This document shows, one piece after another, positions 1-64,000 of a stretch of 64,000 nucleotides of DNA. Position 1 is the stretch's first letter. Each line of letters begins with the position of its first letter. Made by a program: the position numbers and the translations under genes. Source of the stretch: a virus. Lineage: Duplodnaviria; Heunggongvirae; Uroviricota; Caudoviricetes. Location: IMG/VR virus record IMGVR_UViG_2585427757_000006. One strand, given 5' to 3'. A model generated the notes under the pieces. That model saw only the letters and a list, made by a program, of their open reading frames with translations, searched no databases and was not told the origin of the DNA.

Positions 1-1830
<1,830 letters not shown>

Positions 1831-2059
1831 TGACCAATAGCGGACATTAAAAATGGCGAAAAACGGCCAATAATCTTGGCGTTGACAGTGTTACGGGGGA
1901 TAAAATCAGGAGTTGAATAAATACGAAAAAGGAGGCGACACCCCTCCTTCCCTCCCCACTTATACATACCTGGCTTCTTCGCTATACATGTTGTGTTTTA
2001 TCTGTCTCAACCTCTCTATAGGCGTTAATGCTCACTCCTTCCAGAACGTTCTATACGGC

Positions 2060-2830
2060 GACTATTTCTGTTGGTGAATTGGGTGTGTTGTTCTCTCTGT
2101 CGGTGTATGTGGTTTCGTTCGTTTTGCGGTGGTTCTTCTATGGGGTGTTCTCGTCGTTTTGGTGATTGTTCTTCTCCGTGTATGGAGTAATGGCAGGGGG
2201 GCGATTCCTTTCGTTGTTGTGTTTGAGTTGTTTGTCTGGAGTGTGTGAAAGGCTTTTGCAGTTATTCGTGTATTGGGTAATGGCATTTCCCGTGATTGTT
2301 GTGTTTCGTGTCTTTTGGGATTGAGAGAAACCTTGCGGTTACAGGCTTCGTTGGGGTTTCAGTGATTCTGGTGTTCTTCGCTGTTTGGGGAATGGCGTGT
2401 CGTGGGTATCGCGCGTATGAATGTTTTCGGATTGCCTGTGAAAGTTAGGTTGGTTGTCCGGTAGCCTGGGGAGAAGAGGTGGGTCTTTTCGGTAGCCTGG
2501 GGAGAAGAGGTGGGTCTTTTCGGTAGCCTGCCATAAAGAGGTTGGTTGTTTTTGGAAATGGCATTTGTGTTATTTAGTTGTTTTGTTATGCCTGAAAATA
2601 AGTTGTTTATATGGTTGTGTAACGCAACGGGAGCGATTTTGAGCGTGTGTTTTTGTTGGTAGTGTGTTGGGTCGTCTGTGGTGAAAATTGGACGCTGTGG
2701 CGCTGTCTGCTGCGTAGAGTTACGGGTATAAGCAGTGATGTGTGAAAACGTCAATTTTTTAGACCAAATCGGGTGAAAGCGTTGATGTTTCGTTGATCTG
2801 TTATTCAGTTGTTTTCTTGATTGTATAAAC
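2060..2830. repeat. G+T-skewed tract without credible coding potential, with degenerate ~90-115 bp periodic units
   Basis: Plus strand almost only G and T. Cores gtaatggca at 2187 and 2277, aatggcg at 2391, aatggca at 2557. The units gtgtatggagtaatggca and gtgtattgggtaatggca are clearly homologous. Only low-complexity minus-strand ORFs. Confidence 0.6.
2459..2530 (+). repeat. Perfect 31-bp tandem repeat, 2.3 copies
   Basis: cggtagcctggggagaagaggtgggtctttt at 2459-2489 and 2490-2520, then cggtagcctg at 2521-2530. Confidence 0.95.
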
Positions 2831-2963
2831 AACTATAGCTTATTGATATTTAAGGATGTGATTGCGGGTATGGAAGAAGAGTAGTGGCGATCAACGGATT
2901 CTTATAGAAAAGAATCAAATTGTGACCGCCATTATCAACTGATTGATTTGTTTACTTGTGTAG

Positions 2964-3362
2964 TCAGTTCTCGAAATGAATAGGGTCAACGTAATGCCGC
3001 TCACCGCTTTTACCATTACACAGCACTGTAACTTTCGCCTTTTCACTCCAGGCTGAGTATAGAAAGTTCCCATCAGGTTGAACATGGTAACGAGAGAAGT
3101 AAACATCGCCGACTGAGGCGTCGAACATGTTCCTATCTTTTTCACTTTGGGCAAGCGAGATGGATATCACCGAATTCCCATTTGGGGAAACGATTTTAAA
3201 TTTATTCCCTATATCCATAACAATATTGTAACCAGGTAATTGCTTGTGTGTTTCCGGATCTATTTTCATGCATCGTGGGTACACGATAGTGTTAGGCTCT
3301 TCAACTGGCGTGGCATTAGCAGAAAGCACAAAAAATATTAGTGCCAATGGTGCATATTTCAT
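2964..3362 (-). CDS. Hypothetical secreted protein (132 aa)
   Basis: N-terminal signal-like MKYAPLALIFFVLSANA. SD gaggg 6 nt upstream of the ATG at 3362. Confidence 0.6.
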   Translation of the reverse strand: MKYAPLALIFFVLSANATPVEEPNTIVYPRCMKIDPETHKQLPGYNIVMDIGNKFKIVSPNGNSVISISLAQSEKDRNMFDASVGDVYFSRYHVQPDGNFLYSAWSEKAKVTVLCNGKSGERHYVDPIHFEN

Positions 3363-3369
3363 TTATCCC

Positions 3370-3663
3370 TCACAATTTCCAATTTTCCAGACCATCGTCT
3401 ATTTCAGCGTCAGGGTGGAATTGTACCGCATCAAATCCTACATCGAGCACCTTTCGAATGTTCTTGATGGTTTGCTATGTGACACCGTAATCACGCAGCT
3501 TTTCTTCCCTCCCCTGACTCCCCCATACTCCGTTTCTGTACCCAATTGAGTCCGAGATTGTATGGTGCTCGAAACAGATATTTGGTAGACACTCAGAGTC
3601 ATGCTGTGTAACGAGGGTAGGGCTACTAACTGTCGTCTTATACAATTTGGTGAGTTTCAGCAT
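3370..3663 (-). pseudogene. Small ORF interrupted by an in-frame TAG (62 + 34 codons)
   Basis: ORF 3475..3663 ends at TAG (plus cta 3475-3477). The same frame stays open 34 more codons (QTIKNIRKVLDVGFDAVQFHPDAEIDDGLENWKL) to TGA at 3370-3372, just before the next gene's SD. Confidence 0.45.
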
Positions 3664-3905
3664 TTTACCACCCCGTTCGGAAACAACTCATTCGCCGTAG
3701 TTGATATAACCTCCCAATTAACGCCGACATCAGCGTTATGGCATTGTCTGATTTTTTGCATCACCTGTACGCATTGTTCATCAGTGAGATCTGTCCTTAC
3801 TTCAGCAATATCTTCTTTGTGCCACATAACCATGAGTAAGGGTTCGTCTTCTGGATAGTTTTTCAGTTTCTCGATGATTTCTTTTGCTGTTCCAAACATC
3901 TTCAT
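3657..3905 (-). CDS. Hypothetical protein (82 aa)
   Basis: SD aggag directly upstream of the ATG at 3905. 7-nt overlap with the downstream ORF start (3663). Preceded by the operator-like palindrome. Confidence 0.55.
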   Translation of the reverse strand: MKMFGTAKEIIEKLKNYPEDEPLLMVMWHKEDIAEVRTDLTDEQCVQVMQKIRQCHNADVGVNWEVISTTANELFPNGVVKC

Positions 3906-3910
3906 CTCCT

Positions 3911-3979
3911 AAACAATTTGTTTTCTTATATGACTTATTATCTCAATCAACAAAAGGTAGAAAACAAATTGTTTTAGAG
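3911..3979. promoter_or_regulatory. Two copies of the AAACAA-N-TTGTTT palindrome (family A)
   Basis: aaacaatttgttttcttata 3911-3930 and gaaaacaaattgttttagag 3960-3979. The first ends 5 nt before the SD of gene 3657..3905. Confidence 0.5.
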
Positions 3980-4010
3980 TTTGTTAAAGTCAGAAGGGGT
4001 TGTGTCTATA

Positions 4011-4039
4011 TGAAAATGCCCGGCGTGTTGCCGGGCATT
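4011..4039 (-). terminator. metG intrinsic terminator
   Basis: Stem aatgcccggc / gccgggcatt (4015-4024 / 4030-4039) with loop gtgtt, followed on the minus strand by tttTc; 20 nt after the metG stop. Confidence 0.7.
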
Positions 4040-4058
4040 GCGAAGAGAGGGTGTTTAA

Positions 4059-6092
4059 TTACTTAACCTGGTGGCCAGGTTTAGCACCAGCATCCGGGCT
4101 TAACAGGAAGATATCTTTCCCCCCGGGGCCAGCAGCCATTACCATGCCTTCGGAGATACCAAAGCGCATTTTACGCGGTGCCAGGTTGGCCACCATAATG
4201 GTGTGACGCCCGATCAGTGCCTGCGGATCTGGGTAGGCAGAACGAATACCGGAGAAGACATTGCGTTTTTCACCACCGAGATCCAGCGTCAGGCGAAGCA
4301 GTTTGTCAGAACCTTCTACAAACTCTGCGTTTTCAATCAGCGCCACGCGCAGGTCAACTTTGGCGAAGTCGTCAAAGGTGATAGTTTCCTGAATCGGGTC
4401 GTCAGCCAGTGGGCCAGTTACCGGTGCGGCTGTGGCTTTCACTTCTTCTTTGGATGCTTCCACCAGTGCTTCAACCTGCTTCATATCGATGCGGTTATAC
4501 AGTGCCTTGAACGGATTCACTTTATGGCCCAGCAGCGGTTGCTGGATACCATCCCAGGTCAGTTCTGTATTCAGGAATGCTTCTGCACGTTCAGTCAGTT
4601 TCGGCAGTACCGGTTTCAGGTACGTCATCAGCACGCGGAACAGGTTAATGCCCATAGAGCAAATCGCCTGCAGATCGGCATCGCGTCCTTCCTGCTTTGC
4701 CACCACCCACGGAGCCTGTTCATCAACATAGCGGTTAGCCAGGTCAGCCAGTGCCATGATTTCACGGATAGCTTTGCCAAATTCGCGGCTTTCCCATGCT
4801 TCGCCAATCACTTCAGCGGCATCAGTAAAGGTTTTGTACAGTTGCGGGTCAGCCAGTTCGCTTGCCAGCACGCCGTCAAAACGCTTGTTGATAAAGCCTG
4901 CATTACGGGAGGCCAGGTTAACCACTTTGTTAACGATATCGGCATTCACACGCTGAACGAAATCTTCCAGGTTGAGATCGATATCATCAATGCGCGAAGA
5001 GAGTTTCGCAGTGTAGTAGTAACGCAGGCTGTCGGCGTCAAAATGATTCAGCCAGGTGCTGGCTTTAATAAAGGTGCCGCGAGACTTGGACATCTTCGCG
5101 CCGTTCACCGTCACATAGCCGTGAACAAACAGGTTGGTCGGCTTGCGGAAGTTGCTGCCTTCCAGCATGGCAGGCCAGAACAGGCTGTGGAAGTAAACGA
5201 TATCTTTGCCGATGAAGTGGTACAGCTCGGCGGTGGAGTCTTTCTTCCAGTATTCGTCGAAGCTGGTAGTGTCGCCGCGTTTGTCGCACAGATTCTTGAA
5301 GGAACCCATGTAGCCAATCGGCGCGTCCAGCCAGACGTAGAAGTATTTGCCCGGTGCGTTCGGAATTTCAAAACCGAAGTAAGGTGCGTCACGGGAGATA
5401 TCCCACTGTTGCAGGCCAGATTCAAACCACTCCTGCATTTTGTTTGCCACCTGCTCCTGCAACGCACCGCTGCGGGTCCATGCCTGCAACATTTCGCTGA
5501 AAGAAGGCAGATCAAAGAAGAAGTGTTCGGAATCACGCATTACCGGTGTAGCGCCAGAAACCACTGATTTCGGCTCGATCAGTTCCGTCGGGCTGTATGT
5601 CGCGCCGCAGACTTCACAGTTATCGCCGTATTGATCCGGCGCTTTACATTTCGGGCATGTGCCTTTTACAAAACGGTCCGGCAGGAACATGCCTTTTTCC
5701 GGGTCGTACAGCTGAGAGATGGTGCGGTTTTTAATAAAACCGTTCTCTTTCAGGCGAGTATAGATAAGCTCGGACAACTGACGGTTCTCTTCGCTGTGCG
5801 TCGAGTGATAGTTGTCATAGCTGATGTTAAAGCCTGCGAAATCAGTCTGATGTTCCTGACTCATTTCGCCAATCATCTGTTCCGGTGTGATACCAAGCTG
5901 CTGTGCTTTCAGCATGATTGGCGTACCGTGGGCATCGTCGGCACAGATGAAATTAACCTCGTGGCCGCGCATTCGCTGGTAACGAACCCAGACATCAGCC
6001 TGGATGTGCTCCAGCATATGGCCGAGGTGGATTGAGCCGTTAGCGTACGGCAGCGCGCACGTCACCAGAATTTTCTTCGCGACTTGGGTCAT
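4059..6092 (-). CDS. metG: Methionyl-tRNA synthetase (677 aa from [25 protein letters not shown])
   Basis: HIGH (HLGH) and KMSKS motifs, Zn knuckle CPKCK..CEVCG. Near-identical to E. coli MetG as recalled. The track ORF has a 43-codon upstream extension; ATG taken at 6092. Confidence 0.97.
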
Positions 6093-6249
6093 AGTAGGCA
6101 TTACTTCTTTGTAGTGAAAAGGGGCTTGATAGTAACAAAATGGCCTTATGTCTGCCATGTGATAACAGCATTTCTCATAAATGATTAAATGTCGTAGCTG
6201 GAGTACACTACAAGGCGACAATTGCGCAAATTAAAATAAAGGAGACGGG

Positions 6250-7350
6250 ATGAGCGAGTCCAAATCGCCGGATGCCCTGAGAGCAATGGTAGCCGGTACG
6301 CTGGCTAATTTTCAGCACCCAACCCTGAAACACAACCTGACTACGCTTAAAGCGTTACACCATGTTGCGTTGATGGATGACACACTGCATGTCGAACTAA
6401 TCATGCCTTTCGTGTGGAATAAGCCTTTTGAAGACCTGAAAGAGCAATGTAGTGGTGATCTGCTCCGTATCACTGGCGCAAAGGCTATTGACTGGAAGCT
6501 GTCGTACAACATTGCCACGCTTAAGCGCGTCAAAAACCAACCAGGCATTAATGGCGTTAAGAACATTATCGCCGTCAGCTCAGGCAAGGGCGGCGTGGGT
6601 AAATCCTCCACGGCGGTAAACCTGGCACTGGCGTTGGCTGCTGAAGGTGCGAAAGTTGGTATTTTGGATGCCGATATCTATGGTCCATCAATTCCAACCA
6701 TGCTGGGCGCGGAAAACCAACGTCCAACCTCACCGGACGGTACTCACATGGCACCTATCATGTCTCATGGCCTGGCAACCAACTCTATTGGTTATCTGGT
6801 CACCGACGACAATGCAATGGTGTGGCGTGGACCGATGGCCAGCAAGGCGCTGATGCAGATGTTGCAGGAAACACTGTGGCCTGATCTGGACTATCTCGTT
6901 CTCGATATGCCACCGGGCACTGGTGATATTCAATTGACGCTGGCGCAGAACATTCCTGTAACTGGTGCGGTTGTGGTAACTACGCCGCAAGACATCGCGC
7001 TGATCGATGCGAAGAAAGGCATTGTGATGTTCGAAAAAGTCGAAGTGCCGGTACTGGGTATCGTTGAAAACATGAGTGTGCATATTTGCAGTAACTGCGG
7101 TCATCACGAGCCAATTTTTGGCACCGGTGGCGCACAGAAACTGGCCGAGAAATACAACACGCAGTTGTTAGGCCAAATGCCACTTCATATCTCTCTTCGT
7201 GAAGATCTGGATAACGGAACACCAACCGTTATTAGTCGTCCAGATAGTGAATTTACGGCTATTTATCGTGACCTCGCAGATCGCGTTGCTGCCCAAATGT
7301 ATTGGCAAGGTGAAGTAATACCTGGCGAAATCGCATTCCGCGCAGTGTGA
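6250..7350 (+). CDS. apbC: Fe-S cluster carrier ATPase ApbC/Mrp
   Basis: [11 protein letters not shown]-loop and the CSNCGHH motif. Collinear with E. coli Mrp as recalled; divergent from metG as in E. coli. Confidence 0.95.
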
Positions 7351-7356
7351 TAAAAA

Positions 7357-7486
7357 GGTGGTGCTTTTGCCGTTACGCACCCCCCCGTCAGTAGCTGAAC
7401 AGGAGGGACAGCTGATAGAAACAGAAGCCACTGGAGCACCTCAAAAACACCATCATACACTAAATCAGTAAGTTGGCAGCATCACC
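7357..7486 (-). mobile_element. IS1 left-end fragment (~130 bp, truncated)
   Basis: Reverse complement of IS1 IRL ggtgatgctgccaacttactgat (7486-7464) plus the insA start at 7431. ORF 7168..7431 begins [16 protein letters not shown], the InsA N-terminus, then runs into antisense apbC. Confidence 0.85.
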
Positions 7487-7597
7487 GAGCGCCAGCGGCG
7501 AACATATGAGCTTCGGAAATACTAGACATTCTTAACTCCGTTGTTTTCTAGTTGTGGTTATTTTCACAAATAAGAAAAGATAGAAAACAATTTATTT

Positions 7598-7618
7598 AAG
7601 GCCACAACTTATGGCCTT
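7598..7618. terminator. Hairpin downstream of gene 7649..8029
   Basis: aaggcca caactta tggcctt with A/T-rich flanks. Orientation and function uncertain. Confidence 0.4.
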
Positions 7619-7648
7619 TATTTATTCATGCCGAAGGATTTGTAGCGT

Positions 7649-8029
7649 CTAATTGCCGGATAAAATGGGGTGAGGTGCTTGCCAGTAGGCTCCACCGTTC
7701 CATGTGAACCCCATGCGAATAAGAGTGTTTATTGCGGCTTTGGTAGACTCCGATTCGACACTGGCTTTACGAAACTCTTGAACCTCTTTCGCCAACTTGT
7801 ATGTAATTGTGCAGGGGACGATTGCAGCCCAGCCTTTCTCATGACTGTTAATGACCATCTGGATGTGACCATCCAGAATAGGTTGATTAGGCATGTTATT
7901 GAAAATGTCTGCCTGTTTTTGAATGTGAAGAAAAAGCCTTGCCAGCGCCATTTGCTCACTACGAGACAAGGGATTATCAAGAGGGCTTTTTGCAAAAGCT
8001 GCTATACGCTGTGCATCAATGCCAAACAT
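7649..8029 (-). CDS. Hypothetical protein (126 aa)
   Basis: Long ORF whose start codon shares one nt with the stop of the upstream gene (8029). No motif recognised. Confidence 0.6.
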   Translation of the reverse strand: MFGIDAQRIAAFAKSPLDNPLSRSEQMALARLFLHIQKQADIFNNMPNQPILDGHIQMVINSHEKGWAAIVPCTITYKLAKEVQEFRKASVESESTKAAINTLIRMGFTWNGGAYWQAPHPILSGN

Positions 8030-8733
8030 CAGCGCACCTCACCATCTTTATGGCTGGAGTTAACTTCCGTCATTAAATGTCTGACGTAATCGACAAGAGA
8101 GCCGCCTGGTGGAATCTGGCATTCCTCAACTAACTGGAAGTAGATATCCGCTGCATTACGTGTATTGCTACCCGCGCATATTCTTTCTTCCCGAAGTGCA
8201 TGAAGCTCGTTGATCAAACGGTCACACTCTCCGTTACGCTGATCCACAACGGCCTCAAGCTCTGCGACGCGTTCACCTGGCGTCTTACCTTCTTTGCGTT
8301 GGATGGTAACGACGAAATCGCCAATTGCAGGGACGTTGTAATCCAGCTCAAGGTAGTTTTTGGCACCGCTGCGGACGAACTCACCCGCGAACATGGTGGC
8401 GAACATCGCAGAGGCCACTTCTCCGTTGAAAAGTGACTCCAGATCTAACGGAGTCCCGGCAGCAAGAGCCTCCTTTGCTGTATCCATTGCATCCATGAAC
8501 CGATCAAACTCACTAGCGCGCTTTTCCAGGTCTTTCCATTGCTCGCTCCAACGTTTGGCAACGAAGTCTATGAATGTTTTCGCGGATTCATCAAAATTCC
8601 CCTCAAACTTAACGATGCCTTTATCAATAATGATCTGGCCTACCGCATCCTCTGCATAACCTTTCAATGTAAACTTGAAAGGAAAATCGGAATGGCCTGT
8701 GACGTTAAAATGCTCTAACTGGAGGTTGCTCAT
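8029..8733 (-). CDS. Hypothetical protein (234 aa)
   Basis: Starts in the conserved leader (plus catgtgttttt at 8731). No motif recognised. Confidence 0.65.
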   Translation of the reverse strand: MSNLQLEHFNVTGHSDFPFKFTLKGYAEDAVGQIIIDKGIVKFEGNFDESAKTFIDFVAKRWSEQWKDLEKRASEFDRFMDAMDTAKEALAAGTPLDLESLFNGEVASAMFATMFAGEFVRSGAKNYLELDYNVPAIGDFVVTIQRKEGKTPGERVAELEAVVDQRNGECDRLINELHALREERICAGSNTRNAADIYFQLVEECQIPPGGSLVDYVRHLMTEVNSSHKDGEVR

Positions 8734-8794
8734 GTGTTTTTCTCTTATCGTTTAGTAACTACATTCTTACATAAATTAAGTAAGCATTTACCTA

Positions 8795-10480
8795 TCATTT
8801 AACGCGTTTGAAAACGTATACGCTGACTGTGATCCCTGTGTCTTCAAACTCGTTGGTAAACGACTTCCCTCTGGCATAAACGTAATTATCCATCGTCATC
8901 CAGTCCAGTATTGGCGCAGTGCCCGGCAATACTGCTACAAGACGCCCGCCGACTTTCAGATGCCCCAGCGCAGCCAGCGTGTGCTCTCTATGACGACCAA
9001 GCGAGTACGGCGGGTTCATAACGATTTTGTCGAACTGATAACCTGCGTTGTCCTCAGACCACTTTATGAAGTCGCAGCAAATCGTGTTCGTATACCCTTT
9101 TCCACGCAGGATATCAGCGAAGAGAGGTGCGATTTCTATGCAGGTAACATCTTCCAGATCGGCGTCAATATAGGCCAGAAGATCCCCACGTCCGGCTTGA
9201 GGCTCCAACAGCTTCTCACCAGGCTTCAATTCAGTGGCTCTTGCAACGTACTCAGCAATCAAGCGTGGGGTAGGGTAGAACTGGTGTGATTTTGTATCCG
9301 GTATTAAACCGGTAGCCACAATCGTATTTAGCGTATGGCCGATGTCATACGGGAACTGCCAGTGCTTTTTCTCCTGCACGCCGCCAATGAAGCTCAGTGT
9401 GCGCTCAAGCTCTTCCACCTGCGACTTCTGGAGAGCTGAATCAGAGAAGTACCATACACCTTTGTCTTTGCTCAATCGCCCGTCACGAAGCGCAGTGCGA
9501 ACCGGCACGGAGATCGTCTTCTGGATTAAACCGAACTGCTTTGGTGCCCGTGTTTTTGGCGCAGTTCGGCATGGCGCGGGGATTGCAGCAGGCATACTGT
9601 AAGCCAGCACCTCATTCAACTTCCAGGCCACGTCAGGATGTATTTCAAAGTGAACGTTGCCGTTCTTGAACATCTTCACGCGCATCAGATTTCCATCGAC
9701 GTTCATCCAGTCACCGGTCTGGCAGTCGTTTGCCCGATACGCAGCTGATAGCACCTCAGCAGTGCGGTTGATGGTAATAAATTCTTTGTGCGCGAAGAAA
9801 TGAAGCAAGACACGCAGATCGTCGATGTAGTCCTCTTTGCGATAGTTCACGCTAACGCTGTCCCGCCAGAAATCAGAAATGCAGTCAGCGATTATCAGCC
9901 GCTCGCTGAAACCATTTGTCTTATTTGTCTTGTGCACAGGACTCAGCGCCTTAAACAAGCCATACACGCGCTCAGAGAGATATTTGTGCCTGTCATTCAG
10001 CAAATTAAGCATCGTGGGTATGACCGTTTCTGCTTTGAACTCCGGTACACCAACGAACTCTTTAACCTTCATCTGGTAGCCGGTTCTGTCAGTTTTGATG
10101 ACTTCCTGTTTGCCCTCTATAAACTGCTCGCGCCACTCATCTCGACGGGAAGCTGGCATGATCAGCAAAACGTTAGTCATGTCCGTGACCTTCCTCCAGT
10201 ACTCGGCCCAAATATTCTGTTTCACCCATTCCAGATCGACTTTATCCAACCAACCTCGATTTAAACGCGAGCGATCTTCATCTGGTCGATGGTTTAGTCT
10301 CAGCAGGCGATTAATCATGTTGTGGCGTTCGTCGCCATAAACGAAGTCGTGTACCTGATACATGAAGGCGATCTCTTTCTCGCACTCGGCCACAATTTCG
10401 TGGATAACGTTCATTTCCTGACGATAATCGATAGCAGTGTTTGAGCTGGCATCGTCGATGATGGAAAGGGCTGTATTCAT
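8795..10480 (-). CDS. N6-adenine DNA methyltransferase with a large N-terminal domain of unknown function (561 aa)
   Basis: C-terminal motif I LEPQAGRGDL and motif IV VMNPPYS. The first ~370 aa carry no recognised motif. Confidence 0.8.
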   Translation of the reverse strand: MNTALSIIDDASSNTAIDYRQEMNVIHEIVAECEKEIAFMYQVHDFVYGDERHNMINRLLRLNHRPDEDRSRLNRGWLDKVDLEWVKQNIWAEYWRKVTDMTNVLLIMPASRRDEWREQFIEGKQEVIKTDRTGYQMKVKEFVGVPEFKAETVIPTMLNLLNDRHKYLSERVYGLFKALSPVHKTNKTNGFSERLIIADCISDFWRDSVSVNYRKEDYIDDLRVLLHFFAHKEFITINRTAEVLSAAYRANDCQTGDWMNVDGNLMRVKMFKNGNVHFEIHPDVAWKLNEVLAYSMPAAIPAPCRTAPKTRAPKQFGLIQKTISVPVRTALRDGRLSKDKGVWYFSDSALQKSQVEELERTLSFIGGVQEKKHWQFPYDIGHTLNTIVATGLIPDTKSHQFYPTPRLIAEYVARATELKPGEKLLEPQAGRGDLLAYIDADLEDVTCIEIAPLFADILRGKGYTNTICCDFIKWSEDNAGYQFDKIVMNPPYSLGRHREHTLAALGHLKVGGRLVAVLPGTAPILDWMTMDNYVYARGKSFTNEFEDTGITVSVYVFKRVK

Positions 10481-10582
10481 AATTACACCATTAAATAATT
10501 TGTTTTCTGATTGGTGTAATTATCGCAAACTTGAAAAGGCATAAAAGCTGCATTCATAGGCGTTACAGCAGATTTAAGGCGT

Positions 10583-10604
10583 AAAAATGGGGGCTGTCGC
10601 CCCC
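10583..10604 (-). terminator. Intrinsic terminator after gene 10622..11188
   Basis: gggggc tgtc gccccc (10589-10604), followed on the minus strand by atttttac. Confidence 0.6.
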
Positions 10605-10621
10605 TGTCGACTGGTGCTGTA

Positions 10622-11188
10622 TTAGAGTGCGTATTGCGTTTTGTGCGGCTGCTTATTCAAGTCATGGCGATGCGTGAGCTCCCGCATCATGTCTTCAAGG
10701 CGACTCTTTGTGTCGTCGAGCTGGTCGGCCATTGCACCTAAAAGCTGGCGAACGGCCATCGGATCGTCGCTGTTTAGTGATGGCATTTTAGAACCTGCTT
10801 TAGAAGACATAAGGTTGATTGCAGACATCAACATCGTTAGAGAGGATTTAAGCCCGGCAATTTCACGATCTTTGCTGGCAATAATCGTCTCACTTTTGTT
10901 ACCGTCATCAGTTTCTTGAGTCTCGCTCACCATATCCAAAGTCGCTTGCAACTTATCAGCTCTCTCTTTTTCAGCAAGGTAATGAACACCGAAATGGTGT
11001 GCCAAAGCTACAATCTGAGTTGGCTCTTCAAAGGTGGAATTAAAATTAAGTATTGTAAACAGTCTCTCAAATATGGAAACGTCTTCTATTCCTCGAAGAA
11101 TGGCTAACATTTTGACCAGTTCATTAGCATCCATTTCTTCGAATAAGGCGTTTTGTTCATCAGCTATTGCTTTGCATTTCTCGCACAT
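10622..11188 (-). CDS. Hypothetical protein (188 aa)
   Basis: Conserved leader aaggaaaacacATG and a family A palindrome upstream (11205-11225). Confidence 0.6.
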   Translation of the reverse strand: MCEKCKAIADEQNALFEEMDANELVKMLAILRGIEDVSIFERLFTILNFNSTFEEPTQIVALAHHFGVHYLAEKERADKLQATLDMVSETQETDDGNKSETIIASKDREIAGLKSSLTMLMSAINLMSSKAGSKMPSLNSDDPMAVRQLLGAMADQLDDTKSRLEDMMRELTHRHDLNKQPHKTQYAL

Positions 11189-11204
11189 GTGTTTTCCTTA
11201 ATGC

Positions 11205-11225
11205 TTAAACAAGTTGTTTTCTTAT
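11205..11225. promoter_or_regulatory. Representative family A palindrome
   Basis: ttaaacaagttgttttcttat, about 17 nt upstream of the ATG at 11188. Confidence 0.5.
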
Positions 11226-11305
11226 TGGTTTTATTGTGATGTGGCATAAAAGGGGAGCAAGCTAAACGTAAAGGTGCAAACTCTCTATTTCGGTCAACGA
11301 AACAC

Positions 11306-11325
11306 AAGGGCCATTTGGCCCTTGT
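11306..11325 (-). terminator. Hairpin after the 52-aa ORF
   Basis: caagggcc attt ggcccttg, 3 nt after the TAA at 11328-11330. Confidence 0.5.
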
Positions 11326-11327
11326 CA

Positions 11328-11486
11328 TTAACACTTTGCTTTACGAACTAACGGATAAGCGAAGTAGATCGCCAAACCAATGAGGACGCCATCAGAAATG
11401 ACAGACATCATCTTTCCCGTAAAATCCACCAACACCGCCATCACCAGAAGAGCAATGACGATCACAAGCCGGAATCTCTCAAGCAT
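11328..11486 (-). CDS. Small membrane protein (52 aa), not in the ORF track
   Basis: Hand translation gives MLERFRLVIVIALLVMAVLVDFTGKMMSVISDGVLIGLAIYFAYPLVRKAKC. The ATG overlaps the TerB-like stop as TAATG at 11484-11488. Confidence 0.45.
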   Translation of the reverse strand: MLERFRLVIVIALLVMAVLVDFTGKMMSVISDGVLIGLAIYFAYPLVRKAKC

Positions 11487-11911
11487 TAGAGATAAGCATC
11501 CAGTGACAACTGAAGCGCCTGGGCGATCTTTTTCAGTGCCTGCTCTTCTTGTTCACCAATGCCGTCCTGATCGGCAATATCAAGGCACAGACACAGAACA
11601 TCGACCGCCTCTGGAGTACCCGCAATATCAGACAGCTCACGAATAGCCTGTGCATTAGCAGAACGAGGGGACGCTTCGTAACGAGCACGGATATTGGCGC
11701 TCATTTGGGCAATTTCACCAGCAAACGGAGAAAACGCAGGCAGAGCTGCAATTGTCTTCTCAAGAATGGCAATTTCTTTTGCGTCACATGTGCCGTCGGC
11801 ATAGGAGATCATGTACGCGCCCCACACGGTGGCCTCAACCGCATCACGGTTCTCCATTTTTTTGACTTCGATAACTGCTTTACGAGTTTTCTTTTTGAAG
11901 AAACCTAACAT
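11486..11911 (-). CDS. TerB-like domain protein (141 aa)
   Basis: Helical pattern DG.CDAKEIAILEK...LCLCLDIADQDGIGEQEEQALKKIA resembles the TerB (tellurite-resistance) fold with paired acidic motifs. Recollection-based. Confidence 0.5.
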   Translation of the reverse strand: MLGFFKKKTRKAVIEVKKMENRDAVEATVWGAYMISYADGTCDAKEIAILEKTIAALPAFSPFAGEIAQMSANIRARYEASPRSANAQAIRELSDIAGTPEAVDVLCLCLDIADQDGIGEQEEQALKKIAQALQLSLDAYL

Positions 11912-12004
11912 GTGTTTTCCTTTTGTTATTTGTCAAAACAAGTTGTTTTCTAGTTAAATAAATTGCTTACGCAAAGACGGTCAATGCATATGTACTAACA
12001 ACCG

Positions 12005-12193
12005 TCAGAAATAACCAAGTACCGAACCGACTGGAAAAATAAAAATCCCAACTACACGAGCCAAGGTCATGCCAGCCTGAAACTGGAGATCGCCAGAGCA
12101 AACAAGTTTTATAATGTTCGATACCCAACCGGCGGCCATGAGGGCAAGAATTGCCAGCCAAATTTTTCCAAAGTGATTTGAAAACCAGTTCAT
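12005..12193 (-). CDS. Small membrane protein (62 aa)
   Basis: Two hydrophobic segments (IWLAILALMAAGWV, VVGIFIFPVGSVLGYF). Confidence 0.5.
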   Translation of the reverse strand: MNWFSNHFGKIWLAILALMAAGWVSNIIKLVCSGDLQFQAGMTLARVVGIFIFPVGSVLGYF

Positions 12194-12202
12194 ACAACCG
12201 CC

Positions 12203-12697
12203 TTAGTCACAGCATGATCCTGAGTAACTGGATGAACTTGAGGTATCGCATCCACCGCCATCCCATCCAGAGTGACAGGACGCTCCACTGGAGTGGTGGT
12301 AATTGTCGTCGACGAAGGTGTGGTGGTGGATGAATCCGGCATCAAAAGGCTCTGACCGGCTGGAACGGCTACCGTCGCCAGTGAAACTATAATGAGAACG
12401 TAGGCCATTGGTTTCAGCCTCTTTCTTTGAAAATTTTCCATTCGAACTGTCCTTGTTGTTTTTCTCCTTCACTAAAGGCCGTGCATTTTTCGCTTCGCGT
12501 GAAGAACCAGAGGCAACAATCGCCCCCATGTTCGCAACAACTGACGCTTGATTATCTAAACGTTCATTCAGCAACCGAACGGTAGTCTCTAGTTCATCAA
12601 GGCGTGACATAACACGACCGCTAAATAATTCGGCCAAAATTTGACGTAAAGAACGAGGACGTTTAGTTACAGAAGTGAAATAGGTTTGACGTGCCAT
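12203..12697 (-). CDS. Hypothetical protein, coiled-coil N-terminus with a His/Cys/Ser/Gly-rich tail (164 aa)
   Basis: The N-terminal 80 aa look protein-like. The tail reads HHHTFVDDNYHHSSGASCHSGWDGGGCDTSSSSSYSGSCCD. The alternative frame 12190..12441 is also open over the tail. Confidence 0.5.
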   Translation of the reverse strand: MARQTYFTSVTKRPRSLRQILAELFSGRVMSRLDELETTVRLLNERLDNQASVVANMGAIVASGSSREAKNARPLVKEKNNKDSSNGKFSKKEAETNGLRSHYSFTGDGSRSSRSEPFDAGFIHHHTFVDDNYHHSSGASCHSGWDGGGCDTSSSSSYSGSCCD

Positions 12698-12845
12698 GTG
12701 GACTCCATCCAGTGTCAGAAAGAGTTGCGGCTGGCGATTGCCAGCCGCTTTTCTCGTTCCATCCTGGAACTGTGTCTTACCGACACATTGTCATCCTGAC
12801 GCCGATAAGATACATGATTTAAAATGATAGGTAAACACTTACTTA

Positions 12846-13436
12846 CTATTTGTTATAAACAAAACCAATATCTTTCTTGTGAGGCATATCTGCTGCTGAA
12901 AAAGCTGCGATCTTCGCGAGTCGATCACATATTTCATTTTCACGATGCCCGGCGTGACCTTTAACCCACTTCCAGCGAACATTATGTCGACTTGCGGCCT
13001 CATCCAGACGCTTCCACAGATCAACATTCTTTACCGGTTTTTTGTCAGAAGTCATCCATCCATTGCGTTTCCACCATTTCATCCACTGTGTCATGCCGTT
13101 TTTCAGATACTGGCTATCAGAGTGCAAAATAACGTTGCATGGATATTTCAAACGCTCCAGCCCGATAAGTGCCCCCATCATCTCCATGCGGTTATTGGTG
13201 GTGCTATGAAAACCATCTGAGAACTCGCGTTCCTCACCACGATACTGGAGAACGATACCGTAACCGCCCGGGCCACCCGGATTTTTAAGGCAAGAGCCAT
13301 CACTAAAGATTTTCACGGTTTTAAGCTGGGGATTGAACTCTACGACAGGCGTTGTGGGATTGGTGCGGGGGGAATTTTTGTTTTTGGCTTTTTTGCGAGT
13401 TTTTGCTTGCGATCGGGCTGGTGTCTTCGTCGTCAT
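12846..13436 (-). CDS. rnhA: Ribonuclease HI with a basic N-terminal extension
   Basis: DGSC..NPG.GG, NNRMEL-like [13 protein letters not shown] and KGHAGH..NE.CD match RNase HI catalytic motifs. Start taken at MTTKTPARS (cat 13434-13436), not the track's 13520. Confidence 0.85.
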
Positions 13437-13473
13437 ATAAACTCCTGAATCAAGCGCCGCGCCGATTTTTCCT

Positions 13474-13497
13474 CGCGCGTGCGCACACGCGTGCGTG
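13474..13497. other. 24-nt perfect alternating pyrimidine-purine tract
   Basis: cgcgcgtgcgcacacgcgtgcgtg is (YR)x12 without interruption, 38 nt upstream of the rnhA start. Confidence 0.9.
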
Positions 13498-13534
13498 TTA
13501 ATAATTATTAAAATAAACAAATTACTTCCCAGAA

Positions 13535-14000
13535 CAGGTTTTTATAAACCTGAACTGAACGAACGAAGTGAGTGAAGTTCACCTCGAACGAAGTGAGAGG
13601 TTGTCTTTTCAGGTAATACTCTCCCAGGGAGGTGAGTATAAAAATCTCTCACCAACCTGGTCGTTTCATAACCTGAAAAGTTATGGTCTAAGTCTACTGC
13701 CAGCTTAGACTTGGGAAGTTATGGATGACAGCACCCCAGAACCGAGATCTTCCCACACTTTATGAAGGGGAGTACTGGATTCAACCTCTCGAAACACCCC
13801 AGACTCGACAATCATAAAGTGACCCTTGTCTCTGCTCACTTTGGTTCCCCCTTCCCCGACACCTAAACGGCACCAGTTCTACGCTGGTAGTGAGCTTTTT
13901 TAAACCTGACGCCAGTGACGCTTACCCCCACCCATCAGGTCGAGTCTCCAGTCTACGACTGGAAACTATCAGATCTTAGCACTTACAATTCACTTTATGA
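13535..14000. other. ORF-free, hairpin-dense segment (candidate structured RNA or cis-element)
   Basis: No ORF of 60 aa or more on either strand. Perfect 10-bp long-range inverted repeats 13605-13614/13671-13680 and 13756-13765/13812-13821, further stems and direct repeats (see findings). Confidence 0.5.
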
Positions 14001-14018
14001 ATAGTTTGTACTTATCTA

Positions 14019-14249
14019 TCATTGTGATTGATTATTTTCTCTACCATGTAGTTGAACATTCAAGGCAAACACCTCATTGATCAACTCACCTAAAAGCTGT
14101 TCAACAAGTTCGCGATGCTCGCCAAGATGCAAGCACTTAATTGCCCATTCGTACAAGTTGAAAGCCTGCTCACGATCTTTCATCATTTCACGAGCCTGGG
14201 CCAGAAAATCGCTCTCTACGAGCGCAACGACATTAGTCGGGTATGACAT
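14019..14249 (-). CDS. Hypothetical protein (76 aa; track start 14273 also possible)
   Basis: SD aagga lies 8 nt upstream of the ATG at 14249. Confidence 0.5.
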   Translation of the reverse strand: MSYPTNVVALVESDFLAQAREMMKDREQAFNLYEWAIKCLHLGEHRELVEQLLGELINEVFALNVQLHGRENNQSQ

Positions 14250-14434
14250 GTTGGTTTCCTTAAAGTGGTTCATAAAATCGATTTTAAAGCGTCTGCGAAG
14301 GGGTTCTAGTGGATTCTGTAGTTATGTTCAGGTCTGGAGTCTCTGATACAAAACAGCCTTCTTCCGTATATTAATAATTAATATGTAGTTATTTATATAT
14401 ACAGAAGCAGGCTAATTACAGACACCAGAACAAA

Positions 14435-15028
14435 CTAAGCAGCCTTCTTTGATGGTCTTTTTTTCCTGATCACATTCGCAGGATCATACCCTCCCAGACT
14501 TTTCATGACGTCCAAAGGGATCTTGCTTATAGAGTGCCCAGCGTCCTGACAGAATCCTCGAAAAACAACGAGCATACTGCCACCCGGGTTGATGTTTACT
14601 TCTACCTGACCCAGATTTACGTCAGGCTCGACAAACGCTACGCGGCCACCAGACAGAATAATCGTCTCATTCGCACACTCTGTTGCACGCTCATACCACT
14701 TTGTATCTAGGGATTGAGGAATTAGCATCACTGTTGTACCCCCGCGAGCCTGCTCACGTATAGCCGCATCAATCCAGGGGTAGATTTTGGAGTAGGGTGG
14801 ATTGAGGAAGGCAATTGTACCTGGCTGTCCCCATTCAGATTTCAAAGCATCACGCTCAACGCCTATGAAATTAGGCAGCTTTGCATTGTCCTTGTTGCAG
14901 GCAACGTCAACATCAAATGTCACTCCAAGATAACGTTGAATGGCAGAAAACAGCCAGTCAGGTGTTCTCCAGAGGTCACGAAGAGAGTTGTCACGCTTTC
15001 GCTGTTTGATTTTTTCGGCTGCAATCAT
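14435..15028 (-). CDS. Phage-type DNA N6-adenine methyltransferase (197 aa)
   Basis: FLNPPYS motif IV and the small single-domain size typical of phage Dam-like enzymes. Confidence 0.85.
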   Translation of the reverse strand: MIAAEKIKQRKRDNSLRDLWRTPDWLFSAIQRYLGVTFDVDVACNKDNAKLPNFIGVERDALKSEWGQPGTIAFLNPPYSKIYPWIDAAIREQARGGTTVMLIPQSLDTKWYERATECANETIILSGGRVAFVEPDVNLGQVEVNINPGGSMLVVFRGFCQDAGHSISKIPLDVMKSLGGYDPANVIRKKRPSKKAA

Positions 15029-15211
15029 CTTCTTTCTCGATAGGTAAGTAAATACCTATTTTTGCATTTGATTTTATGTCTGGCAATCAAATAAAACGCG
15101 CCAGAAATGCAAACGAGAAGCTCTCTGGCGCGTTTTTGTGGTGCTGGGTATGTGATTGACTTACCCAGTACTATAAAGCTCTCTATGGGCTTTATTTTAA
15201 GTAGGGGAACG

Positions 15212-16021
15212 TCATCCAATAGTGTACTCCGCGACAAACTTCTTAACGATCGGTGATTCTTCGTTCAATGTTAGATTTCCACCGTCTCTAACGGCAATTC
15301 CTGTCGCTGGAAATACAGCCATCATTTGCCCAGCCTGAGTTGACGCAGTATTAAGCGGATACGGTTTTTCTGGATTGCTCATTAAAGCAATCTTAATACT
15401 ATTACTTGTAGCCTTCTTTTCTGTGAGAAGGTGTCTCATGGAAATTACCGTGTAAACACTAATATCTGGACCTCCGCTAAACCAATTAAGAAGGTTTAAT
15501 ATCTTATCCTTTGCTTTGACAGGCGCGTTATCGTAAGCGTCTAAGAAAATATCTTTTTCTAAGCCCGCTTTATTGAAAAACGAATCATCTTTATCACTTA
15601 AAGTAAAACGAGGACCTCTTGCAGTACGAGCTTTTTTATTTGTATTGCTATCATTTGACTGTTGAACTTTTAATTCATCATTAACCTCAACACACTCTTC
15701 AACCTCAATAAATCCCAATTGTTCTGGCTCGTTTTCGGCAGCTTCAACACTTTCAGCGTTAATTACGTTTATAGGCTCATGCGCTAACTCCAACTCATTT
15801 AAAGCAGAGCTGAAATCACCTGCTTTTTCTTCATTGAACAGTTCTTCGGCAACATCATCAGAACTCATGGCTACGCCAGCATCTAGGCCGAGCAGCAGAT
15901 CGTCAATATCATCAGTATTTTCAACCTGTGCAGCTTTTTTTACTGGTTCATCAAGTGATTGCAACATGGCTGTCAGCTCGTCCAGATCAGCATTTGTCAT
16001 TACATTTTCAACCGAACTCAT
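15212..16021 (-). CDS. Hypothetical protein with a strongly acidic N-terminal ~115 aa (269 aa)
   Basis: D/E-rich N-terminus (DDIDDLLLGLDAG..SSDDVAEELFNEE..), then a KKARTARGPR linker and a C-terminal domain that looks globular. Confidence 0.6.
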   Translation of the reverse strand: MSSVENVMTNADLDELTAMLQSLDEPVKKAAQVENTDDIDDLLLGLDAGVAMSSDDVAEELFNEEKAGDFSSALNELELAHEPINVINAESVEAAENEPEQLGFIEVEECVEVNDELKVQQSNDSNTNKKARTARGPRFTLSDKDDSFFNKAGLEKDIFLDAYDNAPVKAKDKILNLLNWFSGGPDISVYTVISMRHLLTEKKATSNSIKIALMSNPEKPYPLNTASTQAGQMMAVFPATGIAVRDGGNLTLNEESPIVKKFVAEYTIG

Positions 16022-16179
16022 GTAAGTCTCCTTCTGTTTGGTTACATTTGCGTTTCGATGGCTGCATTTTGACTAAACCTATCAGGCGGAAAAGTATTAA
16101 ATACAGGCAGGAAATGATTGAAAGGCGACTGTTCTTTAAAAGAAAGCCTACTTTAAACTTTTTAAAGTAGGCTTTTGTT

Positions 16180-16737
16180 TTACACAATTTCAGAGGGTAA
16201 TTTAAAAAATCCGTACTTATTACGTGCCTTAAAGAAGCATTGCATCATTAAGTTTGTGTCATATAAGGCACTATGTGCTTTGGCATGATCGTATATAAAG
16301 CCAAGAGAGAAGGCCAACTCTTCAAGGCGGGGACGTTTACCGTCTTCTGTGGCCCACAATCCCGATAACATAGTATCTATAACAGGAACTTCTGGCAGTC
16401 TTACTCCATACCCTGAAAACTCGTGTCGAATAAATGGTATATCAAATGCTTCGCCGTTATGAGCAACCCACACACTACATGCCCCCATATAAGCGCCAAT
16501 TTCGCTGGCATGATTTGACAACAAAGGTTCAGCTGCGAGCTGTTCCAATGAAATGCCATGAACGGCTTGAGCTTTCGGATCTATGTTTCTGCGAGGGTTA
16601 AAACGCATCTCCAGACTATCAATATGTCTCTGTGTCTCCAGTTCATAGCGGGTAATTGCGATTTCAATAATTTTATGACCAGCAAGGAAATCCAGTCCCG
16701 TAGACTCGATATCGATGCCTGCAACAATCGTTGTCAT
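16180..16737 (-). CDS. DEDDh 3'-5' exonuclease (DnaQ/epsilon-like, 185 aa)
   Basis: ExoI GIDIESTG, ExoII AHNGEAFDIPF, ExoIII HSALYDTN. Confidence 0.85.
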   Translation of the reverse strand: MTTIVAGIDIESTGLDFLAGHKIIEIAITRYELETQRHIDSLEMRFNPRRNIDPKAQAVHGISLEQLAAEPLLSNHASEIGAYMGACSVWVAHNGEAFDIPFIRHEFSGYGVRLPEVPVIDTMLSGLWATEDGKRPRLEELAFSLGFIYDHAKAHSALYDTNLMMQCFFKARNKYGFFKLPSEIV

Positions 16738-16746
16738 CAGAACTCC

Positions 16747-17166
16747 TTACAACTTCTTAGCGCCCTTAAGTAGTGCGCTACGTACAAATTGAGCCGCTTT
16801 TTTCAAAGTTTCTTCACTGGTTTCACAGACAATCGGATCTTTCCACTTACCTGACACAGTGTTGAGAATATTGATTTGGTTGCTATCCAGACAAACAGAG
16901 ATATAAAGCACCGTGCCACCAGCCAGCATCAAATGCATAGGAAACAGAGGCTTTTTACTGCCTTCACTGAACTGAGACATGGCGATGTTAATGGCTTCAC
17001 CCACTTGTGTACCAACAAGCCCCTGCGCAGTTTCGAATATGGCACGAATAGCCAGACGAGCCTCTCGATCGCTCATAAGCGACCGGGAATGTTCGTCCGC
17101 TACACGAATCAAAGCCTCTGTTGTTTTCCGATCCAGTTCATCTTCAAGCAACATTTCACTAAACAT
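16747..17166 (-). CDS. Hypothetical protein (139 aa)
   Basis: Long ORF in the operon, 10 nt upstream of the exonuclease gene. Confidence 0.6.
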   Translation of the reverse strand: MFSEMLLEDELDRKTTEALIRVADEHSRSLMSDREARLAIRAIFETAQGLVGTQVGEAINIAMSQFSEGSKKPLFPMHLMLAGGTVLYISVCLDSNQINILNTVSGKWKDPIVCETSEETLKKAAQFVRSALLKGAKKL

Positions 17167-17227
17167 TTTTTATCCTTAACCCATTTTGAGAGTTTTATTG
17201 TCGCAATGTCGAAGAGGCGAACAATTT

Positions 17228-17872
17228 CTAATGAACGGTCACTCGGCCACAGAACCGGTTTTCTATCTTTTCTACAGCGTTATCTAGCATTCTCATCACT
17301 GATCTGGCTCTTGCTTCAACTGTGCGATACCGGTTGGAAACGACGAAGGTTTGCAGATCTCCCCTTTGCGGATGCAGGTGAATTTTTGTCAGTTCCCCGC
17401 ACATCAACGCATCAATACGAGCGACATACAGACGGTCTAATGATGCTCGTTGTAACCGCAAGTAATCTCGCTCTGAGAGAGCGACCCCCGGGCGTAGGCC
17501 AGCAATGGCGTTAAAGTTTGAAATAGCAGTTTTGTGGCAAAACTTTTCGATATCGAGGGCTAACTCAATACACCGATCTTCATTTGTATGGCCGACCAAA
17601 TCCAACGTGTAGGCCATAACATCAGCAGGTGTGCGATCGATAACAAAGCCTTCAGCACCACGCGTAAGTAGCTCTATATGCTTTGCGATTTCCATTTGAA
17701 TCTGAAGCCGCTCATATAGAGGCATAGAATCACCTACTCGAACACCGAGGCGGCTCATCAAACTTCCGACACCAGCATCCACGTAAGGGATTCCGTAATG
17801 TTTGTCGATATATTTAGCCAGGGTTGTTTTCCCACTGCCCTGAGCACCAGTGATCCCAATCCGGTAATCCAT
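17228..17872 (-). CDS. P-loop nucleotide kinase-like protein (214 aa)
   Basis: Walker A GAQGSGKTTLAKY near the N-terminus. Sits among nucleotide-metabolism genes. Substrate unknown. Confidence 0.55.
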   Translation of the reverse strand: MDYRIGITGAQGSGKTTLAKYIDKHYGIPYVDAGVGSLMSRLGVRVGDSMPLYERLQIQMEIAKHIELLTRGAEGFVIDRTPADVMAYTLDLVGHTNEDRCIELALDIEKFCHKTAISNFNAIAGLRPGVALSERDYLRLQRASLDRLYVARIDALMCGELTKIHLHPQRGDLQTFVVSNRYRTVEARARSVMRMLDNAVEKIENRFCGRVTVH

Positions 17873-18348
17873 TACGACCTTCTGTATACGATCTGCGAAA
17901 AGCCAGGCTCTTCCTCGCTGGCTCGTTGGGTATAAGCTGTTTCAACAGGCACAAAGCCTAAATTACGCATCATGCTTGCCGGGAAGAATGCATCGGCGTT
18001 TGGCACATCAACGCCGATGTGGGAGAGCCAAATCTCTTCAACATGCGGCATGAATAGCGAGTAAATTTGTTCCCCGCCAATCACCCACACAGGCTCTGGT
18101 AATCGCAACACATCATCCACACCAGCAGGGTAGAATCCATTTGGTACAAAGCCATGAGAGCGCGTCAAAACGAGGTTATGACGCTCTGGAAGAGGGCGTT
18201 TGAGACTTTCCATCGTTTTACGCCCCATAACGACAGTGGCGTTTTTGGTGAGTCTCTTAAATAGCTTCAGATCGGTAGAACAACGCCAGGGCAGTTCGTT
18301 CGCTATGCCGATTTCATAGTTACGGCCAACAGCAGCTATCATCTTCAT
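17872..18348 (-). CDS. folA: Dihydrofolate reductase (158 aa)
   Basis: MIAAV..IG..LPW, VVMGRKT and VIGG..IY are DHFR signatures. 4-nt overlap with the upstream gene. Confidence 0.88.
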   Translation of the reverse strand: MKMIAAVGRNYEIGIANELPWRCSTDLKLFKRLTKNATVVMGRKTMESLKRPLPERHNLVLTRSHGFVPNGFYPAGVDDVLRLPEPVWVIGGEQIYSLFMPHVEEIWLSHIGVDVPNADAFFPASMMRNLGFVPVETAYTQRASEEEPGFSQIVYRRS

Positions 18349-18758
18349 TTGCTCACCTCATAGATGACCGGTCTATGATGAGAGTCAGCTAAAGCGGCAC
18401 GGAGTCGAGGATCGTGCACCAGCGCAGCGATAAGCAGATCGCCTTTATGCTCCGCTAATGTGCGCTTAATATGCTTCTCATAACTAGTGCTATTCGGTAC
18501 GAGGTGAAGCCAGTCGTAATCAACACCAAAATCTTTCAGCCATCGTTTAGTGGGCGCTTCAAGAGTTTCAGAGCGGCTACTGATAAGCACCACTTCAGCC
18601 CCTGAGCGAGCAAAACCACGCAACATACGGCTGGTGGGGAAAATGAGTTCATCACCGGCAATGAATTGGCCTGCATCCGAGTCAGATACAGATTTACGAT
18701 GGCTGGTATTTGCCAGCACACCTTCAATTTCGCATAAGACATACATACCTCTTGCCAT
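18345..18758 (-). CDS. HAD-like phosphatase-fold protein (138 aa, putative)
   Basis: Start taken at MARGMYVL (cat 18756-18758), abutting the thyA stop. The motif I position reads CEIEGV rather than DxDxT. Weak call. Confidence 0.35.
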   Translation of the reverse strand: MARGMYVLCEIEGVLANTSHRKSVSDSDAGQFIAGDELIFPTSRMLRGFARSGAEVVLISSRSETLEAPTKRWLKDFGVDYDWLHLVPNSTSYEKHIKRTLAEHKGDLLIAALVHDPRLRAALADSHHRPVIYEVSK

Positions 18759-18759
18759 A

Positions 18760-19890
18760 TCACACCGCCACTGGAACCTTGATCCACGGTAGAGGGGCAT
18801 AGCCAAGAATAAGAATCTCGTCCCATTTGAAATCATCCAGCTCAGACCATTCATTAGGGAATATAACGACCGGATCTGAATGCTCTGGAGCCTGTCGTTG
18901 CATTAGCTCACACACACCTTCCATGTGGTTGTTGTACAAATGCACGTCAAAGCCAAAATGCACAAATGCACCGGCCATGTGACCCGTAATCTTCGCGAGA
19001 AAATGAGTGAGAATGCCATAGCCAGCAATATTGAATGGCATACCAACAAAAGTGTCTACGCTACGCTGTACGAGGCAGGAGTTGAGGATGCGTTTGGGGA
19101 TTCCAAGTTCATCCAGTTCAGCTTCAGTAACACTGCCGTCTATCTCCAGATCGTATAGCATCTTGGTGTAGATAGACTCGTAACCGAGGCGACTGTGTTG
19201 AAGACCAATGTCAGTTGCCATCGTTAAACGGGTTTCAAAATCCAGCTCACGACTCCACAAAGAGAAGACAAAGTGGCAAGGTGGCAGTTTCATATCCTCA
19301 AGCTCGCCTACGTTCCATGCGTTAAGCATGATGCGACGATCGGTAGGGTTCGTGCGCAGTGTATCGACAATACGCTGTAGCTGATCGATTTCACGGGACA
19401 GCACTACGCGATCTTCACTGATACCCAGGTATCCCTCGACTTTGTACCCGCGTTCACGGAAAGTAGCGATCTTGCTCAGATATTCACTATGGCTCACGAT
19501 GCGGGTATCTTCCCATCGACGCCACTGCTTACCGTAAACCGGCCCCAAATCGCCATTCTCATCGGCCCATGCATCCCAAATCTTAACGCCGTTATCCTTG
19601 AGAAATTGGATGTTGCCCGTGCCTTTCAGATACCACTCAAGTTCGACAAGCAGTGGCTTAAGATTTACCGCCTTTCCAGAAATAAGCGGCACAGTCCCAC
19701 CAGTAAGCATGTAGTAAGAGGGAACGTAGCAGGTGCTTAAAGTACCAGTGCCTGTGCGATCATCAGCCTGCACGCCGCTTTTAAGCACCGTCTCAATAAC
19801 TTTTGCATACGATGCGTTTGTTACCTGACCGTTCGTATGCTCACGATTCAAAAGGAGTGACACAAAAACCTCACAAAGATAAGTAACCAC
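18760..19890 (-). CDS. thyA: Thymidylate synthase (ThyA type) with two internal insertions; start uncertain (GTG 19890 or GTG 19863)
   Basis: DRTGTGT, GPVYGKQWR, LPPCH (catalytic Cys), QRSVD and GMPFNIAGY. 376 aa versus ~264 in E. coli as recalled. Confidence 0.9.
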   Translation of the reverse strand: MVTYLCEVFVSLLLNREHTNGQVTNASYAKVIETVLKSGVQADDRTGTGTLSTCYVPSYYMLTGGTVPLISGKAVNLKPLLVELEWYLKGTGNIQFLKDNGVKIWDAWADENGDLGPVYGKQWRRWEDTRIVSHSEYLSKIATFRERGYKVEGYLGISEDRVVLSREIDQLQRIVDTLRTNPTDRRIMLNAWNVGELEDMKLPPCHFVFSLWSRELDFETRLTMATDIGLQHSRLGYESIYTKMLYDLEIDGSVTEAELDELGIPKRILNSCLVQRSVDTFVGMPFNIAGYGILTHFLAKITGHMAGAFVHFGFDVHLYNNHMEGVCELMQRQAPEHSDPVVIFPNEWSELDDFKWDEILILGYAPLPWIKVPVAV

Positions 19891-19940
19891 TTATTCATTG
19901 CGTGAGTTTACATTTATTGAGAGAACAAGACCAGACAGAT

Positions 19941-19970
19941 AAAAAAATGGTGGCCATAGGCCACCAAAAA
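19941..19970 (-). terminator. Intrinsic terminator after gene 20035..20904
   Basis: tggtggcc ata ggccacca (19948-19966), followed on the minus strand by seven T. Confidence 0.7.
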
Positions 19971-20034
19971 CGAATAGTTGTTTCAGAAATTTAACGCGCC
20001 AGCGCAATATACACAGATAGATAACTACCTACAA

Positions 20035-20904
20035 TTATTTTTTGATCATTCCGTACATTGCTGAGGCTTTAGCTTGCTCAACAAAGGAGGATAAATCGAC
20101 ATCACTATAGGTTGGAGACTTCAGAATCTTTCCATCGGAAATTCGAAAACCGATCATCTTATCGGTGCCATCAGCATGGCGAAATCCCAGGTCAGAAGAG
20201 TCGTATTTGCAGTTGGCCACAGCATGGCGACGCTCTTCGGCATCTGCAGGCCATAATTTTGTCATGTTGGACCGATGAATTTCGCCAACCAGCTCGACGA
20301 CATTGATACCGAGAAAATCAGCCAGTCGATAAGTCATCATGCACGCCACATAGATTTTGTTCATTACACGGCGCAGTTCCTGAATCAGCTCAGAATCCTT
20401 AACAGTCTTCTTCTCAAGTTTATCTGCCAGCTCTTCGAGCATACATGACGCCTCACGAGCTTCCTGAAATGGCATTGCCATATCATCGAAAACAGTGTTA
20501 CCAGGCACAAAAATTGTCTGCATAAAGCGATCAATGCTCTGTTCCTGCGTGTAATAAGTCATGCCGGTAGAAATACCACCTTTGATGGCGACCATCGTAC
20601 CAACACCAACGTATAAAAAGTCGGCCATTGCATCCAGCAGTTGCTCAATATCCCCATTCATTGCGGCTGGAATACCTTCCACTACAGCTTCTTCATGAAT
20701 CAGGCTTGCACGGAGACGAAGCAGCTCTGGTGTCGGCATAACGCGTCTCGGATGCTGGAAGAGTTCATGAAACTGATCGACCATCTTGTAAATACTTTCA
20801 GTGGCTACACCATGGCCTTCATGCAACTCATATGGTTCTGGCTTAAATCCAATGAGTCGATCGGTGGCAAGTTTCAGGTGGTCAGTCAGTTTGGTAAAGT
20901 TCAT
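20035..20904 (-). CDS. All-alpha NTP pyrophosphohydrolase-like (MazG-like) protein, putative (289 aa)
   Basis: LIHEEAVVE...LLDAMADFLYV resembles the EExxE...D motif pair of the MazG/dUTPase-like fold. Recollection-based. Confidence 0.35.
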   Translation of the reverse strand: MNFTKLTDHLKLATDRLIGFKPEPYELHEGHGVATESIYKMVDQFHELFQHPRRVMPTPELLRLRASLIHEEAVVEGIPAAMNGDIEQLLDAMADFLYVGVGTMVAIKGGISTGMTYYTQEQSIDRFMQTIFVPGNTVFDDMAMPFQEAREASCMLEELADKLEKKTVKDSELIQELRRVMNKIYVACMMTYRLADFLGINVVELVGEIHRSNMTKLWPADAEERRHAVANCKYDSSDLGFRHADGTDKMIGFRISDGKILKSPTYSDVDLSSFVEQAKASAMYGMIKK

Positions 20905-20981
20905 GCTAGTTTTGCTCCTTCTTAATTCTTGTGATCCATTGTGGCCCAGCGTTGCCAGGCCACATAATGCTTTGTATCGGT

Positions 20982-22124
20982 TTACAGGTCTGCAAACTGG
21001 CTTAGAGAAGCCTTATCCACGGTAGAATCGATCTGACCTACCAGATATGTGCTTTGCTCTGCCTCTTGTGGTGCAATTTGCAGTGTGTCGGTTAACAACC
21101 ACTTGTTCATCCAGACCAGCGGATCAGTGGTAACTTCTGGAAATAAAGCCTTCAGGCCAAGACGATTCATAGCCAGATTGGTGCGGTATTTTACATAGGT
21201 TTTGAGAATATCCGCGTTTAAACCAATCATCGAACCGTCTTTGAAGAGATAGTCTGCCCAGTTCATTTCTTGTTCGGCGACTGATTTCATGGTGTCGTAA
21301 ATGACGTTTTCTTCATCAGCAGCAATCTCTTTCCACAATAAACCTTCGCGACCGGTACGCATGAAGCGGATCATGCGTTCAGTTCCTTCGCAATGCAGAG
21401 CTTCATCACGGGCAATAAAGCGCATAATTTTGGTGTTACCCTCAAGCAACTTCCGTTCACCAAAGGCAAACGTACATGCAAAACTTACGTAGAAACGGAT
21501 CGCCTCAAGCGCATTAATGGACACCAACGTGCGGAAAAGCTGACGATGCAAAGGGTATGGCTCCCAGCCATATTCATTTACGTACAGACGCTCAAATTCC
21601 TTCTCACCTAACGACTGGCGCTCGCAGGTCATCCCATAAAGCCTGTCATATTCAGCAGAGATACTGATCGCTCGGTTGATGATTTCTTCATCCGTAACAA
21701 TGCCGTCAAAAACAATGCTCGGATCGTCCACCATGCCACGAATAATGTGGGTGTAGCTGCGGCTATGGATAGTCTCAGAGAAAGACCACGTTTCAACCCA
21801 CGTTTCCAGTTCAGGAATAGAGATAAGCGGCAGCAGCGTTGCATTTGGACTACGTCCCTGAACTGAATCGAGTAACGTTTGATAACGGAGATTGCTCAGA
21901 AAAATGTGACGTTCGTGGTCCCGCAGCTTCGTGTTGAAGTCGATACGATCGCTCGAAATATCAACTTCTTCCGGCCGCCAGAAGAAAGACAATTGACGTT
22001 CAATCAACTTTTCAAAATCACGGTATTTTTGCTGATCGTAACGTGCCACGTTGACAGATTGTCCGAGGAACATAGGCTCTTTGGTTGCATCATTAGCACC
22101 CAAACGGAACGTTGAATATGACAT
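20982..22124 (-). CDS. nrdB: Ribonucleotide reductase class Ia beta subunit
   Basis: Iron-ligand motifs [12 protein letters not shown] and RDEALHCEG; 380 aa. Confidence 0.93.
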
Positions 22125-22198
22125 GTGTTTTTCCTTTTTCTTTTTTGGTGCGTTTAAACAAGTTGTTATCTTATGTGTTTAAACAAGGCTTACAAATC

Positions 22199-22226
22199 AA
22201 AGAGAAGGTGGGGATATCCCCCACCA
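22199..22226 (-). terminator. Terminator between nrdA and nrdB
   Basis: ggtggggat/atcccccacc (one bulge), followed on the minus strand by ttctctttgattt. Confidence 0.55.
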
Positions 22227-22230
22227 TATG

Positions 22231-24546
22231 TCAGATTTTGCAGGCTCCGTCGCACTCATCTTCTGGCTCGACGGCTACAGCTTGCGCCAGTGGATTCTGC
22301 GGTTCGTCGTCATCACGCTTTCCTGCACCATCTCTGGTGTTGTGGTAGTAAAGCGTTTTAACTCCCATCTTGTAGGCGAGAAGCAAATCTGACAGTAGCG
22401 TCATCATTGGGACTTTATCGCCTTCAAAGCGAGAAGGGTCATAGTTGGTATTGGCTGAAATAGCCTGGTCAAAGAACTTCTGGATGATCGCCACCTTTGT
22501 CAGATAGCCGCGGTTGTCCGGCATATCCCACAGGTATTCATACTGTTCCTTCAGTTTTTCAAACTCAGGCACGACCATCTTAACGATGCCGTCCTTAGAA
22601 GATTTCACCGACACCGGGCCACGAGGCGGTTCGATGCCGTTGGTGGAATTAGTGATCTGGCTGGAAGTCTCGCATGGCATTTGTGCCGTCAGTGTGGAGT
22701 TGCGAAGGCCGTATTTTGCAATACGTTCACGCAGTTCTTCCCACGGCATCTTTAACTCAAAGTTGGTTTCGCCACTTTCGTCTAATGAAGAACGGTAATG
22801 GTCGATCGGCAACTGACCAATTGCGTATTTGGTCTGCTCAAACCAGTCACACTCACCTTTTGCTTCAGCAAGTCGGCAGCTGGCATCAAGAAGGTAATAC
22901 TGGATAGCTTCGAATGTTTCATGCACCAGTTTATTGCCAGCGGTATCAGAATAACGAACGCCATTCTTTGCCAGGTAATAAGCAAAGTTGGTTACACCAA
23001 TTCCCAAGCTACGACGAGCTTTGGCAGGCACTTCGGCTGCCTCCATCGGATAGTCTTGATAATCCAGTAACGAATCCAGTGCAGCAACGGCATAGAACGC
23101 CACCTCTTTAAGAGACTCCAGTGAACGGATGGCTCCGAGGTTAAAAGCGGATAAAGTGCATAGCGCGATCTCACCGTTCGGGTCGTCGGTAAATGCCAGT
23201 GGACGGGTGGGTAGGGTGATCTCCATACACAGGTTTGACTGGCGGACAGGTGCAAGAGCAGGAATGAAAGCGCCATGCTCATTAATATGATCGACGTTCG
23301 CAATATAAATTCGGCCCGTGGACGCTCGTTCCTGCATCAGAGATGAGAACAGCTCAATGGCAGGTACTGACTTCTTGCGAATTGAATCATCGGCTTCGTA
23401 TTTATGGTACAGCTTTTCAAACAGCTCCTGGTCTGTGAAGAAGGCTTCGTACATATCAGGCACATCATGCGGGCTGAACAGAGTGATGTTCTCGCTTCTG
23501 ACGAGTCGACGGTACATTAGACGGTTACTCATGACGCCGTAATCAAGATGGCGAACGCGGTTTTCATCAATACCACGGTTATTTTTCACCACCAGCAGAC
23601 TTTCAACTTCAAGATGCCAGATCGGGTAAAACGCTGTTGCTGCGCCACCACGAACACCACCTTGCGAACAAGATTTAACAGCCGTCTGGAAATGCTTCAG
23701 GAATGGAATAACTCCGGTATGGGTGGCTTCACCATTGCGGATCTCGCTGCCCAGCGCACGGATACGGCCAAAACCAATACCAATTCCAGCACGACGTGAA
23801 ACGTAGTCGATAATTGCGGCTGAAGCTGCACTAATCCCTTTCAGACTATCGCCAGACTCAATCAGCACACAACTGGAGAACTGACGGGTTGGAGTACGGA
23901 CGCCGGCCATGATTGGTGTGGGCAGAGACAGTTTGAACGTACTTGTAACGTCATAGAAACCTTTGACCATCTCCATACGTGTTTTGCCAGCGCAGTCGTC
24001 TTCCCAATTCTGGAACAGACACATGCCTACCAGCATATAGATATGTTGCGGCCCCTCATGAATCTCACCAGTAACACGGTTTTGAACGAGGTATTTGCTT
24101 TGCAACTGCACCGTAGCTGCATAGCCAAAAAGATCGTCACGTTTCGGCTTAATGTAATTGCCGAGTTCTTCGATCTCTTCAAACGAATAATGTGTCAGCA
24201 AATCCTTGTCATAAACGCCCTTGTTAACGTTCTTGACAATGTGTTGGTAGAAGTTCGGATAGTCGTAACGACCGAAGGCATCTTTGCGGATTTTAAAAAT
24301 GTTCAGGCGGGCAGCCACCTGTGAGTAATTTGGTGCTTCTGGTGAGATCAAATCAGCGGCAGATTTAACCAAAGCCTCATGCAACTGGCTGGTGGTCATC
24401 CCATCAAAAATGCTGGCCGCAGCTCCCATTGCTACAGCGGATGCGCTTACACCACGAATGCCTTCTACGCCATACATTACGACGCGGTTGTATTTTTCTT
24501 CGGATAACGGCTCTGTTTGGCCGTTACGTTTTACGATGCTTATCAT
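22231..24546 (-). CDS. nrdA: Ribonucleotide reductase class Ia alpha subunit
   Basis: N-terminal ATP cone (VKRNG..E), active-site NLCMEI, and a C-terminal CDGACKI redox pair; 771 aa. Confidence 0.95.
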   Translation of the reverse strand: MISIVKRNGQTEPLSEEKYNRVVMYGVEGIRGVSASAVAMGAAASIFDGMTTSQLHEALVKSAADLISPEAPNYSQVAARLNIFKIRKDAFGRYDYPNFYQHIVKNVNKGVYDKDLLTHYSFEEIEELGNYIKPKRDDLFGYAATVQLQSKYLVQNRVTGEIHEGPQHIYMLVGMCLFQNWEDDCAGKTRMEMVKGFYDVTSTFKLSLPTPIMAGVRTPTRQFSSCVLIESGDSLKGISAASAAIIDYVSRRAGIGIGFGRIRALGSEIRNGEATHTGVIPFLKHFQTAVKSCSQGGVRGGAATAFYPIWHLEVESLLVVKNNRGIDENRVRHLDYGVMSNRLMYRRLVRSENITLFSPHDVPDMYEAFFTDQELFEKLYHKYEADDSIRKKSVPAIELFSSLMQERASTGRIYIANVDHINEHGAFIPALAPVRQSNLCMEITLPTRPLAFTDDPNGEIALCTLSAFNLGAIRSLESLKEVAFYAVAALDSLLDYQDYPMEAAEVPAKARRSLGIGVTNFAYYLAKNGVRYSDTAGNKLVHETFEAIQYYLLDASCRLAEAKGECDWFEQTKYAIGQLPIDHYRSSLDESGETNFELKMPWEELRERIAKYGLRNSTLTAQMPCETSSQITNSTNGIEPPRGPVSVKSSKDGIVKMVVPEFEKLKEQYEYLWDMPDNRGYLTKVAIIQKFFDQAISANTNYDPSRFEGDKVPMMTLLSDLLLAYKMGVKTLYYHNTRDGAGKRDDDEPQNPLAQAVAVEPEDECDGACKI

Positions 24547-24550
24547 GTAT

Positions 24551-24585
24551 CACCAAATAAAGAGGGCCACTAAATATAGTGGCCC
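24551..24585 (-). terminator. Terminator/attenuator-like hairpin only 5 nt upstream of the nrdA ATG
   Basis: gggccac taaatata gtggccc (24564-24585), followed on the minus strand by tctttatttggtgatacATG. Confidence 0.45.
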
Positions 24586-24619
24586 ATGTTAATAGATAAG
24601 CACTTACCTATCAATGAAA

Positions 24620-25189
24620 TCAAATGAGAGACTTAAGAACATCGCGCACCTGGCGGAACTGATCTGTTTGCATACCGGTATGGATGACAGCCACCGCATC
24701 AGCCAAATGTTCGTTTTTGTTCACGAGAACATCCTGTCCAGATTGCTTACGACGCAGCCACGGTTCTTTAGGGTGTTTTTTCGTAGCCCACTGGATAATC
24801 TCTTCTTTCGATGTAGTAAGTTTATTGCCGACAAAATGCTTGATTTCGTTTGGAGTAACCTGGATCAATGGCTTATCCACACACGCAAGTACACCGATAC
24901 AAATACCGTAAGACGTCTGCGAACGAGAGTTTTGGCTCCCAACCGGTAGCTCACAAAAAACCATATTTGCCTTATCAATGATTGGCTTCGCAACACGCCA
25001 TATTTCACTGGCTCGGCGCAGATCGTCACTGTTCACACGAACGGTCTTTTTGTTACTCCCCGCTTTAGTCTCAACAAGAGTAAGGCCGTGAATCTCAAGT
25101 TCGTCCGTCTCAAGGTCTAAAGTGCCCACAGCAAGCCCAAAGTTGCTCATTGAGGGATCAACACCAACTACGCTGATTTTTTTACTCAT
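24620..25189 (-). CDS. RuvC-like Holliday junction resolvase (189 aa)
   Basis: VVGVDPSMSNFG (first catalytic Asp), ELPVGSQ (Glu) and HLADAVAVIHTG (C-terminal acidic motif). Confidence 0.7.
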   Translation of the reverse strand: MSKKISVVGVDPSMSNFGLAVGTLDLETDELEIHGLTLVETKAGSNKKTVRVNSDDLRRASEIWRVAKPIIDKANMVFCELPVGSQNSRSQTSYGICIGVLACVDKPLIQVTPNEIKHFVGNKLTTSKEEIIQWATKKHPKEPWLRRKQSGQDVLVNKNEHLADAVAVIHTGMQTDQFRQVRDVLKSLI

Positions 25190-25198
25190 ATAGTCTCC

Positions 25199-25942
25199 TT
25201 ACCATGTTCCCCATATAGGGTTTTCCAATAATCTCGCCTCCAACGAATTGGCTACTATTGCCGTTTGCAACGTTGGTTGGGGATAGTTTGCAAAGTCTGA
25301 ATACTCATTTTCCTGCGTGACACGTTTATCTGCGGTATGTTTAACACCACTTGCTATGAAATGACGCATGATGCCCAACAGCCTCCGACTGTCTGCACTA
25401 TCGTTTGCTAAAACATGAGGGAGCTGAAGTTCGATTTCTACCATTTCTCCATACTTACCAACAAACTGTAGTTTGTCCGCACTGTACTTTTTATCCCTCC
25501 TTTGGATAAGGAAACCAGTAAAAGCATCACCTGGCGATGCCAAACTATCCACCCGCTTATTGGCAAGTCGAATAAGGTTCGTGAAAGCCATACAGTGATG
25601 CGCACCCATTCCCCCAAAGAACCCTTCGCTATTAATGTTAAGATCTTCAGTTTCATGGGATGCAATAAACCCAGGCCCGACGTTGGGAAGATATCCCCCC
25701 TCAACAAAAGGATTAATCAGGATCGGCGCAATACATCCAGGTGGTAGTGATTTCAAACTTTGCATCAATGGTGTCTCGGATATTAGACCAAGCAACGCGG
25801 CGAATTGTACTCCGTCAATATTGTTGCTGCCCCATAGAATACGTGGAGCCGCACCATTGGAAGTATGCCCATTGATCAGTTTTATCGACTGCATCACTGC
25901 AAATACCTGCAAAAACTGCGAGCGGCTTAATTTAAACGACAT
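25199..25942 (-). CDS. Hypothetical protein (247 aa)
   Basis: Long ORF overlapping the SbcC-like gene end by 11 nt. No motif recognised. Confidence 0.6.
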   Translation of the reverse strand: MSFKLSRSQFLQVFAVMQSIKLINGHTSNGAAPRILWGSNNIDGVQFAALLGLISETPLMQSLKSLPPGCIAPILINPFVEGGYLPNVGPGFIASHETEDLNINSEGFFGGMGAHHCMAFTNLIRLANKRVDSLASPGDAFTGFLIQRRDKKYSADKLQFVGKYGEMVEIELQLPHVLANDSADSRRLLGIMRHFIASGVKHTADKRVTQENEYSDFANYPQPTLQTAIVANSLEARLLENPIWGTW

Positions 25943-27848
25943 AGCTGCGCCCCTCTTTAACTTCCAGCGTAATAGTTTCCCGGAACCATGACTTCATCTC
26001 TTTATGGGAGATAATCAGCACAGTACCTCGCTCGCGAGCTTTGGACTCCAGAATACCCATGAGGCGTTCAAGACCGGCTGTATCGAGTGCATCGTCAATT
26101 TCGTCGCCGATAAACAAATCGATGTTTTTACTCGCCCGGTTACTAACCAGATCCTGCAATGCCAAAGAACACGCAATGCGAACCTTCCGCTTCTCACCAC
26201 CAGAGAGGGTTTGGAACGACTTACTTGAACCTTTCTTCTGCACACTAATGTTGAATTTGTCGCGATACTCACCTTTTTTAGTGACATCCATCGTCGACCA
26301 CTCAGCAGTAATATTCCCGTCAGACAACGTATTGAGATACTCGGCAGTGCGTGTATTCAGGAAAGGCGTAACAGACGTCAAAATATGAGAACGCACCCCG
26401 GCAGGAGAGTAGACCTGACGAGCTTTTTCCAATAGCAACGTTTGTTCCTGAATAGCCTTCAACTCATCTTTTAAGGACTTGAAGGTAGACTTACTGGATA
26501 CCAGGTTATCTTCGTGTCTGGCGATAAGAGCAATAAACGGATTAATCTCTTTTGATATACGATCGACCTCAGTACGAGCACGAGTCACAAGAGACTCAAT
26601 AGCAACAACCTCCTTCTCACGATGACGCAAAGATGAGAGTTGTTTCGTAAGCTCTTCAATCCGGGCAATGATAGCCGTTACATCAGGTGTCGTTTTAACA
26701 AGGGCAGACTCAATGCTTAACGCTTTCTCAAGATTCGTTTTGTGTTTAGCCATTGCCTCTGCAAGTGTCTTCGCCTGACCAATTTCCTGACGTGCTTGTT
26801 CAATGAAATTCTCCTTCACCGTTGATAGATCTTCTTCGCAGTAGGCTTTGCCACAAGTAGGGCATGGTGATCCCACTTTAGTACCAACCTCTTCTGCTTT
26901 GGTCTTAAAATTACGCGCGCGGCTCATTGCATCAGCCTGACTATTTTCTGTAGCTTTGATGCTTGCCCGAATATCAGTTATCGCACCACGAACTTTGAGC
27001 AACTTGGCGTCATGTTCTTCTTTTGAGGCTAACTTTTTGCGCTCACTTTCGATTGCCTTCTCGGTATCACGGATCTGTTCGGGAAGAGTGCGGATCTCAA
27101 GTTCAACTTCCGTTAACTCAACTTCGGCACTGGCCAGCCCAGCCAGGGCATCGTCATAACGTTTAGAACGCTCTTGCTCCCATGATTCAGAGGAGGCTTT
27201 CGCTGACTCAATTTCTGACTGTGTTGCCTCAATGGTCGAGATTGTCGACTCCAATTTGGTTTTAACCACATCCATACGTGCGGCAGCTGCATTAGCTCGC
27301 TCACGAGCAATAGCGTAGGCGCGTGTCAGTCTGTCAACGCCAGCGGCTTCTTCTACGATGGTTTTGAGGTTTTTGTCGGACATTCCAGGTAAATCTGGCA
27401 TAGCTTCTTGGCTCGCATAGATGGAAGCCATGAAAACCTCTTTAGATGCACCGATCAGACGCTCGACGAACTCTTGCGTCAGCGCATCTTTGCCTTTCGT
27501 CATATCGCCGTCTTCACCACGAACGATAAGCCGATTTTTGAACTCTTTGTGTTTACGGTGACGAATGATCGCATATCTCTTGCCTTCATCCTCGATGGTT
27601 ACTGCAACACGACAGTTCTTTTCATGGTCGGTAGACAACACATCGTCCCCCTTCACACCATGAGCTGTTTCGCCATAAAGACACCACATCAGGCTATTCA
27701 TTAGCGTTGACTTTCCAGAGCCATTACTTGATGCGGAACTATCATCACTATTAACACCCTGAATGAGCACTAAACCACGCTGATCTAACTCGACCTCCGC
27801 GCTGGCGATAGCCATAAAATTCTCAACCTGGAGCTTTAAAAACTTCAT
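25932..27848 (-). CDS. SbcC/Rad50-like SMC ATPase (638 aa)
   Basis: Walker A NGSGKSTL, central coiled coil with a CPTCGK zinc hook, signature LSGGEKRK and Walker B LFIGDEID. Confidence 0.88.
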   Translation of the reverse strand: MKFLKLQVENFMAIASAEVELDQRGLVLIQGVNSDDSSASSNGSGKSTLMNSLMWCLYGETAHGVKGDDVLSTDHEKNCRVAVTIEDEGKRYAIIRHRKHKEFKNRLIVRGEDGDMTKGKDALTQEFVERLIGASKEVFMASIYASQEAMPDLPGMSDKNLKTIVEEAAGVDRLTRAYAIARERANAAAARMDVVKTKLESTISTIEATQSEIESAKASSESWEQERSKRYDDALAGLASAEVELTEVELEIRTLPEQIRDTEKAIESERKKLASKEEHDAKLLKVRGAITDIRASIKATENSQADAMSRARNFKTKAEEVGTKVGSPCPTCGKAYCEEDLSTVKENFIEQARQEIGQAKTLAEAMAKHKTNLEKALSIESALVKTTPDVTAIIARIEELTKQLSSLRHREKEVVAIESLVTRARTEVDRISKEINPFIALIARHEDNLVSSKSTFKSLKDELKAIQEQTLLLEKARQVYSPAGVRSHILTSVTPFLNTRTAEYLNTLSDGNITAEWSTMDVTKKGEYRDKFNISVQKKGSSKSFQTLSGGEKRKVRIACSLALQDLVSNRASKNIDLFIGDEIDDALDTAGLERLMGILESKARERGTVLIISHKEMKSWFRETITLEVKEGRSYVV

Positions 27849-28123
27849 ATAACACCTTTGATACCGTGTGTTAGCTTTTGACCTTCTTTCAATCTGAACT
27901 CCGTATGCGCCGGGAAGGATCTGCGCCTCAATACGCCTTTTCTGGTTAACCTTCCAAGATAAAACGCTACGGGATTTCCTTGTGGCGGGTAGGGCTTGTG
28001 AAACATCACCGTCTGGCCTCGTTCAAGTCTTTTCATCGTGATGGCAAAGTCTCGAAAGCTCCCATAACGACTTTGCCTCACACAGCCTCCGAACTCTCCG
28101 CTTCGGTGAGGATTTCCTGACAC
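27845..28123 (-). CDS. Small basic protein between the SbcD-like and SbcC-like genes (start uncertain: GTG 28123 or ATG 28036)
   Basis: Its stop overlaps the SbcC-like ATG as ATGA (27845-27848). No convincing SD for either start. Confidence 0.3.
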   Translation of the reverse strand: MSGNPHRSGEFGGCVRQSRYGSFRDFAITMKRLERGQTVMFHKPYPPQGNPVAFYLGRLTRKGVLRRRSFPAHTEFRLKEGQKLTHGIKGVI

Positions 28124-29163
28124 AAAATATCCAACTTGCTCAGATCAAATCCGCCGTCAGTATCGTGGACAATCTTGCAATAAGCAGATACCGACTCTCC
28201 CAGGCTATCGATTTTGCTGGTTTCCGTTGTGCTTGCTGTCCCTTCCATCATTGATGACTTACGGATGAAGTTGCACACGACACCTTTTGCACCCATTGTT
28301 TTGAGGATGTTCTGGTACTTAATGCCTTCTTCATCGTTCTCAATTACGGCGCGGAAACGCACGTAGTTGCCGCGAATTTGGTCATCGGCAACATAATCTT
28401 CCAGGTTAATGAATTTAGGCGCACTGGTTTCGTAGTGACTGAAACTGCCGTCCGGGTTTACGATCATGTAACCAGCCAGAGATCCAACATCTCCCCAATT
28501 TTGATGGGTCAGCGCACCGACACTGATAACTCCAGGAATGACCTCTTTGTGGTTGTGGTAATGCCCACTAAGCACGAGACGAAAGCCGATATCCTTTAAC
28601 TCCTGCGCATCGATACCGACGTCAGGCATTGTTGGAATGGCTTTGTTAATGGATGTATGGATAACAACGTCATGGTTATCACCTTCTACGCTCTTACGTA
28701 ATGCTTTCAGATCGCTGATAAGCTCCGCATGATTGTTACGCCAGCTAATCAGGTGGACAGTCACATCACCAATTTTTATTGAGTGTGGGCGCTTGCCACA
28801 TACGATTACCACGCCGATAGAACTCAGCGATGCTGCTGCGTTGGCGCTATATACTGAATCGTTGGTTTCAAGATCGTGATTACCGGCCAGCATTACTACT
28901 GTCAGATCAAGCTCGTTGATAATCCACTTGTACGTTTCAGTTACGTAATGCAAAACAGAAGGGGACACAGTTCCTCGGACGTGAAATGTATCACCGGCAA
29001 CCAACATGTACTTACAACCGGCCTTCTTCATGGCGATGGCTGCTTCTTTCGTTGCTTCCAACTGTATTTCAAGTCTGGAGTTAAGCCCCTCTGCGTTCGT
29101 CGTGGAGAACGCATCCCATTTGTGGTAGTGGCAGTCAGAAATGACGCCGTATGGCAAAGTCAT
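28078..29163 (-). CDS. SbcD/Mre11-like nuclease (361 aa)
   Basis: Phosphoesterase motifs ISDCHYH, AGDTFH, LAGNHD and SGHYH. Confidence 0.88.
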   Translation of the reverse strand: MTLPYGVISDCHYHKWDAFSTTNAEGLNSRLEIQLEATKEAAIAMKKAGCKYMLVAGDTFHVRGTVSPSVLHYVTETYKWIINELDLTVVMLAGNHDLETNDSVYSANAAASLSSIGVVIVCGKRPHSIKIGDVTVHLISWRNNHAELISDLKALRKSVEGDNHDVVIHTSINKAIPTMPDVGIDAQELKDIGFRLVLSGHYHNHKEVIPGVISVGALTHQNWGDVGSLAGYMIVNPDGSFSHYETSAPKFINLEDYVADDQIRGNYVRFRAVIENDEEGIKYQNILKTMGAKGVVCNFIRKSSMMEGTASTTETSKIDSLGESVSAYCKIVHDTDGGFDLSKLDILCQEILTEAESSEAV

Positions 29164-29417
29164 GTGTTTTTCCTTTGTGGTTATTTTGATACAAATTTTA
29201 AGAGCAATGAGAAGGTAAACAACTATGCATAACGGTATGTTAGGAATGAAACGAGCGTCTTAATATACAAAACTTATAAGTAAGTATATACCTATTTATT
29301 GTGGCGCAACTTTGCTTGTCTGTATGACTAAAAATAAGACAGGATCACTGTAGAACGCTATGAGAGCTATTTTGAGGAGGCGTAGATTCTATCTACGCCA
29401 ATATACGATCTGGAGGG

Positions 29418-30062
29418 TTACAGCGCGTCAGTGGGCTTTTTACGCGCTGCGTTTATGCTTATGACGCCAGCTTTTGGACGTGGGTCAACAAGGTTAAGCT
29501 CTTCTTCGCTGTGGTATTCGAGGTCGAACTCACGTTTTACATGTCTGATGTAGATTGCGGTGAGCAGGCTATCTTTGGTCAGAAAGTGTCCGTAGGATTT
29601 GCGGATCACTTCTTCTACCTTCTCGATTTTCTCACCACCCATACAGAGATGATTAAACCGGCTGTGTTTCCGCAACATTTCGTCTACTGGGCCTGAGTAA
29701 ACCTTGTCTACTTTCCCAAAACGGATGATTTTCCCTGTGTCTGCGGATACGAGGCAAATCAGCTTGTCTGGTGATAAACGATCTCGCCACGTCACACCTG
29801 AACGGAGTGTGTTGAAGTAGGGAGCATCCAATCCGATGATCGGTTTACGAAATGCGAGTAATGGAACGTACCTGATGCAACTGTTTAAATGAAAATTCAC
29901 ACCAGCCTTATCAAGTTTAATTCTGGTTTCGTAGATCGGGCACTTCGCCGCTATACCGCAGATGTCACAAAGCAACTTCTGCTTATTCAGGTTGGAATTT
30001 GATTCGATAGTGTAGGAGCCGTCTTCAAGACGACGAACCCAGCGCGTGCGTTTTAGATCCAT
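29418..30062 (-). CDS. Hypothetical protein (214 aa)
   Basis: Long ORF; last minus-strand gene before the replication origin. Confidence 0.6.
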   Translation of the reverse strand: MDLKRTRWVRRLEDGSYTIESNSNLNKQKLLCDICGIAAKCPIYETRIKLDKAGVNFHLNSCIRYVPLLAFRKPIIGLDAPYFNTLRSGVTWRDRLSPDKLICLVSADTGKIIRFGKVDKVYSGPVDEMLRKHSRFNHLCMGGEKIEKVEEVIRKSYGHFLTKDSLLTAIYIRHVKREFDLEYHSEEELNLVDPRPKAGVISINAARKKPTDAL

Positions 30063-30140
30063 ATGTCATTTTTCTGTGATTGTTAGCCGAGGCAACGATA
30101 ACCCACCAGGTGCGCCGAAGGTAGTAAATGCCTGTTTTAA

Positions 30141-30363
30141 TTATTCACATATCCACAGGATAGATCCTAATAAAGAGATCCATAGATAGATCCTTATATA
30201 GATCAAATAAGATCCCCGATCGCTGTAAGCCGCGCCACGACTGGTCTGAAGTCATGTTCATGTATGCTGTCAGCGGTAATTGATAGTCTGTCAGCGGTTC
30301 ACCGTATGCTGCCAACTGTTTTTGGTATTCTGTCAGCGGCAAATCAAGTATGCTGTCAGCGGT
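30141..30363 (+). promoter_or_regulatory. Plasmid origin: two DnaA boxes, six-GATC cluster, five iterons
   Basis: ttattcaca 30141-30149 and atatccaca 30149-30157. GATC at 30163, 30177, 30189, 30201, 30211 and 30218, mostly as agatcc. Iterons at 30263, 30284, 30305 (degenerate), 30326 and 30349. Confidence 0.75.
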
Positions 30364-30383
30364 TGAATGACAAAGGTGTCCAC

Positions 30384-31478
30384 ATGTCCACAAAAAATAA
30401 AAAAGGTAAAAATAACAAAGAAGTAGAAGATAACATCGACAACTTTGAAGAAGGTTCCCTTGAATTGTACACAGGGGAACTTGTCCCTAATAGCAACAAT
30501 ACAGTCCAACCAATTGCGTTGATGCGACTGGGGTTGTTCGTCCCCACGCTTAAGGGAACAAAATACAGTAAACGTAACAAGCCAAATGAGATCGATGCTT
30601 CAAAGGAGCTTGTCCAGCTCGAAGTAGCCCGTTCTGAAGGCTATTCCGATATCAAGATAACCGGTCCTCGTCTCGACATGGATCATGATTTCAAAACGTG
30701 GGTGGGCGTTGTGCGTTCGCTGGCAGAATACGGCGAACCTAACGGTCGTGTCGAGTTAAGCATCACGAAATTTGCGAAGTTTTGTGGCTATCCATCGTCA
30801 CAGATCCGCAAAACACTCCGCGACCGGCTTACAAACAGTCTTTTGAAGATCATGCGTACAACTCTGTCTTTCCAGAGAACGTATGAAGAAAAGAACGTCG
30901 ACGGCTCTAACAAGATCTCGCTTCTGATGGTGCACCTCATCAATAGCGTGGACTACAACGAGCAGAAAGATACGGTGGTGTTCTATGCAGAACCGAAGCT
31001 GGCCGAACTATATCGCTTTGACCATAAGGTTCTTTTGCAGTTAAAGGTTATCAATAAGCTACCACGCAAAGAAACAGCACAGGCTCTGTACACCTTCATC
31101 GAAAGTCTTCCAACCAAGCCTGCGCCGGTATCGCTTGCTCGATTGCGTGCGCGACTCAATTTGAGTAGCAGGAATGTCAGCTCGCAGAATCAGACTATAC
31201 GTAACGGCTTAAAAGCTCTCCAAGATTTGGGCTATCTCGAATACAGCGAGATTAAGCGTGGGCGGTCGATCTATATCCAGATTCACAGCCGCAATCCAAA
31301 ACTCAAAGTCGCACCGCCAAAACCTGAAGACATCGAACCCAAAAAACCAGATGAGAAAGCCGGGGAAATTGATGCCAAACAGAACATTATCAATAAGATA
31401 ACCGAACTTTCGCAGAATTTGACGCCTGAAAATATCAAGATGATTGAGATCCTTTCCAATAGTCTCAAACTGCTTTGA
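30384..31478 (+). CDS. repA: Iteron-binding replication initiator (364 aa)
   Basis: Bracketed by same-orientation iterons TATGCTGTCAGCGGT. ATG at 30384 chosen because the track's upstream extension is made of iteron DNA. Confidence 0.8.
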   Translation: MSTKNKKGKNNKEVEDNIDNFEEGSLELYTGELVPNSNNTVQPIALMRLGLFVPTLKGTKYSKRNKPNEIDASKELVQLEVARSEGYSDIKITGPRLDMDHDFKTWVGVVRSLAEYGEPNGRVELSITKFAKFCGYPSSQIRKTLRDRLTNSLLKIMRTTLSFQRTYEEKNVDGSNKISLLMVHLINSVDYNEQKDTVVFYAEPKLAELYRFDHKVLLQLKVINKLPRKETAQALYTFIESLPTKPAPVSLARLRARLNLSSRNVSSQNQTIRNGLKALQDLGYLEYSEIKRGRSIYIQIHSRNPKLKVAPPKPEDIEPKKPDEKAGEIDAKQNIINKITELSQNLTPENIKMIEILSNSLKLL

Positions 31479-32010
31479 TATGCTGTCAGCGGTGAAATGT
31501 ATGCTATCAGCGGCTATTTTTCTGAAAAGTATGCTGTGAACGGTTAAAGATATGCTACCAGCGGTATAGTGAGATGAACGTATGCTGTGAGCGGTAAATC
31601 ATCTATCACCACTCAATGCTCTGCCATACCTCCCCAGTGGTTACTAACCTCGAAGAGTGCATTCCATATAGGTTTGCGCTCACTAACATTCTATTGCTAT
31701 TGCGCTGATTGCTTGTAGTGAAAGGCATTTATTGCCTGCTACTCCCTGATAGAATGTATGCTGTCAGCGGTGTTTTATTGAGGAATTTTTGTTTGGATAT
31801 GCTATCAGCGGTAATTAATGGTATATGTCAGACCTTCGTATGCTGCCAGCGGTAATTTTGTTCTGGTTATACCCATACCGGGACACATTATTCATGCAAT
31901 GTCTTAAGTATGCTGTCAGCGGTAAAAAATCGAGTAAAGTATGCTGTGAGCGGTGAGATAGACTCTCGATATGCTATCAGCGGTAGTTGATTGTGTATGC
32001 TGTCAGCGGT
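31479..32010 (+). repeat. Twelve downstream iterons in two blocks (incA-like)
   Basis: Cores start at 31479, 31500, 31530, 31551 and 31581, then after a 161-bp gap at 31757, 31798, 31839, 31909, 31940, 31970 and 31996. All are on the plus strand. Confidence 0.88.
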
Positions 32011-32026
32011 GACGACTATGAAATAT

Positions 32027-32048
32027 GACTGCGGAACGTGCCGCAGTC
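32027..32048. terminator. Hairpin between the iteron block and convergent gene 32058..32270
   Basis: gactgcgg aacgtg ccgcagtc. Confidence 0.45.
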
Positions 32049-32057
32049 AGTTTGCAT

Positions 32058-32270
32058 TTAGTGTATTTTCTTTAACAGACCCCAAAGTGTTCCGGCTTTT
32101 GTAGTCAGTTTTCCTGTTTCTGGATCGTACATACGCCATTCACGCCGCTGGTGGACGATATACCCATCTTCACGTTCCAGACGCTCAAGAATGCCAGGCT
32201 GCTTGAAACCCTTAGCACGCCAGTAGCCGCTTGTTTTCTCGATTTCCAGACCTGCCAGTGTTAATGCCAT
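32058..32270 (-). CDS. Hypothetical protein (70 aa)
   Basis: Its start codon shares one nt with the upstream gene's stop (32270). Confidence 0.5.
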   Translation of the reverse strand: MALTLAGLEIEKTSGYWRAKGFKQPGILERLEREDGYIVHQRREWRMYDPETGKLTTKAGTLWGLLKKIH

Positions 32271-32605
32271 TACCCAACCTCCTTGCAGTCATCGAAAAGG
32301 TAGCTGTCGTTCTTCGCGTGAACGCCGTATACATCACCCGATTTGTTGTAAACGAACCTATCTTTACCTACGCCAGATAGTTCGCCGTTACGTTTAGTGA
32401 GAAACGGGGAAGACAGGACGCGATCATCGCGTACCACATAAAACTGTTCGCCACGGTCCACAACCATCGCGCCGTAATTAGCTTTAACGGCGTTGCGGAT
32501 CAGGCCGTTTTTCGCTTCGACCACAAACATTTCGCACTCATAGACATGTGTGTCCGCAAAGACGGGGAGAGTGAGCAGCGCCAGTACCAGGGCTGTTTTC
32601 TTCAT
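32270..32605 (-). CDS. Hypothetical secreted protein (111 aa)
   Basis: Signal-like MKKTALVLALLTLPVFA. Confidence 0.6.
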   Translation of the reverse strand: MKKTALVLALLTLPVFADTHVYECEMFVVEAKNGLIRNAVKANYGAMVVDRGEQFYVVRDDRVLSSPFLTKRNGELSGVGKDRFVYNKSGDVYGVHAKNDSYLFDDCKEVG

Positions 32606-32781
32606 GCCACGACTCCTTTGAAAACGCCTAATGCTGAGTCGAAGACCAGTACTACGGCCAGCGCATTGATCATCACATCATTAACAGGCGCCAGCGCTTT
32701 ACGGATTGCCCCTGTGAAGATGCAGTCGAGCACAAAGGCTATCGAGATAATAAGTAACGTGATATCTAATAAAATTTTCAC
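32602..32781 (-). CDS. Small membrane protein (59 aa, GTG start), not in the ORF track
   Basis: Hand translation gives VKILLDITLLIISIAFVLDCIFTGAIRKALAPVNDVMINALAVVLVFDSALGVFKGVVA. Its stop overlaps the next ATG as ATGA. Confidence 0.35.
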   Translation of the reverse strand: MKILLDITLLIISIAFVLDCIFTGAIRKALAPVNDVMINALAVVLVFDSALGVFKGVVA

Positions 32782-32820
32782 GATAGGTAAATGCTAACTT
32801 ATATATTTTTGCTGTAAATA

Positions 32821-33096
32821 TCACTCAAAAGTGCTGATACCCAAAATGCGCTCAAGATGGGCCGCGTCTTCATCGCTTACCAGCATTGTGTCGTCTACGT
32901 ACCAGCAGCTACCGTTGTGCCAACAAACACCGTCATCATCGATATAAATAGAATCCGCATCCATTCCTGTGTATTCAACTAGATTGCGTTCAATTGCCGC
33001 TTGAATTTCTTCATCGTTCAGCCCGTCGCACTTGATCATGAACAACGGGTAAACGTCATAGTCGGTACTAGATGAAATGCGAACCAAAGTCTTCAT
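32821..33096 (-). CDS. Hypothetical protein (91 aa from MKTLVRISS)
   Basis: Conserved leader (plus catgtgttttctcc at 33094). The track's upstream extension covers a family B palindrome. Confidence 0.55.
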   Translation of the reverse strand: MKTLVRISSSTDYDVYPLFMIKCDGLNDEEIQAAIERNLVEYTGMDADSIYIDDDGVCWHNGSCWYVDDTMLVSDEDAAHLERILGISTFE

Positions 33097-33268
33097 GTGT
33101 TTTCTCCTTGTTGGTAAGTACTTATCTATCTTAATGGACGCTATAAGGCGCACAATCATTGTGTTCAGGCTGGTGGAAAGAACTTCTCCAGCGTGTGGTT
33201 GATAGCCTTATCAATGTGCATCAGGTGCCAGACGACCATATCTTTGCTTCCAATGCCGCGAGTGTAGA

Positions 33269-36994
<3,726 letters not shown>

Positions 36995-37008
36995 AATTGT
37001 AAATTCCC

Positions 37009-38172
37009 TTAATCAAAATTCTTCTGTTTCATTGCCTCAGCCGCTTTTTGCAGCGGTCCTTTCAAGGCTTTTTCTAACTTTGTCATCTGCTCTAAGTGCC
37101 ACGCAACCGCTTGGGGCCACGTCTCTTTATTAAACCCATCAGCTTTGGTCGAAAACTGAATACGGCAAGATTTCTTCTCATCCAGCCTCATCCACTCAAG
37201 TTCTGCACCAAAAGCATGTTCAATGTCCTGTTTGGACTGACTCAACAAGTCAAAAAGGTATTTATTCTCTTCGGTAACCCCACGGCTGATCCAAAGCTCT
37301 ACTCGAAGCTCTTTTTGCAGAAATATCAGGTTATACGGACACCCACTTAACCCTGAGCCTGCTGATAACCAGTGATCTTTGCTTGGGCTAATGTTGTTAT
37401 AGAGTTGGCAAACGCTTTTCTGAAACGCCTCTAAGGCACGCTCCCAGTACTCGCGACGCACCGTATGGCGGTTTTTAAGGACCACTTCGGTGGTTTTTTC
37501 TTCCGCTTCCTTGGCATTAATGCCGATCATCAACTCTTTCGCTTCTGGCGTTGGAATGATCTGGTCAATATTAATCAGTAGCTGTTCACCCAGTGAATAA
37601 GGCGTGATTTTGAAGCAGGCAATGCTAATGCCTTGACCCAATAACCACAGCGCGGTGCTGGTCACTTCTTTGCGAAAGTTTGCCGCAACTAGCATAATAC
37701 GCTGGCTGTTACCCAGGTTGAGCTTTAACTCATCCAGATCGGGCGCATCCAAAAATTCACATATTCTCGCCGAAGCACTTGCAGGGGCATTTAACAGGTC
37801 AACCTCTGCTGTTACAGGCTCATAGCGATCTAAGTACTGCTGGTAAATGTCAACTATTTGTGCTTTGGTTAAACTGGCACAGTAAGAGGCATATTTAAGG
37901 GCCTGCCACACCACATCTCGGCCACTGTCGTCCAGCTTATTTTCAATAATGACCAAGTTGCCATCTTTATCCAGTGCCAGTAAATCTAATCGTTCACGGG
38001 TGTCATCAAAGCCATCGAACTCTTTTTGAATAATCAACAACTCTTCACCCAATGCGGAAGGTTCGTGTGCCAACCACTCCTGAAGATGCTTGCGCTCAGT
38101 AAAGCCCAACTCACTGAACTTCTTTGTCCTAACAGGACTAATCCTGTTAGTTTGATGATTTACCGTGAACAT
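37009..38172 (-). CDS. PD-(D/E)xK-type nuclease-fold protein embedded in the R-M operon (387 aa)
   Basis: RLDLLALDKDGNLVIIENKLD fits a D...ExK motif. The C-terminal half resembles the DUF4268-type domain I recall from type I R-M loci (unverified). Confidence 0.55.
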   Translation of the reverse strand: MFTVNHQTNRISPVRTKKFSELGFTERKHLQEWLAHEPSALGEELLIIQKEFDGFDDTRERLDLLALDKDGNLVIIENKLDDSGRDVVWQALKYASYCASLTKAQIVDIYQQYLDRYEPVTAEVDLLNAPASASARICEFLDAPDLDELKLNLGNSQRIMLVAANFRKEVTSTALWLLGQGISIACFKITPYSLGEQLLINIDQIIPTPEAKELMIGINAKEAEEKTTEVVLKNRHTVRREYWERALEAFQKSVCQLYNNISPSKDHWLSAGSGLSGCPYNLIFLQKELRVELWISRGVTEENKYLFDLLSQSKQDIEHAFGAELEWMRLDEKKSCRIQFSTKADGFNKETWPQAVAWHLEQMTKLEKALKGPLQKAAEAMKQKNFD

Positions 38173-38181
38173 ATTCGCGTC

Positions 38182-39462
38182 CTATTGCTCAACCATTTCT
38201 GGGGTGATTTTTATTTTTCCTGTCACGGCGCTGTTGATCAGGGTGGTTTTGTATTCTTTAAGCTTTTCAATCTGCGACTTTTGGATATCAATCGTGCGAT
38301 TCAGATCTGGCTCAATTCCTTCAATGAACGAAATTATTTCTTGAATTTCATCTTTTGGTGGCACTGGAACCAATACACTTGCAAGACGATCCCTTGTTAA
38401 TTTTGGCTGTGCCGCACCAGAAATATATACCGTATAGTCCAATCCGCTTAATAATTCGGCCCAGTATTTAAAACCATGAAATTTTGGCTTAATAATATGT
38501 GCATGGTTATTCACCCAATACTTTCCAGTTGCAACAAAAGCCAATGGTGTTGACTTGCTTAGCAAATTCGCGCCATCTTCAGCGATCAAGATTAAATCTT
38601 CATCAAAGATGTAGTCATCAACATAATCGATAACACCACTTGCTCCGTAATACGGATATACGCCCTGTCTCGACTCTCTCTCAACTGCGCTTATTGGAAC
38701 TCTTCTACTGTTAAGAAACTCAAACGCATATCTCAATGACATTAAGTTCCAATGCGCTGGAATCTTACCAATCCAATCCACACCGGAGTCTTTCATTGGC
38801 ACATTGGGATCAAGCCCTTGGGTCACCGCCTGTTGGATGATGATCTGCTTACGCTCTTTCAGCAGGCTAATTTGCTGCTCTTTGATCGAAATCGCTTCGT
38901 CGATTAGAGCGGTTTTCTTGTCGAGAAAATTTGCAATTAGGGACTGCTCTTCTTCTGAAGGCAGAACAAAAGGAATCACCTTCATCCGTGCTTTTGAAAG
39001 GTCCCACTGACCAATCCTTACACCATCTGATGCACTACCAAAAAACGATACATATAACTTACTGCGTATCGCCCAATTGAAAAACTCAGGATTTATTGCC
39101 TTTGTAAAATCAAAAATAAAATACGCAGGACTTACAATTCCAGTGAACTTTGATACACCGTAAGAACCCTGCCACGCTTTCATTTTATTCATTCCAAATT
39201 GACCTTTCTCAAGCTTTTTATAGCCGCTAAGATCATCTGGTATAAAATTGTGATTTGACTCTTGATTATCCACGTCTCTCTCGATAACACCTTGTTCGCG
39301 TGTTATCGAAAGTAGTGGCAATTCAGGGCAGTTTTTGACCGACACCGGAGATAGGCACGAGCCTAACTTAACCAAGTCCCAATGCTCTGGAATCTCGCCA
39401 ATCCACTCATAACCAGAGTCACTATATTGATCATACTTTAGCGTTGAGGTAATGCTTTCCAT
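38182..39462 (-). CDS. hsdS: Type I restriction enzyme S subunit (426 aa)
   Basis: Two-fold internal repeat (WEWIGEIPEHWDLVKLG / VDWIGKIPAHWNLMSLR) with conserved central and C-terminal coiled regions. Confidence 0.85.
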   Translation of the reverse strand: MESITSTLKYDQYSDSGYEWIGEIPEHWDLVKLGSCLSPVSVKNCPELPLLSITREQGVIERDVDNQESNHNFIPDDLSGYKKLEKGQFGMNKMKAWQGSYGVSKFTGIVSPAYFIFDFTKAINPEFFNWAIRSKLYVSFFGSASDGVRIGQWDLSKARMKVIPFVLPSEEEQSLIANFLDKKTALIDEAISIKEQQISLLKERKQIIIQQAVTQGLDPNVPMKDSGVDWIGKIPAHWNLMSLRYAFEFLNSRRVPISAVERESRQGVYPYYGASGVIDYVDDYIFDEDLILIAEDGANLLSKSTPLAFVATGKYWVNNHAHIIKPKFHGFKYWAELLSGLDYTVYISGAAQPKLTRDRLASVLVPVPPKDEIQEIISFIEGIEPDLNRTIDIQKSQIEKLKEYKTTLINSAVTGKIKITPEMVEQ

Positions 39463-41891
39463 TAGGCTTCTCCCTGAACTTCCGCCACTTTCACGCCTAA
39501 TATTTGTGCAATCAAACCATCAGCCTTCTGCTCTAGATTGATAATGTCAGTTGCTACTTCTTCAAGACTACGTAATGGCTTATGCAGATAGAAATACTTA
39601 TTGAAGCTGATTTCATAGCCAATTTTTACCGTATCTAGGTTTATCCATGCTTCATCGACATGAGGCTTCACTTCATCTAGGAAGTACTGGTAAATGCTTT
39701 GCTTTAATGGAACAGATTCTGTATCTCGCAGGTCTGAATTGGTCTCGTAAGTGATATACTCGCCTTTTTTACCGCCTTCTGCTGAAGGAACGGGGTAATA
39801 ACCAAAATCTGGCAAGTCAGCGACTTCACACTCATAGCGCTCCAGCAGGTCGTTTAATTTATCACCCGTTAATTTAACTACCTTTTTAACCACTTTCTTG
39901 GCGGTTTCGTCATACCAGCTCACCGCGTGAAGAATGGCATTTTTCTCAGGTGCTGAAAGCTTAATAGCATGGGCTTTTAGCGATTTATCAACTTGGGTTT
40001 TAAAGCTATTGAAGTCATCAAATTCAATGCTACCGATGTCAGCCATCAGCGTTTGTGCAGTTTCAAGCAATGCTTTTAGCGCCAGCCAGTGTTTCACATC
40101 AAGCAGTTTGGCCTTAGCCTTAGCATTGAGACTGATGTCGTTATCTTCACACCAAGAAAGAATGTCTTTCTCGATGGATTTTAAGAAGCTCTTTTTCTGA
40201 TCTGACCCGTAGCCAGTTTTTTCGTAAACACGTTCGCCGTGCTCTGCGTACACGTACTCCATCACTTCACTAAGTTGCTTATCAAAACGCAGTGGGGCTA
40301 TGGCATCTTGAGTAAACTTGGCTTTGCGGCGATCTGGGCGCTCGATAGTGACTTTGTAGTAGCCAAAATCGTCATTGCTGAATACCTTACTGGCGATGCC
40401 AACAGGATCATTGTTTGCATCCAGTGCTCTTTCAACATCCTTACACGCGAGGTAAGTATCGGTAATTTCCGTGATGTGCTCAGGCGCAAATTCGCAGTTT
40501 TTGTTACCTAAGTTCTTGCGCAACTTACGGTAGAGCAAGCTGGCATCAATTAATTGCACCTTACCTTTACGCGCCTCAGGTTTATTGTTGCTCAACACCC
40601 AAATGTAAGTGGTAATGCCAGTGTTATAGAACAGGTTATTAGGTAACTGAACGATGGCATCTAGCATGTCGTTTTCAATGATGAAGCGACGAATATTACT
40701 TTCACCACCGCCCGCATCTCCGGTAAAGAGCGATGAGCCGTTATGAACAGAGGCAATCCGGCTGCCTAATGGACTTACGCTCGGATCTTTCATCTTGTTG
40801 ACCATCTCCATTAAGAAAAGCAGCTGGCCATCACTCGAACGTGGCGTGGCATCCACCACTTCGAGATTTCCCCAATAGTCTTTCAGGCTAACCTTAAAAC
40901 GCGGGTCAATCACATCACTGCCGTCTTTAATGTACTTCTGTTCAGACGCCCAACTCTTACCGTATGGCGGGGTAGACAACATAAAGTCAAAGCGTGAAGC
41001 CGCAAACTCGTCGGTAGACAAGGTTGAGCCTACCTTGATGTTCTCAGGGTTGTTACCTTTGATCATCATGTCCGATTTACAAATCGCGTAGGTCTCGTCA
41101 TTGATCTCTTTGCCGTAAAGGTAAATATCTCGGCTGTCGTTCGGGTATTTCTCTTCAATGAAGTTTTGAGATTCAGTGAGCATACCACCGCTACCACACG
41201 CAGGGTCGTAAACGGTCATGGTCAATGGTAGCTGCTCTTTCACTGGGTCAAAAACCAAGTGTGTCATCAGCTCAATCACTTCCCTAGGTGTAAAGTGCTC
41301 ACCGGCTTCTTCGTTATTCTCCTCGTTGAACTTACGGATCAACTCTTCGAACACGTACCCCATACCCAGGTTAGTAAGGGCTGGCATCTTGTTGCCATCT
41401 GGGTCTTCGATCGTTTCATGAGTTAAGTTGATGTAAGGGGAAACAAACTTTTCGACGACATCAAGAAGGACTTGCTTTGAGGCCATGTGACGAATTTGCG
41501 ACTTGAGGTTAAAGCATTCAATGATTTCTTTAACATTATCGCTAAAGCTAAGCAGGTACTCTTCAAAGTTGGCGAGTAATATCTGTTGGTTATTCGTTGC
41601 GGTGTTGAACAGGGATTTCAGGGTCCATTTAGATGTATTGTAAAAAACATAACCACTAGCCGCCTTCAATGGTTCATCATCAAGCTCCGTGGCTTGCATC
41701 TCTTCTTTTTGGAACTTGACCTCTTCAAGCACGGCTTCTTTGGTGGGTTCAAGTAACGTATCTAAACGTCGTAATACCACCATAGGTAAAATCACATCGC
41801 GGTACTTACCGCGAACGTACACATCACGTAAACAGTCGTCGGCAATGTTCCATATAAATGAGATGAGCTTGTTATGTACACTATGATCCAT
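39462..41891 (-). CDS. hsdM: Type I restriction enzyme M subunit (809 aa from MDHSVHNKL)
   Basis: DPACGSGGML (motif I), a motif IV variant STPPYG (canonical NPPF/NPPY), and a long C-terminal extension. ATG at 41891 has SD aggaaa; the track start at 41927 is TTG. Confidence 0.9.
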   Translation of the reverse strand: MDHSVHNKLISFIWNIADDCLRDVYVRGKYRDVILPMVVLRRLDTLLEPTKEAVLEEVKFQKEEMQATELDDEPLKAASGYVFYNTSKWTLKSLFNTATNNQQILLANFEEYLLSFSDNVKEIIECFNLKSQIRHMASKQVLLDVVEKFVSPYINLTHETIEDPDGNKMPALTNLGMGYVFEELIRKFNEENNEEAGEHFTPREVIELMTHLVFDPVKEQLPLTMTVYDPACGSGGMLTESQNFIEEKYPNDSRDIYLYGKEINDETYAICKSDMMIKGNNPENIKVGSTLSTDEFAASRFDFMLSTPPYGKSWASEQKYIKDGSDVIDPRFKVSLKDYWGNLEVVDATPRSSDGQLLFLMEMVNKMKDPSVSPLGSRIASVHNGSSLFTGDAGGGESNIRRFIIENDMLDAIVQLPNNLFYNTGITTYIWVLSNNKPEARKGKVQLIDASLLYRKLRKNLGNKNCEFAPEHITEITDTYLACKDVERALDANNDPVGIASKVFSNDDFGYYKVTIERPDRRKAKFTQDAIAPLRFDKQLSEVMEYVYAEHGERVYEKTGYGSDQKKSFLKSIEKDILSWCEDNDISLNAKAKAKLLDVKHWLALKALLETAQTLMADIGSIEFDDFNSFKTQVDKSLKAHAIKLSAPEKNAILHAVSWYDETAKKVVKKVVKLTGDKLNDLLERYECEVADLPDFGYYPVPSAEGGKKGEYITYETNSDLRDTESVPLKQSIYQYFLDEVKPHVDEAWINLDTVKIGYEISFNKYFYLHKPLRSLEEVATDIINLEQKADGLIAQILGVKVAEVQGEA

Positions 41892-42052
41892 TTTCTTTTC
41901 CTGTTCAGTGTTGGTTGCACCCCACAAAGTTGCTGCAACGGCTTCACTATAAATTTAAAATTCTGTTCTTTCTGTAACGCCTAAATGGCCTCTACATCGT
42001 TCGATTAACTTGTTCTACCCGGCGCTAGATTTAAGTTTATGACACCATAAAG

Positions 42053-42095
42053 TGAATCGCCACAGGTTTAATAGACTGAATCGCCACAGGTTTAA
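42053..42095 (+). repeat. Perfect 19-bp direct repeat, two copies, 24-bp period
   Basis: tgaatcgccacaggtttaa at 42053-42071 and 42077-42095. Confidence 0.9.
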
Positions 42096-42123
42096 CAGAC
42101 ACCTCAGAGTCATTTAAGATGAC

Positions 42124-42315
42124 TTAAAGAGAGGTGTACAGCTCGGTATTCAGACCAGTCCACTGACGGCCAACGCCGACAACTTCACCGATACCTTTGT
42201 CTTCACCCAATTTGTTTACTTTGATGCCAACGTACCCAGGCTCAACACGATCGCAGCCTGTAAGACCCATTGTGCAAACAGCAGCCACGATCACTGCCAG
42301 TAAACCTTTCTTCAT
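42124..42315 (-). CDS. Small lipoprotein (63 aa)
   Basis: Lipobox MKKGLLAVIVAAVCTMGLTGC. Confidence 0.6.
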   Translation of the reverse strand: MKKGLLAVIVAAVCTMGLTGCDRVEPGYVGIKVNKLGEDKGIGEVVGVGRQWTGLNTELYTSL

Positions 42316-42318
42316 TAC

Positions 42319-42519
42319 TTACTTCCCCTTCGAATTAATTAGTGACTTCAGAAAGTTACGACCAACATTAAAGCCGATAACAGGAGCGCCAAAAGCAACA
42401 ATGATTCCAAGCATTACGGCAATATCGCTTTTAGCCGAGATCAGCGACGGAACCAGCAAACAGTAGATGAAAACTACAGATATACCTGTAGCCACTGCCA
42501 TCAGATAGAGTTTGATCAT
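42319..42519 (-). CDS. Small membrane protein (66 aa)
   Basis: Two hydrophobic helices. Conserved leader (plus catgtgttttcc at 42517). Confidence 0.55.
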   Translation of the reverse strand: MIKLYLMAVATGISVVFIYCLLVPSLISAKSDIAVMLGIIVAFGAPVIGFNVGRNFLKSLINSKGK

Positions 42520-42609
42520 GTGTTTTCCTATGTGGCTATTGTGTGTAGATGGTGAGTAAGTGTTTATATATTTTCAAGGTATAAAGGCGTCCATTCGGAC
42601 GCCTGAAAA

Positions 42610-43683
42610 TTAATCTTCTAATTCATCTGTCGGTGATGTCTTCTCGCGCCTGTCATCTATTGCCTGTAACGCAGCAATGATTTCAGCTAATGGCTTCTCC
42701 CGGTACATCTCGACGATCTGTGATTTGGTGTATTTCTTCTCGCCAATTTCCACACGCCCGCTGGCGCTCTTGGGCAGGTATCCTTCCTCCAGCATGTATT
42801 CAACCAGAGACTCGACGACGTCCAGCCCGCGAGTCGGGTCGAAGTAGAATTTCCATGAGCATTTGCCAAACGGAGGCGCGACTTTGTTTTTAATGCACTC
42901 GGCGCCAACGTCCTGTCCGATCTTCTCTTTGCCATCCTTCATGACGGATGCACCCAGACGGATGCGCACCGACGCGTAGAACTTCGGAGAGTCGCCACCC
43001 GGAGACGTAGTCGGATCGCCAAACATCACACCAATTTTGGTACGCACCTGGTTCAAGAAGATGATGCACGCGTTGTACTTACGCGCCCAAAGCGCCAGAG
43101 TAGGGAAGTTCGCACTTGTCGCGCGCGCCAGCGCCGTGTTGTCGTTCATGTTCAGCTGATCTTTGTCTTTCGCAGTGCCTTCTGCCATCTTGTCGAACTT
43201 CTCAGCCTTCGAGTTCGGAACCATCGACGCCAGAGAGTCGGCTACGATGCAGATAGGGGCTGTTTCCGGAATAAGCTCTTCGTCGCGCACCAGCTTGAGG
43301 ATTGTGCCGATCAGCTCTACGGAGTCTTCGAAGGTATCCGGCTGTTTGTAGACCCACTGACCGTCATCCTCATCTGCGTTCAGGCCATTGGCTACAGCCA
43401 GGCCAACGTCAAAACTGTTTTCATGATCGAGGAATACCGCCAGACCATCTTGTTTTTGAGCGGAGATCATCGCTGCTGTTGCAAGGAACGTTTTCCCTGC
43501 ACTTGGAGGACCGAATACTTCGACGATACGACCACATGGGAAGCCGCCATCGTAACGACCAGAAATAGCTTTGTTTAACGGTGGAAAGCCTGTATCAATC
43601 CAATGAGTTACTTTCTGAATTTCGTCGTTGCTACCGATTTTCTTTTTCAGAGCAAGTGCCAGTGCGGATTTTCCTTTTGCCAT
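42610..43683 (-). CDS. RecA-family recombinase (357 aa)
   Basis: Walker A GPPSAGKTFLA, Walker B CIVADSLASM and the RecA-core layout. Confidence 0.8.
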   Translation of the reverse strand: MAKGKSALALALKKKIGSNDEIQKVTHWIDTGFPPLNKAISGRYDGGFPCGRIVEVFGPPSAGKTFLATAAMISAQKQDGLAVFLDHENSFDVGLAVANGLNADEDDGQWVYKQPDTFEDSVELIGTILKLVRDEELIPETAPICIVADSLASMVPNSKAEKFDKMAEGTAKDKDQLNMNDNTALARATSANFPTLALWARKYNACIIFLNQVRTKIGVMFGDPTTSPGGDSPKFYASVRIRLGASVMKDGKEKIGQDVGAECIKNKVAPPFGKCSWKFYFDPTRGLDVVESLVEYMLEEGYLPKSASGRVEIGEKKYTKSQIVEMYREKPLAEIIAALQAIDDRREKTSPTDELED

Positions 43684-43685
43684 GA

Positions 43686-43958
43686 TCAGGCTCCTTTTGT
43701 TTCGTTGATTCGTTTTAAAGCGGCGGATTCGTCGAATACAATCGCATCGTGGTTAAGGAGTCTGGATACACGAGCGAGGATTTTTACGACCTGCTCGCTG
43801 ACTAATCCAAACTCGCGATCTGTCGCTTTCATTCCGGCAGCGCCTAGAATTGACGGCAGTGCGATGACAGCGTACTCACCGTGATAAAAGACAATCTCTT
43901 TTGCCAGTTGGGCAGGGGTGGTTGTAGCGCCATTGATAATCGATTTAAGCATTAGCAA
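43686..43958 (-). CDS. Hypothetical protein (90 aa)
   Basis: ORF packed between the FEN and RecA-like genes with a 7-nt overlap upstream. Confidence 0.5.
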   Translation of the reverse strand: MLMLKSIINGATTTPAQLAKEIVFYHGEYAVIALPSILGAAGMKATDREFGLVSEQVVKILARVSRLLNHDAIVFDESAALKRINETKGA

Positions 43959-44947
43959 TACCTTTCGAATGGAAGAACAAACACTTCAAGGTCTTCAAGG
44001 AACGAACGGAAATTCAGCTCGTAGCACAGTTGCTCGAATGCTTTCACGTCACGATTGCCTTTGATTGTTTCGATTTCGGTAGGCGGAAACTTCGTCTCAA
44101 TCAGGTTCATTAGCGTGATGTTTCTCTTGAACGCTTCGAGCATTCGACAGCCTGTTTTCTCGTTGAAGGCATTCTTCGCTAGTTTGTTGAAGGCGGTCTT
44201 ATGGCGTCCTTTGTCAACCACGATTGAGCCGTCGTTGATGCCGCGTACCATCGTTGCGACACTTCCCCATTCATGCAGCAGCTCTTTCGCACCGCCAGCA
44301 CCAATGCCACCAACACCGCTAATGTTGTCCGATTTATCGCCTTGTAATGCTTTTGCTTCCAAAAATGCGCGAGGAGTAGCGAATCCTGTCAGCTCCGCAA
44401 ATTGCTCAAAATTAACCTGCTTGTTTTTGGCGTCTTCGCGCAGGCTTACCCAGCTTACGTTTTCGCGAACTAACTGAAGCCAGTCGCTATCGCCTGTTAA
44501 CAGATAGATGTGTTCAACGATTGGCTGCGGTGCAATGCTGGCTACCAGCAGCCCGGCCAGATCATCCGCTTCTGCATCTTTTGCAATGAGTTGGGTAACT
44601 CCAAGCGCGGTCATCATTTTGAGGATGTATGGCTTCTGGATAGCAAAGCCTTCCTTCATCTTTTTCATATCAGGATCGTCGTCGCGATTTGCTTTGTAGT
44701 CCGGGTAAAAGTCGCGACGCTTGTCACTAAATCCATCCCAAAGAATCATAGGTCGGGCATGGAGGATGGAGGCATAACGACGGACGTTCTTAACAAAGCC
44801 GAAAGCAGCCTGTACTTCCATTTCGCCGTTGTGCAATTTGTCAGATTGTTGGTGGTAATAACCCAGGCTATTGCCATCTACGAAGAGATAATTCACCGGT
44901 ACATTCCTTCCAAAAAGTAAGGCGTCCGTAGACGCCTTACTGGTCAC
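43952..44947 (-). CDS. 5'-3' exonuclease / flap endonuclease (331 aa)
   Basis: PIN-like N-terminus (LFVDGNSLGY, TGDSDWLQL) and H3TH motif GDKSDNISGVGGIGAGGA. Confidence 0.85.
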   Translation of the reverse strand: MTSKASTDALLFGRNVPVNYLFVDGNSLGYYHQQSDKLHNGEMEVQAAFGFVKNVRRYASILHARPMILWDGFSDKRRDFYPDYKANRDDDPDMKKMKEGFAIQKPYILKMMTALGVTQLIAKDAEADDLAGLLVASIAPQPIVEHIYLLTGDSDWLQLVRENVSWVSLREDAKNKQVNFEQFAELTGFATPRAFLEAKALQGDKSDNISGVGGIGAGGAKELLHEWGSVATMVRGINDGSIVVDKGRHKTAFNKLAKNAFNEKTGCRMLEAFKRNITLMNLIETKFPPTEIETIKGNRDVKAFEQLCYELNFRSFLEDLEVFVLPFERYC

Positions 44948-44956
44948 GTAATGGGA

Positions 44957-45985
44957 TTACAGAGAGTCCAGCTCTCTCAGTAGGTCATCCAGACCTTCAT
45001 CTTCCGTCGCAGATGCGGCTGCTACAGATGTCGCTGCGACTGCTTCAGACTCTTTGACTGATACTGCAACGGCAGCGGGACTTGCTTCTGGTTTAAATTC
45101 AGTTTCAACGGCACGGAGGATTTCTTCATCAACCAGACTGGTTGGTTCAGAAGCTGGGGTATGAGCGGTAGCTACAGCAGTCGCACCCTCCGTATGACCA
45201 GTGACAGAGCCAAATCCAGGTAGTGCCGCAGCCGATGTTTTCGCGGTTGAGGAAATTGCTGGTGCAGATGCTGCGGCAGTTGGTGCAGCGATGCCAATCA
45301 GACGACCCATAGTGCGAACTGTCGACAGAAGACGAGTTTCATCAGCCTGATTTGCGTATGCGATCAGATCATGCTGGGTGTTCCAGAATTTATCTTCGAT
45401 ATCGCCTTTGTAGACTTTACGCTTAGGCGAGACGTCATATTTGGTATCGCGACCAGAGCCAGTACGTTTAATCAGGAATGCGTAGCCTTCCTCTTTGCTC
45501 AGTGGATTGCCGATATCATCAGCGATGTCTTCGGTGATTGCTTTGCAGATATCATCGAATACAGTAGACGGCAGCTCGATTAACTGGCATTTCTCAGCAT
45601 CTGCGAAATCCTCACGAGCAGAAAGAATGCCGTTGACCAGGTAGCGAGGAGTGGCACGCATTTGACCGATGCGTTCTTCCATTGCTTTGTTACCCTTGTG
45701 ACGAGCGCGACCTTCCATCACCATTTCGCATAGCTGACAAGCGCGACCGTGAGTATGTTGCTCACAAATATAAGCGTTGGTTGCTTCTTTACCTTCCTCG
45801 TTCTGATACTTAACGTAGTGCATACCGAAAGTCTGGAAGAACTTACCGTTTGGGTCGTCTTTATTCGGGAAGATGCGGATATAGTTGACGCCGTCTTTTA
45901 AGCGAGTCAGATCAACGTTGTTACCACGTTTGGCGGCAATGTCTTCACGAGTTTTGTTAAGCAAATCAAGTAATGTCTTAGACAT
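44957..45985 (-). CDS. gp32-like single-stranded DNA-binding protein (342 aa)
   Basis: Zn motif CEQHTHGRACQLC, an Ala/Ser-rich linker, and an acidic tail EDEGLDDLLRELDSL resembling the T4 gp32 tail (DDLLNDL) as recalled. Confidence 0.65.
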   Translation of the reverse strand: MSKTLLDLLNKTREDIAAKRGNNVDLTRLKDGVNYIRIFPNKDDPNGKFFQTFGMHYVKYQNEEGKEATNAYICEQHTHGRACQLCEMVMEGRARHKGNKAMEERIGQMRATPRYLVNGILSAREDFADAEKCQLIELPSTVFDDICKAITEDIADDIGNPLSKEEGYAFLIKRTGSGRDTKYDVSPKRKVYKGDIEDKFWNTQHDLIAYANQADETRLLSTVRTMGRLIGIAAPTAAASAPAISSTAKTSAAALPGFGSVTGHTEGATAVATAHTPASEPTSLVDEEILRAVETEFKPEASPAAVAVSVKESEAVAATSVAAASATEDEGLDDLLRELDSL

Positions 45986-46102
45986 GTGTTTCTCCTTGTT
46001 GTGATTTGGCCGATGGCGCTATGCGCGTTGGGCTTTCGTTCATTCGTGGCTCTTTCGAGCTGTTAAATGATAGATCAGTACTTACTTATTATCTATCAAA
46101 AA

Positions 46103-46558
46103 TCAACGGGGAGTAATAAAGCGTTCAGAGCCTAATCGCTCTAATTCAACGATGGCCATCTTTGACGCCTGAACGATCATGTCTCGGCGATGCGAAAAGG
46201 CGGCGACAGCATGTTTGTATATGTCTGCGATGTGCCGTGCTTCATCCAACTTCTGCCTTTTAGACAGATACTGTGGGTTTGTTTTAACCTTAGCGTCCAG
46301 TACAGATTCGTTGAACTTAATGCCGTTCATACTCAAGTTCTTACGCTCTGTGTCGTATAGCTTTGCTTCAACAGCTTCAAGGTTAAGTTTTGCCTCTGCG
46401 ACACTTCTTTCTGCATGAGCGAGTTTTGAGCCATACTCCATTAAAAGGCGGGGTTGTCTACGCCAGACTTCCTCCAGATTGTCTCGGTCAAACTCGAGAT
46501 CAGACATTATTTTCTCGTAAATATCGGCGATCATGCACATTTCCTTATCACTTATCAT
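46103..46558 (-). CDS. Hypothetical coiled-coil protein (151 aa)
   Basis: Long ORF with heptad-like composition. Confidence 0.55.
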   Translation of the reverse strand: MISDKEMCMIADIYEKIMSDLEFDRDNLEEVWRRQPRLLMEYGSKLAHAERSVAEAKLNLEAVEAKLYDTERKNLSMNGIKFNESVLDAKVKTNPQYLSKRQKLDEARHIADIYKHAVAAFSHRRDMIVQASKMAIVELERLGSERFITPR

Positions 46559-46624
46559 TTTGTATTGATTATATCATTGTAATGATGAGGCAATGAGCTT
46601 GAAGATAGGGGGGGTGAGGGGATA

Positions 46625-46653
46625 AGGGAAAACATGGCCTTTATGGCCATGTT
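46625..46653 (-). terminator. Intrinsic terminator after the polymerase C-fragment
   Basis: aacatggcc tttat ggccatgtt (46631-46653), followed on the minus strand by ttttccc. Confidence 0.65.
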
Positions 46654-46660
46654 TATTGGA

Positions 46661-47830
46661 TCACGTCTTAATAGTTTCTGCTACGTCGGCTAATATCGCT
46701 TCTAGTCGTTCTCCCTCTTCAGGTCTGAAGTAAAGAATGTTGGGGTTAAACCCGTAAAAGACAGTAACGTCAAGGTCTGGAAGATACTCCTTCCTGCCGA
46801 CCAAATCGGATGGCTTGTTTTTGTTGTTAAACAATGAAGTTGCCCGGCTGCCACACGTCAGCACATAGGTCGGACGCACCAGATTGATCTCTTCACGCAT
46901 AAAGTCGGTGAACTGGCCGATCTCGTCTTTGGTGTAGTCTTTTTCTTTGTCTTTAACCTTCTTGCAAACACCTGTGACATAGAGATCGCCCATGCGTAAA
47001 TCTCCAGCCGTCAATAGCTTGGCCTTAAAGTCGTCGTATCCGTTCTCCATAAAGTAACCGGTTCGAGCATCATTGCCGTTCGCATTGTCCAGAATGATCA
47101 TGATTTTCGGCTTAATACCAATGCTGGGGCGGATTAGTTCATCACCTAAGCCCATTTCAGCCGCCATCCGCGTCATGAGTACGTTAATTTCAGCCGAACG
47201 TTTGGGGTTCATCTCAAACGGACGTGAGGCTTTAACTGCGTCTATGACAAGGTTTCCCATCAATTCAGCCTGGTCGCGTAGGCGCTCTGGATCAGTTGCT
47301 GGCAGACTGCCTGGCTCGATGGATGCAAACGCCCCTACTTTTTGCAGCGATTCGCGCACTCGACTATTACAGGCACGTTTCTCGACAGCTTCTTCGAATT
47401 GCGCCAGTGACTCGAATTTGCCGCCAACTTTTTCTCGCGCTCTCATGATGGCTTGGCAGCCATTCTCAGAACACCCCTTCACAGCAGAGAAGGGCGCATA
47501 CAGCACCTGGCTGCCATCTTCAAGCGTGCGGATCTCGATTCGGTTAGATGACACGTTAACGTCTGGTGGCAATACGCGAATGCCATAGGTCAGCGCATCT
47601 TTAACCAGCCCCTGGTGTTTATCTTCGCCAAGAATAGTGAGAGCAGCAGCGAAAAACTCTGCGGGATAATGAGTTTTCAACCACATAGATTGATAACTGA
47701 TTAAGGAGTAAGCAACAGAGTGTGATTTGTTGAAGGCATACGCGCCGGATTTCTCAAACATATTCCAGATTTCTTCGGCTCGTTCGTGCGTCAGGCCATT
47801 GCTCTCTTCGACAACACCGGTAATTTTCAT
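46661..47830 (-). CDS. dnaE: DNA polymerase III alpha (DnaE-type) C-terminal fragment fused to a UDG-like domain (389 aa)
   Basis: YAFNKSHSVAYSLISYQSMWLKTHYPAEF is the conserved DnaE finger motif. The last ~170 aa (IMIILDNANGNDARTG...LTCGSRA...FYGFNPN) resemble a family-4 uracil-DNA-glycosylase fold. Confidence 0.8.
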   Translation of the reverse strand: MKITGVVEESNGLTHERAEEIWNMFEKSGAYAFNKSHSVAYSLISYQSMWLKTHYPAEFFAAALTILGEDKHQGLVKDALTYGIRVLPPDVNVSSNRIEIRTLEDGSQVLYAPFSAVKGCSENGCQAIMRAREKVGGKFESLAQFEEAVEKRACNSRVRESLQKVGAFASIEPGSLPATDPERLRDQAELMGNLVIDAVKASRPFEMNPKRSAEINVLMTRMAAEMGLGDELIRPSIGIKPKIMIILDNANGNDARTGYFMENGYDDFKAKLLTAGDLRMGDLYVTGVCKKVKDKEKDYTKDEIGQFTDFMREEINLVRPTYVLTCGSRATSLFNNKNKPSDLVGRKEYLPDLDVTVFYGFNPNILYFRPEEGERLEAILADVAETIKT

Positions 47831-48561
47831 GCAGTCACCTCATCAATCTTCACGAACTCATCCCCATTGGAGGCCAGCCAGTTCCGTTGGCGCTCCCAGC
47901 TCCATATCTCTTCACGCATTTCACTATGCAGGCGAATGTGGGCGTCTTCTGGAAGTGCTACAAGATTCCCAGGGGCGTTATCTATCGTATCGCGGTTAAT
48001 ATGGTGGACATGTTCATCGTCACGTAGCTCCCGACCGAGACGTTCTTTCGCTATCAATCGATGAACGTATTCGTATTGCGAAACGCCATTGTTACCAACC
48101 AGCTGCATCATGTAGCCGTTGGTTTTTACGATGATGCCACCTTTGTAGTTGTTCGCTTCTTCTCCGATCTTTCCGCGTTTGGCAGCCGCCAGCTTTTCCT
48201 TCGTCTCCGCGCGGATTGTTCTGCCGGTTAGCTTTTTCGAAACGGTGGCCACTCGCTCATCGATATCAGCACGCAGACCGGCATTCCACGAGGTTTTCCC
48301 ATACATAGGGTTGCCAGTGCCAGTCCGGGCTTCGGAGAGACGCTTCATACGTTCGTCATTATTTTTGTTTTTGCCACGATTCCAGGCTGGGGTAGCGGAG
48401 ATCCGCGCGCTTCCGCGCCTGATCCCCCATTTGGCTAATAAGCGGTCAATATTTGCCTTGCTGCAACCAGCTTCGGCGGCAATGTCTTCTTTTCTCATCA
48501 GGTCAACCATGTAACGCTGACGTAACCATTCTTCTGTGATTTTGTACTTCGTACTCGGCAT
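47827..48561 (-). CDS. Free-standing HNH homing endonuclease (244 aa)
   Basis: C-terminal HNH EYVHRLI...HVHHINRDTIDNAPGNLVAL..H, with NUMOD-like repeats (PAWNRGK, KTSWNAGL). ATGA overlap with the downstream polymerase fragment. Confidence 0.85.
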   Translation of the reverse strand: MPSTKYKITEEWLRQRYMVDLMRKEDIAAEAGCSKANIDRLLAKWGIRRGSARISATPAWNRGKNKNNDERMKRLSEARTGTGNPMYGKTSWNAGLRADIDERVATVSKKLTGRTIRAETKEKLAAAKRGKIGEEANNYKGGIIVKTNGYMMQLVGNNGVSQYEYVHRLIAKERLGRELRDDEHVHHINRDTIDNAPGNLVALPEDAHIRLHSEMREEIWSWERQRNWLASNGDEFVKIDEVTA

Positions 48562-48609
48562 TTCTAAGACTCACTAAACAAATTGTTTTCTTATCTTATA
48601 AATTAATTC

Positions 48610-50973
48610 TCAAATATCGAAGCTCGTTATGTCGGCATTTATTGCCATTGCTTCGGCATAAGTGCGACGCTCACCATCAGCACAAAGTAGGCGTGCTGCT
48701 TTATGGATTTTTCTCGTAGAACCATCATCCAGTGACACTGTCACCCAGCCTTCCTCCGCTCGCTTAATGAAGTCGCCGCCAATGGATTTCATTTTCTCCA
48801 TATCTTTTTTCCCGATCGCTTTCCTGACCGAGTCTGCTTCCGCCATTGAGAACCCCGCCAAGATTCGCGTAGCAGCCATGATCTGTTCCTGATAAATCAG
48901 AACTCCGTTTGTGTCGCGAGAGATGTCGTCCAGCATTGGGTGTAAGGAATGTGGGGCCATGAAGCCTTTGGCCACGGACACATAATCGTCCAACATGCCG
49001 GATTGAATCGGGCCAGGTCGGAAGAGCGCAGTTGTAGCGACGACCGTTTTAAAGCTCATTGGCTCAATTCCACCACCTAAATCTTTAAGCAGCTTGCGCA
49101 TTGGGCCTGATTCAAGCTGGAATACGCCCTGTGTATACCCTGCAGCAAAACCATCCAGCACCTTGCGATCTTCAAGAGAAATGGCATCAAGATTGATATC
49201 TTCACCTGTGTTCTCTTTTATGTAGCGTTTTGCACTATCGAGCAAATCGAGAGTTGCCAGGCCAAGCACGTCCAGCTTAATTAGGCCCATAGCCTCGCAG
49301 TAACGCTTGTCAAATGCGATACAACGCGCGTCACCACGGCGTTCAACCGGTGTACGTTCTGTCAGAGGAACACCTGCTACGATCATCCCTGCCGCATGTC
49401 TACCAAAGCCACGCATAAGGCTTTGTAACTTGCAGGCTGCATTGAATGCATCAGGATATTTTGTTGCGTATTTGTCGAGACTTGCCAGTTGTTCGCGCAG
49501 CTCTTCCAATGGAAGGCTATCATCCTCGACGTTCTTCAGTTCTTTTGATACCGCCATATCTGCGGACTCCACACCATAAATACGAGCGGTGTCACGTAGT
49601 GCAGAGGCTGCGCCCAGGTAGGTGAAGTTCGGAATGCCTGCAACGTAATCTTCGCCGTAGCGTTCATTCAGATACTCGATCACCTCATGGCGACGTGCCT
49701 GGCTGAAGTCCAAGTCCGCATCCGGCAAGTCGAGACGCTCAGGGTTGATGAAACGCTCAAACAGAAGACCGTGACGGATTGGGTCGACGTTGGTTATGCC
49801 TATGCACCACGCCACCAGAGAACCGGCAGAGGAACCACGACCAGGCCCAACGGGAATGCCAGTTTCACGACTATGATTCATCAGATCGCGCACCATCAGG
49901 AAGTAACCACAGAATCCCAGGCGAGTCAGCGTGTCCATTTCGTACTTTAGCCGCTCAACATAAACCCTGTTCTCAGAAGCAGGTGGTGTGTATCCAAACT
50001 CTTTTGTGGTAAGACGTTTACGCAGCCCTGCAACAGCCAGTTTCATCAGCGTTGCAGGTTCGTCGTCTGCCATCTTGGGCAGTGCTGGTGGCAATTCATG
50101 CCAGCGCCATGTGCAGGCATCGATAATGGAGTCCTGCGTTGTTGAGGCCATTGCAGCTGTTACCGGCACATCCATGCGAACGGAGAAGGCTTTAAGCGCC
50201 TCAAGGAGATGGCGACGACCATTGATGGCGTTATCTCGCTGGTGGGGGATACGCAGACGATGCGGCTGGTCGATTTTTATGTTGTTCGTAACCATGTGCG
50301 CAATGTCTTTAATGTCTGCATCGTCGATCGATTCGTAATAAGCGGGATAGAACGCCACTGGCTCTATTTTCAATGCGCTGGCGACTTTCATCGCCCGGAC
50401 GTTAATCTGGTCGTAGAATGGGGTAGGGTGCGGATAAACCACACTATAGAAGTTGTCTTTTCCACCCGCTGTAATCAGTGTGCTTATGATTTTTGCAAAA
50501 TCGTTGCGTTGGAACACGCTACCGATGTCGGAAGTAAGCAGGATGATGTTGCCTTTGGCATATGTAGAAACCAACTGTTCGAGCGAGAGACGCGGCACAA
50601 AGTAGAACTGTTCTCGTGTGTTGGCCACCGTCATTAGTTCGCAGATGTCGCGATATCCTTGCTCATTTTTAATTAGAGCGGTAAACGAGTAGTTACGTCC
50701 CCGCTCTAATGATTCCATACATCTCATAGATTCTTTAGCAAGTTTAGCCCGGTGCTCGTATGTGGGATCATCAACAATGTTTAGTTTCACACCACAAATA
50801 ACCGCCATGTCGTCACCAGCGGCACGTTGTAGTGGAATAACGCTCGCAATATTCATGCTATCTGCTGAAATTACAGCGGTGTAGCCAGCTTCTCTGGCAA
50901 TCTTCACCGCGTTTTCAGCTTTTAGAGCCGACTCCCCAAGTGAGAAGTCAGTTCGAACCATCAGTGCCTTCAT
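48610..50973 (-). CDS. dnaE: DNA polymerase III alpha (DnaE-type) N-terminal fragment: PHP, palm, thumb (787 aa)
   Basis: GPGRGSSAGSLVAW, DLPDADLDF (catalytic Asp pair) and LFRPGP. Ends 45 aa after ..FIKRAEEG with non-DnaE-like sequence. Confidence 0.9.
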   Translation of the reverse strand: MKALMVRTDFSLGESALKAENAVKIAREAGYTAVISADSMNIASVIPLQRAAGDDMAVICGVKLNIVDDPTYEHRAKLAKESMRCMESLERGRNYSFTALIKNEQGYRDICELMTVANTREQFYFVPRLSLEQLVSTYAKGNIILLTSDIGSVFQRNDFAKIISTLITAGGKDNFYSVVYPHPTPFYDQINVRAMKVASALKIEPVAFYPAYYESIDDADIKDIAHMVTNNIKIDQPHRLRIPHQRDNAINGRRHLLEALKAFSVRMDVPVTAAMASTTQDSIIDACTWRWHELPPALPKMADDEPATLMKLAVAGLRKRLTTKEFGYTPPASENRVYVERLKYEMDTLTRLGFCGYFLMVRDLMNHSRETGIPVGPGRGSSAGSLVAWCIGITNVDPIRHGLLFERFINPERLDLPDADLDFSQARRHEVIEYLNERYGEDYVAGIPNFTYLGAASALRDTARIYGVESADMAVSKELKNVEDDSLPLEELREQLASLDKYATKYPDAFNAACKLQSLMRGFGRHAAGMIVAGVPLTERTPVERRGDARCIAFDKRYCEAMGLIKLDVLGLATLDLLDSAKRYIKENTGEDINLDAISLEDRKVLDGFAAGYTQGVFQLESGPMRKLLKDLGGGIEPMSFKTVVATTALFRPGPIQSGMLDDYVSVAKGFMAPHSLHPMLDDISRDTNGVLIYQEQIMAATRILAGFSMAEADSVRKAIGKKDMEKMKSIGGDFIKRAEEGWVTVSLDDGSTRKIHKAARLLCADGERRTYAEAMAINADITSFDI

Positions 50974-51151
50974 GTGTTTTTACCTTTCTGGTTTTTTTGA
51001 TTTTGTCATTGGGGAAGCCTACGAACTTCCCATGCATCGAAATCGCAACTTCTTTTGCTGATTGGTGACAATCGGGCTTGTCTGGACACACCAGACAAGC
51101 CTTACCAGTTTCAGAAGCAGCGATAAGAGAGCCGAAACATCCTTTACGCAC
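50948..51151 (-). CDS. Small Cys-rich protein (67 aa)
   Basis: C..x15..CLVC..x5..C pattern. Overlaps the dnaE N-fragment start by 26 nt. Weak call. Confidence 0.35.
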   Translation of the reverse strand: MRKGCFGSLIAASETGKACLVCPDKPDCHQSAKEVAISMHGKFVGFPNDKIKKTRKVKTHEGTDGSN

Positions 51152-51153
51152 GA

Positions 51154-52389
51154 TTAACCAAATATTTTTTGAACAACTTCACGAGCCGCTTGTGCAGAAG
51201 CTGAAGGGAGTTTGTTAATGAAAGAACGCTCAATACCTGTCACAAAGTCGCCTCGCATCATTCCAATCTTGGCCGACAACAAAAGTTCACGAGGGCCAAT
51301 TGGCTGACTAATAAGGTGTTCTTCGTATCCATCGCGAACGATACCGGCAAACTTAACCATCTTTTCAGCGTATTCATCCACGATGCCTGCATTTGTCAAC
51401 ATGTTGATCTCTGCGTCTTTGCTCATGTATTTCACATTCGAAACGATGCCAAAACGCGAAAAGTTCGCGGCGTTCTGGATGTTTGTACCCTGGTACAAGC
51501 CGGTTTCATCACCAGATCCGTTCGTGTTGCCAGTGCCAATGAAAGCAAACCGTTCATGCGGAGTAATGCGACGCCATTCTGGAGTTGCCTCTTTGATGAC
51601 CAACGCTTCACCTTCCAGCACTGGCTGATACACGCCAAGAATTTGTGGAAACGCAAAGTCGTATTCATCCGCGAGGTAAACCCAGCCATGCTTCATTGCG
51701 AGCGCAAGCAAGCCAGGTTCGAAATACGTAGAGCCATCACGCGCCAGAATTTGCCCCGTAACATGTGCCTCTTCCATTGATGCTGTATGTTGGGCACGGA
51801 TCAACGGACGATTGAGCAAAGCACATAGCTGTGTAGGCAATGACGATTTGCCTGTTCCTGCATGACCCCACAAATAGCCAGGTATGCCAAGTTCAAGCAT
51901 CATGAAAATATCTTTGATCAGTTCGAAGTCGCCATATACGTAGCCTTTCTTCACTTCGGGAACGAACTCTGGATACGGCGTATTGACGTTGACGCTAACC
52001 ATGAGCGGCGTCCCACGTTTTGTTCCGAGTTCTTCCACCGTTACGTTTAGCAGTTCGTGAGCTGCGACCAGATCTGTCTTGTACTCAACTGTGCCTGTGT
52101 AGCCAGGGCTACTGGTCAAGCCAGAAGATTTGGCCATTTCGCTTTTTTGCTCGGCACGTTTAGCTTGAATTGCATCAAGTGCCTTTTTCGATAGCGTTGG
52201 TTCATCTGGAAACTGCGTTGTGTACATTTTCAGTACGGTGTCAGGATCGGCATCTTTTACTGACTCAGGAATGCCCTCGCAATTACCATTGGCTACATGG
52301 GACTTAAAATAGTGAAATGATTTGCCGCACCACTTGCAAACAAGGTAATCAGAAGGATTTTTTTCATTTTGCAGTGCAGTAGTCGTCAT
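51154..52389 (-). CDS. CobS/MoxR-like AAA+ ATPase (411 aa)
   Basis: Walker A GHAGTGKSSL, Walker B VYLADEYD, and an N-terminal CKWCGK..H..C zinc-finger-like motif. Confidence 0.8.
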   Translation of the reverse strand: MTTTALQNEKNPSDYLVCKWCGKSFHYFKSHVANGNCEGIPESVKDADPDTVLKMYTTQFPDEPTLSKKALDAIQAKRAEQKSEMAKSSGLTSSPGYTGTVEYKTDLVAAHELLNVTVEELGTKRGTPLMVSVNVNTPYPEFVPEVKKGYVYGDFELIKDIFMMLELGIPGYLWGHAGTGKSSLPTQLCALLNRPLIRAQHTASMEEAHVTGQILARDGSTYFEPGLLALAMKHGWVYLADEYDFAFPQILGVYQPVLEGEALVIKEATPEWRRITPHERFAFIGTGNTNGSGDETGLYQGTNIQNAANFSRFGIVSNVKYMSKDAEINMLTNAGIVDEYAEKMVKFAGIVRDGYEEHLISQPIGPRELLLSAKIGMMRGDFVTGIERSFINKLPSASAQAAREVVQKIFG

Positions 52390-52484
52390 GCGTTTTTCCT
52401 TTGTTCTCTAATGAGCGTTCAACTTCTTATATAAATATATCATCATCTATCGTAAGTAGTTACTTATCGTTAAGGCTGTTTTGT

Positions 52485-54593
52485 TCACTTTAAAATGATA
52501 CGAGATAGTTCAGTAACTACAGATGAACCAAGACTATCAACGCTCGTTACCAGGGCATGATTTGAGTAAAATCTCTCCGGTGCGTCAGTCATGATGCCAA
52601 TTGCCATCAAATCAATATCAGTCTGCGTTTCAATTTGCTTCGCAACTGAACGCAAATGAGCGTCAAAACCTCTCCCAACAGCCCACGGCGCGCCATCACT
52701 CAGAACAAGCATGATCTTCCTGTCCTCCATGCGACCGGAAAATAACGATGCAAGGCTGGCTATGCTTTCACCATCCACGTTATTAAGAAGTGGGAATGTG
52801 TAGCCTACGCACCCCATACGTGAGCGAACTTCGCGAGAATTTACCTTTTCATTCCAATTTTTGATGATAGGTAGCATTAAAGATTCAAAGCGAGAGAACT
52901 CATACTTGACAGCCTTAAGTTCTCCTGCCGCCATATGACTACCAAATGTAGTGAAGCCGGTGATAATGTTGGGAACATTTATTCGATCAAGGGCATCGGC
53001 GATGGTATATGCACTTGCAAGAGCCAGTTTAATCGTTATACCACTCATTGAACCTGATAAATCAATCACTTGTTGAACACAGGCGTTAACGGCTTTAGAT
53101 TCTTCTTTTTTACGAAACACGCGAGCATCATTCATTGCTAATCTGTAGATACTAGAACCATGAATGCGCCCCCGACGCTGGCCCGGTATAAACTGAACTC
53201 TGTTTCTGCTTGCTATTGCTCGCTCCAGGTCTTTTGCCAGCGTCGACGAAACACCTGACGAAAGATGCTTTTCAATATATTTGTCGAAGAGCTGGTTGCC
53301 TTCAGGAACGATGCGATAGCGGCTGATTGGATATCCTCCCAAATCAATATCGGAGAATGTTTTAATAAGCCGTTTGATATGGGCTTCTGCCTGATCAATG
53401 GAGCCGATGAAGTCGTATGAGCGATTGTATGGCCTGTATTCGCTTTTCGAGCTTTCTGTTAACTCGCTTTTAATCGTTTCGGATAGCGCATCTTCTGTCA
53501 TGCCTCCGACTTCATCTTCCATGCTATCCAACTCCTCTAAAGCCTCTTCCAGACTCATTTTTGACGGAGTTGGGATATCTGAAGAGCCGTCTTCTGTCGT
53601 TTTTCTTTTTTCGTGGTCAGCGGTTAATGATTCTGACGCCGCGTTATCAGAAGCATCAGAATCTGATACCTCTTTATCATTTTCTGTATCATCGAATATT
53701 GTTTCTGATGATTCAGAATTATCTGAATCATCACTGTCGTTATTATCATGTTTGTGCTTACTATGTGATTCTGATTTGATAGATTTGTGGTTATCTAACA
53801 CTGAGGGTGTCTCATGATCTTCGTTGTCTTCACTGTTTTCTCCAGAGGCATCCGTCTGGTCAGCGTCTGAAGGATCGGAAGTTTTTCCCGGAGCTGACTC
53901 CTTACCTTTGCTTTCACTTTCAGTGTCTTTGAGGATCTTAGCTATGGTCGCAGCCACCTTTACACAATCCTCGGTGCAAGACATGTTACGCACGGCCACA
54001 TCGATACCATGTTCTTTTAATAATGAAATTGGTTTCTCAATGACAGGCCAATATTCATCCATGAAATCTACGAACGGTGCTTGGCCATCCCAGGCTCTTA
54101 CAACCGGACAGAGAAAGAAGTTTAGAAAAAGCGCGCGCTGATCTTTGCCACAATAAGCAATAGCCTCTGAAGCCTTTGGTTTAAAGACTTTTTCGATTAT
54201 AAGGCGCTGAGTTGCCATCAGATTACGTCTTGTTCCGTTAAAGACCTGACCCATTTTTCGCTCGATGAACACGTCTTCTAAGGCATTCCATAGCGACCAG
54301 GAAGGAACGCGTCCTTTTTCTCTCATTTTGTTGGACACACGAATATCGGTAAACAAAATGTGAGCAACCTCATGATCGAGAAATCCGCGCACAGCATTCA
54401 TCAATGCCGGTGTTGCGTTATCCGGGATTGATGGGATGTTTACGAGAATTGGCTCTCCATCATCGTTATAGCGTACATAAGCGTCGTCCCCTCGTTCTGC
54501 AACAGGGATGTTTTTACCTGAAAGGAGAGCGACTACTCGTTTTACACTGTCACGGAAGTCCTGAACCTCTTTGATGGAACGTTTTTTAGACAT
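52485..54593 (-). CDS. CobT-like protein with a C-terminal vWA domain and a long acidic linker (702 aa)
   Basis: MIDAS motif VIDLSGSMSG. Central ~120 aa is D/E/S-rich (DSDDSDNSESSETIFDDTENDKEVSDSDASD). Confidence 0.8.
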   Translation of the reverse strand: MSKKRSIKEVQDFRDSVKRVVALLSGKNIPVAERGDDAYVRYNDDGEPILVNIPSIPDNATPALMNAVRGFLDHEVAHILFTDIRVSNKMREKGRVPSWSLWNALEDVFIERKMGQVFNGTRRNLMATQRLIIEKVFKPKASEAIAYCGKDQRALFLNFFLCPVVRAWDGQAPFVDFMDEYWPVIEKPISLLKEHGIDVAVRNMSCTEDCVKVAATIAKILKDTESESKGKESAPGKTSDPSDADQTDASGENSEDNEDHETPSVLDNHKSIKSESHSKHKHDNNDSDDSDNSESSETIFDDTENDKEVSDSDASDNAASESLTADHEKRKTTEDGSSDIPTPSKMSLEEALEELDSMEDEVGGMTEDALSETIKSELTESSKSEYRPYNRSYDFIGSIDQAEAHIKRLIKTFSDIDLGGYPISRYRIVPEGNQLFDKYIEKHLSSGVSSTLAKDLERAIASRNRVQFIPGQRRGRIHGSSIYRLAMNDARVFRKKEESKAVNACVQQVIDLSGSMSGITIKLALASAYTIADALDRINVPNIITGFTTFGSHMAAGELKAVKYEFSRFESLMLPIIKNWNEKVNSREVRSRMGCVGYTFPLLNNVDGESIASLASLFSGRMEDRKIMLVLSDGAPWAVGRGFDAHLRSVAKQIETQTDIDLMAIGIMTDAPERFYSNHALVTSVDSLGSSVVTELSRIILK

Positions 54594-54691
54594 GGCTAAT
54601 CCTTTGTTATGAAAACAAATTATTTACTAGTGTGTTTAATGTAGCACTGCGCGAACAGGGAACTAAGCCATTCGCGCAGGGAGAAGAGGGG

Positions 54692-54904
54692 TTAACAGAT
54701 TCTGACGGCTAAAGACCCGGAGCCGATATTGAGAAGCGTGAAGCGTTTGTTGTTAAGTTCGAATATAAAGCCAGTTGTGTCATTCACACCAACCTGAATC
54801 TGCTCATTCGGTAGATCGGTGAGGATGTCAGCTACACACTCATCAGCTAATTTCTGTACGTGTCCGATCTCAAGAGCGATTAGGCTGGAAATAGTGGTGT
54901 TCAT
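54692..54904 (-). CDS. Hypothetical protein (70 aa)
   Basis: ORF only. Confidence 0.4.
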   Translation of the reverse strand: MNTTISSLIALEIGHVQKLADECVADILTDLPNEQIQVGVNDTTGFIFELNNKRFTLLNIGSGSLAVRIC

Positions 54905-55154
54905 TCAATCAATCCATTCTAACTTATACTATGGTAAGGAATACTACTAAAATTTATATCAATACTGAATACATTCATATCATATGCAAGTTAATTTTCT
55001 TACCTGTTTTGGGCTAATTTTTCTCCGTGCAATGGCCTTTAACCGGTCTTTTAAGTGTCTATCGAAAAAATGATAATAGCTTTACAACCCTAACCTTTGA
55101 TGTAATATCGGTAAGCACTTACCAGAGAGAATTGAACGCGCAAAGGTTGTAACA

Positions 55155-55541
55155 ATGTCTGACAACAAGATTGAATTTATAGAAAGTCGCTATGCTGCTT
55201 TTATCGCAGGGCTGATTGAATCCTCACCTATGAGTCAGGCCCAAATAGCCAGACTTATTGGTTATAAAAATGCCAACAACCTTTCTTTAATTAAAAGTGG
55301 CAAAATTCCTTTGCCTATCGATAAGGTTCGTCCGTTGGCGCTGGCGCTGGGTATTGAGCCAAGTCGTCTTATGATGATGGTGCTGGAAGAACGCCAACCT
55401 GAACTCGCAGCATTTTTATACAAAGAAGGCACCGCTCCTCTTAACGAGGACGAAAAACAGGTTCTTGCTGCATATAACGAGCGATTCGGTAAAGAGAAAG
55501 GCGCATCACAAAAGGTTGTTGAGGCTATAAAGTCTCTATGA
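55155..55541 (+). CDS. XRE-type helix-turn-helix regulator (128 aa)
   Basis: MSQAQIARLIGYKNANNLSLIKSG fits an HTH. Converges on and overlaps the integrase gene end by 6 nt. Confidence 0.7.
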   Translation: MSDNKIEFIESRYAAFIAGLIESSPMSQAQIARLIGYKNANNLSLIKSGKIPLPIDKVRPLALALGIEPSRLMMMVLEERQPELAAFLYKEGTAPLNEDEKQVLAAYNERFGKEKGASQKVVEAIKSL

Positions 55542-56639
55542 AAAATTTACACGAATAAGCTCTGTTGATAGACGATCTCCCTTAAATTTGTGGTCAATTT
55601 CGTCTAAATCCGGTTGCTCTACGATTGATGCGATGTACGTCGAGAAACTTTCTAAGGCGTCTCGCATCTCGTCCATATAATCGTGCCGGTCGTAGACCCG
55701 ATCTATCCCCTCAAGACTGTGGTTCATGATTTTACGTGATACCTCCTGGCTTATGCCTAATGCTGGGAAGTAACTACGCGCAGTACGGCGCAAATCTCGG
55801 GGTGTAAATGGCTCAAGCTCCATCAGTTCTGGTCGTTCCAGAATACGACGTAATGCCTGGGCTATTGCCACTTTAGACATAGGAAGGTCTTTCCCGATTT
55901 TTTTATTCGAAGGCACGAGCCACTGGCTGTCTTTACCATATTCGAACAACTCTTCAATACAAGTGCGCATTAATGAGCTTAAAGGCAGAGAATGCTCACG
56001 GGCAGATTTGTTCCTCTTGCCTTGATTCCAAACCCCACGCTTAAGATTGAACTCACTTTTTTTAGCCCGCAGTACTTCGTCAGGTCGTCTTGCGGATACA
56101 AGACATAGCCTGGCCGCCCATTTTGTACCAGCACACACATTGAAGTAGTCCCATATATTCCAGAACACCCATACCTCTGCGTCGGTCAGCTTCCGCTCGC
56201 GAGGTGTGGGCTTTGCGCCACCGGCAACTTTGTTTAGTGACATATCGTTTAACGGTGACACGTCTATCATCCCCTGGAAGGCGCACCAGCTAAGGAACTG
56301 CTTCATCAGAGAGAAAACGCGGCGGCCCATAACAATTTTGCCATCCAGTATTAGTGGGTTGACCAGTTGGTTCACCATGAACCTATTAATGTCACTTACT
56401 TTTACATCGGCAATGTGCGGCAAAACATGTATCAAAATACAATGAACAGCGATCTCTGGCCGACGTCTGGTTATCAGCAGAGATAAGCGAGTGAATAACA
56501 TGAATGCGTCCGAGAATCTCATGTCATTGCTGACCTGGGAGATCATAACGGCCTGCATTTGAGATGCTCTTTCGAGATACTCTATCGCCTCTTTTGAGGT
56601 GTTCTCCGCAGCGCGTGCTCTGTCAAAGCTATTTTTCAT
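55536..56639 (-). CDS. Tyrosine recombinase / phage integrase family (367 aa)
   Basis: Catalytic context ARRPDEV (Arg), PRDLRRTA (second Arg), MNHS (His) and VYDRHDY (Tyr). Confidence 0.9.
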   Translation of the reverse strand: MKNSFDRARAAENTSKEAIEYLERASQMQAVMISQVSNDMRFSDAFMLFTRLSLLITRRRPEIAVHCILIHVLPHIADVKVSDINRFMVNQLVNPLILDGKIVMGRRVFSLMKQFLSWCAFQGMIDVSPLNDMSLNKVAGGAKPTPRERKLTDAEVWVFWNIWDYFNVCAGTKWAARLCLVSARRPDEVLRAKKSEFNLKRGVWNQGKRNKSAREHSLPLSSLMRTCIEELFEYGKDSQWLVPSNKKIGKDLPMSKVAIAQALRRILERPELMELEPFTPRDLRRTARSYFPALGISQEVSRKIMNHSLEGIDRVYDRHDYMDEMRDALESFSTYIASIVEQPDLDEIDHKFKGDRLSTELIRVNFS

Positions 56640-56737
56640 ATGACAATCACCGAGTTACGCCGATTCACTGTATAAGTAAACAGTATATTAGGCATAGATT
56701 CTTATAGGATCAAGAGTAAAAGTAACTCATTTTCAGT

Positions 56738-56770
56738 AATGATTCCATACATAGTAGGTATGGAATCATT
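56738..56770. promoter_or_regulatory. lox/FRT-like site: perfect 13-bp inverted arms around a 7-bp spacer
   Basis: aatgattccatac atagtag gtatggaatcatt, 99 nt upstream of the integrase ATG in the divergent intergenic region. Confidence 0.55.
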
Positions 56771-56889
56771 GTGGGCCTTTTTTATAAAATCTGTGATTCT
56801 TCTCAGGATAAATTATCTAAACTAAAAATTGTGTTTTGTGTTGGCATCTGCTTGAATAGACGCATGTTTATTCAGATATGGAATAATCA

Positions 56890-57426
56890 GTGAACAACCA
56901 AATTCATTGGGACTACCCATTCTCAGAAGAATTCGGCAGTGGGATGGTACACAGACAATTCACTGTGGGAAGCACTATTTATGCCGTTGGGTTTGAACAA
57001 ATATTGACGATGGATGATTTCACACGTAAGGGAGTTGATATCCTAAATGTACATCCAACATTCCGGTTTCCTCTGAGTGGTGTATGGGGAGTGATTTTTG
57101 ACGAAATTGACCCTGTAGAAATGGATTTCAAAGGATTTCGGCATATCCAACATCAAGGCTTGGCAGGTGGTCAAGTGCTTTTGAATGTTGCAAGTATAAT
57201 CTTTGACCATTATACTGTTTGTAACGCAGGAGCTTATGTCTTCTCCGCCGCAGACGACCATCAGCATTTACGCAGAACTGACTTGGTTGACATTTACTGT
57301 AAGATACTAGGTCTAAATGGAAAACGTAAAAGTAGATTGTTCGCCAATGGTTTTCCTGGATGGGAGGCATACTGTGATGTACCAACAGGAGGAAGAGGCT
57401 ATGTCGTCACGACTGAAAGTTATTAA
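56890..57426 (+). CDS. Hypothetical protein (178 aa, GTG start)
   Basis: Long plus-strand ORF. No motif recognised. Confidence 0.5.
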   Translation: MNNQIHWDYPFSEEFGSGMVHRQFTVGSTIYAVGFEQILTMDDFTRKGVDILNVHPTFRFPLSGVWGVIFDEIDPVEMDFKGFRHIQHQGLAGGQVLLNVASIIFDHYTVCNAGAYVFSAADDHQHLRRTDLVDIYCKILGLNGKRKSRLFANGFPGWEAYCDVPTGGRGYVVTTESY

Positions 57427-57628
57427 TTATTACCCCACCTCTGCAGAACGTTTGAGCCTTGAAATGGGCGAAAGACTACAGAAAGCTGCTGGTCAGGATT
57501 TAAAGAACAAGTTGGGTTCAGGGGAAATTAAACTGATTAACGGTAAATATGTAGGTGAAAGCCTGAAAGTTAATAGCACCTCTATGCTAAAAGCGCGGTT
57601 GCGTAAAGCGTATATCCCCGCTAAATGA
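57401..57628 (+). CDS. Hypothetical protein (75 aa from MSSRLKVINYY)
   Basis: ATG at 57401 preceded by ggaggaagagg. Overlaps the upstream ORF by 26 nt. A terminator follows. Confidence 0.4.
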   Translation: MSSRLKVINYYPTSAERLSLEMGERLQKAAGQDLKNKLGSGEIKLINGKYVGESLKVNSTSMLKARLRKAYIPAK

Positions 57629-57650
57629 AAAGGCCTATATGGGCCTTTTC
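57627..57650. terminator. Bidirectional terminator between convergent genes
   Basis: gaaaaggcc tatatg ggccttttc. Confidence 0.7.
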
Positions 57651-57654
57651 ATTT

Positions 57655-57900
57655 TTATAGTGTACTCACCAGCGCCGCAAATTCCGTATACCCCCCAATA
57701 TGCTCTCCATGTATGAATATCTGAGGTATGGTATCCACTGGTTTACCAACCAGGTTGCTCAACGTTTCTTTGTTGATCCCCGCAGATGTAATATCTATAT
57801 ACTCATAATCACCGTAGCCATGTCCCTTTAGTTGCTTCGCCAACTCGACCGCACGTTTGCAGTATGAGCAGTTATCTCGTCCGTAGATAGTGATCGTCAT
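57655..57900 (-). CDS. Glutaredoxin-like redoxin (81 aa)
   Basis: Active site CSYC at residues 11-14, a TIPQIFI..G..IGG motif, and small size. Plausible electron donor for NrdAB. Confidence 0.8.
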   Translation of the reverse strand: MTITIYGRDNCSYCKRAVELAKQLKGHGYGDYEYIDITSAGINKETLSNLVGKPVDTIPQIFIHGEHIGGYTEFAALVSTL

Positions 57901-58073
57901 AACTTAACAAATACCTTTATAAATATTGATTCGAACATATCAGACTATACTACAAACAGATTTTTTTGATAAGTATGTAGTAACTTATTGATTGACTAGT
58001 AAACAATTGAAGTGATTACGACAATAGATTACAGTAAGGATTGCCTTGAAATGTACATTTTATAGAGGTTTTA

Positions 58074-58982
58074 ATGATTGGTAAGTTGTCTGATTCTTTG
58101 ATTGAAAATAAATACAACGAATTTAGAGAAGAAATATCTTTACTTTTTGACTATTTAAATCAGATAAATGATACAACAAAGAAAAATATAAAACGTCTTC
58201 TTAAAGAAGTGGAGTATGCACAAAATCCAGATACTATTATTAATATTAATGAAACTATTAAGATTAAGTGTGGCACAACGTTAGCTCGCCATTTATGTTC
58301 AAACCCATATACAGGTTCAACATTAGAGATAGGTAACAGCGCCATTGATTTAGAAGAAAAGATAAGATTGTGTAATACTTTGAAAAATAAACAATATCAG
58401 TGGGTTATTACTGAAGCCTATGAGTTACTGGAAGACTATATTGAGGCAATATATGTCTATACTGTATGTGTTCGAAATGATTTATGGTCCTCAAGTGATT
58501 TTGGTAAGGTTGAAGATGATGAAATTGGGAAAAGGGAAGTTTATTACAGATTATTAAAAGCAAAAAGTAACCCATCGAAAAAAATAACTAAAATTTTCAG
58601 AAATAAAATACCTGGCTTCAAAGAGATAGAAACAAACAACAAGATTGGCAAAAACTATCGCTTTAACATCAAGCTAATTGAACTACTAAGACATACAATA
58701 GTACACAATAGTGGACGATTCAATGATACAGAAAAATTTATAAATAAGGTTTTAGATGAATCTGAAATAAACGGTAAGAAAAGAGTTATTGGAGAAAGAG
58801 CTGTTAGAAGTTACATTACTAAAGTGCAAGAAGATGATATTGTGATGCTCTTAGAAAGACCATCTGAAATTTTAGGTTCTTTTGGTGGGTATTTTAACAG
58901 AGCAAAATTTTTACTAAGTGATATTTTAGAATACTCACTAATCATTAAAGAAGAACTAAAATCATATCTAGGCAATCATTAA
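58074..58982 (+). CDS. Low-GC hypothetical protein with a HEPN-type Rx4H motif (302 aa)
   Basis: SD agagg at 58064-58068. LIELLRHTIVHNSGRF gives R-HTIV-H. Composition (by eye below ~30% GC) is much lower than the neighbours. Confidence 0.6.
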   Translation: MIGKLSDSLIENKYNEFREEISLLFDYLNQINDTTKKNIKRLLKEVEYAQNPDTIININETIKIKCGTTLARHLCSNPYTGSTLEIGNSAIDLEEKIRLCNTLKNKQYQWVITEAYELLEDYIEAIYVYTVCVRNDLWSSSDFGKVEDDEIGKREVYYRLLKAKSNPSKKITKIFRNKIPGFKEIETNNKIGKNYRFNIKLIELLRHTIVHNSGRFNDTEKFINKVLDESEINGKKRVIGERAVRSYITKVQEDDIVMLLERPSEILGSFGGYFNRAKFLLSDILEYSLIIKEELKSYLGNH

Positions 58983-58986
58983 CAAA

Positions 58987-59013
58987 AAAGGGGCCGAAGC
59001 CCCTTTGGATTTT
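58987..59013 (+). terminator. Strong intrinsic terminator after the HEPN-motif gene
   Basis: aaaggggc cgaa gccccttt, then ggatttt. Confidence 0.8.
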
Positions 59014-59080
59014 GCGCTTAAAAAAGTGTTGCTAGGATGTTAGCAAGCTATGGTTAAGAACGTCTGCCGTAATTGTCTAT

Positions 59081-59158
59081 CACAGCGTTGAGCGGTCTGG
59101 TTTATGTTAGCGGAGTCTTAATCTGGGTGATTAAAAGGCCAAACCGCTCAACGCTGTG
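59081..59158. repeat. Long hairpin A, 16-bp perfect arms, abutting the tRNA-Ser 3' end
   Basis: cacagcgttgagcggt 59081-59096 pairs with accgctcaacgctgtg 59143-59158. Confidence 0.85.
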
Positions 59159-59160
59159 TC

Positions 59161-59247
59161 TGGCGGAGAGTAATGGAATCGAACCATCATCGCTTGCGCA
59201 ATGGGACGGTTTTCAAGACCGCTTGAGCACCATGCTCCCTACTCTCC
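59161..59247 (-). tRNA. tRNA-Ser (anticodon UGA), class II, CCA encoded
   Basis: Hand fold: acceptor ggagagt/actctcc, anticodon arm gcggt-cttgaaa-accgt, variable arm with a gcaa tetraloop, T arm gatgg-ttcgatt-ccatt. Confidence 0.85.
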
Positions 59248-59249
59248 GG

Positions 59250-59399
59250 CCGTTGTGGTGGCCGGTACTGAATCTCCGGCATACGGTGCAGCCAATTAGG
59301 ACTACGGACGATCACCGCTCGCGAAAGGGAAGATTTGCGGCCGCATTTCCCTAACATCCAAGAAAGCTATCGCATCAGTCTGCGAATCCACCACAACGG
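59250..59399. other. 150-nt segment closed by a 12-bp perfect stem between tRNA-Ser and tRNA-Thr (candidate small RNA)
   Basis: ccgttgtggtgg 59250-59261 pairs with ccaccacaacgg 59388-59399. Internal hairpin agggaa..gcggccgc..ttccct. Confidence 0.3.
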
Positions 59400-59471
59400 T
59401 AAGATCACTACCTTTCGACCAGTCATTGTGCACATGAACGACGATTAACCGTAATGATCTTATCGTTGTAT

Positions 59472-59547
59472 TGGTGCCGGTTAGCGGACTCGAACCGCTG
59501 ACATCCTGCTTACAAGGCAGGCGCTCTACCAACTGAGCTAAACCGGC
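59472..59547 (-). tRNA. tRNA-Thr (anticodon UGU), CCA encoded
   Basis: Canonical cloverleaf: gccggtt ta gctc agttggta gagc g cctgc cttgtaa gcagg atgtc agcgg ttcgagt ccgct aaccggc a cca. Confidence 0.92.
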
Positions 59548-59551
59548 AATT

Positions 59552-59638
59552 TGGTGGGGAGTGATGGAGTCGAACCACCCGAGTCGCAATGACAGTAGAT
59601 TTACAGTCTACCCCGCTGCCCCTACGGACTAACTCCCC
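59552..59638 (-). tRNA. tRNA-Tyr (anticodon GUA), class II, CCA encoded
   Basis: Acceptor ggggagt/actcccc, anticodon arm gtaga-ctgtaaa-tctac, variable stem gtc/gac, T arm ggtgg-ttcgact-ccatc. The D arm is slightly non-canonical. Confidence 0.8.
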
Positions 59639-59643
59639 TAAAT

Positions 59644-59718
59644 TGGCGATGGTGGGTGGATTCGAACCACCGACCAGTTGGTTAACAGCCAACTGCTCTA
59701 CCGCTGAGCTACACCATC
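59644..59718 (-). tRNA. tRNA-Asn (anticodon GUU), CCA encoded
   Basis: Canonical cloverleaf: gatggtg ta gctc agcggta gagc a gttgg ctgttaa ccaac tggtc ggtgg ttcgaat ccacc caccatc g cca. Confidence 0.92.
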
Positions 59719-59984
59719 AATTCAGCACTGCCAGTATTTATTACTCAACAGTGCCAATCGCGACGGTTTAGTTTCTGCCAGGAAACGCACCGCTACTTGC
59801 ACTTTTCGTTTGTGCCAGACGCTTTCGACTTCGCTCAATAGTAGAAGGCAAAATCTTTAAGTAGATGATGTTTCTGAGGACAGCACCTACTTTGTAATTT
59901 ATACAATGTGATGTATGGAATCATTTGTTGTGAAAACAGGCACCAATGGCAACAGTGGTTAAACCTACACAACAATCCTGTCTT

Positions 59985-60106
59985 CACAACGTTGAGGCCA
60001 CTACTCCGATTGAATGTTTGCCCAACATGTTACATATCAACGCTCGCCGGTATCTCTGTGAATAGAACCTTAGAATTGATAAAAATGTAATGGCCTCAAC
60101 GTTGTG
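59985..60106. repeat. Long hairpin B, 16-bp perfect arms related to hairpin A
   Basis: cacaacgttgaggcca 59985-60000 pairs with tggcctcaacgttgtg 60091-60106; 90-nt loop. Confidence 0.85.
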
Positions 60107-60439
60107 TGCTGGCTAACCATACCAGCCGGGCTACGTCGCCGCTTTTTAACCCAGTATAAACGACATAATTGAACAAAATGACGTAACAGGATGGGCGGTC
60201 AGTGGCTAAGAATCCGGGAGTCATATGGAGTTGAAAATATACCAACCGCCCATTCTGTTCCCTCCTGCGTTCTGCAATCACACTCGCTCAGTGTGTCCCA
60301 TTTCGGTAACGAGGCTGGAAACTGACCTCGCTGGTGTTTGGCTTATTAGGCTACTGCCAGATAGACTTCTTCGTTTGCACTTGTATTTAAGTTCAAACAG
60401 TCGCGTCTCAACGAAAACAAAGTCATCTTATACATAAAA

Positions 60440-60461
60440 GATAAGTAAGTAAATACTTATC
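60440..60461. promoter_or_regulatory. Representative family B palindrome
   Basis: gataagta agtaaa tacttatc. Confidence 0.5.
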
Positions 60462-60470
60462 AATATGTTT

Positions 60471-60761
60471 TTATTCGGTTGTGACTTTTTTGATCAAGGC
60501 CACTCTACGACTAGGTGTTCTTGTAATGGTGGCAGTGAATCGTTTCGCTTGGATAGTAATGGTTTCGTTCTCCTTAAGTTGCCCGTAGCGAGTTTCCACC
60601 AGGGTGCCAAGACGCCACAGACCATCATCGATACGTTTATGACTAGCAAATTTAATCAGCAACAGTTTTACGACTAACTGACCTACGTAAAAGGCGAATG
60701 CGACTCCGGCCGCTAAGAAATAGGTGGCCAACCACCATTCCCAAGAAGTTAAATTGCTCAT
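60471..60761 (-). CDS. Membrane protein (96 aa)
   Basis: TM segment WWLATYFLAAGVAFAFYVGQLVV and SD aggtg. The ATG overlaps the upstream stop as ATGA. Confidence 0.6.
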   Translation of the reverse strand: MSNLTSWEWWLATYFLAAGVAFAFYVGQLVVKLLLIKFASHKRIDDGLWRLGTLVETRYGQLKENETITIQAKRFTATITRTPSRRVALIKKVTTE

Positions 60762-60910
60762 TTTTTCACCTTTGTTTCATGAACTACCCGATACACACGC
60801 TTTCCGATGCACAGTGTTTTGGTTTTAAGTTCCTGCTTAATTAAATCACGACAGATGCCGAAGCCGATAAGGAAGCCACCCATAAAAGCTAATGAGATGT
60901 ATGGAATCAT
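60758..60910 (-). CDS. Small membrane protein (50 aa), not in the ORF track
   Basis: Hand translation gives MIPYISLAFMGGFLIGFGICRDLIKQELKTKTLCIGKRVYRVVHETKVKK. ATGA overlaps at both ends. Confidence 0.5.
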   Translation of the reverse strand: MIPYISLAFMGGFLIGFGICRDLIKQELKTKTLCIGKRVYRVVHETKVKK

Positions 60911-61122
60911 TTTAACACTCCTGATTCTACTAATTGCTGTAGCAATACTTTCCCTTTATCAGTTAACTGGTAGTTGGCCGAACACCACGTTTCAGAAACG
61001 TTTGCAACCAACCCTAAACGCTCTAACTTAGCTCGCGTTTTAGGCTTCCAGTACTCAGGGAACTCCGGCCACTTACTGATTTCATGAAGCGTTTCCTTCT
61101 CCCGTTTACTTAATACGATCAT
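60907..61122 (-). CDS. Hypothetical protein (71 aa)
   Basis: ORF in an ATGA-coupled chain. Confidence 0.5.
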   Translation of the reverse strand: MIVLSKREKETLHEISKWPEFPEYWKPKTRAKLERLGLVANVSETWCSANYQLTDKGKVLLQQLVESGVLK

Positions 61123-61285
61123 CCTTAATCTCCTTCAGGGTGTTGGTTATTTCTACAATGCGATAAATACGACCGCGTCTTTCTATAACACCGCTTTTAA
61201 TGTAGTCATTGATGCAACTGGACATCACCACAATACCTATGAAAAAACCAACTGCTAAAAATGCAATCATCCAGCCGAGCATCAT
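61106..61285 (-). CDS. Small membrane protein (59 aa), paralog of 60758..60910, not in the ORF track
   Basis: Hand translation gives MMLGWMIAFLAVGFFIGIVVMSSCINDYIKSGVIERRGRIYRIVEITNTLKEIKDDRIK. The ATG overlaps the ligase stop as ATGA. Confidence 0.5.
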   Translation of the reverse strand: MMLGWMIAFLAVGFFIGIVVMSSCINDYIKSGVIERRGRIYRIVEITNTLKEIKDDRIK

Positions 61286-62604
61286 TCTTTATCTCCGATT
61301 CGATCTTCTGTATCGCGTAAGCAACGCGGCCATTTCAGTCGGGGGTGGCGTAAGCTGCCATCCGGTGTTTTCTCGTGACAATGAACCTCAACAATACGAC
61401 CACGGTACTTCTCTTTGTTGTTCCAGATCTCGTCCAGATATTTATGCTTAATACCGCTCGCACGAACGATGACGCCGTTTTCAAGACGAATAACAATTTT
61501 TCCAAGTGTGTTGGCAAAACCAGAGTCCGGGTCGCCCGGCTCAAAGTCGATAATTTCACCATCTTCTGAATCTTCGTCTTTTAACTTCCACCAGCTGCGG
61601 GTACGTTTAAACTCGTAAACAGAGTTCGGATCTTTGCCCATCTCCCCTTCTTCGTTATCGTCCAGGCGTTTCATGAAGCGTTCGATGAAGTCTTCGTGGC
61701 TATGGATGATATAGAACGGATGCAGGTGAATATCTTGTGTGTAGCCTTCACTGCGATCGTTTTTGAACAACGCCACCAGCATAGCCAGGCGCTCTTTCAG
61801 CTTCATACCTGTCTTTGCATACTCTTTGGATTTAGCCTGTGCTCGCCATTCCGGTAGGAAGAAGTCGAAAACATGATAAATAGCGCCAATTGCCTGCACG
61901 TTCTTTTTGCGCAATGCAGATACGGACTGGTTAAATGAACCGGCAGTTCCTTCACCATCGAAGAAGATGTGTTTGTGGCCTGAAAGTTTGCCTAATTCGA
62001 GCATGGCTGGCTTTAGGTGATCGAGAGACGTGATTGGATTACCAGTACGAGAAAGGAAGTTAACCTCTTCCTCGTCAACAATAACCTCGCAAATTACTCG
62101 CAAACCATCGAGCTTAAGACTGCCAATCATTGGCCATTTTGCTTTAGGATTTGGCTTGAAGGGGTATTTGTCGCCTTTTTCTTTATACGGTGACGCCAGC
62201 TGCACCTCGAATTTCGGAATGGGATTTTCAAAAACCTTGTTGCATAGGCTAATCCCAACGCCAGCTTTCGGGTCTTTTAAGAGGAAACGACGGAACACGT
62301 CCTGCCCATCGGCGCACATTGACGCCACGATAGACTCAACAGCTGCTATTGCTGCGTTCCCCGTTAGCTCGCGAGAGGCCAGCTTGTTCAGTACATCAAT
62401 GGCTTTTTCGTCACTTGGGATGGACTCACTAAGCGGCTCTGCCACTTTGTATTTCTTTACCCCAAAACGGATGAAAGGGTTGAGCATCAATGAAACCATG
62501 CTTTGCTCGAAGTCATCCATGTTGGCCAATGCCTCTTTTTTTGCATTGGTTCCCATAGCTTTCATTTCGTCCAGCTTATGCTTAAGTGCGATCAACTTTT
62601 TCAT
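61282..62604 (-). CDS. ATP-dependent DNA ligase (440 aa)
   Basis: Motif I SLKLDGLR (adenylated Lys), motif III FFDGE, motif IV EGEMGK, motif V WWKLK. Confidence 0.85.
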   Translation of the reverse strand: MKKLIALKHKLDEMKAMGTNAKKEALANMDDFEQSMVSLMLNPFIRFGVKKYKVAEPLSESIPSDEKAIDVLNKLASRELTGNAAIAAVESIVASMCADGQDVFRRFLLKDPKAGVGISLCNKVFENPIPKFEVQLASPYKEKGDKYPFKPNPKAKWPMIGSLKLDGLRVICEVIVDEEEVNFLSRTGNPITSLDHLKPAMLELGKLSGHKHIFFDGEGTAGSFNQSVSALRKKNVQAIGAIYHVFDFFLPEWRAQAKSKEYAKTGMKLKERLAMLVALFKNDRSEGYTQDIHLHPFYIIHSHEDFIERFMKRLDDNEEGEMGKDPNSVYEFKRTRSWWKLKDEDSEDGEIIDFEPGDPDSGFANTLGKIVIRLENGVIVRASGIKHKYLDEIWNNKEKYRGRIVEVHCHEKTPDGSLRHPRLKWPRCLRDTEDRIGDKE

Positions 62605-63083
62605 TGTTGTTTTACCTCCATATGTTGATCGATTTGCTCATGTGTTTCTTTTGTTGTTTCTTCAAGCAACGCCGCATACACGTCAGTGATCGCTGTTTGT
62701 GATGTGGTGCTCTTCTTAACCATGCTATTAATCGTTACACTGTCACGTTTTCGTTTTAAAGTTCTGGCTTGTTTATTCCGTTCTTCAACCTCCTTAATGA
62801 GCGCGGTCATATCTTCGAAATACAGAGATTCTCCTTTACGAATCTCTTCAACCATCATTTTTAACGCCTTGCATTTGCCTGCTTTGATAGCGGTTGCGCA
62901 CGACTGGAATGAAGTTCGAGGAAGACGGTTTTCTTTGAAGGCAAGAATGGTGTGCTGGCAAACGGAGTAGCTGCAATATGCCGACTCACCGTTTATCTTT
63001 ACTTCCTCACAACGAAGTGAATAACCATTATTTCCTGAAATAGAGGGGATTTTTGACAAATCAGCTTTCACAATTACCGCCAA
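62601..63083 (-). CDS. Hypothetical protein (160 aa, TTG start in track)
   Basis: ORF with a 4-nt overlap onto the ligase gene. Cys-rich N-terminal half. Confidence 0.5.
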   Translation of the reverse strand: MAVIVKADLSKIPSISGNNGYSLRCEEVKINGESAYCSYSVCQHTILAFKENRLPRTSFQSCATAIKAGKCKALKMMVEEIRKGESLYFEDMTALIKEVEERNKQARTLKRKRDSVTINSMVKKSTTSQTAITDVYAALLEETTKETHEQIDQHMEVKQQ

Positions 63084-63138
63084 AAATAATCTTGTGCTTA
63101 CCTATCATTATTTGCGTAAAAAACGACACACTGAGAGC

Positions 63139-63915
63139 TTACCAACTTCCCCAGCTAATCATCTTGCGCTGATCGCTTTCTAAGCGATAGGGGACAAGAA
63201 GCTCTGTGACATGATTGGTGGCGTATGATTTAGCCTCTTGCTCTATCATCGGTAATTCGTTAGCAATCCTGACCATCTTCCCAGCAAACTCCGCCATTAC
63301 GCCATCACATGCCTTCCCAGCATCAATAACGATATGCACCAGATCCAACTGGCTTTTGCACATGTCGCAAAGAGACGCATACTCACTCTCTCTGATTACA
63401 TTTACGGCATCATTGGCCCCTTTATTAAGCAAGACTTCCAACAGGTTTGTCGGGGTAACGAAATCTGCTTTCAGAGATAATGTCTTTTCACCACTTATCG
63501 AACGCAAGTACTCTTCGTAGTTATTCTTCATCAAACCGCTGCTGCGCATTGCTAGAACTGCTTCTTGAATGGCCGCTTCAATAGTTTCGTCGTTTGAAAG
63601 ACAAAAAACGGTATTTGTGTAGATCACTCTGCCATCAAGCCATGCTCCAACCTGCACTTTAAGACTGAGCGGGTTTTCTTTGCTAATAAAAACAACTAAT
63701 GCAGAACGCCGTGCACAAGAAGGTTCGCCCCATACGTGTAACTCAACTTTCAGATAAGGCAACCCTGGTAGCGGGATCTCGTCCATACGAGCAGCGATAT
63801 GATTCATTGCTGTATTGACGGCCTTTCCAATGATGTCTAGTCGACTGCCCTCGCTGATTTCTAAACCTGTTTTATCAATGATGTCACAGGCCAATTTCTG
63901 AATTTCGTCTTTCAT
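63139..63915 (-). CDS. Hypothetical protein (258 aa)
   Basis: Long ORF, SD ggag upstream, family B palindrome at 63958-63977. Confidence 0.6.
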   Translation of the reverse strand: MKDEIQKLACDIIDKTGLEISEGSRLDIIGKAVNTAMNHIAARMDEIPLPGLPYLKVELHVWGEPSCARRSALVVFISKENPLSLKVQVGAWLDGRVIYTNTVFCLSNDETIEAAIQEAVLAMRSSGLMKNNYEEYLRSISGEKTLSLKADFVTPTNLLEVLLNKGANDAVNVIRESEYASLCDMCKSQLDLVHIVIDAGKACDGVMAEFAGKMVRIANELPMIEQEAKSYATNHVTELLVPYRLESDQRKMISWGSW

Positions 63916-64000
63916 ACCAACTCCTAGCTAACAGATGAAAGTATTCTTACAAAAAACTAAGTATGTATCTACTTATCATTTTAGGCGCAATAGTTCCCTA

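Follow-up and report, generated by a model that had tools for sequence, protein, structure and literature searches.

A probable stand-alone HEPN-fold ribonuclease gene in a recombination hotspot of an SSU5/pHCM2-like phage-plasmid of E. coli

The DNA analysed here (the window, 64,000 nucleotides) belongs to an SSU5/pHCM2-like E. coli phage-plasmid, and one of its accessory genes probably encodes a stand-alone endoribonuclease with a HEPN fold. The protein is a member of a large and previously unmodelled family, and a role of the gene in abortive infection or exclusion is the reading which we favour, with modest confidence. The gene is swappable and sits in a recombination hotspot of the phage-plasmid backbone. 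The features of the locus are listed below, with coordinates of the window.

56770..58983, no strand assigned: hotspot segment that varies among the phage-plasmid backbones, with the integrase gene on one side and the tRNA operon on the other, containing two + strand ORFs of no assigned function, grxA and the HEPN gene
57901..58073, + strand: AT-rich intergenic leader of 173 nt, divergent with grxA, with a Shine-Dalgarno sequence and no convincing sigma-70 promoter
58074..58982, + strand: gene for the putative HEPN-fold protein, predicted to be soluble and stand-alone (302 aa, 35 kDa, pI 8.1)
58074..58349, + strand: variable N-terminal part, residues 1-92, with a long helix (2-50) and a beta-hairpin (69-91)
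58350..58472, + strand: conserved block 1 (residues 93-133), a single long helix bearing the signature KNKQYQWLLxEAYExFEDF
58422-58424, + strand: codon of the invariant E117, inside conserved block 1
58473..58655, + strand: short-helix insert, residues 134-194, with near-invariant W138, E186 and N189
58656..58721, + strand: conserved block 2 (residues 195-216), whose helix ends in R206-H207-T-I-V-H211-N-x-G, the putative catalytic motif
58689-58691 and 58704-58706, + strand: codons of R206 and H211 in conserved block 2
58987..59006, both strands: bidirectional intrinsic-terminator hairpin with an 8-bp stem, a GC-rich core and a 4-nt loop
59161-59718, - strand: genes for tRNA-Ser(tga), tRNA-Thr(tgt), tRNA-Tyr(gta) and tRNA-Asn(gtt)

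Motif, fold and family of the protein

The protein contains the stretch LIELLRHTIVHNSGRF, and R206-x4-H211 is its sole Rx4-6H site. An R-x4-H in a single sequence is weak evidence by itself, as the original prediction had already cautioned: 19% of composition-preserving shuffles of the protein also contain Rx4H, and 3% contain R[NDH]x3H. The motif is significant only because it is invariant across the family. A word-indexed homolog search had pointed to a family of 8 clusters confined to E. coli, which was overturned by an exhaustive profile search yielding 450 clusters (at 50% identity) with E<=1e-3, of which almost all are 280-330 aa long. The members are proteins of about 290-300 aa to which no further domain is fused. 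Across 135 diverse members, with a mean column identity of 24%, only E117, R206 and H211 are invariant, which speaks for the original prediction on one of the points on which it had been made to depend, namely conservation of the motif residues in homologs. Position 207 is H in 131 of these 135 sequences and N in the remaining 4, and H207, V210 and G214 are each at least 90% conserved. Column entropy is highest in the N-terminal part (3.0-3.1 bits, together with most of the gaps), compared with 2.0 bits in conserved block 1.

In the AF2 model (pLDDT 94, pTM 0.90) the fold of the protein is HEPN-like. A helix formed by residues 195-212 ends with the R206..H211 motif and is followed by a loop (213-218). 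In a search of 48,164 chains the top match belongs to the HEPN superfamily, as do at least 16 of the best 60 matches, with alignments that cover about 85-95% of each of these HEPN chains. A Foldseek search of the first model against the PDB was dominated by long-helix artefacts and gave no match at E<=0.001, and sequence searches of the PDB with profiles of 7 and 135 sequences returned chance matches only (uS19, SNAP-25 and CmlS).

[quoted passage not shown] 2013, PMC3710099). In the protein described here R206 and H211 are invariant, H or N follows the R, the motif lies at the C-terminal end of a helix, and residues 134-194 correspond to the insert between helices 2 and 3. Together with the invariant E117 these features support the HEPN ribonuclease signature that was originally noticed in the sequence. 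Two observations count against the assignment: E117, which lies in the long helix 93-133, is found as E117-x3-D121 in place of the usual E-x3-[KR], and no HEPN profile of Pfam or PADLOC is matched significantly.

The latter holds for scans of the window protein and of all 135 members against Pfam, NCBIfam and PADLOC; the PADLOC scan had been proposed along with the original prediction, and none of its models matches the protein. Noise-level hits concern DUF3644 (E 2.9 for the window protein, and three members at E>=0.0065), HEPN_Apea (one of the 135 members, E 0.022) and Csx1/Csm6 (two members, E>=0.0033). In PHROGs the protein finds its own family of unknown function and, over its N-terminal part, has a negligible match (E 0.0027) to a family named 'anti-restriction nuclease'.

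The resemblance to HEPN proteins might be spurious, with a generic helical bundle in which the conserved E, R and H form an unrelated active or binding site. We regard this as improbable in view of the rank and number of HEPN chains among the structural matches, and motif spacing, polar residue, helix-end site, the presence of an upstream acidic residue and the insert each fit the published definition independently. It is more doubtful still that we are dealing with a HEPN-like helical protein devoid of nuclease activity, which might bind a nucleotide or a ligand or act as a regulator in the manner of MtlR or of the substrate-binding domains found in nucleotidyltransferases. Non-catalytic HEPN lineages characteristically lose the Rx4-6H motif (PMC3710099), whereas invariance among the 135 divergent sequences of the present family is limited to the R, the H and the acidic residue.

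The locus in the phage-plasmid and the neighbouring tRNA genes

The ORF starts with ATG and its end coordinate includes the stop codon. Its GC content is 0.292 (GC3 0.224) against 0.46 for the whole window, and in sliding windows GC amounts to 0.28-0.31 over the gene and to about 0.40-0.47 in the flanks. Both the coordinates and the base composition (29% versus 46% GC) agree with the original description of an AT-rich ORF of 302 aa on the + strand. The backbones of phage Cyrano (L003) and of CP059946 (L002) are 96-98% identical on both sides of the locus, while the segment 56770..58983 is replaced. In a further relative (L060), again with a backbone of 96-98% identity, the segment is only 78% identical. 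Relatives hold at this position other genes or alleles of only 56% identity, and the allele identities at this one site in related backbones amount to 100, 56-59, 43 and 38-42%. Horizontal acquisition of the gene is supported by the low GC content and by the hotspot behaviour.

The gene has its own Shine-Dalgarno sequence, as predicted (AGAGG at 58063-58067, 6 nt ahead of the ATG). An own promoter was not confirmed by the promoter scan, which found sites on the - strand only and none on the + strand upstream of the ORF; the single candidate there, TTGAAG-17-TACAGT, was picked by eye and matches at 8 of 12 positions. A strong terminator had also been ascribed to the gene. A hairpin does start 5 nt past the stop codon, but it is bidirectional (-14.9 kcal/mol on the - strand versus -13.2 on the + strand). 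It serves primarily to terminate the convergent tRNA operon, with the HEPN gene sharing it, because the U-tract is better on the - strand and a consensus terminator scan calls the - strand only. Overall, the layout of the gene, with opposite strand, own Shine-Dalgarno sequence and terminator, is moron-like.

The tRNA genes begin 178 nt beyond the ORF stop, in line with the distance of about 180 nt given before. The ideas that had been built on this proximity are not supported. It was suggested that the tRNAs provide self-immunity or a repair supply, or that both parts were acquired together. The variable segment ends at about 58983, and tRNA-Ser already belongs to the conserved backbone, which is 96.6% identical there in phage Cyrano, a phage without the HEPN gene but with Ser, Thr and Asn tRNAs. 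Among homologous loci of other bacteria only 5 of 50 have a tRNA within 8 kb, which in these cases is a single tRNA of the host or part of one of its ordinary tRNA operons. Since the cluster is conserved backbone also where the gene is missing and homologs are rarely found near tRNAs, gene and tRNA cluster did not arrive together and do not move as a unit; self-immunity and co-acquisition were both rejected. The tRNA genes nearby belong to the backbone and lie outside of the module. There is only a very slight chance that the protein acts as an anticodon nuclease on a set of tRNAs overlapping with Ser(UGA), Thr(UGU), Tyr(GUA) and Asn(GUU) and that the tRNAs of the phage-plasmid are cleavage-resistant, as a functional pair not inherited together. 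If so, the firing nuclease would starve a competing phage and the host while the element could translate its own genes.

Genomic context and proposed function

Homologous loci were gathered with an alignment of a 25-sequence subset, and neighbouring genes were tallied over 48 loci. Most of the homologs found are chromosomal and come from bacteria of many phyla, where they lie in islands together with integrase and defence genes. Family members were also found on 21 viral contigs, and prophage contexts occur among the IMG/VR contigs. Within three genes on either side we found resolvases (4), phage integrases (3), Bro-N, PD-T7-1 (2), PD-T7-5 (2), PDC-S15 (2), GajA, a type IIG R-M enzyme, PD-Lambda-1 and a Lamassu-like LmuB. 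Of ten large neighbours tested individually five had no PADLOC match. The raw PADLOC tally of 277 matched models was not used as a measure of enrichment because it is inflated by multiple matches, one type IIG enzyme alone matching 62 models. In SSU5-like phage-plasmids the gene is an accessory cassette of the hotspot; elsewhere it lies in prophages, in islands with an integrase or resolvase, and next to assorted defence genes. From this context and from analogy we infer a role in defence or exclusion.

No conserved partner gene recurs in the 48 loci. MNT or nucleotidyltransferase families are absent from the Pfam families that recur among 150 flanking genes, and no such gene is adjacent in the window. 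A hidden antitoxin in the form of a small ORF, a type III TA-like repeat RNA or a known sRNA was likewise considered and rejected, as the search of the locus revealed no meaningful small ORF, no tandem repeat and no Rfam match. All of this speaks against the view that the protein is the toxin of a TA module, or of an addiction system acting by post-segregational killing, that stabilises the phage-plasmid, with a small protein, an antisense RNA or one of the upstream ORFs of no assigned function (56890-57628) as antitoxin. In L060 the upstream ORFs are replaced, yet an allele of the HEPN gene is kept. Moreover, most SSU5-like plasmids lack the gene, for which tblastn revealed 58 carriers, so it is not needed for maintenance. 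Addiction is therefore an unlikely explanation.

Phages encode RNases for host shut-off. The protein could accordingly be an RNase of the lytic cycle or of counter-defence, which shuts off gene expression of the host or of a competitor, or processes phage transcripts or the adjacent tRNA precursor; the gene is phage-borne, lies next to a tRNA operon and has relatives on the viral contigs mentioned above. However, the mainly chromosomal distribution of the homologs in integrase and defence islands of many phyla does not fit such a function, the tRNA operon is intact in relatives devoid of the gene, and so few homologs lie near tRNAs. The moron-like layout and the low GC content point to an accessory function instead, and we give this explanation little credit.

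For the favoured abortive-infection or exclusion nuclease we propose the following mechanism. The protein would form a homo-oligomer in which two Rx4H motifs build a composite, metal-independent RNase site. In the lysogen it would be kept inactive, which would explain why no antitoxin is needed. A cue from an infecting competitor phage would switch it on, and the activated protein would cut RNA of the cell; anticodon loops of tRNAs are the most plausible target, with mRNA or rRNA as alternatives. Translation would stop and the infection abort, so that the clonal population carrying the phage-plasmid would be protected. The divergent N- and C-terminal parts may carry the trigger specificity, with residues 1-92 as putative region for regulation or sensing and for oligomerisation; this would explain the highly divergent alleles at one site. 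Oligomeric state, RNA target and trigger are all proposed by analogy to Rx4-6H HEPN enzymes, HepS and ApeA.

Relation to known HEPN systems

HepS (PMC13043305) and ApeA (bioRxiv 10.64898/2026.01.26.701840) are precedents for solo HEPN anticodon nucleases that reside on prophages, have no partner and are activated by a trigger. HepS, the HEPN Solo defence element, is STM14_3211 of the Gifsy-1 prophage of Salmonella Typhimurium 14028 and cleaves Thr, Ile and Ser tRNAs (PMC13043305). By analogy it is the closest functional counterpart of the present protein, which may represent a solo HEPN RNase of a new family; the LT2 Gifsy-1 record contains no ORF with the motif positions of HepS. ApeA (HEPN_Apea, PF18739) is similarly a stand-alone HEPN defence protein and a single-protein abortive-infection anticodon nuclease. 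It is held inactive until an infection-derived signal activates it, cleaves the anticodon loops of host tRNAs and assembles into large, doughnut-shaped oligomers that have a ligand pocket (bioRxiv 10.64898/2026.01.26.701840), and its gene frequently lies within R-M or defence loci (PMC3710099). Oligomer and ligand pocket are features of ApeA, and the one member of the present family touching the HEPN_Apea model does so at a non-significant E value.

Other known systems are more distant. The minimal toxins of HEPN-MNT pairs (HI0074/1jog, SO_3166/5yep and 7ae2) are proteins of about 130 aa which are always paired with an MNT antitoxin gene, in contrast to the present family of about 300 aa with its extra elements. 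In the test for a type II/VII TA system of this kind no adjacent MNT gene and no match to a Pfam HEPN or DUF86 model was found. Abi proteins of the lactococcal type (AbiD/AbiF = Abi_2, AbiJ, AbiU2, AbiV and the C-terminal HEPN domain of AbiA) are set apart because none of their Pfam or PADLOC models is matched significantly by any of the 135 members. PrrC and RloC share with the protein a HEPN Rx4-6H active site, presumed here, and serve in anti-phage defence by tRNA cleavage. PrrC is present in some SSU5-group phage-plasmids (bioRxiv 10.1101/2025.09.12.675607). Both nucleases have an ABC-type ATPase domain at the N terminus, and the gene of PrrC sits inside a type I R-M operon (PMC3710099), whereas an ATPase domain is absent from the present protein and an R-M operon from the window.

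That HEPN nucleases reside in hotspots of mobile elements is an established theme, so the finding is not surprising in concept. Clinical E. coli, Klebsiella, Shigella and Salmonella commonly carry phage-plasmids of the SSU5/pHCM2 type, whose accessory genes are for the most part annotated as 'hypothetical'. One of these genes here receives a concrete, if probable, identity within a sizeable family distributed over many phyla. Because Pfam, NCBIfam and PADLOC hold no model for it, defence annotators using these libraries miss the family. If the gene is confirmed as a defence gene, another solo HEPN effector would stand besides HepS and ApeA, and the alleles would offer a natural series, all from a single locus, with which to map the specificity for triggers. 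Such a role would also help to explain the competition between phage-plasmids and phages, which would be relevant to phage therapy of such lysogens.

Conservation and predicted fold of the HEPN gene product

The window belongs to an SSU5/pHCM2-like E. coli phage-plasmid. Many non-mobilizable E. coli plasmids (~109-120 kb), as well as 'Escherichia phage CMS-2020a', share 97-99.5% identity with the queried stretch. The originally predicted ORF, with a low GC content (0.292, GC3 0.224, versus 0.46 for the window) and its own Shine-Dalgarno sequence (AGAGG, 6 nt 5' of the ATG), exists and lies between grxA and a tRNA cluster:

57655..57900, minus strand: grxA, flanking the HEPN gene on one side
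58074..58982, plus strand: HEPN gene, ATG start, 302 aa
58987-59006, bidirectional: hairpin whose minus-strand U-tract is the better one
59161..59718, minus strand: cluster of tRNA-Ser(tga), Thr(tgt), Tyr(gta) and Asn(gtt), flanking the HEPN gene on the other side

The strong terminator ascribed to the gene is a real hairpin, but it is bidirectional and serves primarily to terminate the convergent tRNA operon. A scan for sigma-70 promoters gave none passing on the plus strand for the HEPN gene.

The protein contains LIELLRHTIVHNSGRF, and R206-x4-H211 is the sole site of that kind in all its 302 residues. Since 19% of composition-matched shuffles contain one Rx4H (R[NDH]x3H occurs in 3%), the single motif is thin evidence by itself, as the original prediction had stated. 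No model of Pfam, NCBIfam or PADLOC, the last of which had been proposed as a check, matches the protein, and the sole match in PHROGs is its own family 35492 of unknown function. A word-indexed homolog search returned 8 clusters, nearly all from E. coli contigs of ~100 kb; an exhaustive HMMER search with a seven-sequence profile returned 450 clusters (50% identity) at E<=1e-3, of which 139 reach E<=1e-30. Nearly all of these homologs comprise 280-330 aa, which makes the family one of stand-alone proteins with a constant size.

The only invariant columns in an alignment of 135 family members (mean column identity 24%) are E117, R206 and H211, so that both motif residues are indeed conserved in homologs. 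At least 90% conserved are N105, Q107, W110, Y127, W138, E186, N189, H207, V210 and G214, and R206 is followed by H (131 sequences) or N (4 sequences). The family signature reads KNKQYQWLLxEAYExFEDF ... ExxN ... LIExLR[H/N]xIVHxxG. Two stretches, residues 93-133 and 195-216, hold most of the conservation; far greater variability is seen in the first 92 and the last 85 residues.

AlphaFold reached a pLDDT of 78 with seven sequences and of 94 (pTM 0.90) with 135 sequences. The model comprises:

Residues 2-50: long helix
Residues 69-91: beta-hairpin
Residues 93-133: long helix bearing E117
Between helices 93-133 and 195-212: short-helix insert of 60 residues
Residues 195-212: helix whose C-terminal end carries R206..H211; a loop comes next
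Between helix 195-212 and the final helix: further short elements
Residues 276-300: final helix

When the 135-sequence model was compared to 48,164 chains, at least 16 of the top 60 belonged to the HEPN superfamily. They include 4nqf, 5yep, 2hsb, 3o10, 7ae2, 1ufb, 1wwp, 1ylm, 1wol, Csm6 (6tug), AbiA (8oz7), 6nlt, 2pbe, 3jyy, 3brj and probably 3c8g; eight of the matched structures were already returned with the first, lower-quality model. HEPN domains are defined as four-helix bundles in which an insert frequently separates helices 2 and 3, and which have N, D or H after the motif R and a conserved acidic residue upstream in helix 2 (Anantharaman et al. 2013, PMC3710099). All these features are present in the 302-aa protein, save that its acidic residue stands outside an E-x3-[KR] context. 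Counted over six testable features of the superfamily, four were found, the acidic residue agrees in part, and a sequence-profile match is missing; that the HEPN resemblance is spurious appears quite improbable. The predicted HEPN-like fold and the invariant E/R/H constellation uphold the HEPN reading, and the protein very probably has a HEPN fold whose RNase-type active site is intact. A non-catalytic HEPN-like protein is highly unlikely, since exactly the catalytic residues are invariant.

Homologs in other genomes

In contigs sampled at one genome per species, fifty homologous loci come from Gamma-, Beta-, Alpha-, Epsilon- and Deltaproteobacteria, Bacteroidota, Spirochaetes, Nitrospira and Aminicenantes. 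When the +-4 neighbours were all compared with one another, no partner gene recurred, the sole repeats coming from two near-identical Lonsdalea strains. It is unlikely that the protein acts as toxin in a TA or addiction module that has escaped recognition, for which no conserved neighbour, small ORF, repeat or RNA was found. Recurrent Pfam families among the 150 genes within +-3 are resolvase (4), phage integrase (3), AAA/AbiEii-type ATPases, FRG, vWA and Bro-N. Strong PADLOC matches among neighbours are PD-T7-1 (2), PD-T7-5 (2), PDC-S15 (2), GajA, a type IIG R-M enzyme and PD-Lambda-1. Ten large neighbours checked one by one gave one type IIG enzyme, one LmuB-like protein, three weak matches and five without a match. 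The dozen non-SSU5-like carriers among the 21 IMG/VR contigs with the family have integrases, an invertase, endolysin, tail genes, an anti-repressor and a methyltransferase as neighbours. Judged by these neighbours, the family is a mobile cassette of a single gene, carried in prophages and genomic islands. It is often, though not always, found beside defence genes, an enrichment of a qualitative kind.

In a Campylobacterales MAG (L027 164-3420) the stop codon of the type IIG enzyme (PADLOC E 6e-189) overlaps the start of the homolog by 4 nt, which suggests co-transcription with the R-M enzyme in that lineage. In Lonsdalea quercina (L005 6141-7493) an FRG-domain protein, PADLOC candidate PDC-S15 (E 3e-93), directly adjoins the closest chromosomal homolog. 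Shortened gene copies occur in some phage-plasmids (172-173 aa proteins P0005 and P0006, E. coli contigs of ~101-108 kb), and matches in the Klebsiella plasmids H86-H89 span residues 67-299 only; the shortened copies indicate occasional decay of the cassette.

The variable segment and the tRNA operon

Among backbones 96-98% identical on both sides, some have the whole of ~56,770-58,983 exchanged: a 116-aa minus-strand ORF follows grxA in phage Cyrano, and plasmid CP059946 has two small minus-strand ORFs in that place, with a YafO-family toxin farther upstream. In another relative (L060) the segment is only 78% and the encoded protein 56% identical. Distant SSU5-like elements of Klebsiella and Citrobacter (backbones ~72% nt identity) carry alleles 38-43% identical at the same position. 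In PLSDB 58 plasmids (29 Escherichia, 27 Klebsiella, 1 Citrobacter, 1 Pseudomonas) encode a family member, annotated as 'hypothetical protein' in all 58, with identities in discrete classes (at least 99, 56-59, 43 and 38-42%). Segment replacement and divergent alleles therefore place the HEPN gene in a recombination hotspot between integrase and tRNA operon, in which alleles are either replaced or diverge fast. Transposon insertions near tRNA loci of SSU5-like elements, and sporadic known defence systems within these elements, were reported in a survey of clinical phage-plasmids (bioRxiv 10.1101/2025.09.12.675607).

The same segment holds two overlapping plus-strand ORFs of 178 and 103 aa (56890-57628), neither with a Pfam match. 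They are replaced in relatives otherwise 98% identical, by the YafO-family toxin and a hypothetical gene in CP059946, and may be further accessory or defence-related cargo. grxA (57655-57900, minus strand) is ~79-81% identical to the grxA of backbones 97-98% identical on either side and is therefore a conserved function inside a mosaic, recombining segment.

Joint acquisition of ORF and tRNA cluster, as had been considered, is contradicted by these comparisons. The variable segment stops at the terminator, and from 58,983 on tRNA-Ser is backbone; its region is 96.6% identical in Cyrano, which keeps Ser, Thr and Asn tRNAs without the HEPN gene. Only five of the 50 homologous loci have a tRNA within 8 kb, either single host tRNAs, plausibly integration sites of islands, or a normal host tRNA operon. 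The tRNA-Ser is of a type common to P7, D6 and rV5-like phages (90-96% identical to theirs). The cluster is therefore neither co-inherited with the HEPN gene nor characteristic of the family, and a purely functional synergy in elements having both is of low probability. It is also unlikely that the protein is an RNase serving the element's own lytic cycle, counter-defence or RNA processing, as homologs reside mostly in chromosomal islands and relatives without the gene keep the tRNA operon.

The tRNA repertoire varies in close relatives (Ser/Thr/Tyr/Asn at 59161-59718 in the window versus Ser/Thr/Asn without Tyr in Cyrano, L003 4705-4952). Between tRNA-Ser and tRNA-Thr the operon contains an unannotated 224-nt spacer (59248-59471, RNA on the minus strand), closed by a 12-bp stem CCGUUGUGGUGG...CCACCACAACGG (MFE -76.5 kcal/mol, z -2.3) and without a match in Rfam or ARAGORN. 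Its conservation is 100% across many E. coli SSU5-like plasmids, but Cyrano lacks it (Ser-Thr gap 8 nt); it may be a structured RNA, what remains of a tRNA, or a scar left by an insertion.

Proposed mode of action and known systems

On balance, the protein is probably a solo HEPN RNase which aborts infection on a phage signal. The features seen here are the HEPN-like fold, the invariant E/R/H constellation, the stand-alone organisation without a conserved partner, and the mobile and hotspot context; the steps of the mechanism are modelled on Rx4-6H HEPN enzymes (PMC3710099) and on two solo HEPN defence proteins characterised of late. Oligomerisation would put two Rx4H motifs together as a metal-independent RNase site. 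The protein would be inactive at rest and for that reason would need no antitoxin. A signal from the infecting phage would switch it on, and the active protein would cut tRNA anticodon loops or other RNA, whereby the infection would be aborted. The variable termini and divergent alleles at one locus would fit a specificity-determining role in an arms race.

HepS from prophage Gifsy-1 follows exactly this course: it has no partner gene, is non-toxic on overexpression and forms a tetramer that stays inactive until the siphovirus tail-tip protein J opens it, whereupon HepS cuts Thr, Ile and Ser tRNAs (PMC13043305). ApeA is activated by deoxydinucleotides and cleaves anticodon loops, too (bioRxiv 10.64898/2026.01.26.701840). 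In its action the 302-aa protein may resemble such solo HEPN abortive-infection nucleases (HepS, ApeA, AbiD/F-type). In contrast to HEPN/DUF86-MNT the family has no MNT partner, unlike PrrC/RloC the protein lacks an ATPase domain, and the profiles of Abi_2, AbiJ, AbiU2, AbiV and ApeA give no match. Since it falls outside every modelled HEPN family, with HepS compared by description only, it is a new family of a known kind, the solo HEPN proteins. The literature searched ties no HEPN protein to SSU5-like phage-plasmids and does not describe the family. Conceptually unsurprising, the family assignment is a useful annotation and provides a good candidate for experiments.

What the first reader, a model, noticed from the sequence alone, without database searches (positions are those of the whole stretch)
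59081..60106. Three long hairpins with related stems (CACA[A/G]CG...) flank and interrupt the tRNA cluster, including an unannotated 150-nt stem-closed segment
Hairpin A has 16-bp perfect arms (59081-59096/59143-59158) and a 46-nt loop, and ends 2 nt from the tRNA-Ser 3' end. Segment C is closed by the 12-bp perfect stem ccgttgtggtgg/ccaccacaacgg (59250-59261/59388-59399). It starts 2 nt from the tRNA-Ser 5' end and has an internal hairpin around a gcggccgc palindrome. Hairpin B has 16-bp perfect arms (59985-60000/60091-60106) and a 90-nt loop. The A and B arms differ at only a few positions (cacaGcgttgagCGGT versus cacaAcgttgagGCCA), and even their outer flanks are similar (tgtcta / tgtctt). 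Candidates are processing or terminator structures of the tRNA operon, stable small RNAs of the kind found inside T4-type tRNA clusters, or MITE-like mobile inverted-repeat elements.
Basis: seen in the sequence. Interest (0 to 1): 0.55.

Follow-up and report, generated by a model that had tools for sequence, protein, structure and literature searches.

The report
Structured RNA modules in phage tRNA operon
The three hairpins are real and belong to a conserved, unannotated set of structured RNA modules that fill the spaces in the tRNA operon of P1-like and SSU5-like phage-plasmids; one of them (segment C) is a tRNA-shaped small RNA of a family that is widespread in E. coli prophages.

Summary
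All three hairpins sit at the stated coordinates and are far beyond chance. They lie on the minus strand, inside a roughly 1.4-kb untranslated tRNA operon (Asn-Tyr-Thr-Ser) of a CMS-2020a/SSU5-like phage-plasmid.

There are two module kinds.

- **Type 1 (A, B, D, E):** roughly 20-bp stalks. They share the base CACAAC/GUUGUG, show abundant compensatory changes, and have G·U pairs only on the tRNA strand.
  - A always sits 1-2 nt after the last tRNA of the operon.
  - B always sits 213-270 nt upstream of the first.
- **Type 2 (segment C):** a conserved scaffold around a hypervariable core. It has a 7-bp closing stem, two 5-bp hairpins whose loops covary, and a 3' hairpin stacked on the closing stem as in a tRNA.
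  - A model built from 44 other members finds segment C alone in the window (34.9 bits).
  - The family occurs in at least 120 viral contigs and 642 of 5426 E. coli genomes.
  - It is absent from Rfam.
  - It includes the experimentally detected sRNA-17 of E. coli K1.

The MITE and terminator readings fail. My best reading is that the stalks are processing and insulating elements, probably RNase III substrates, that punctuate the tRNAs and release a tRNA-shaped small RNA. The cleavages themselves are inferred, not shown.

The parts
60180..60264 (-). Hairpin E: a degenerate type-1 stalk at the start of the untranslated leader (arms 60245-60264 / 60180-60199).
   Evidence: I5: 20-nt arms, 85% complementary. 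It is better preserved in relatives, with 22-26-nt arms at 91-92%. It is conserved across diverged leaders.
60107..60179 (-). Conserved leader block between E and B. It holds the helix UUAUGUCGUU / GGCGACGUA and the small hairpin GCUGG...CCAGC (about 60108-60127).
   Evidence: Alignment of eight diverged leaders and the context fold.
59985..60106 (-). Hairpin B: a type-1 stalk with a 20-bp stem (one U·G pair) and an 82-nt apical domain carrying conserved islands (CCACAGAG, UGUUGGG, AAUCGG).
   Evidence: In every locus that has it, it lies 213-270 nt upstream of the first tRNA.
59927..59990 (-). Module F: a small stem-closed module (GUUGUGAAGACAGG / CCUGUUUUCACAAC) that shares GUUGUG with the 3' arm of B.
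   Evidence: (I8).
59911..59925 (-). The 15-mer AAUGAUUCCAUACAU, invariant in all leader lineages. It is probably a DNA-level regulatory site, either an operator or a promoter element.
   Evidence: There are four exact copies and one copy with a single mismatch in the window, against about none expected.
59644..59718 (-). tRNA-Asn (GUU).
59552..59638 (-). tRNA-Tyr (GUA). It is absent from some close relatives, such as Cyrano.
59472..59547 (-). tRNA-Thr (UGU).
59392..59470 (-). It starts 1-2 nt after the tRNA-Thr CCA, and its 3' arm (CCGUUGUG) overlaps the 5' strand of C's closing stem.
   Evidence: I1; z = -4.6. It is present in only some relatives.
59250..59399 (-). Segment C: a type-2 tRNA-shaped scaffold RNA.
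- Closing stem: 59388-59399 / 59250-59261.
- 5' hairpin: 59370-59385, with loop GACUGA.
- Variable core: 59281-59369.
- 3' hairpin: 59261-59280, with loop AGAUUCAGUA.
- Proposed loop-loop pairing: ACUGA (59375-59379) with UCAGU (59267-59271).
   Evidence: covariation; a model built without C-type sequences finds it as the only hit in 64 kb, at 34.9 bits and E about 3e-7.
59161..59247 (-). tRNA-Ser (UGA), the last tRNA of the operon.
59081..59158 (-). Hairpin A: the terminal type-1 stalk. It has a 20-bp stem with an invariant U·G at pair 17, and an apical mini-hairpin followed by the conserved motif GACUCCGC.
   Evidence: It lies 1-2 nt after the last tRNA, whichever that is (Ser, Asn or His), in 65 of 73 cases.
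58981..59046 (-). End of the operon. A weak hairpin with a U run lies at 59020-59046. A strong bidirectional intrinsic terminator lies at 58987-59006 and is shared with the convergent ORF 58074-58982.
   Evidence: and the sequence.

Best explanation
Window 60.47 to 58.98 kb, minus strand, is one untranslated operon. Its four tRNAs are embedded in structured RNA modules of two conserved kinds.

**Type 1 (A, B, D, degenerate E).** These are stalks of about 20 continuous base pairs with the conserved base CACAAC...GUUGUG, a recurrent U·G at pair 17, and a variable apical domain. They begin 0-2 nt after a tRNA CCA end, or end exactly where a type-2 module begins. I infer that they are double-strand-specific processing and insulating stalks, most likely RNase III substrates.
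- Cutting the stalk would leave a short trailer on the upstream tRNA for exonuclease trimming.
- It would create the 5' end of the downstream RNA.
- It would free the GUUGUG strand so that the next module can close its own stem.
- A, the terminal stalk, would also shield the last tRNA from 3' exonucleases until it is cut.

**Type 2 (segment C).** This is a tRNA-shaped scaffold.
- It has a 7-bp acceptor-like stem.
- A 5-bp hairpin carries a GRCUGA loop.
- The core is hypervariable.
- A second 5-bp hairpin stacks directly on the closing stem, giving 12 bp as in the acceptor/T arm of a tRNA.
- The loop of that 3' hairpin (UCAGY) pairs with the loop of the first hairpin.

Segment C would be released as a stable small RNA. 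RNase P cleavage at the tRNA-Ser 5' end defines its 3' side, and cleavage of stalk D defines its 5' side. It would then act in trans through its variable core.

**Shown:** the structures, their conservation, their strand, their positions, and family membership. **Inferred:** the nucleases, the release, and any trans function.
For: **RNA level and strand**
- In 41 distinct type-1 stems, 18 of 20 pairs show compensatory double changes (142 cells; 0 of 500 shuffles reach this).
- After correcting for a bulged A, 93.9% of cells are paired. G·U outnumbers A·C 54 to 16 on the tRNA strand.
- The U·G at pair 17 is invariant in all 13 A-type variants.

**Position**
- The A-type stalk sits 1-2 nt after the last tRNA in 65 of 73 cases, whether that tRNA is Ser, Asn or His.
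- The B-type stalk is always in the leader.
- Type-1 stalks begin 0-2 nt after the CCA of Thr, Asn and Ser.
- Thirty-two of 104 type-2 contexts in other phages have an abutting upstream stalk of at least 14 bp whose 3' arm ends in the GUG that starts the scaffold.

**Type-2 structure**
- 99.3% and 96% of cells are paired in two alignments, with 8 and 11 of 24 pairs showing double changes.
- The loop-loop pair is GC, AU or GU and almost never mismatched.
- In alignment A6 all measures score 0 of 500 shuffles; in A1 three of the five measures do.

**Membership**
- Model R2 finds segment C as the only hit in the window, at 34.9 bits.

**tRNA likeness of the family**
- The closing stem is 7 bp and the stacked hairpin 5 bp.
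- CCA occurs 1-5 nt after the stem in 31 of 63 modules, against about 5 expected.
- True tRNA arms carrying a 62-nt insert in place of the anticodon arm lie next to a type-2 module in L199.

**Expression**
- The 129-nt module of L188 is the core of sRNA-17 of E. coli K1. That RNA was seen by northern blot and RACE, with its 5' end at the stalk/scaffold junction (PMC7719688; primers matched).

**Context**
- There is no conserved ORF.
- Terminators lie only at the end of the operon.
Against: - No transcript or cleavage data exist for this element. RNase III and RNase P are inferred only from stem length, geometry and analogy.
- The apical domains of A and B carry conserved islands (GACUCCGC; CCACAGAG, UGUUGGG) that a pure processing stalk would not need.
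- The invariant 15-mer between F and the tRNAs may mark an internal promoter. If so, B, E and F need not be on the same primary transcript as the tRNAs.
- In one relative (L079) hairpin B is exactly inverted with identical flanks. So DNA-level recombination between the arms does occur, and perfect inverted repeats can in part be kept up at the DNA level.
- Segment C lacks the CCA tail seen in half of its family.
- C's 12-bp stem loses to hairpin D in the joint fold.
- The covariation counts come from related and recombining sequences, so the cells are not independent events.
Confidence: 0.58

Rival explanations
1. The modules are chiefly trans-acting small RNAs: regulators, sponges or anti-defence decoys. 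The stalks A and B would themselves be functional RNAs whose conserved apical motifs bind a protein or an RNA. The tRNA operon would merely be a convenient, highly expressed vehicle that supplies the processing.
For: - The apical motifs are conserved: GACUCCGC after a covarying mini-hairpin in 11 of 13 A variants, and islands in B.
- The type-2 core is hypervariable on a constant scaffold, with 64 distinct modules of 62-212 nt. That pattern is typical of specificity determinants.
- Relatives are Hfq-associated or phenotypically active sRNAs: STnc100 and PasD (bioRxiv 10.64898/2026.05.13.724894) and sRNA-17 (PMC7719688).
- Most type-2 modules (96 of 120) have no tRNA nearby, so tRNA processing cannot be their purpose.
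Against: - The A, B, C and D loops show no complementarity to the rest of the 64-kb window beyond shuffled controls.
- A 6-nt complementarity between the A and B loops does not covary in relatives (sequences).
- The strict 0-2 nt abutment of the stalks to tRNA ends is unexplained by a purely trans role.
- This rival is not exclusive of the best explanation for segment C.
Confidence: 0.28
2. These are DNA-level elements. They could be MITE-like mobile inverted repeats, recombination or inversion sites, or single-strand DNA hairpins used in replication or recombination.
For: - Hairpin B is exactly inverted in L079 relative to L087, with identical flanks (111 of 112 nt).
- Modules are gained and lost between close relatives. 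The Ser-Thr spacer ranges from 8 to 646 nt.
- Module boundaries coincide with the shared CACAAC repeats.
- G·T is also the least destabilising mismatch in a DNA hairpin.
Against: - There is one locus per genome, with 335 of 337 places on the phage-plasmid and a median of one place per genome.
- The arm has no further copies in the 64-kb window.
- There is no target-site duplication and no transposase.
- The positions relative to the tRNA ends are fixed to the nucleotide across diverged phages.
- The partner module C belongs to a family with a northern-verified RNA (PMC7719688).
- Loss in Cyrano looks like a deletion between CACAA repeats, not an excision.
Confidence: 0.07
3. These are anti-termination or anti-Rho elements. 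The long untranslated operon would be protected from Rho either by dense structure or by boxA/nut-like sites formed at the stalk/scaffold junction.
For: - The consensus 3' arm of type-1 stalks in sister loci reads UGCUCUUACCGUUG or UGCUCUUUCCG. This resembles boxA (UGCUCUUUAACAA in rrn operons, CGCUCUUA in lambda; my own knowledge).
- It is followed 12-13 nt later by a 5-bp hairpin with a purine-rich loop, as in a nut site.
- In Pantoea and E. coli prophages the arrays sit in early operons next to the repressor gene.
Against: - None of the window's stalks carries GCUCUU. D has UGAUCUUA, A has CCGCUCAA and B has GGCCUCAA.
- The boxA-like strand is buried in a 20-bp helix.
- The hairpin loop covaries with a second loop rather than being kept free.
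Confidence: 0.07

Closest known systems
sRNA-17 of E. coli K1 RS218 (mEp460-like prophage; PMC7719688)
   Same: It has the same scaffold as segment C: GUGGUGAAUGCGCAGGCUGAUGCGC ... GCCGGAGAUCAGCACCGG(U/C)CACCAC. The published full-length primers match the L188-type 129-nt module and its upstream stalk junction. It is a discrete RNA on northern blots. The authors found no Rfam homologue, as I found here.
   Different: - sRNA-17 lies between a cI-like repressor gene and yfdP, has no tRNAs nearby, and ends in its own terminator.
- Segment C has a different 89-nt core, a GAU linker and UCGCA stem instead of AAU and GCGCA, and no terminator. It is flanked by tRNA-Thr (with stalk D) and tRNA-Ser.
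- The paper does not describe a family, the tRNA-like layout, the loop-loop pairing or the partner stalk.
STnc100 (Rfam RF02076) and PasD prophage sRNAs
   Same: They share the terminal helix and layout (UGGUGAAU + hairpin ... hairpin + CACCA). Sister modules in P1, P7 and L044 score 33-44 bits against a gathering score of 47. They occur in noncoding parts of temperate-phage operons.
   Different: - Segment C gets no RF02076 hit at E up to 10.
- A model built from STnc100-like modules aligns only its closing stem (13.6 bits).
- STnc100-type modules lack the CUGA/UCAG loop pair.
RNase III processing hairpins of the phage T7 early transcript and the processing stalks of rRNA operons (my own knowledge)
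   Same: They are repeated stalks of about 20 bp that punctuate a polycistronic transcript and bracket the functional RNAs. The paralogous sites share sequence.
   Different: Cleavage is not shown here. The stalks here abut tRNA CCA ends, carry large conserved apical domains, and share a strand with the next module's closing stem.
Stable RNAs of the phage T4 tRNA cluster (species 1 and 2, rnaC/rnaD), and the RNase P-processed C4 RNA of P1/P7 and CI RNA of P4 (my own knowledge)
   Same: They are non-tRNA structured RNAs co-transcribed with, or shaped like, tRNAs, and are matured by the tRNA-processing machinery in phages and phage-plasmids.
   Different: No sequence or Rfam similarity was found. 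C4 (RF01695) is detected elsewhere, in L188, but not at these modules. Processing of segment C is untested.
MITEs, REP and other dispersed inverted-repeat elements
   Same: They too have terminal inverted repeats with a variable interior and show presence/absence polymorphism.
   Different: These modules are not dispersed, have no target duplication, and sit at fixed positions. They are constrained on one strand at the RNA level.

Membership tests
Type-2 scaffold RNA family (sRNA-17 type) | Significant match to a covariance model built from other members. | tested here: met
   Model R2 was built from 44 members, none of the C type. It finds 59252-59397(-) as the only hit in 64 kb, at 34.9 bits and E about 3e-7.
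Type-2 scaffold RNA family (sRNA-17 type) | A closing stem, a 5' hairpin with GRCUGA loop, a 3' hairpin with UCAGY loop abutting the closing stem, and covarying loops. | tested here: met
   All helices are present in segment C. Covariation across the family is shown. Segment C has ACUGA/UCAGU where most members have GCUGA/UCAGC.
Type-2 scaffold RNA family (sRNA-17 type) | Accumulates as a discrete stable RNA. | not testable with these tools
   This is shown only for sRNA-17, by northern blot and RACE (PMC7719688).
STnc100 (Rfam RF02076) | Score at or above the family's gathering threshold of 47 bits. | tested here: not met
   There is no hit in 57000-62000 at E up to 10. A custom STnc100-like model gives 13.6 bits, from the closing stem only.
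tRNA or tRNA-like RNA | A cloverleaf recognised by tRNA detectors. | tested here: not met
   ARAGORN and the Rfam tRNA model call only the four tRNAs.
tRNA or tRNA-like RNA | A 7-bp acceptor-like stem coaxial with a 5-bp hairpin (12 bp in all), with the two side loops interacting. | tested here: met
   columns 3-9 pair and the outer two pairs form in only about 64% of members. The 3' hairpin is directly adjacent, and the loop pair covaries.
tRNA or tRNA-like RNA | A 3' NCCA end after the acceptor stem. | tested here: not met
   Segment C ends ...CACCACAACGGCC, followed by tRNA-Ser. In the family, 31 of 63 modules have CCA within 5 nt, against about 5 expected.
RNase III processing site | About two turns (20 bp or more) of continuous double-stranded RNA. 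| tested here: met
   A and B have 20 bp including one G·U, and D has 12+6 bp. Stem length is kept at 18-24 bp in 41 distinct stalks.
RNase III processing site | Cleavage that depends on rnc. | not testable with these tools
   No transcript-end data are available.
Intrinsic terminator | A G+C-rich hairpin followed directly by a U tract. | tested here: not met
   The scan finds terminators only at 58987-59006, plus weak chance-level sites. A is followed by AUAGACAAUU and B by AAGACAGG.
MITE or other mobile inverted-repeat element | Multiple dispersed copies in the replicon or host. | tested here: not met
   There are no further copies of the arm in 64 kb. There is one place per genome, and 335 of 337 places are on the plasmid.
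MITE or other mobile inverted-repeat element | A target-site duplication and precise empty sites. | tested here: not met
   No direct repeat flanks A or B. The Cyrano 'empty' Thr-Ser junction ACACAATT is a fusion of the first and last CACAA repeats of the array.
nut/boxA antitermination site | A single-stranded GCUCUU(U)A box upstream of a hairpin. | tested here: not met
   No GCUCUU occurs on the minus strand of 58960-60480. The related strand is base-paired in the stalks.

The most novel reading that the evidence does not exclude
Temperate enterobacterial phages carry a natural 'tRNA scaffold' system. A constant tRNA-shaped frame has an acceptor-like stem, often with a CCA tail, and two side hairpins locked by a Watson-Crick loop-loop contact. 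It displays a hypervariable cargo domain. The frame is matured by the host's tRNA enzymes, and its folding is gated by an upstream 20-bp stalk that holds the first bases of the acceptor strand. The shared CACAAC/GUUGUG ends let cassettes be swapped by recombination. The cargo would set phage-specific functions such as immunity, exclusion, or decoying of tRNA-targeting defence nucleases. Segment C and stalks A, B and D would be the version of this system embedded in a real tRNA operon.
Probability: 0.2. Interest if true: 0.8.

Novelty: new variant of a known kind. Interest (0 to 1): 0.62.

Why it matters
- Phage P1 is one of the best-studied phages. Even so, the 730 nt between its trnT and tciA genes are annotated only as two doubtful opposite-strand ORFs (plp, upl). 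The same module array fills that gap.
- The type-2 scaffold is present in about 12% of complete E. coli genomes with no annotation and no Rfam family. One member already has a virulence-related phenotype.
- Recognising the family, its tRNA-like layout and its partner stalk would unite scattered sRNAs (sRNA-17, and probably STnc100 and PasD).
- It gives annotation pipelines two new models.
- It offers a testable scheme for how phages mature tRNAs and small RNAs from long untranslated operons.
- A constant frame with a hypervariable core is also the signature expected of specificity or arms-race molecules.

Tried and rejected
- **Rfam.** A scan of the region at E up to 10 gave only tRNAs. Scans of canonical type-2 loci gave nothing.
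- **STnc100 membership of segment C.** Rejected.
- **Arm scan of one genome per species.** Only 2 hits, so the exact arm motif is narrow.
- **Literature search by sequence strings.** It returned only unrelated primers. Searches on the P1 tRNA or ban operon found nothing relevant.
- **Antisense targets of the A, B, C and D loops in the window.** Nothing beyond shuffled controls.
- **A-loop GACUCCG against B-loop CGGAGU (6 nt).** No covariation in relatives, so I treat it as chance.
- **boxA/nut reading.** The window's stalks lack GCUCUU.
- **Integron attC reading.** By inspection, the arms do not fit RYYYAAC/GTTRRRY, and the nearby tyrosine recombinase (55536-56639) is a generic phage integrase.
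- **Coding reading.** ORFs across the region (for example 59073-59354 on the plus strand and 59835-59987 on the minus strand) are not conserved. The MIPYI start created by the 15-mer runs into stops in relatives.
- **Hairpin A as a degenerate tRNA.** Only a 12-nt resemblance to the T-arm 3' half of tRNA-Thr (D10), and no arm can be formed.
- **RNase P cleavage at the base of type-1 stalks.** The flanks lack G+1/RCCA features, so I prefer RNase III.
Full report
**Where this is**

The window is 99% identical over this region to Escherichia phage CMS-2020a and 95-97% identical to phage Cyrano. Both are phage-plasmids of roughly 108 kb. Parts of the region also match P7 and D6.

ARAGORN and Rfam find four tRNA genes, all on the minus strand:
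- Asn, 59718-59644
- Tyr, 59638-59552
- Thr, 59547-59472
- Ser (UGA), 59247-59161

Upstream on the same strand are small ORFs and an ATP-dependent DNA ligase. Downstream, a strong bidirectional terminator at 58987-59006 is shared with a convergent AT-rich ORF. From about 60470 to 58980 there is no conserved ORF.

**Checking the observation**

A and B extend to 20 bp with a single mismatch. In both hairpins that mismatch is G·U on the minus strand and C·A on the plus strand. A close relative (L002) has a second such position.

Fold energies are far beyond shuffled controls for A (z = -11) and B (z = -6.8). They are weaker for C (z = -2.4). A window-wide scan shows no comparable G+C-rich long-loop inverted repeats elsewhere.

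- **Hairpin D** (59392-59470) lies between C and tRNA-Thr.
- **Hairpin E** (60180-60264) is a degenerate type-1 stalk.

**Two kinds of module**

Comparison with P7, D6, P1 and about 90 viral contigs retrieved with the arm motif shows that the non-tRNA parts of these operons are built from two recurring units.

*Type 1* is a long hairpin with this layout:
- 5'-C(A/G)CA(A/G)C-G/A-(G/U)U(G/A)AG... / ...CU(C/U)A(A/C)CGUUGUG-3'
- about 20 bp of stem
- loops of 30-90 nt that differ between paralogues

*Type 2* is a stem-closed unit that starts with the GUUGUG ending the preceding type-1 stalk, and ends in CACAAC.

A, B, D and E are type 1. C and the small F are type 2.

**Type-1 stalks are constrained as RNA on the tRNA strand**

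An alignment of 41 distinct arm pairs shows compensatory double changes at 18 of 20 pairs (142 cells). No shuffle out of 500 reaches the observed values, and slid registers collapse.

After correcting for a bulged A in one subclass, 93.9% of cells pair. G·U outnumbers A·C 54 to 16. These cells are not independent events. Even so, the U·G at pair 17 recurs in unrelated paralogues and is invariant in all 13 A-type variants.

**Positions are fixed**

- The A-type stalk has the conserved loop motif (A/U)GACUCCGC after a small covarying hairpin. It lies 1-2 nt after the last tRNA of the operon in 65 of 73 cases, whether that tRNA is Ser (49), Asn (15) or His (1).
- The B type lies 213-270 nt upstream of the first tRNA in every locus that has it. 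It sits inside a leader made of several blocks that are conserved across diverged lineages.
- Other type-1 stalks start 0-2 nt after the CCA of tRNA-Thr, tRNA-Asn or tRNA-Ser.

**Module turnover**

The Ser-Thr spacer measures 8, 195, 213, 224 (this window), 294, 320, 364, 446, 465, 490 or 646 nt in close relatives. It is therefore an array of varying module number.

Cyrano's 8-nt spacer ACACAATT is the start of a type-1 stalk fused to the end of a type-2 module. That is a deletion between the CACAA repeats.

**Segment C belongs to a large scaffold family**

Its 5' part is GUGGUG(G/A)AU + a 5-bp hairpin with a GRCUGA loop. Its 3' part is a 5-bp hairpin with an (A)UCAGY loop + CACCAC. Both recur with wholly different cores.

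These contigs hold 64 distinct modules of 62-212 nt. Each has a near-constant frame and a hypervariable middle.

Covariation supports all three helices and one loop-loop pair:
- GC 10, AU 4, GU 4 in the first set
- GC 36, GU 5, AU 2, one mismatch in the second set

The closing stem is effectively 7 bp, and the 3' hairpin stacks directly on it. This gives the 12-bp acceptor/T geometry of a tRNA.

Other findings point the same way:
- Half of the modules (31 of 63) have CCA within 5 nt of the stem, against about 5 expected.
- In L199, a unit with true tRNA acceptor, D and T arms, but a 62-nt insert in place of the anticodon arm, lies 9 nt after a type-2 module. L087 has a similar Thr-like unit.
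- A covariance model built from 44 members without any C-type sequence finds segment C as the single hit in the 64-kb window (34.9 bits, E about 3e-7 with rough calibration).

**Relation to what is known**

Rfam 15 has no family for these modules. Sister modules of another subtype in P1, P7 and L044 fall just below the STnc100 threshold. Segment C itself does not qualify.

The 33-nt 5' scaffold occurs in 642 of 5426 complete E. coli genomes. Almost all copies are chromosomal, and none has an annotated feature. They lie typically between a cI-like repressor gene and yfdP-yfdQ-yfdR.

That is the locus of sRNA-17 of E. coli K1. This 193-nt RNA was verified by northern blot and RACE, and its deletion raises yfdP about 95-fold (PMC7719688). 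The published primers match the L188-type module and show the 5' end at the stalk/scaffold junction.

In P1 itself the same array fills the 730 nt between trnT and tciA. The only annotation there is the opposite-strand ORFs plp and upl.

**How it most likely works**

*Shown:*
- structured RNA modules on the tRNA strand
- fixed abutment to tRNA ends
- a shared strand between each stalk and the next module's closing stem
- membership of C in a family with an expressed member

*Inferred:* the stalks, at about 20 bp, are RNase III-type processing and insulating elements.
- Cutting them leaves short trailers on the tRNAs.
- It defines the 5' end of the next RNA.
- It releases the GUUGUG strand so that the type-2 closing stem can form. 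In the joint fold D wins over C's stem.
- RNase P at the tRNA-Ser 5' end would make C's 3' end.
- C would then persist as a tRNA-shaped small RNA acting through its variable core.

I give this combined reading about 0.58. The purely trans-acting reading overlaps with it for C.

**What argues against the other readings**

- The MITE reading fails on copy number, target duplication and positional fixity.
- The terminator reading fails because there is no U tract.
- A boxA/nut reading is attractive for the consensus 3' arm in sister loci, but the window's own stalks do not meet it.
- DNA-level recombination at the arms does occur, since hairpin B is exactly inverted in L079. It may help keep the arms identical, but it does not explain the strand asymmetry or the positions.

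**Limits**

- There are no expression or cleavage data for this element.
- The covariation cells come from related and recombining sequences.
- E-values from the short-calibrated models are rough.
- The invariant 15-mer at 59911-59925 may mark an internal promoter. If so, B, E and F could be separated from the tRNAs at the transcript level.

Noticed in passing
window 50708-50722(+), 56738-56752(+), 56756-56770(-), 59911-59925(-), 60897-60911(-): The 15-mer AATGATTCCATACAT occurs four times exactly and once with one mismatch, against about none expected. Two copies form a palindrome at 56738-56770, between the integrase gene and the next ORF. The copy in the tRNA leader is invariant across diverged lineages. 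The 15-mer is probably the binding site of a phage regulator or a promoter element, and it also creates short MIPYI... reading frames.
   Followed up: partly
L079 about 7638-7749 versus L087 4946-5057: Hairpin B is exactly inverted (111 of 112 nt as the reverse complement) between two otherwise collinear relatives with identical flanks. This is either a DNA inversion across the 18-20-bp arms or an assembly artefact.
   Followed up: partly
L199 997-1117(-); L087 between tRNA-Asn and tRNA-Ser: These are tRNA-like genes with canonical acceptor, D and T arms and a CCA end. Their anticodon arm is replaced by an insert of 62-75 nt, too short for a group I intron. The one in L199 lies 9 nt downstream of a type-2 module.
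   Followed up: partly
L091 (phage P1, NC_005856) 6502-7234: The P1 ORFs plp and upl are annotated on the strand opposite the tRNA operon, exactly over the type-1/type-2 array. They may be spurious. The P1 leader also carries an annotated 'dicF-like region'.
   Followed up: partly
window 58074-58982(+): This AT-rich 302-aa ORF converges on the tRNA operon's terminator. It is absent from phage Cyrano and has no Pfam or PADLOC match. It may be an accessory (moron) gene.
   Followed up: partly
window 55155-56639: An HTH protein gene (55155-55541, +) and a tyrosine recombinase gene (55536-56639, -) lie about 2.5 kb from the tRNA operon. A glutaredoxin gene is at 57655-57900(-).
   Followed up: partly
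L004 (P7), L091 (P1), L024, L045 and other type-1 stalks: The consensus 3' arm of type-1 stalks (UGCUCUUACCGUUG or UGCUCUUUCCG) resembles the boxA antitermination box. It is followed at nut-like spacing by the first hairpin of the type-2 module. The window's own stalks lack the GCUCUU core.
   Followed up: partly
window 59161-59247(-): tRNA-Ser (UGA) scores best against the Rfam selenocysteine-tRNA model (46.6 bits, just under its cut-off of 47). It is unannotated in the P7 record, where only Thr and Asn are listed.
   Followed up: no
window 59552-59638(-): tRNA-Tyr is present or absent among close relatives; it is absent in Cyrano, L014, L025, L038 and L043. It is inserted between Asn and Thr with spacers of only 4-5 nt and no hairpin modules.
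   Followed up: no

Follow-up and report, generated by a model that had tools for sequence, protein, structure and literature searches.

The window analyzed here, a DNA stretch of 64,000 nt (64 kb), derives from an SSU5-like phage-plasmid of E. coli, to which the CMS-2020a phage shows 99% identity. An earlier sequence-only reading of this DNA had described a phage-borne cluster of four tRNA genes that all encode the 3'-terminal CCA, and the present analysis agrees with this description. The element is a phage-plasmid, and ARAGORN detected precisely four tRNA genes in the window, namely these four, all on the minus strand. In the order of transcription, the cluster starts with tRNA-Asn(GUU) (59644..59718), followed by the type II tRNA-Tyr(GUA) (59552..59638), tRNA-Thr(UGU) (59472..59547) and, after 224 nt, a non-canonical 8/4 tRNA-Ser(UGA) (59161..59247). 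The CCA could be read directly from the sequence at the 3'-end of all four genes. Spacers of 5 nt (Asn/Tyr), 4 nt (Tyr/Thr) and 224 nt (Thr/Ser) were found, as had been reported. The distance of tRNA-Ser from the other genes was thus correct, but the gap is no plain spacer and encodes a conserved structured RNA. The Rfam tRNA model, which has a gathering score of 29, found three genes above this threshold, i.e. tRNA-Thr (76.5 bits), tRNA-Asn (75.5 bits) and tRNA-Tyr (39.7 bits). At the gathering thresholds, Rfam yielded nothing else in the window.

The neighborhood of the tRNA operon

Directly 3' of the CCA of tRNA-Ser lies a perfect 20-bp hairpin (59079..59158, minus strand), which is also kept in Cyrano. 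The region 58980-59165 was predicted to fold with -64.9 kcal/mol (z = -7.7), and none of 200 shuffled sequences was equally stable. The hairpin is a candidate for a processing or stabilizing structure. A terminator scan placed an intrinsic terminator, consisting of AAAGGGGCTTCGGCCCCTTT and a subsequent T run, at 58987..59006 on the minus strand, where it marks the end of the transcription unit of the tRNAs. A convergent ORF may share this terminator, which would then be bidirectional. A crude consensus scan of 59719-60470, upstream of the tRNA-Asn gene, yielded no sigma-70-like promoter; in the record of P7 the homologous tRNAs are annotated within the C1-controlled ban operon. The locus would form the non-coding 3'-end of a minus-strand transcription unit in an SSU5-like phage-plasmid.

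The convergent ORF (58074..58982, plus strand) encodes 302 amino acids and ends 4 nt from the terminator. Pfam and PADLOC did not yield a match, and PHROGs assigned it only to a family of unknown function. However, the Rx4-6H motif R206-H207-T-I-V-H211 was invariant in six sequences with identities down to 21%, and, judged from its sequence, the protein is probably a HEPN-domain RNase. A strict linkage of this ORF to tRNA-Tyr or to the gap RNA was considered and rejected, as three relatives (L203-205) contain the ORF together with tRNA-Asn and tRNA-Ser only, and Cyrano contains the tRNAs without the ORF. The proximity of a putative nuclease gene and tRNA genes would be explained if the protein were a tRNA-cleaving abortive-infection or competition nuclease and the adjoining tRNAs permitted the element's own lytic cycle. 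The convergent arrangement close to the terminator is in line with such a module, as are homologues with 56% and 40% identity that flank the tRNA clusters of other SSU5-like elements at the equivalent site. In addition, the region is an accessory hotspot, in which L203 carries genes of the colicin M, microcin and YafO families. Nevertheless, we judge a self-immunity function to be improbable, because Cyrano, P7, D6 and rV5 harbor the tRNAs without the ORF, and the three ORF-containing relatives with a reduced tRNA set indicate that ORF and tRNAs are not inherited as a unit.

A gene for a tyrosine integrase of the phage-integrase family was found at 55536-56639, about 2.5 kb from the cluster. 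This vicinity, together with an exact stretch of 15 nt that the anticodon stem-loop of tRNA-Ser has in common with the host gene serT, might suggest that the tRNA genes are attP-type integration sequences for the integrase and not decoding genes. This is extremely improbable. All four tRNAs are complete and CCA-ended, have intact cloverleaves and exhibit only 64-80% identity to the host genes, the cassette is also present in virulent phages that lack integrases (rV5, T4-like), and the relatives are on record as non-mobilizable plasmids of about 110 kb.

Kinship, structure and decoding capacity of the four tRNAs

The four tRNAs were compared with serT, thrU, tyrU and asnT of E. coli K-12 and with tRNAs of phages. 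The identities to the K-12 genes were 64-80%, with the identity elements retained, and the identities to tRNAs of P7, D6, rV5-like and T4-like phages were 90-100%. By sequence comparison, the four tRNA genes are thus of phage lineage. The tRNA-Asn, which has the discriminator G73, was 64.9% identical to its host counterpart asnT and was also found in Cyrano, P7, D6 and L203. The tRNA-Thr was 80.3% identical to thrU, and the tRNA-Ser was 100%, 99% and 90% identical to the homologues of P7, D6 and rV5-like phages, respectively. The tRNA-Tyr, which shares 70% identity with tyrU, was nearly identical to that of vB_EcoM-Ro157c2YLVW (98.9%) and less similar to those of rV5-like (92%), T4-like (about 90%) and T5-like phages (79%). 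It is missing in the alignment with Cyrano, P7 and D6 and represents an insertion relative to these three.

The tRNA block of P7 and D6 resembles the cluster described here in its gene order, Asn-Thr-[long non-coding]-Ser, and in the close relationship of its tRNA-Thr and tRNA-Asn. However, the Thr-Ser spacer comprises 469 nt in P7 and D6 compared to 224 nt in the phage-plasmid, which lacks both the first mini-element and the middle module of the longer spacer. The phage-plasmid differs from P1, P7 and D6 also by the additional tRNA-Tyr between tRNA-Asn and tRNA-Thr and by its backbone, which is SSU5-like here and P1-like there. The composition of the cassette is variable among relatives: Cyrano contains Asn-Thr-Ser, L201 contains all four tRNAs, and L203-205 contain Asn-Ser, so that Asn and Ser are the constant members. 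The sequence-only reading had regarded the set as small enough for a targeted role. This view was not borne out, as the make-up is not fixed and near relatives have only Asn-Thr-Ser or Asn-Ser. The tRNA operon would thus be a mosaic of modules that circulate among otherwise unrelated enterobacterial phages, including P1/P7/D6, rV5-like, T4-like and N4-like phages.

The tRNA-Ser escapes standard annotation. It was not listed by the Rfam tRNA model RF00005 at the gathering threshold, and its best permissive match was the tRNA-Sec model RF01852, with 46.6 bits and thus slightly below the gathering score of 47. Similarly, tRNAscan-SE assigned no amino acid to this tRNA when D6 was annotated, and the P7 record omits the gene. 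A consensus fold of eight phage homologues and serT, calculated with RNAalifold, contained an acceptor stem of 8 bp and a T stem of 4 bp. One pair of the T stem (columns 79/91) covaried (UA in four sequences, GU in three, AU and GC in one each), and so did the D stem of 4 bp (GAGC/GCUC, GCUC/GAGC, GCUA/UAGC), which is closed by a loop of 4-5 nt. The gene has a long variable arm of 5 bp with a GCAA loop, the discriminator G73 and the anticodon UGA. These features make a well-supported case that the predicted structure is of the 8/4 type, although the stems may alternatively be drawn as 7/5 if a G.U pair is accepted, since A8, G and U do not vary within the family. The class of 8/4 tRNA-Ser and allo-tRNAs has been reported from bacteriophage tRNA clusters (Mukai et al. 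2017, PMC5389517), and the phage examples in the accessible part of that report are from phages of Alphaproteobacteria and from metagenomes of marine origin. As far as the class is described there, its members share with the present tRNA-Ser an acceptor branch of 12 bp (8 + 4), a short D loop on a paired stem, a long variable arm, G73 and a serine anticodon, whereas typical allo-tRNAs have a long D stem with a tetraloop in place of the 4-bp D stem and 4-5-nt loop found here (PMC5389517).

Next, codon usage was quantified for a mechanical call of 51 ORFs in the 64-kb window and compared with a sample of about 125 kb of K-12. The codons named by the sequence-only reading did not yield uniform results. 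UCA (1.57-fold), ACA (1.51-fold) and UAY (1.30-fold) were enriched in the element, but AAY hardly was (1.12-fold). Of the two tyrosine codons, UAC was 1.53-fold and UAU only 1.09-fold enriched. For the most strongly enriched codons, AGA (2.2-fold), AAG (2.1-fold), AUA (1.9-fold) and CUA (1.8-fold), the window contains no cognate tRNA. On these grounds, codon usage backs tRNA-Thr and tRNA-Ser moderately, tRNA-Tyr more weakly and tRNA-Asn not at all. That all four tRNAs are retained solely to compensate for a codon usage different from that of the host is therefore quite unlikely. In favor of such compensation, UCA, UAC and ACA belong to the top ten of the enriched codons, the AT content of the element exceeds that of E. 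coli (GC contents of 0.39-0.54, mostly about 0.45), and thrU and serT are present in one copy each in the K-12 regions examined. The uneven enrichment and the uncovered codons argue against it, and so does the fact that tRNA-Asn, which is least explained, is constant together with tRNA-Ser across relatives. A complete explanation by codon usage, or identity to the host tRNAs, had been named as observations that would speak against a special role of the cluster; codon usage left the set partly unexplained, and the identities to the host genes were far from complete.

An alternative that goes back to the earlier reading is that the tRNAs, above all tRNA-Tyr and tRNA-Asn, mainly replace host tRNAs destroyed by immunity systems or toxins. 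Nucleases of this kind include PtuAB of Retron-Eco7, which acts on tRNA-Tyr, colicin E5, which acts on the GUN tRNAs for Tyr and Asn, and anticodon nucleases of the HEPN type, e.g. HepS, which act on tRNAs for Thr, Ile and Ser. The proposed signature of nuclease-resistant phage tRNAs is mutation of the anticodon loop (PMC10264068). The suggested comparison with the host isoacceptors revealed that all four 7-nt loops (Ser CUUGAAA, Thr CUUGUAA, Tyr CUGUAAA, Asn CUGUUAA) are identical to those of serT, thrU, tyrU and asnT, and that only the stems differ. Because the loops equal those of the host, the signature is absent, and the sequence gives no specific sign that nucleases are evaded. Replenishment by an oversupply of tRNA is possible, as even a tRNA-Tyr of the host, once expressed from a strong promoter of a phage, can rescue phages from Retron-Eco7 (PMC11555353). 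An anti-defense function is also consistent with the lack of an explanation for tRNA-Asn by codon usage, the divergence of the tRNA bodies from those of the host by 20-36%, the lineage-specific gain of tRNA-Tyr, and the set of the P1 family, which comprises Asn, Thr, Ser and a tRNA with a CAU anticodon (annotated as Ile in P7). However, a strong promoter was not found at the cluster by the consensus scan, and the make-up of the cluster varies freely among near relatives. Furthermore, the tRNAs for Thr and Ser have U34 (UGU, UGA), whereas the anticodon of the HepS target named in the accessible part of the source is that of Thr(GGU). The tRNA-Tyr belongs to one broad family with that of T5-like phages, for which rescue by supply is documented. 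In contrast to the tRNA-Tyr of T5 and to the tRNA-Lys that counters PrrC or PARIS, it resides on a temperate phage-plasmid, has a host-identical loop and has no strong dedicated promoter that the scan could find. Taken together, we regard replacement of destroyed tRNAs as the main role of the cluster as possible but rather unlikely.

Our preferred reading is that the tRNAs are functional genes of phage lineage, which would be made during phage gene expression and would raise the decoding capacity. tRNA-Thr(UGU) and the 8/4 tRNA-Ser(UGA) would read ACA and UCA, which are about 1.5-fold more common in the element than in the host and for which the host relies on the single-copy genes thrU and serT. 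tRNA-Tyr and tRNA-Asn would add to the general supply and might thereby buffer a depletion of tRNAs.

A structured RNA between tRNA-Thr and tRNA-Ser

Two conserved parts were discerned in the 224-nt gap. At its 5'-end lies a module that we call the U hairpin (59400..59462, minus strand), with a predicted stem of 12 bp. It recurs upstream of the tRNA-Ser of rV5 and in the Klebsiella phage SCNJ1-C. Its stem covaries (AAGAUCA/UGAUCUU, AAUGGCA/UGUCAUU, AAGAGCA/UGCUCUU), and the apical part of the hairpin retains AUCGUCGUU and CUCGAA. The second part is a conserved structured RNA of about 150 nt (59250..59399, minus strand), the 3'-end of which is 2 nt short of tRNA-Ser. Over the final 162 nt of the gap, P7 and D6 share 97.5% identity with the phage-plasmid, while the flanks diverge.

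The fold of the gap RNA is closed by the helix P1 (CCGUUGUGGUGG/CCACCACAACGG). It contains the hairpin P2 (UCGCA-GACUGA-UGCGA), followed by a variable domain, and the hairpin P3 (GCCGG-AGAUUCAGUA-CCGGC), which is directly stacked on P1. Both hairpins are near-invariant, and their loops are complementary to one another. The U hairpin competes for the P1 strand CCGUUGU, so that an alternative pairing exists. The predicted layout is tRNA-like, with P1 in the place of the acceptor stem, P2 in that of the D arm, a variable insert, and P3 as T arm stacked on P1.

Family members were gathered by an exact 5' motif, and the finder for the 3'-end demanded at least five of six pairs in P1 and at least four of five in P3. 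In the pairing test, 94.9% of the cells were paired compared to 91.0% in shuffled alignments, a level reached by none of 500 shuffles; the percentage is inflated, and P2 is hardly free to vary, because of the motif and pairing requirements. In controls with slid positions, only 25-51% were paired. Two-sided changes were found for nine pairs and in 57 cells, again reached by none of 500 shuffles, although each position has few of them and they are phylogenetically non-independent. Compensatory changes were present in P1, P2, P3 and the loop-loop pairing, and for P3 they included the variants GCAGG/CCUGC, GCUGG/CCAGC, GUUGG/CCAAC and GCCGA/UCGGC. The loop-loop pair was GC in 46 cases, GU in 11 and AU in six, and it was broken in two. 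The near-invariance of the loops could also reflect binding of a protein or of RNA polymerase instead of loop-loop pairing.

The core of 24 nt (59371-59394) is present in a single copy in the window; further copies were found neither with up to three mismatches nor with a looser signature. In contrast, the exact core occurs in at least 120 viral contigs, 169 phage records and the genomes of 60 bacterial species from several classes, and it is shared without a change by Enterobacterales, Betaproteobacteria and further groups. One variant alone was present in 848 of 5,426 E. coli genomes. BLAST matches of low identity owed their divergence to the variable insert, and their cores were again near-invariant. 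An RNA with such an invariant core almost certainly does something important.

The sequence is absent from the annotation and literature that were searched. Rfam 15 yielded no match in 59248-59471 even with E values up to 10, and no match at the gathering threshold at the gap RNA of 14 other loci. Full-text searches with the core, written either as DNA or as RNA, did not retrieve a publication, and the records inspected contained no annotation of the element. The e14 and CPS-53 remnants of K-12 lack it, and hence a curated K-12 name does not exist. Several other identities were rejected. Weak Rfam matches in 58900-59950 (miRNA, snoRNA, YrlA, Vault) are due to chance, and the ORFs in the gap were dismissed as coding sequences, since they are short and overlap the tRNAs. 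The core contains CUGAUG, as do hammerhead ribozymes, but the required A9 and the GAAA context are missing and the Rfam hammerhead models did not match.

Genomic contexts and possible roles of the gap RNA

Only 10 of 139 unique elements lie beside a tRNA gene on the same strand, at a distance of 7-12 nt. About 86% of the elements are located away from tRNAs, in the leaders of late operons or downstream of cI-like repressors. Because most elements are remote from tRNAs, tRNA-linked processing is not the general function of the RNA. In the curated genome of HK620, the element follows pR'/qut and precedes the late terminator tQ by 47 nt. In Stx2a_WGPS2 and in an E. coli prophage, it is located about 350-450 nt downstream of a cI-like repressor, and an N-like ORF is not annotated. 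The sites that we propose for temperate phages are the pR' late leader, the stretch that directly follows the repressor gene, and the vicinity of tRNA genes. In lambda, lysogens transcribe both the leader of pR' and the sequence that follows cI, and the gap RNA occupies both of these lambda-type places.

These contexts raise the question whether the element acts in cis, as an antiterminator or attenuator on RNA polymerase that functionally resembles put of HK022, rather than as a released RNA. Its usual positions at the starts of long phage operons, the location shortly before tQ in HK620 and the copies downstream of repressor genes without an annotated N-like ORF would fit, and so would the alternative pairing between the U hairpin and P1. 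Terminator-like hairpins were found within 250 nt downstream of 58 of 132 elements and upstream of 34 of 132; this enrichment is modest, as the lenient detector also scored 44 of 132 in the antisense control. The near-invariance across bacterial classes is compatible with a conserved machine such as RNA polymerase, which is bound by put RNA, a V-shaped RNA of about 70 nt with two stems (PMC9378689). HK022 put and the putL-like RNA of HK639 resemble the gap RNA in being phage RNAs near the starts of long operons and upstream of terminators, the latter downstream of pL. Nevertheless, an action in cis is unlikely. Architecture and sequence differ from put, which has neither a closing helix nor a variable insert; tQ of HK620 is already served by Q and qut; and at the present locus the element lies between two tRNAs, with the first terminator only after tRNA-Ser. 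An identity with put was rejected, because HK022 and HK639 do not contain the 24-nt core with up to three mismatches and the putL-like RNA of HK639 is unrelated.

Stable RNAs within phage tRNA clusters are not without precedent. The tRNA cluster of T4 embeds species 1 and 2 (rnaC/rnaD), which are cut from a tRNA precursor and have an unknown function. By this description, small structured RNAs are encoded alongside the tRNAs in both phages, but most copies of the gap RNA are remote from tRNAs and occupy the late leaders of lambdoid phages or the vicinity of repressor genes. C4 RNA of P1 and P7 (RF01695) and CI RNA of P4 are tRNA-like immunity RNAs that are matured by RNase P and tRNA-processing enzymes. 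Like the gap RNA, they are small RNAs from temperate phages and phage-plasmids, and their structure also comprises a closing helix and two hairpins. However, the Rfam model of C4 does not match the gap RNA, and in one locus (L021) C4 and isrK are located elsewhere.

For the present locus, a mosaic operon that combines decoding tRNAs with a co-transcribed and released conserved RNA is the explanation that we favor, with a probability somewhat better than even. The genes, their kinship and modularity, the RNA family with its base-pairing pattern, and the genomic contexts were established directly. The gap RNA would be transcribed together with the tRNAs, and cleavage by RNase P at the 5'-end of tRNA-Ser, in combination with cuts at the flanking hairpins, would free a stable non-coding RNA. 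We infer this co-transcription, processing and stability, as well as any function of the RNA, from the arrangement of the locus.

As the core is nearly invariant across bacterial classes, the RNA is expected to contact a conserved host component. Candidates are RNA polymerase, RNase P, and another tRNA-binding enzyme or defense nuclease. We tentatively propose, at somewhat less than even probability, that the gap RNA represents an undescribed and very widespread class of tRNA-shaped non-coding RNAs of phages and prophages, which acts via a universally conserved component of the host.

The tRNA cluster itself is ordinary, and its value lies in being a clean case of tRNA cassettes that are shuffled between phage-plasmids, both SSU5-like and P1-like, and virulent phages. 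It adds an 8/4 tRNA-Ser that is overlooked by standard pipelines, and its HEPN-like neighbor makes the locus convenient for testing the pairing of prophage tRNases and phage tRNAs. If the proposal for the gap RNA is true, about one sixth of E. coli genomes would contain a new regulatory or counter-defense RNA. It would account for a long-ignored stretch of model phages, e.g. P1 and HK620, and identifying its partner could uncover a further level at which phage genes are controlled or at which phages and their hosts are in conflict.

The tRNA cassette and its surroundings

In the window, ARAGORN called four tRNA genes, all on the minus strand: tRNA-Asn(gtt) at 59644-59718, tRNA-Tyr(gta) at 59552-59638, tRNA-Thr(tgt) at 59472-59547 and tRNA-Ser(tga) at 59161-59247. 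All four calls agreed exactly with the sequence-only reading. On the minus strand the genes, each with an encoded 3' CCA, are separated in this order by 5, 4 and 224 nt. The Rfam tRNA model (gathering score 29) recovered Asn, Tyr and Thr with 75.5, 39.7 and 76.5 bits, respectively. The tRNA-Ser was absent from the Rfam tRNA list at the gathering threshold, and its best match in a permissive search was the selenocysteine-tRNA model, with 46.6 bits versus a gathering score of 47.

To characterize this gene, it was aligned with seven other phage homologues and serT. The consensus has an acceptor stem of 8 bp, including an invariant A8-U pair, and a T stem of 4 bp with one covarying pair. The D stem of 4 bp covaries (GAGC/GCUC, GCUC/GAGC, GCUA/UAGC) and closes a loop of 4-5 nt; a long variable arm, discriminator G73 and anticodon UGA complete the gene. 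An (8/4) tRNA-Ser class from bacteriophage tRNA clusters is reported by Mukai et al. (PMC5389517), and the features given there agree with those found here. From sequence alone, a 7/5 form with a G.U pair could also be drawn. Judged by its consensus fold, the gene is an 8/4 tRNA, a known but under-recognised class, and this architecture causes covariance-based tools to mis-score it.

None of the tRNAs is identical to its host isoacceptor; the identities to K-12 serT, thrU, tyrU and asnT are 63.9%, 80.3%, 70.0% and 64.9%, respectively. Much closer relatives of Ser are found in P7 (100%), D6 (99%) and rV5-like phages (about 90%), and more distant ones in Klebsiella, Pseudomonas and Acinetobacter phages (73-79%). 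Tyr is related to genes of vB_EcoM-Ro157c2YLVW (98.9%), rV5-like (92%), T4-like (about 90%) and T5-like (79%) phages, and N4-like phages carry a colinear block of three tRNAs with 78% identity. By these comparisons the tRNAs belong to phage lineages as modules and are no copies of host genes.

The cassette is modular. The order is Asn-Thr-Ser, tightly packed, in phage Cyrano, Asn-Thr-(469 nt)-Ser in P7 and D6, Asn-(147 nt)-Ser in the SSU5-like relatives L203-L205, and Arg-Tyr-(114 nt)-Ser-(202 nt)-Thr-Met-Pro in rV5; a further relative, L201, is arranged as in the window. Asn and Ser are the constant members among the phage-plasmids. As a tRNA cluster it is ordinary: a phage cassette that is already known and shuffled horizontally, here in a new arrangement. 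Between tRNA-Ser and tRNA-Thr of rV5 (L135), an unannotated stretch at 880-990 ends with a perfect T arm and an acceptor-like 3' strand (GGUGGUUCGAUUCCAUCACCUAGCACC) and may be a degenerate or unusual tRNA.

Along its entire length, the region shares 99.0% identity with Escherichia phage CMS-2020a, and parts of it share 96-97% with Cyrano and a second CMS-2020a record; Salmonella phage SSU5 and Klebsiella phage-plasmids of ~110 kb are more remote kin. At least 80% of the cluster is present in 117 PLSDB plasmids, which are about 110 kb in size, non-mobilizable and mostly from E. coli, and parts of it in 1,051. Its neighbours include an integrase, glutaredoxin, small phage ORFs and DNA ligase. 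Because a strong intrinsic terminator follows the cluster (59006-58987, minus) and no sigma-70-like promoter was found upstream of tRNA-Asn (59719-60470, minus), the tRNAs probably form the 3' end of a minus-strand unit with the ligase and primase genes. In the P7 record, the homologous tRNAs are annotated within the C1-repressed ban operon. The same ~750 nt (59719-60470, minus), between small phage genes and tRNA-Asn, lack a convincing ORF, and Cyrano has a similar stretch without annotated genes. Two nt past the CCA of tRNA-Ser begins a perfect 20-bp hairpin (59079-59158, minus; region z = -7.7), kept in Cyrano and partly alike in P7 and D6, which could serve as an RNase III site or stabilise the 3' end. 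Genes for a tyrosine integrase-family protein (55536-56639, minus) and glutaredoxin (57655-57900, minus) flank the accessory region in an arrangement identical in Cyrano and L201; in a plasmid-type prophage, the integrase may act as a resolvase instead of in integration.

Roles of the tRNAs

The sequence-only reading had named codon-usage compensation and replacement of tRNAs destroyed by host defence nucleases as the general roles of phage tRNAs, and had called a targeted role of this small set plausible. Codon usage was compared between 51 long ORFs of the window (16,861 codons) and 114 ORFs from about 125 kb of K-12. UCA (1.57x), ACA (1.51x) and UAC (1.53x) were enriched in the window, and the enrichment was 1.30x for UAY combined and 1.12x for AAY combined. 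Host thrU and serT are single genes. Codon supply can reasonably account for Thr(UGU) and Ser(UGA), accounts less well for Tyr, and does not explain Asn. The four most enriched codons, AGA (2.18x), AAG (2.12x), AUA (1.93x) and CUA (1.78x), have no matching tRNA in the window. The tRNAs would supply decoding capacity during phage gene expression, a role with good support for Thr and Ser and generic support for Tyr and Asn.

A published model of nuclease evasion predicts changed anticodon loops in phage tRNAs (PMC10264068). However, the 7-nt anticodon loops of all four tRNAs are the same as those of the host, so that the decisive sequence feature of an anti-defence role is missing. Buffering of tRNA loss by sheer supply would still be plausible, because replenishment is documented: phage or even host tRNA-Tyr, expressed from a strong phage promoter, rescued phages from Retron-Eco7 PtuAB (PMC11555353).

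A low-GC ORF of 302 aa (58074-58982, plus), convergent with the tRNAs, had no Pfam or PADLOC match. It has eight unnamed homologues and an invariant RHxIVH (Rx4H) motif. In other SSU5-like elements, homologues fill the equivalent position next to the tRNA clusters, which would fit a self-immunity link with the tRNAs; inheritance of the ORF is not strictly tied to that of the tRNAs, and we regard such a link as possible but improbable. In L203-L205 (1-3842), genes of the colicin M, microcin, YafO toxin and PhoH families adjoin the HEPN-like ORF, marking the stretch as a hotspot of accessory or competition genes.

A conserved structured RNA in the Thr-Ser gap

Over the final 162 nt of the gap, P7 and D6 are 97.5% identical to the window, while sequence outside the tRNAs diverges. 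Two units were predicted on the minus strand, a 12-bp "U hairpin" (59462-59400) and a multi-branch domain, the element (59399-59250), which is closed by a 12-bp helix (CCGUUGUGGUGG/CCACCACAACGG) and stops 2 nt short of tRNA-Ser. In the common architecture of the element, P1 (GUGGUG/CACCAC plus a 1-3-bp extension) is followed by the linker AAU, P2 (GCGCA-GGCUGA-UGCGC), a variable insert, the linker AA and P3 (GCCGG-AGAUCAGCA-CCGGC), which is continuous with the 3' strand of P1. The whole element spans 62-212 nt (median 124). Its layout is that of the acceptor, D and T arms of a tRNA, with the insert replacing the anticodon and variable region.

Pairing was tested with 65 distinct "stitched" sequences and 500 shuffles. 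Standard pairs filled 94.9% of cells versus 91.0% in the shuffles, none of which reached the observed value; these percentages are inflated because the set was gathered by an exact 5' motif and the 3'-end finder demanded pairing. Nine pairs and 57 cells were changed on both sides, numbers reached by 0/500 shuffles each, with the double changes not being phylogenetically independent. When partners were slid by 1-3 columns, 25-51% were paired. P3 showed the compensatory variants GCAGG/CCUGC, GCUGG/CCAGC, GUUGG/CCAAC, GCCGA/UCGGC and GCCAG/CUGGC. The loops of P2 (RCUGA) and P3 (UCAGY) are complementary; at the variable position, G-C occurred 46 times, G.U 11 times and A-U 6 times, and 2 were broken (Fisher p = 0.01 for the association, 93-sequence table).

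Like the element, the U hairpin is a conserved module. It is found upstream of the Ser tRNA of rV5, and also in Klebsiella phage SCNJ1-C; they share a covarying stem and two conserved apical sequences, AUCGUCGUU and CUCGAA. A shorter variant of the element, the mini-element (GUGAUGAAU...CCAGA-AGAUAAGCA-UCUGG-CGUCAC), lies directly before Ser in L203 and comes first among the elements of P7 and D6. The 469-nt Thr-Ser spacer of P7 (L003, 3111-3556) and D6 (L002, 3111-3575) is a chain of a hairpin, the mini variant, a third conserved module (GCAGGAACGACCAAUAAACGGUAGUCCGUA...GGCCGGAACCGUAACCGGCAC), a long hairpin and the full element, with CACAAC repeats marking the module borders. In viral contig L067, too, the third module is present, downstream of an element. 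The element of another viral contig, L130, contains tRNA-like D-arm and T-arm sequences (GCUCAAUCGGUAGAGC...CUGGUUCGAUUCCAG) in its variable insert, in which ARAGORN called no tRNA.

Distribution and possible role of the gap RNA

The 24-nt core GTGGTGRATKCGCAGRCTGATGCG occurs once in the window, with no copy expected by chance. It was found exactly in at least 120 IMG/VR contigs and in 60 species-representative genomes, which include Enterobacterales, Aeromonas, Pseudomonas, Marinobacterium, the Betaproteobacteria Janthinobacterium, Massilia, Undibacterium and Xenophilus, and one alphaproteobacterium, as well as MAGs labelled Geobacteraceae, Acidobacteriota and Desulfonatronovibrio. A representative element matched 169 phage records, among them HK620, HK633, HK629, mEp460, P1, PY54, Stx2 phages and Ackermannviridae Klebsiella phages. 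Among 5,426 complete E. coli genomes, 848 carry one particular variant, at whose position nothing is annotated. The database records examined carried no RNA annotation of the element, Rfam 15 gave no match, and a full-text search did not find the core printed in the papers covered. The gap is part of an apparently undescribed family of structured RNAs that is strongly conserved and very widespread in phages and prophages.

Most of the 139 unique elements are located away from tRNAs. A same-strand tRNA follows within 400 nt in 19, at a distance of 7-12 nt in 10 of these; the abutted tRNAs include Ser-UGA, Arg-UCU, Met, Pro and Ser-GCU. In HK620 (curated), the element is placed after pR'/qut and 47 nt ahead of the late terminator tQ; in several prophages it is found between a Q-like gene and the holin/endolysin genes. 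A cI-like repressor is encoded 350-450 nt upstream of the element in Stx2a_WGPS2 and an E. coli prophage, where the early-left genes come after it. In lambda lysogens, the late-leader position and the region downstream of cI are both transcribed.

Such positions raise the main rival, that the gap RNA is a cis-acting antiterminator or attenuator, which we consider unlikely. Terminator-like hairpins within 250 nt were only modestly enriched (downstream 58/132, upstream 34/132, antisense 44/132). The put RNA of HK022 comprises 70 nt with two stems and binds RNA polymerase (PMC9378689). The element is not a put RNA, because its motif was not found in HK022 and the annotated putL-like RNA of HK639 is unrelated in sequence. 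The late-operon leader of HK639 (L208, 20375-20520 and 20810-20930) contains tRNA-like remnants, one with an Asn-type anticodon loop. In the same leader, a terminator follows a diverged relative of the element (GUGGUGAAUCC...CCGGGAGGCACCCGGCACCAU), and an "M3-like RNA" is annotated in the record.

The data show the anatomy and conservation of the gap RNA; for its processing and function, which are inferred, we tentatively favour a different role, in which it would be co-transcribed with the tRNAs, freed by the machinery that processes tRNAs, together with the flanking hairpins, to give a stable RNA shaped like a tRNA, and contact a conserved host factor. On balance, the explanation that best accounts for the tRNAs and the gap RNA together, and that is slightly more likely than not, is that the cassette would deliver both decoding capacity and this RNA.
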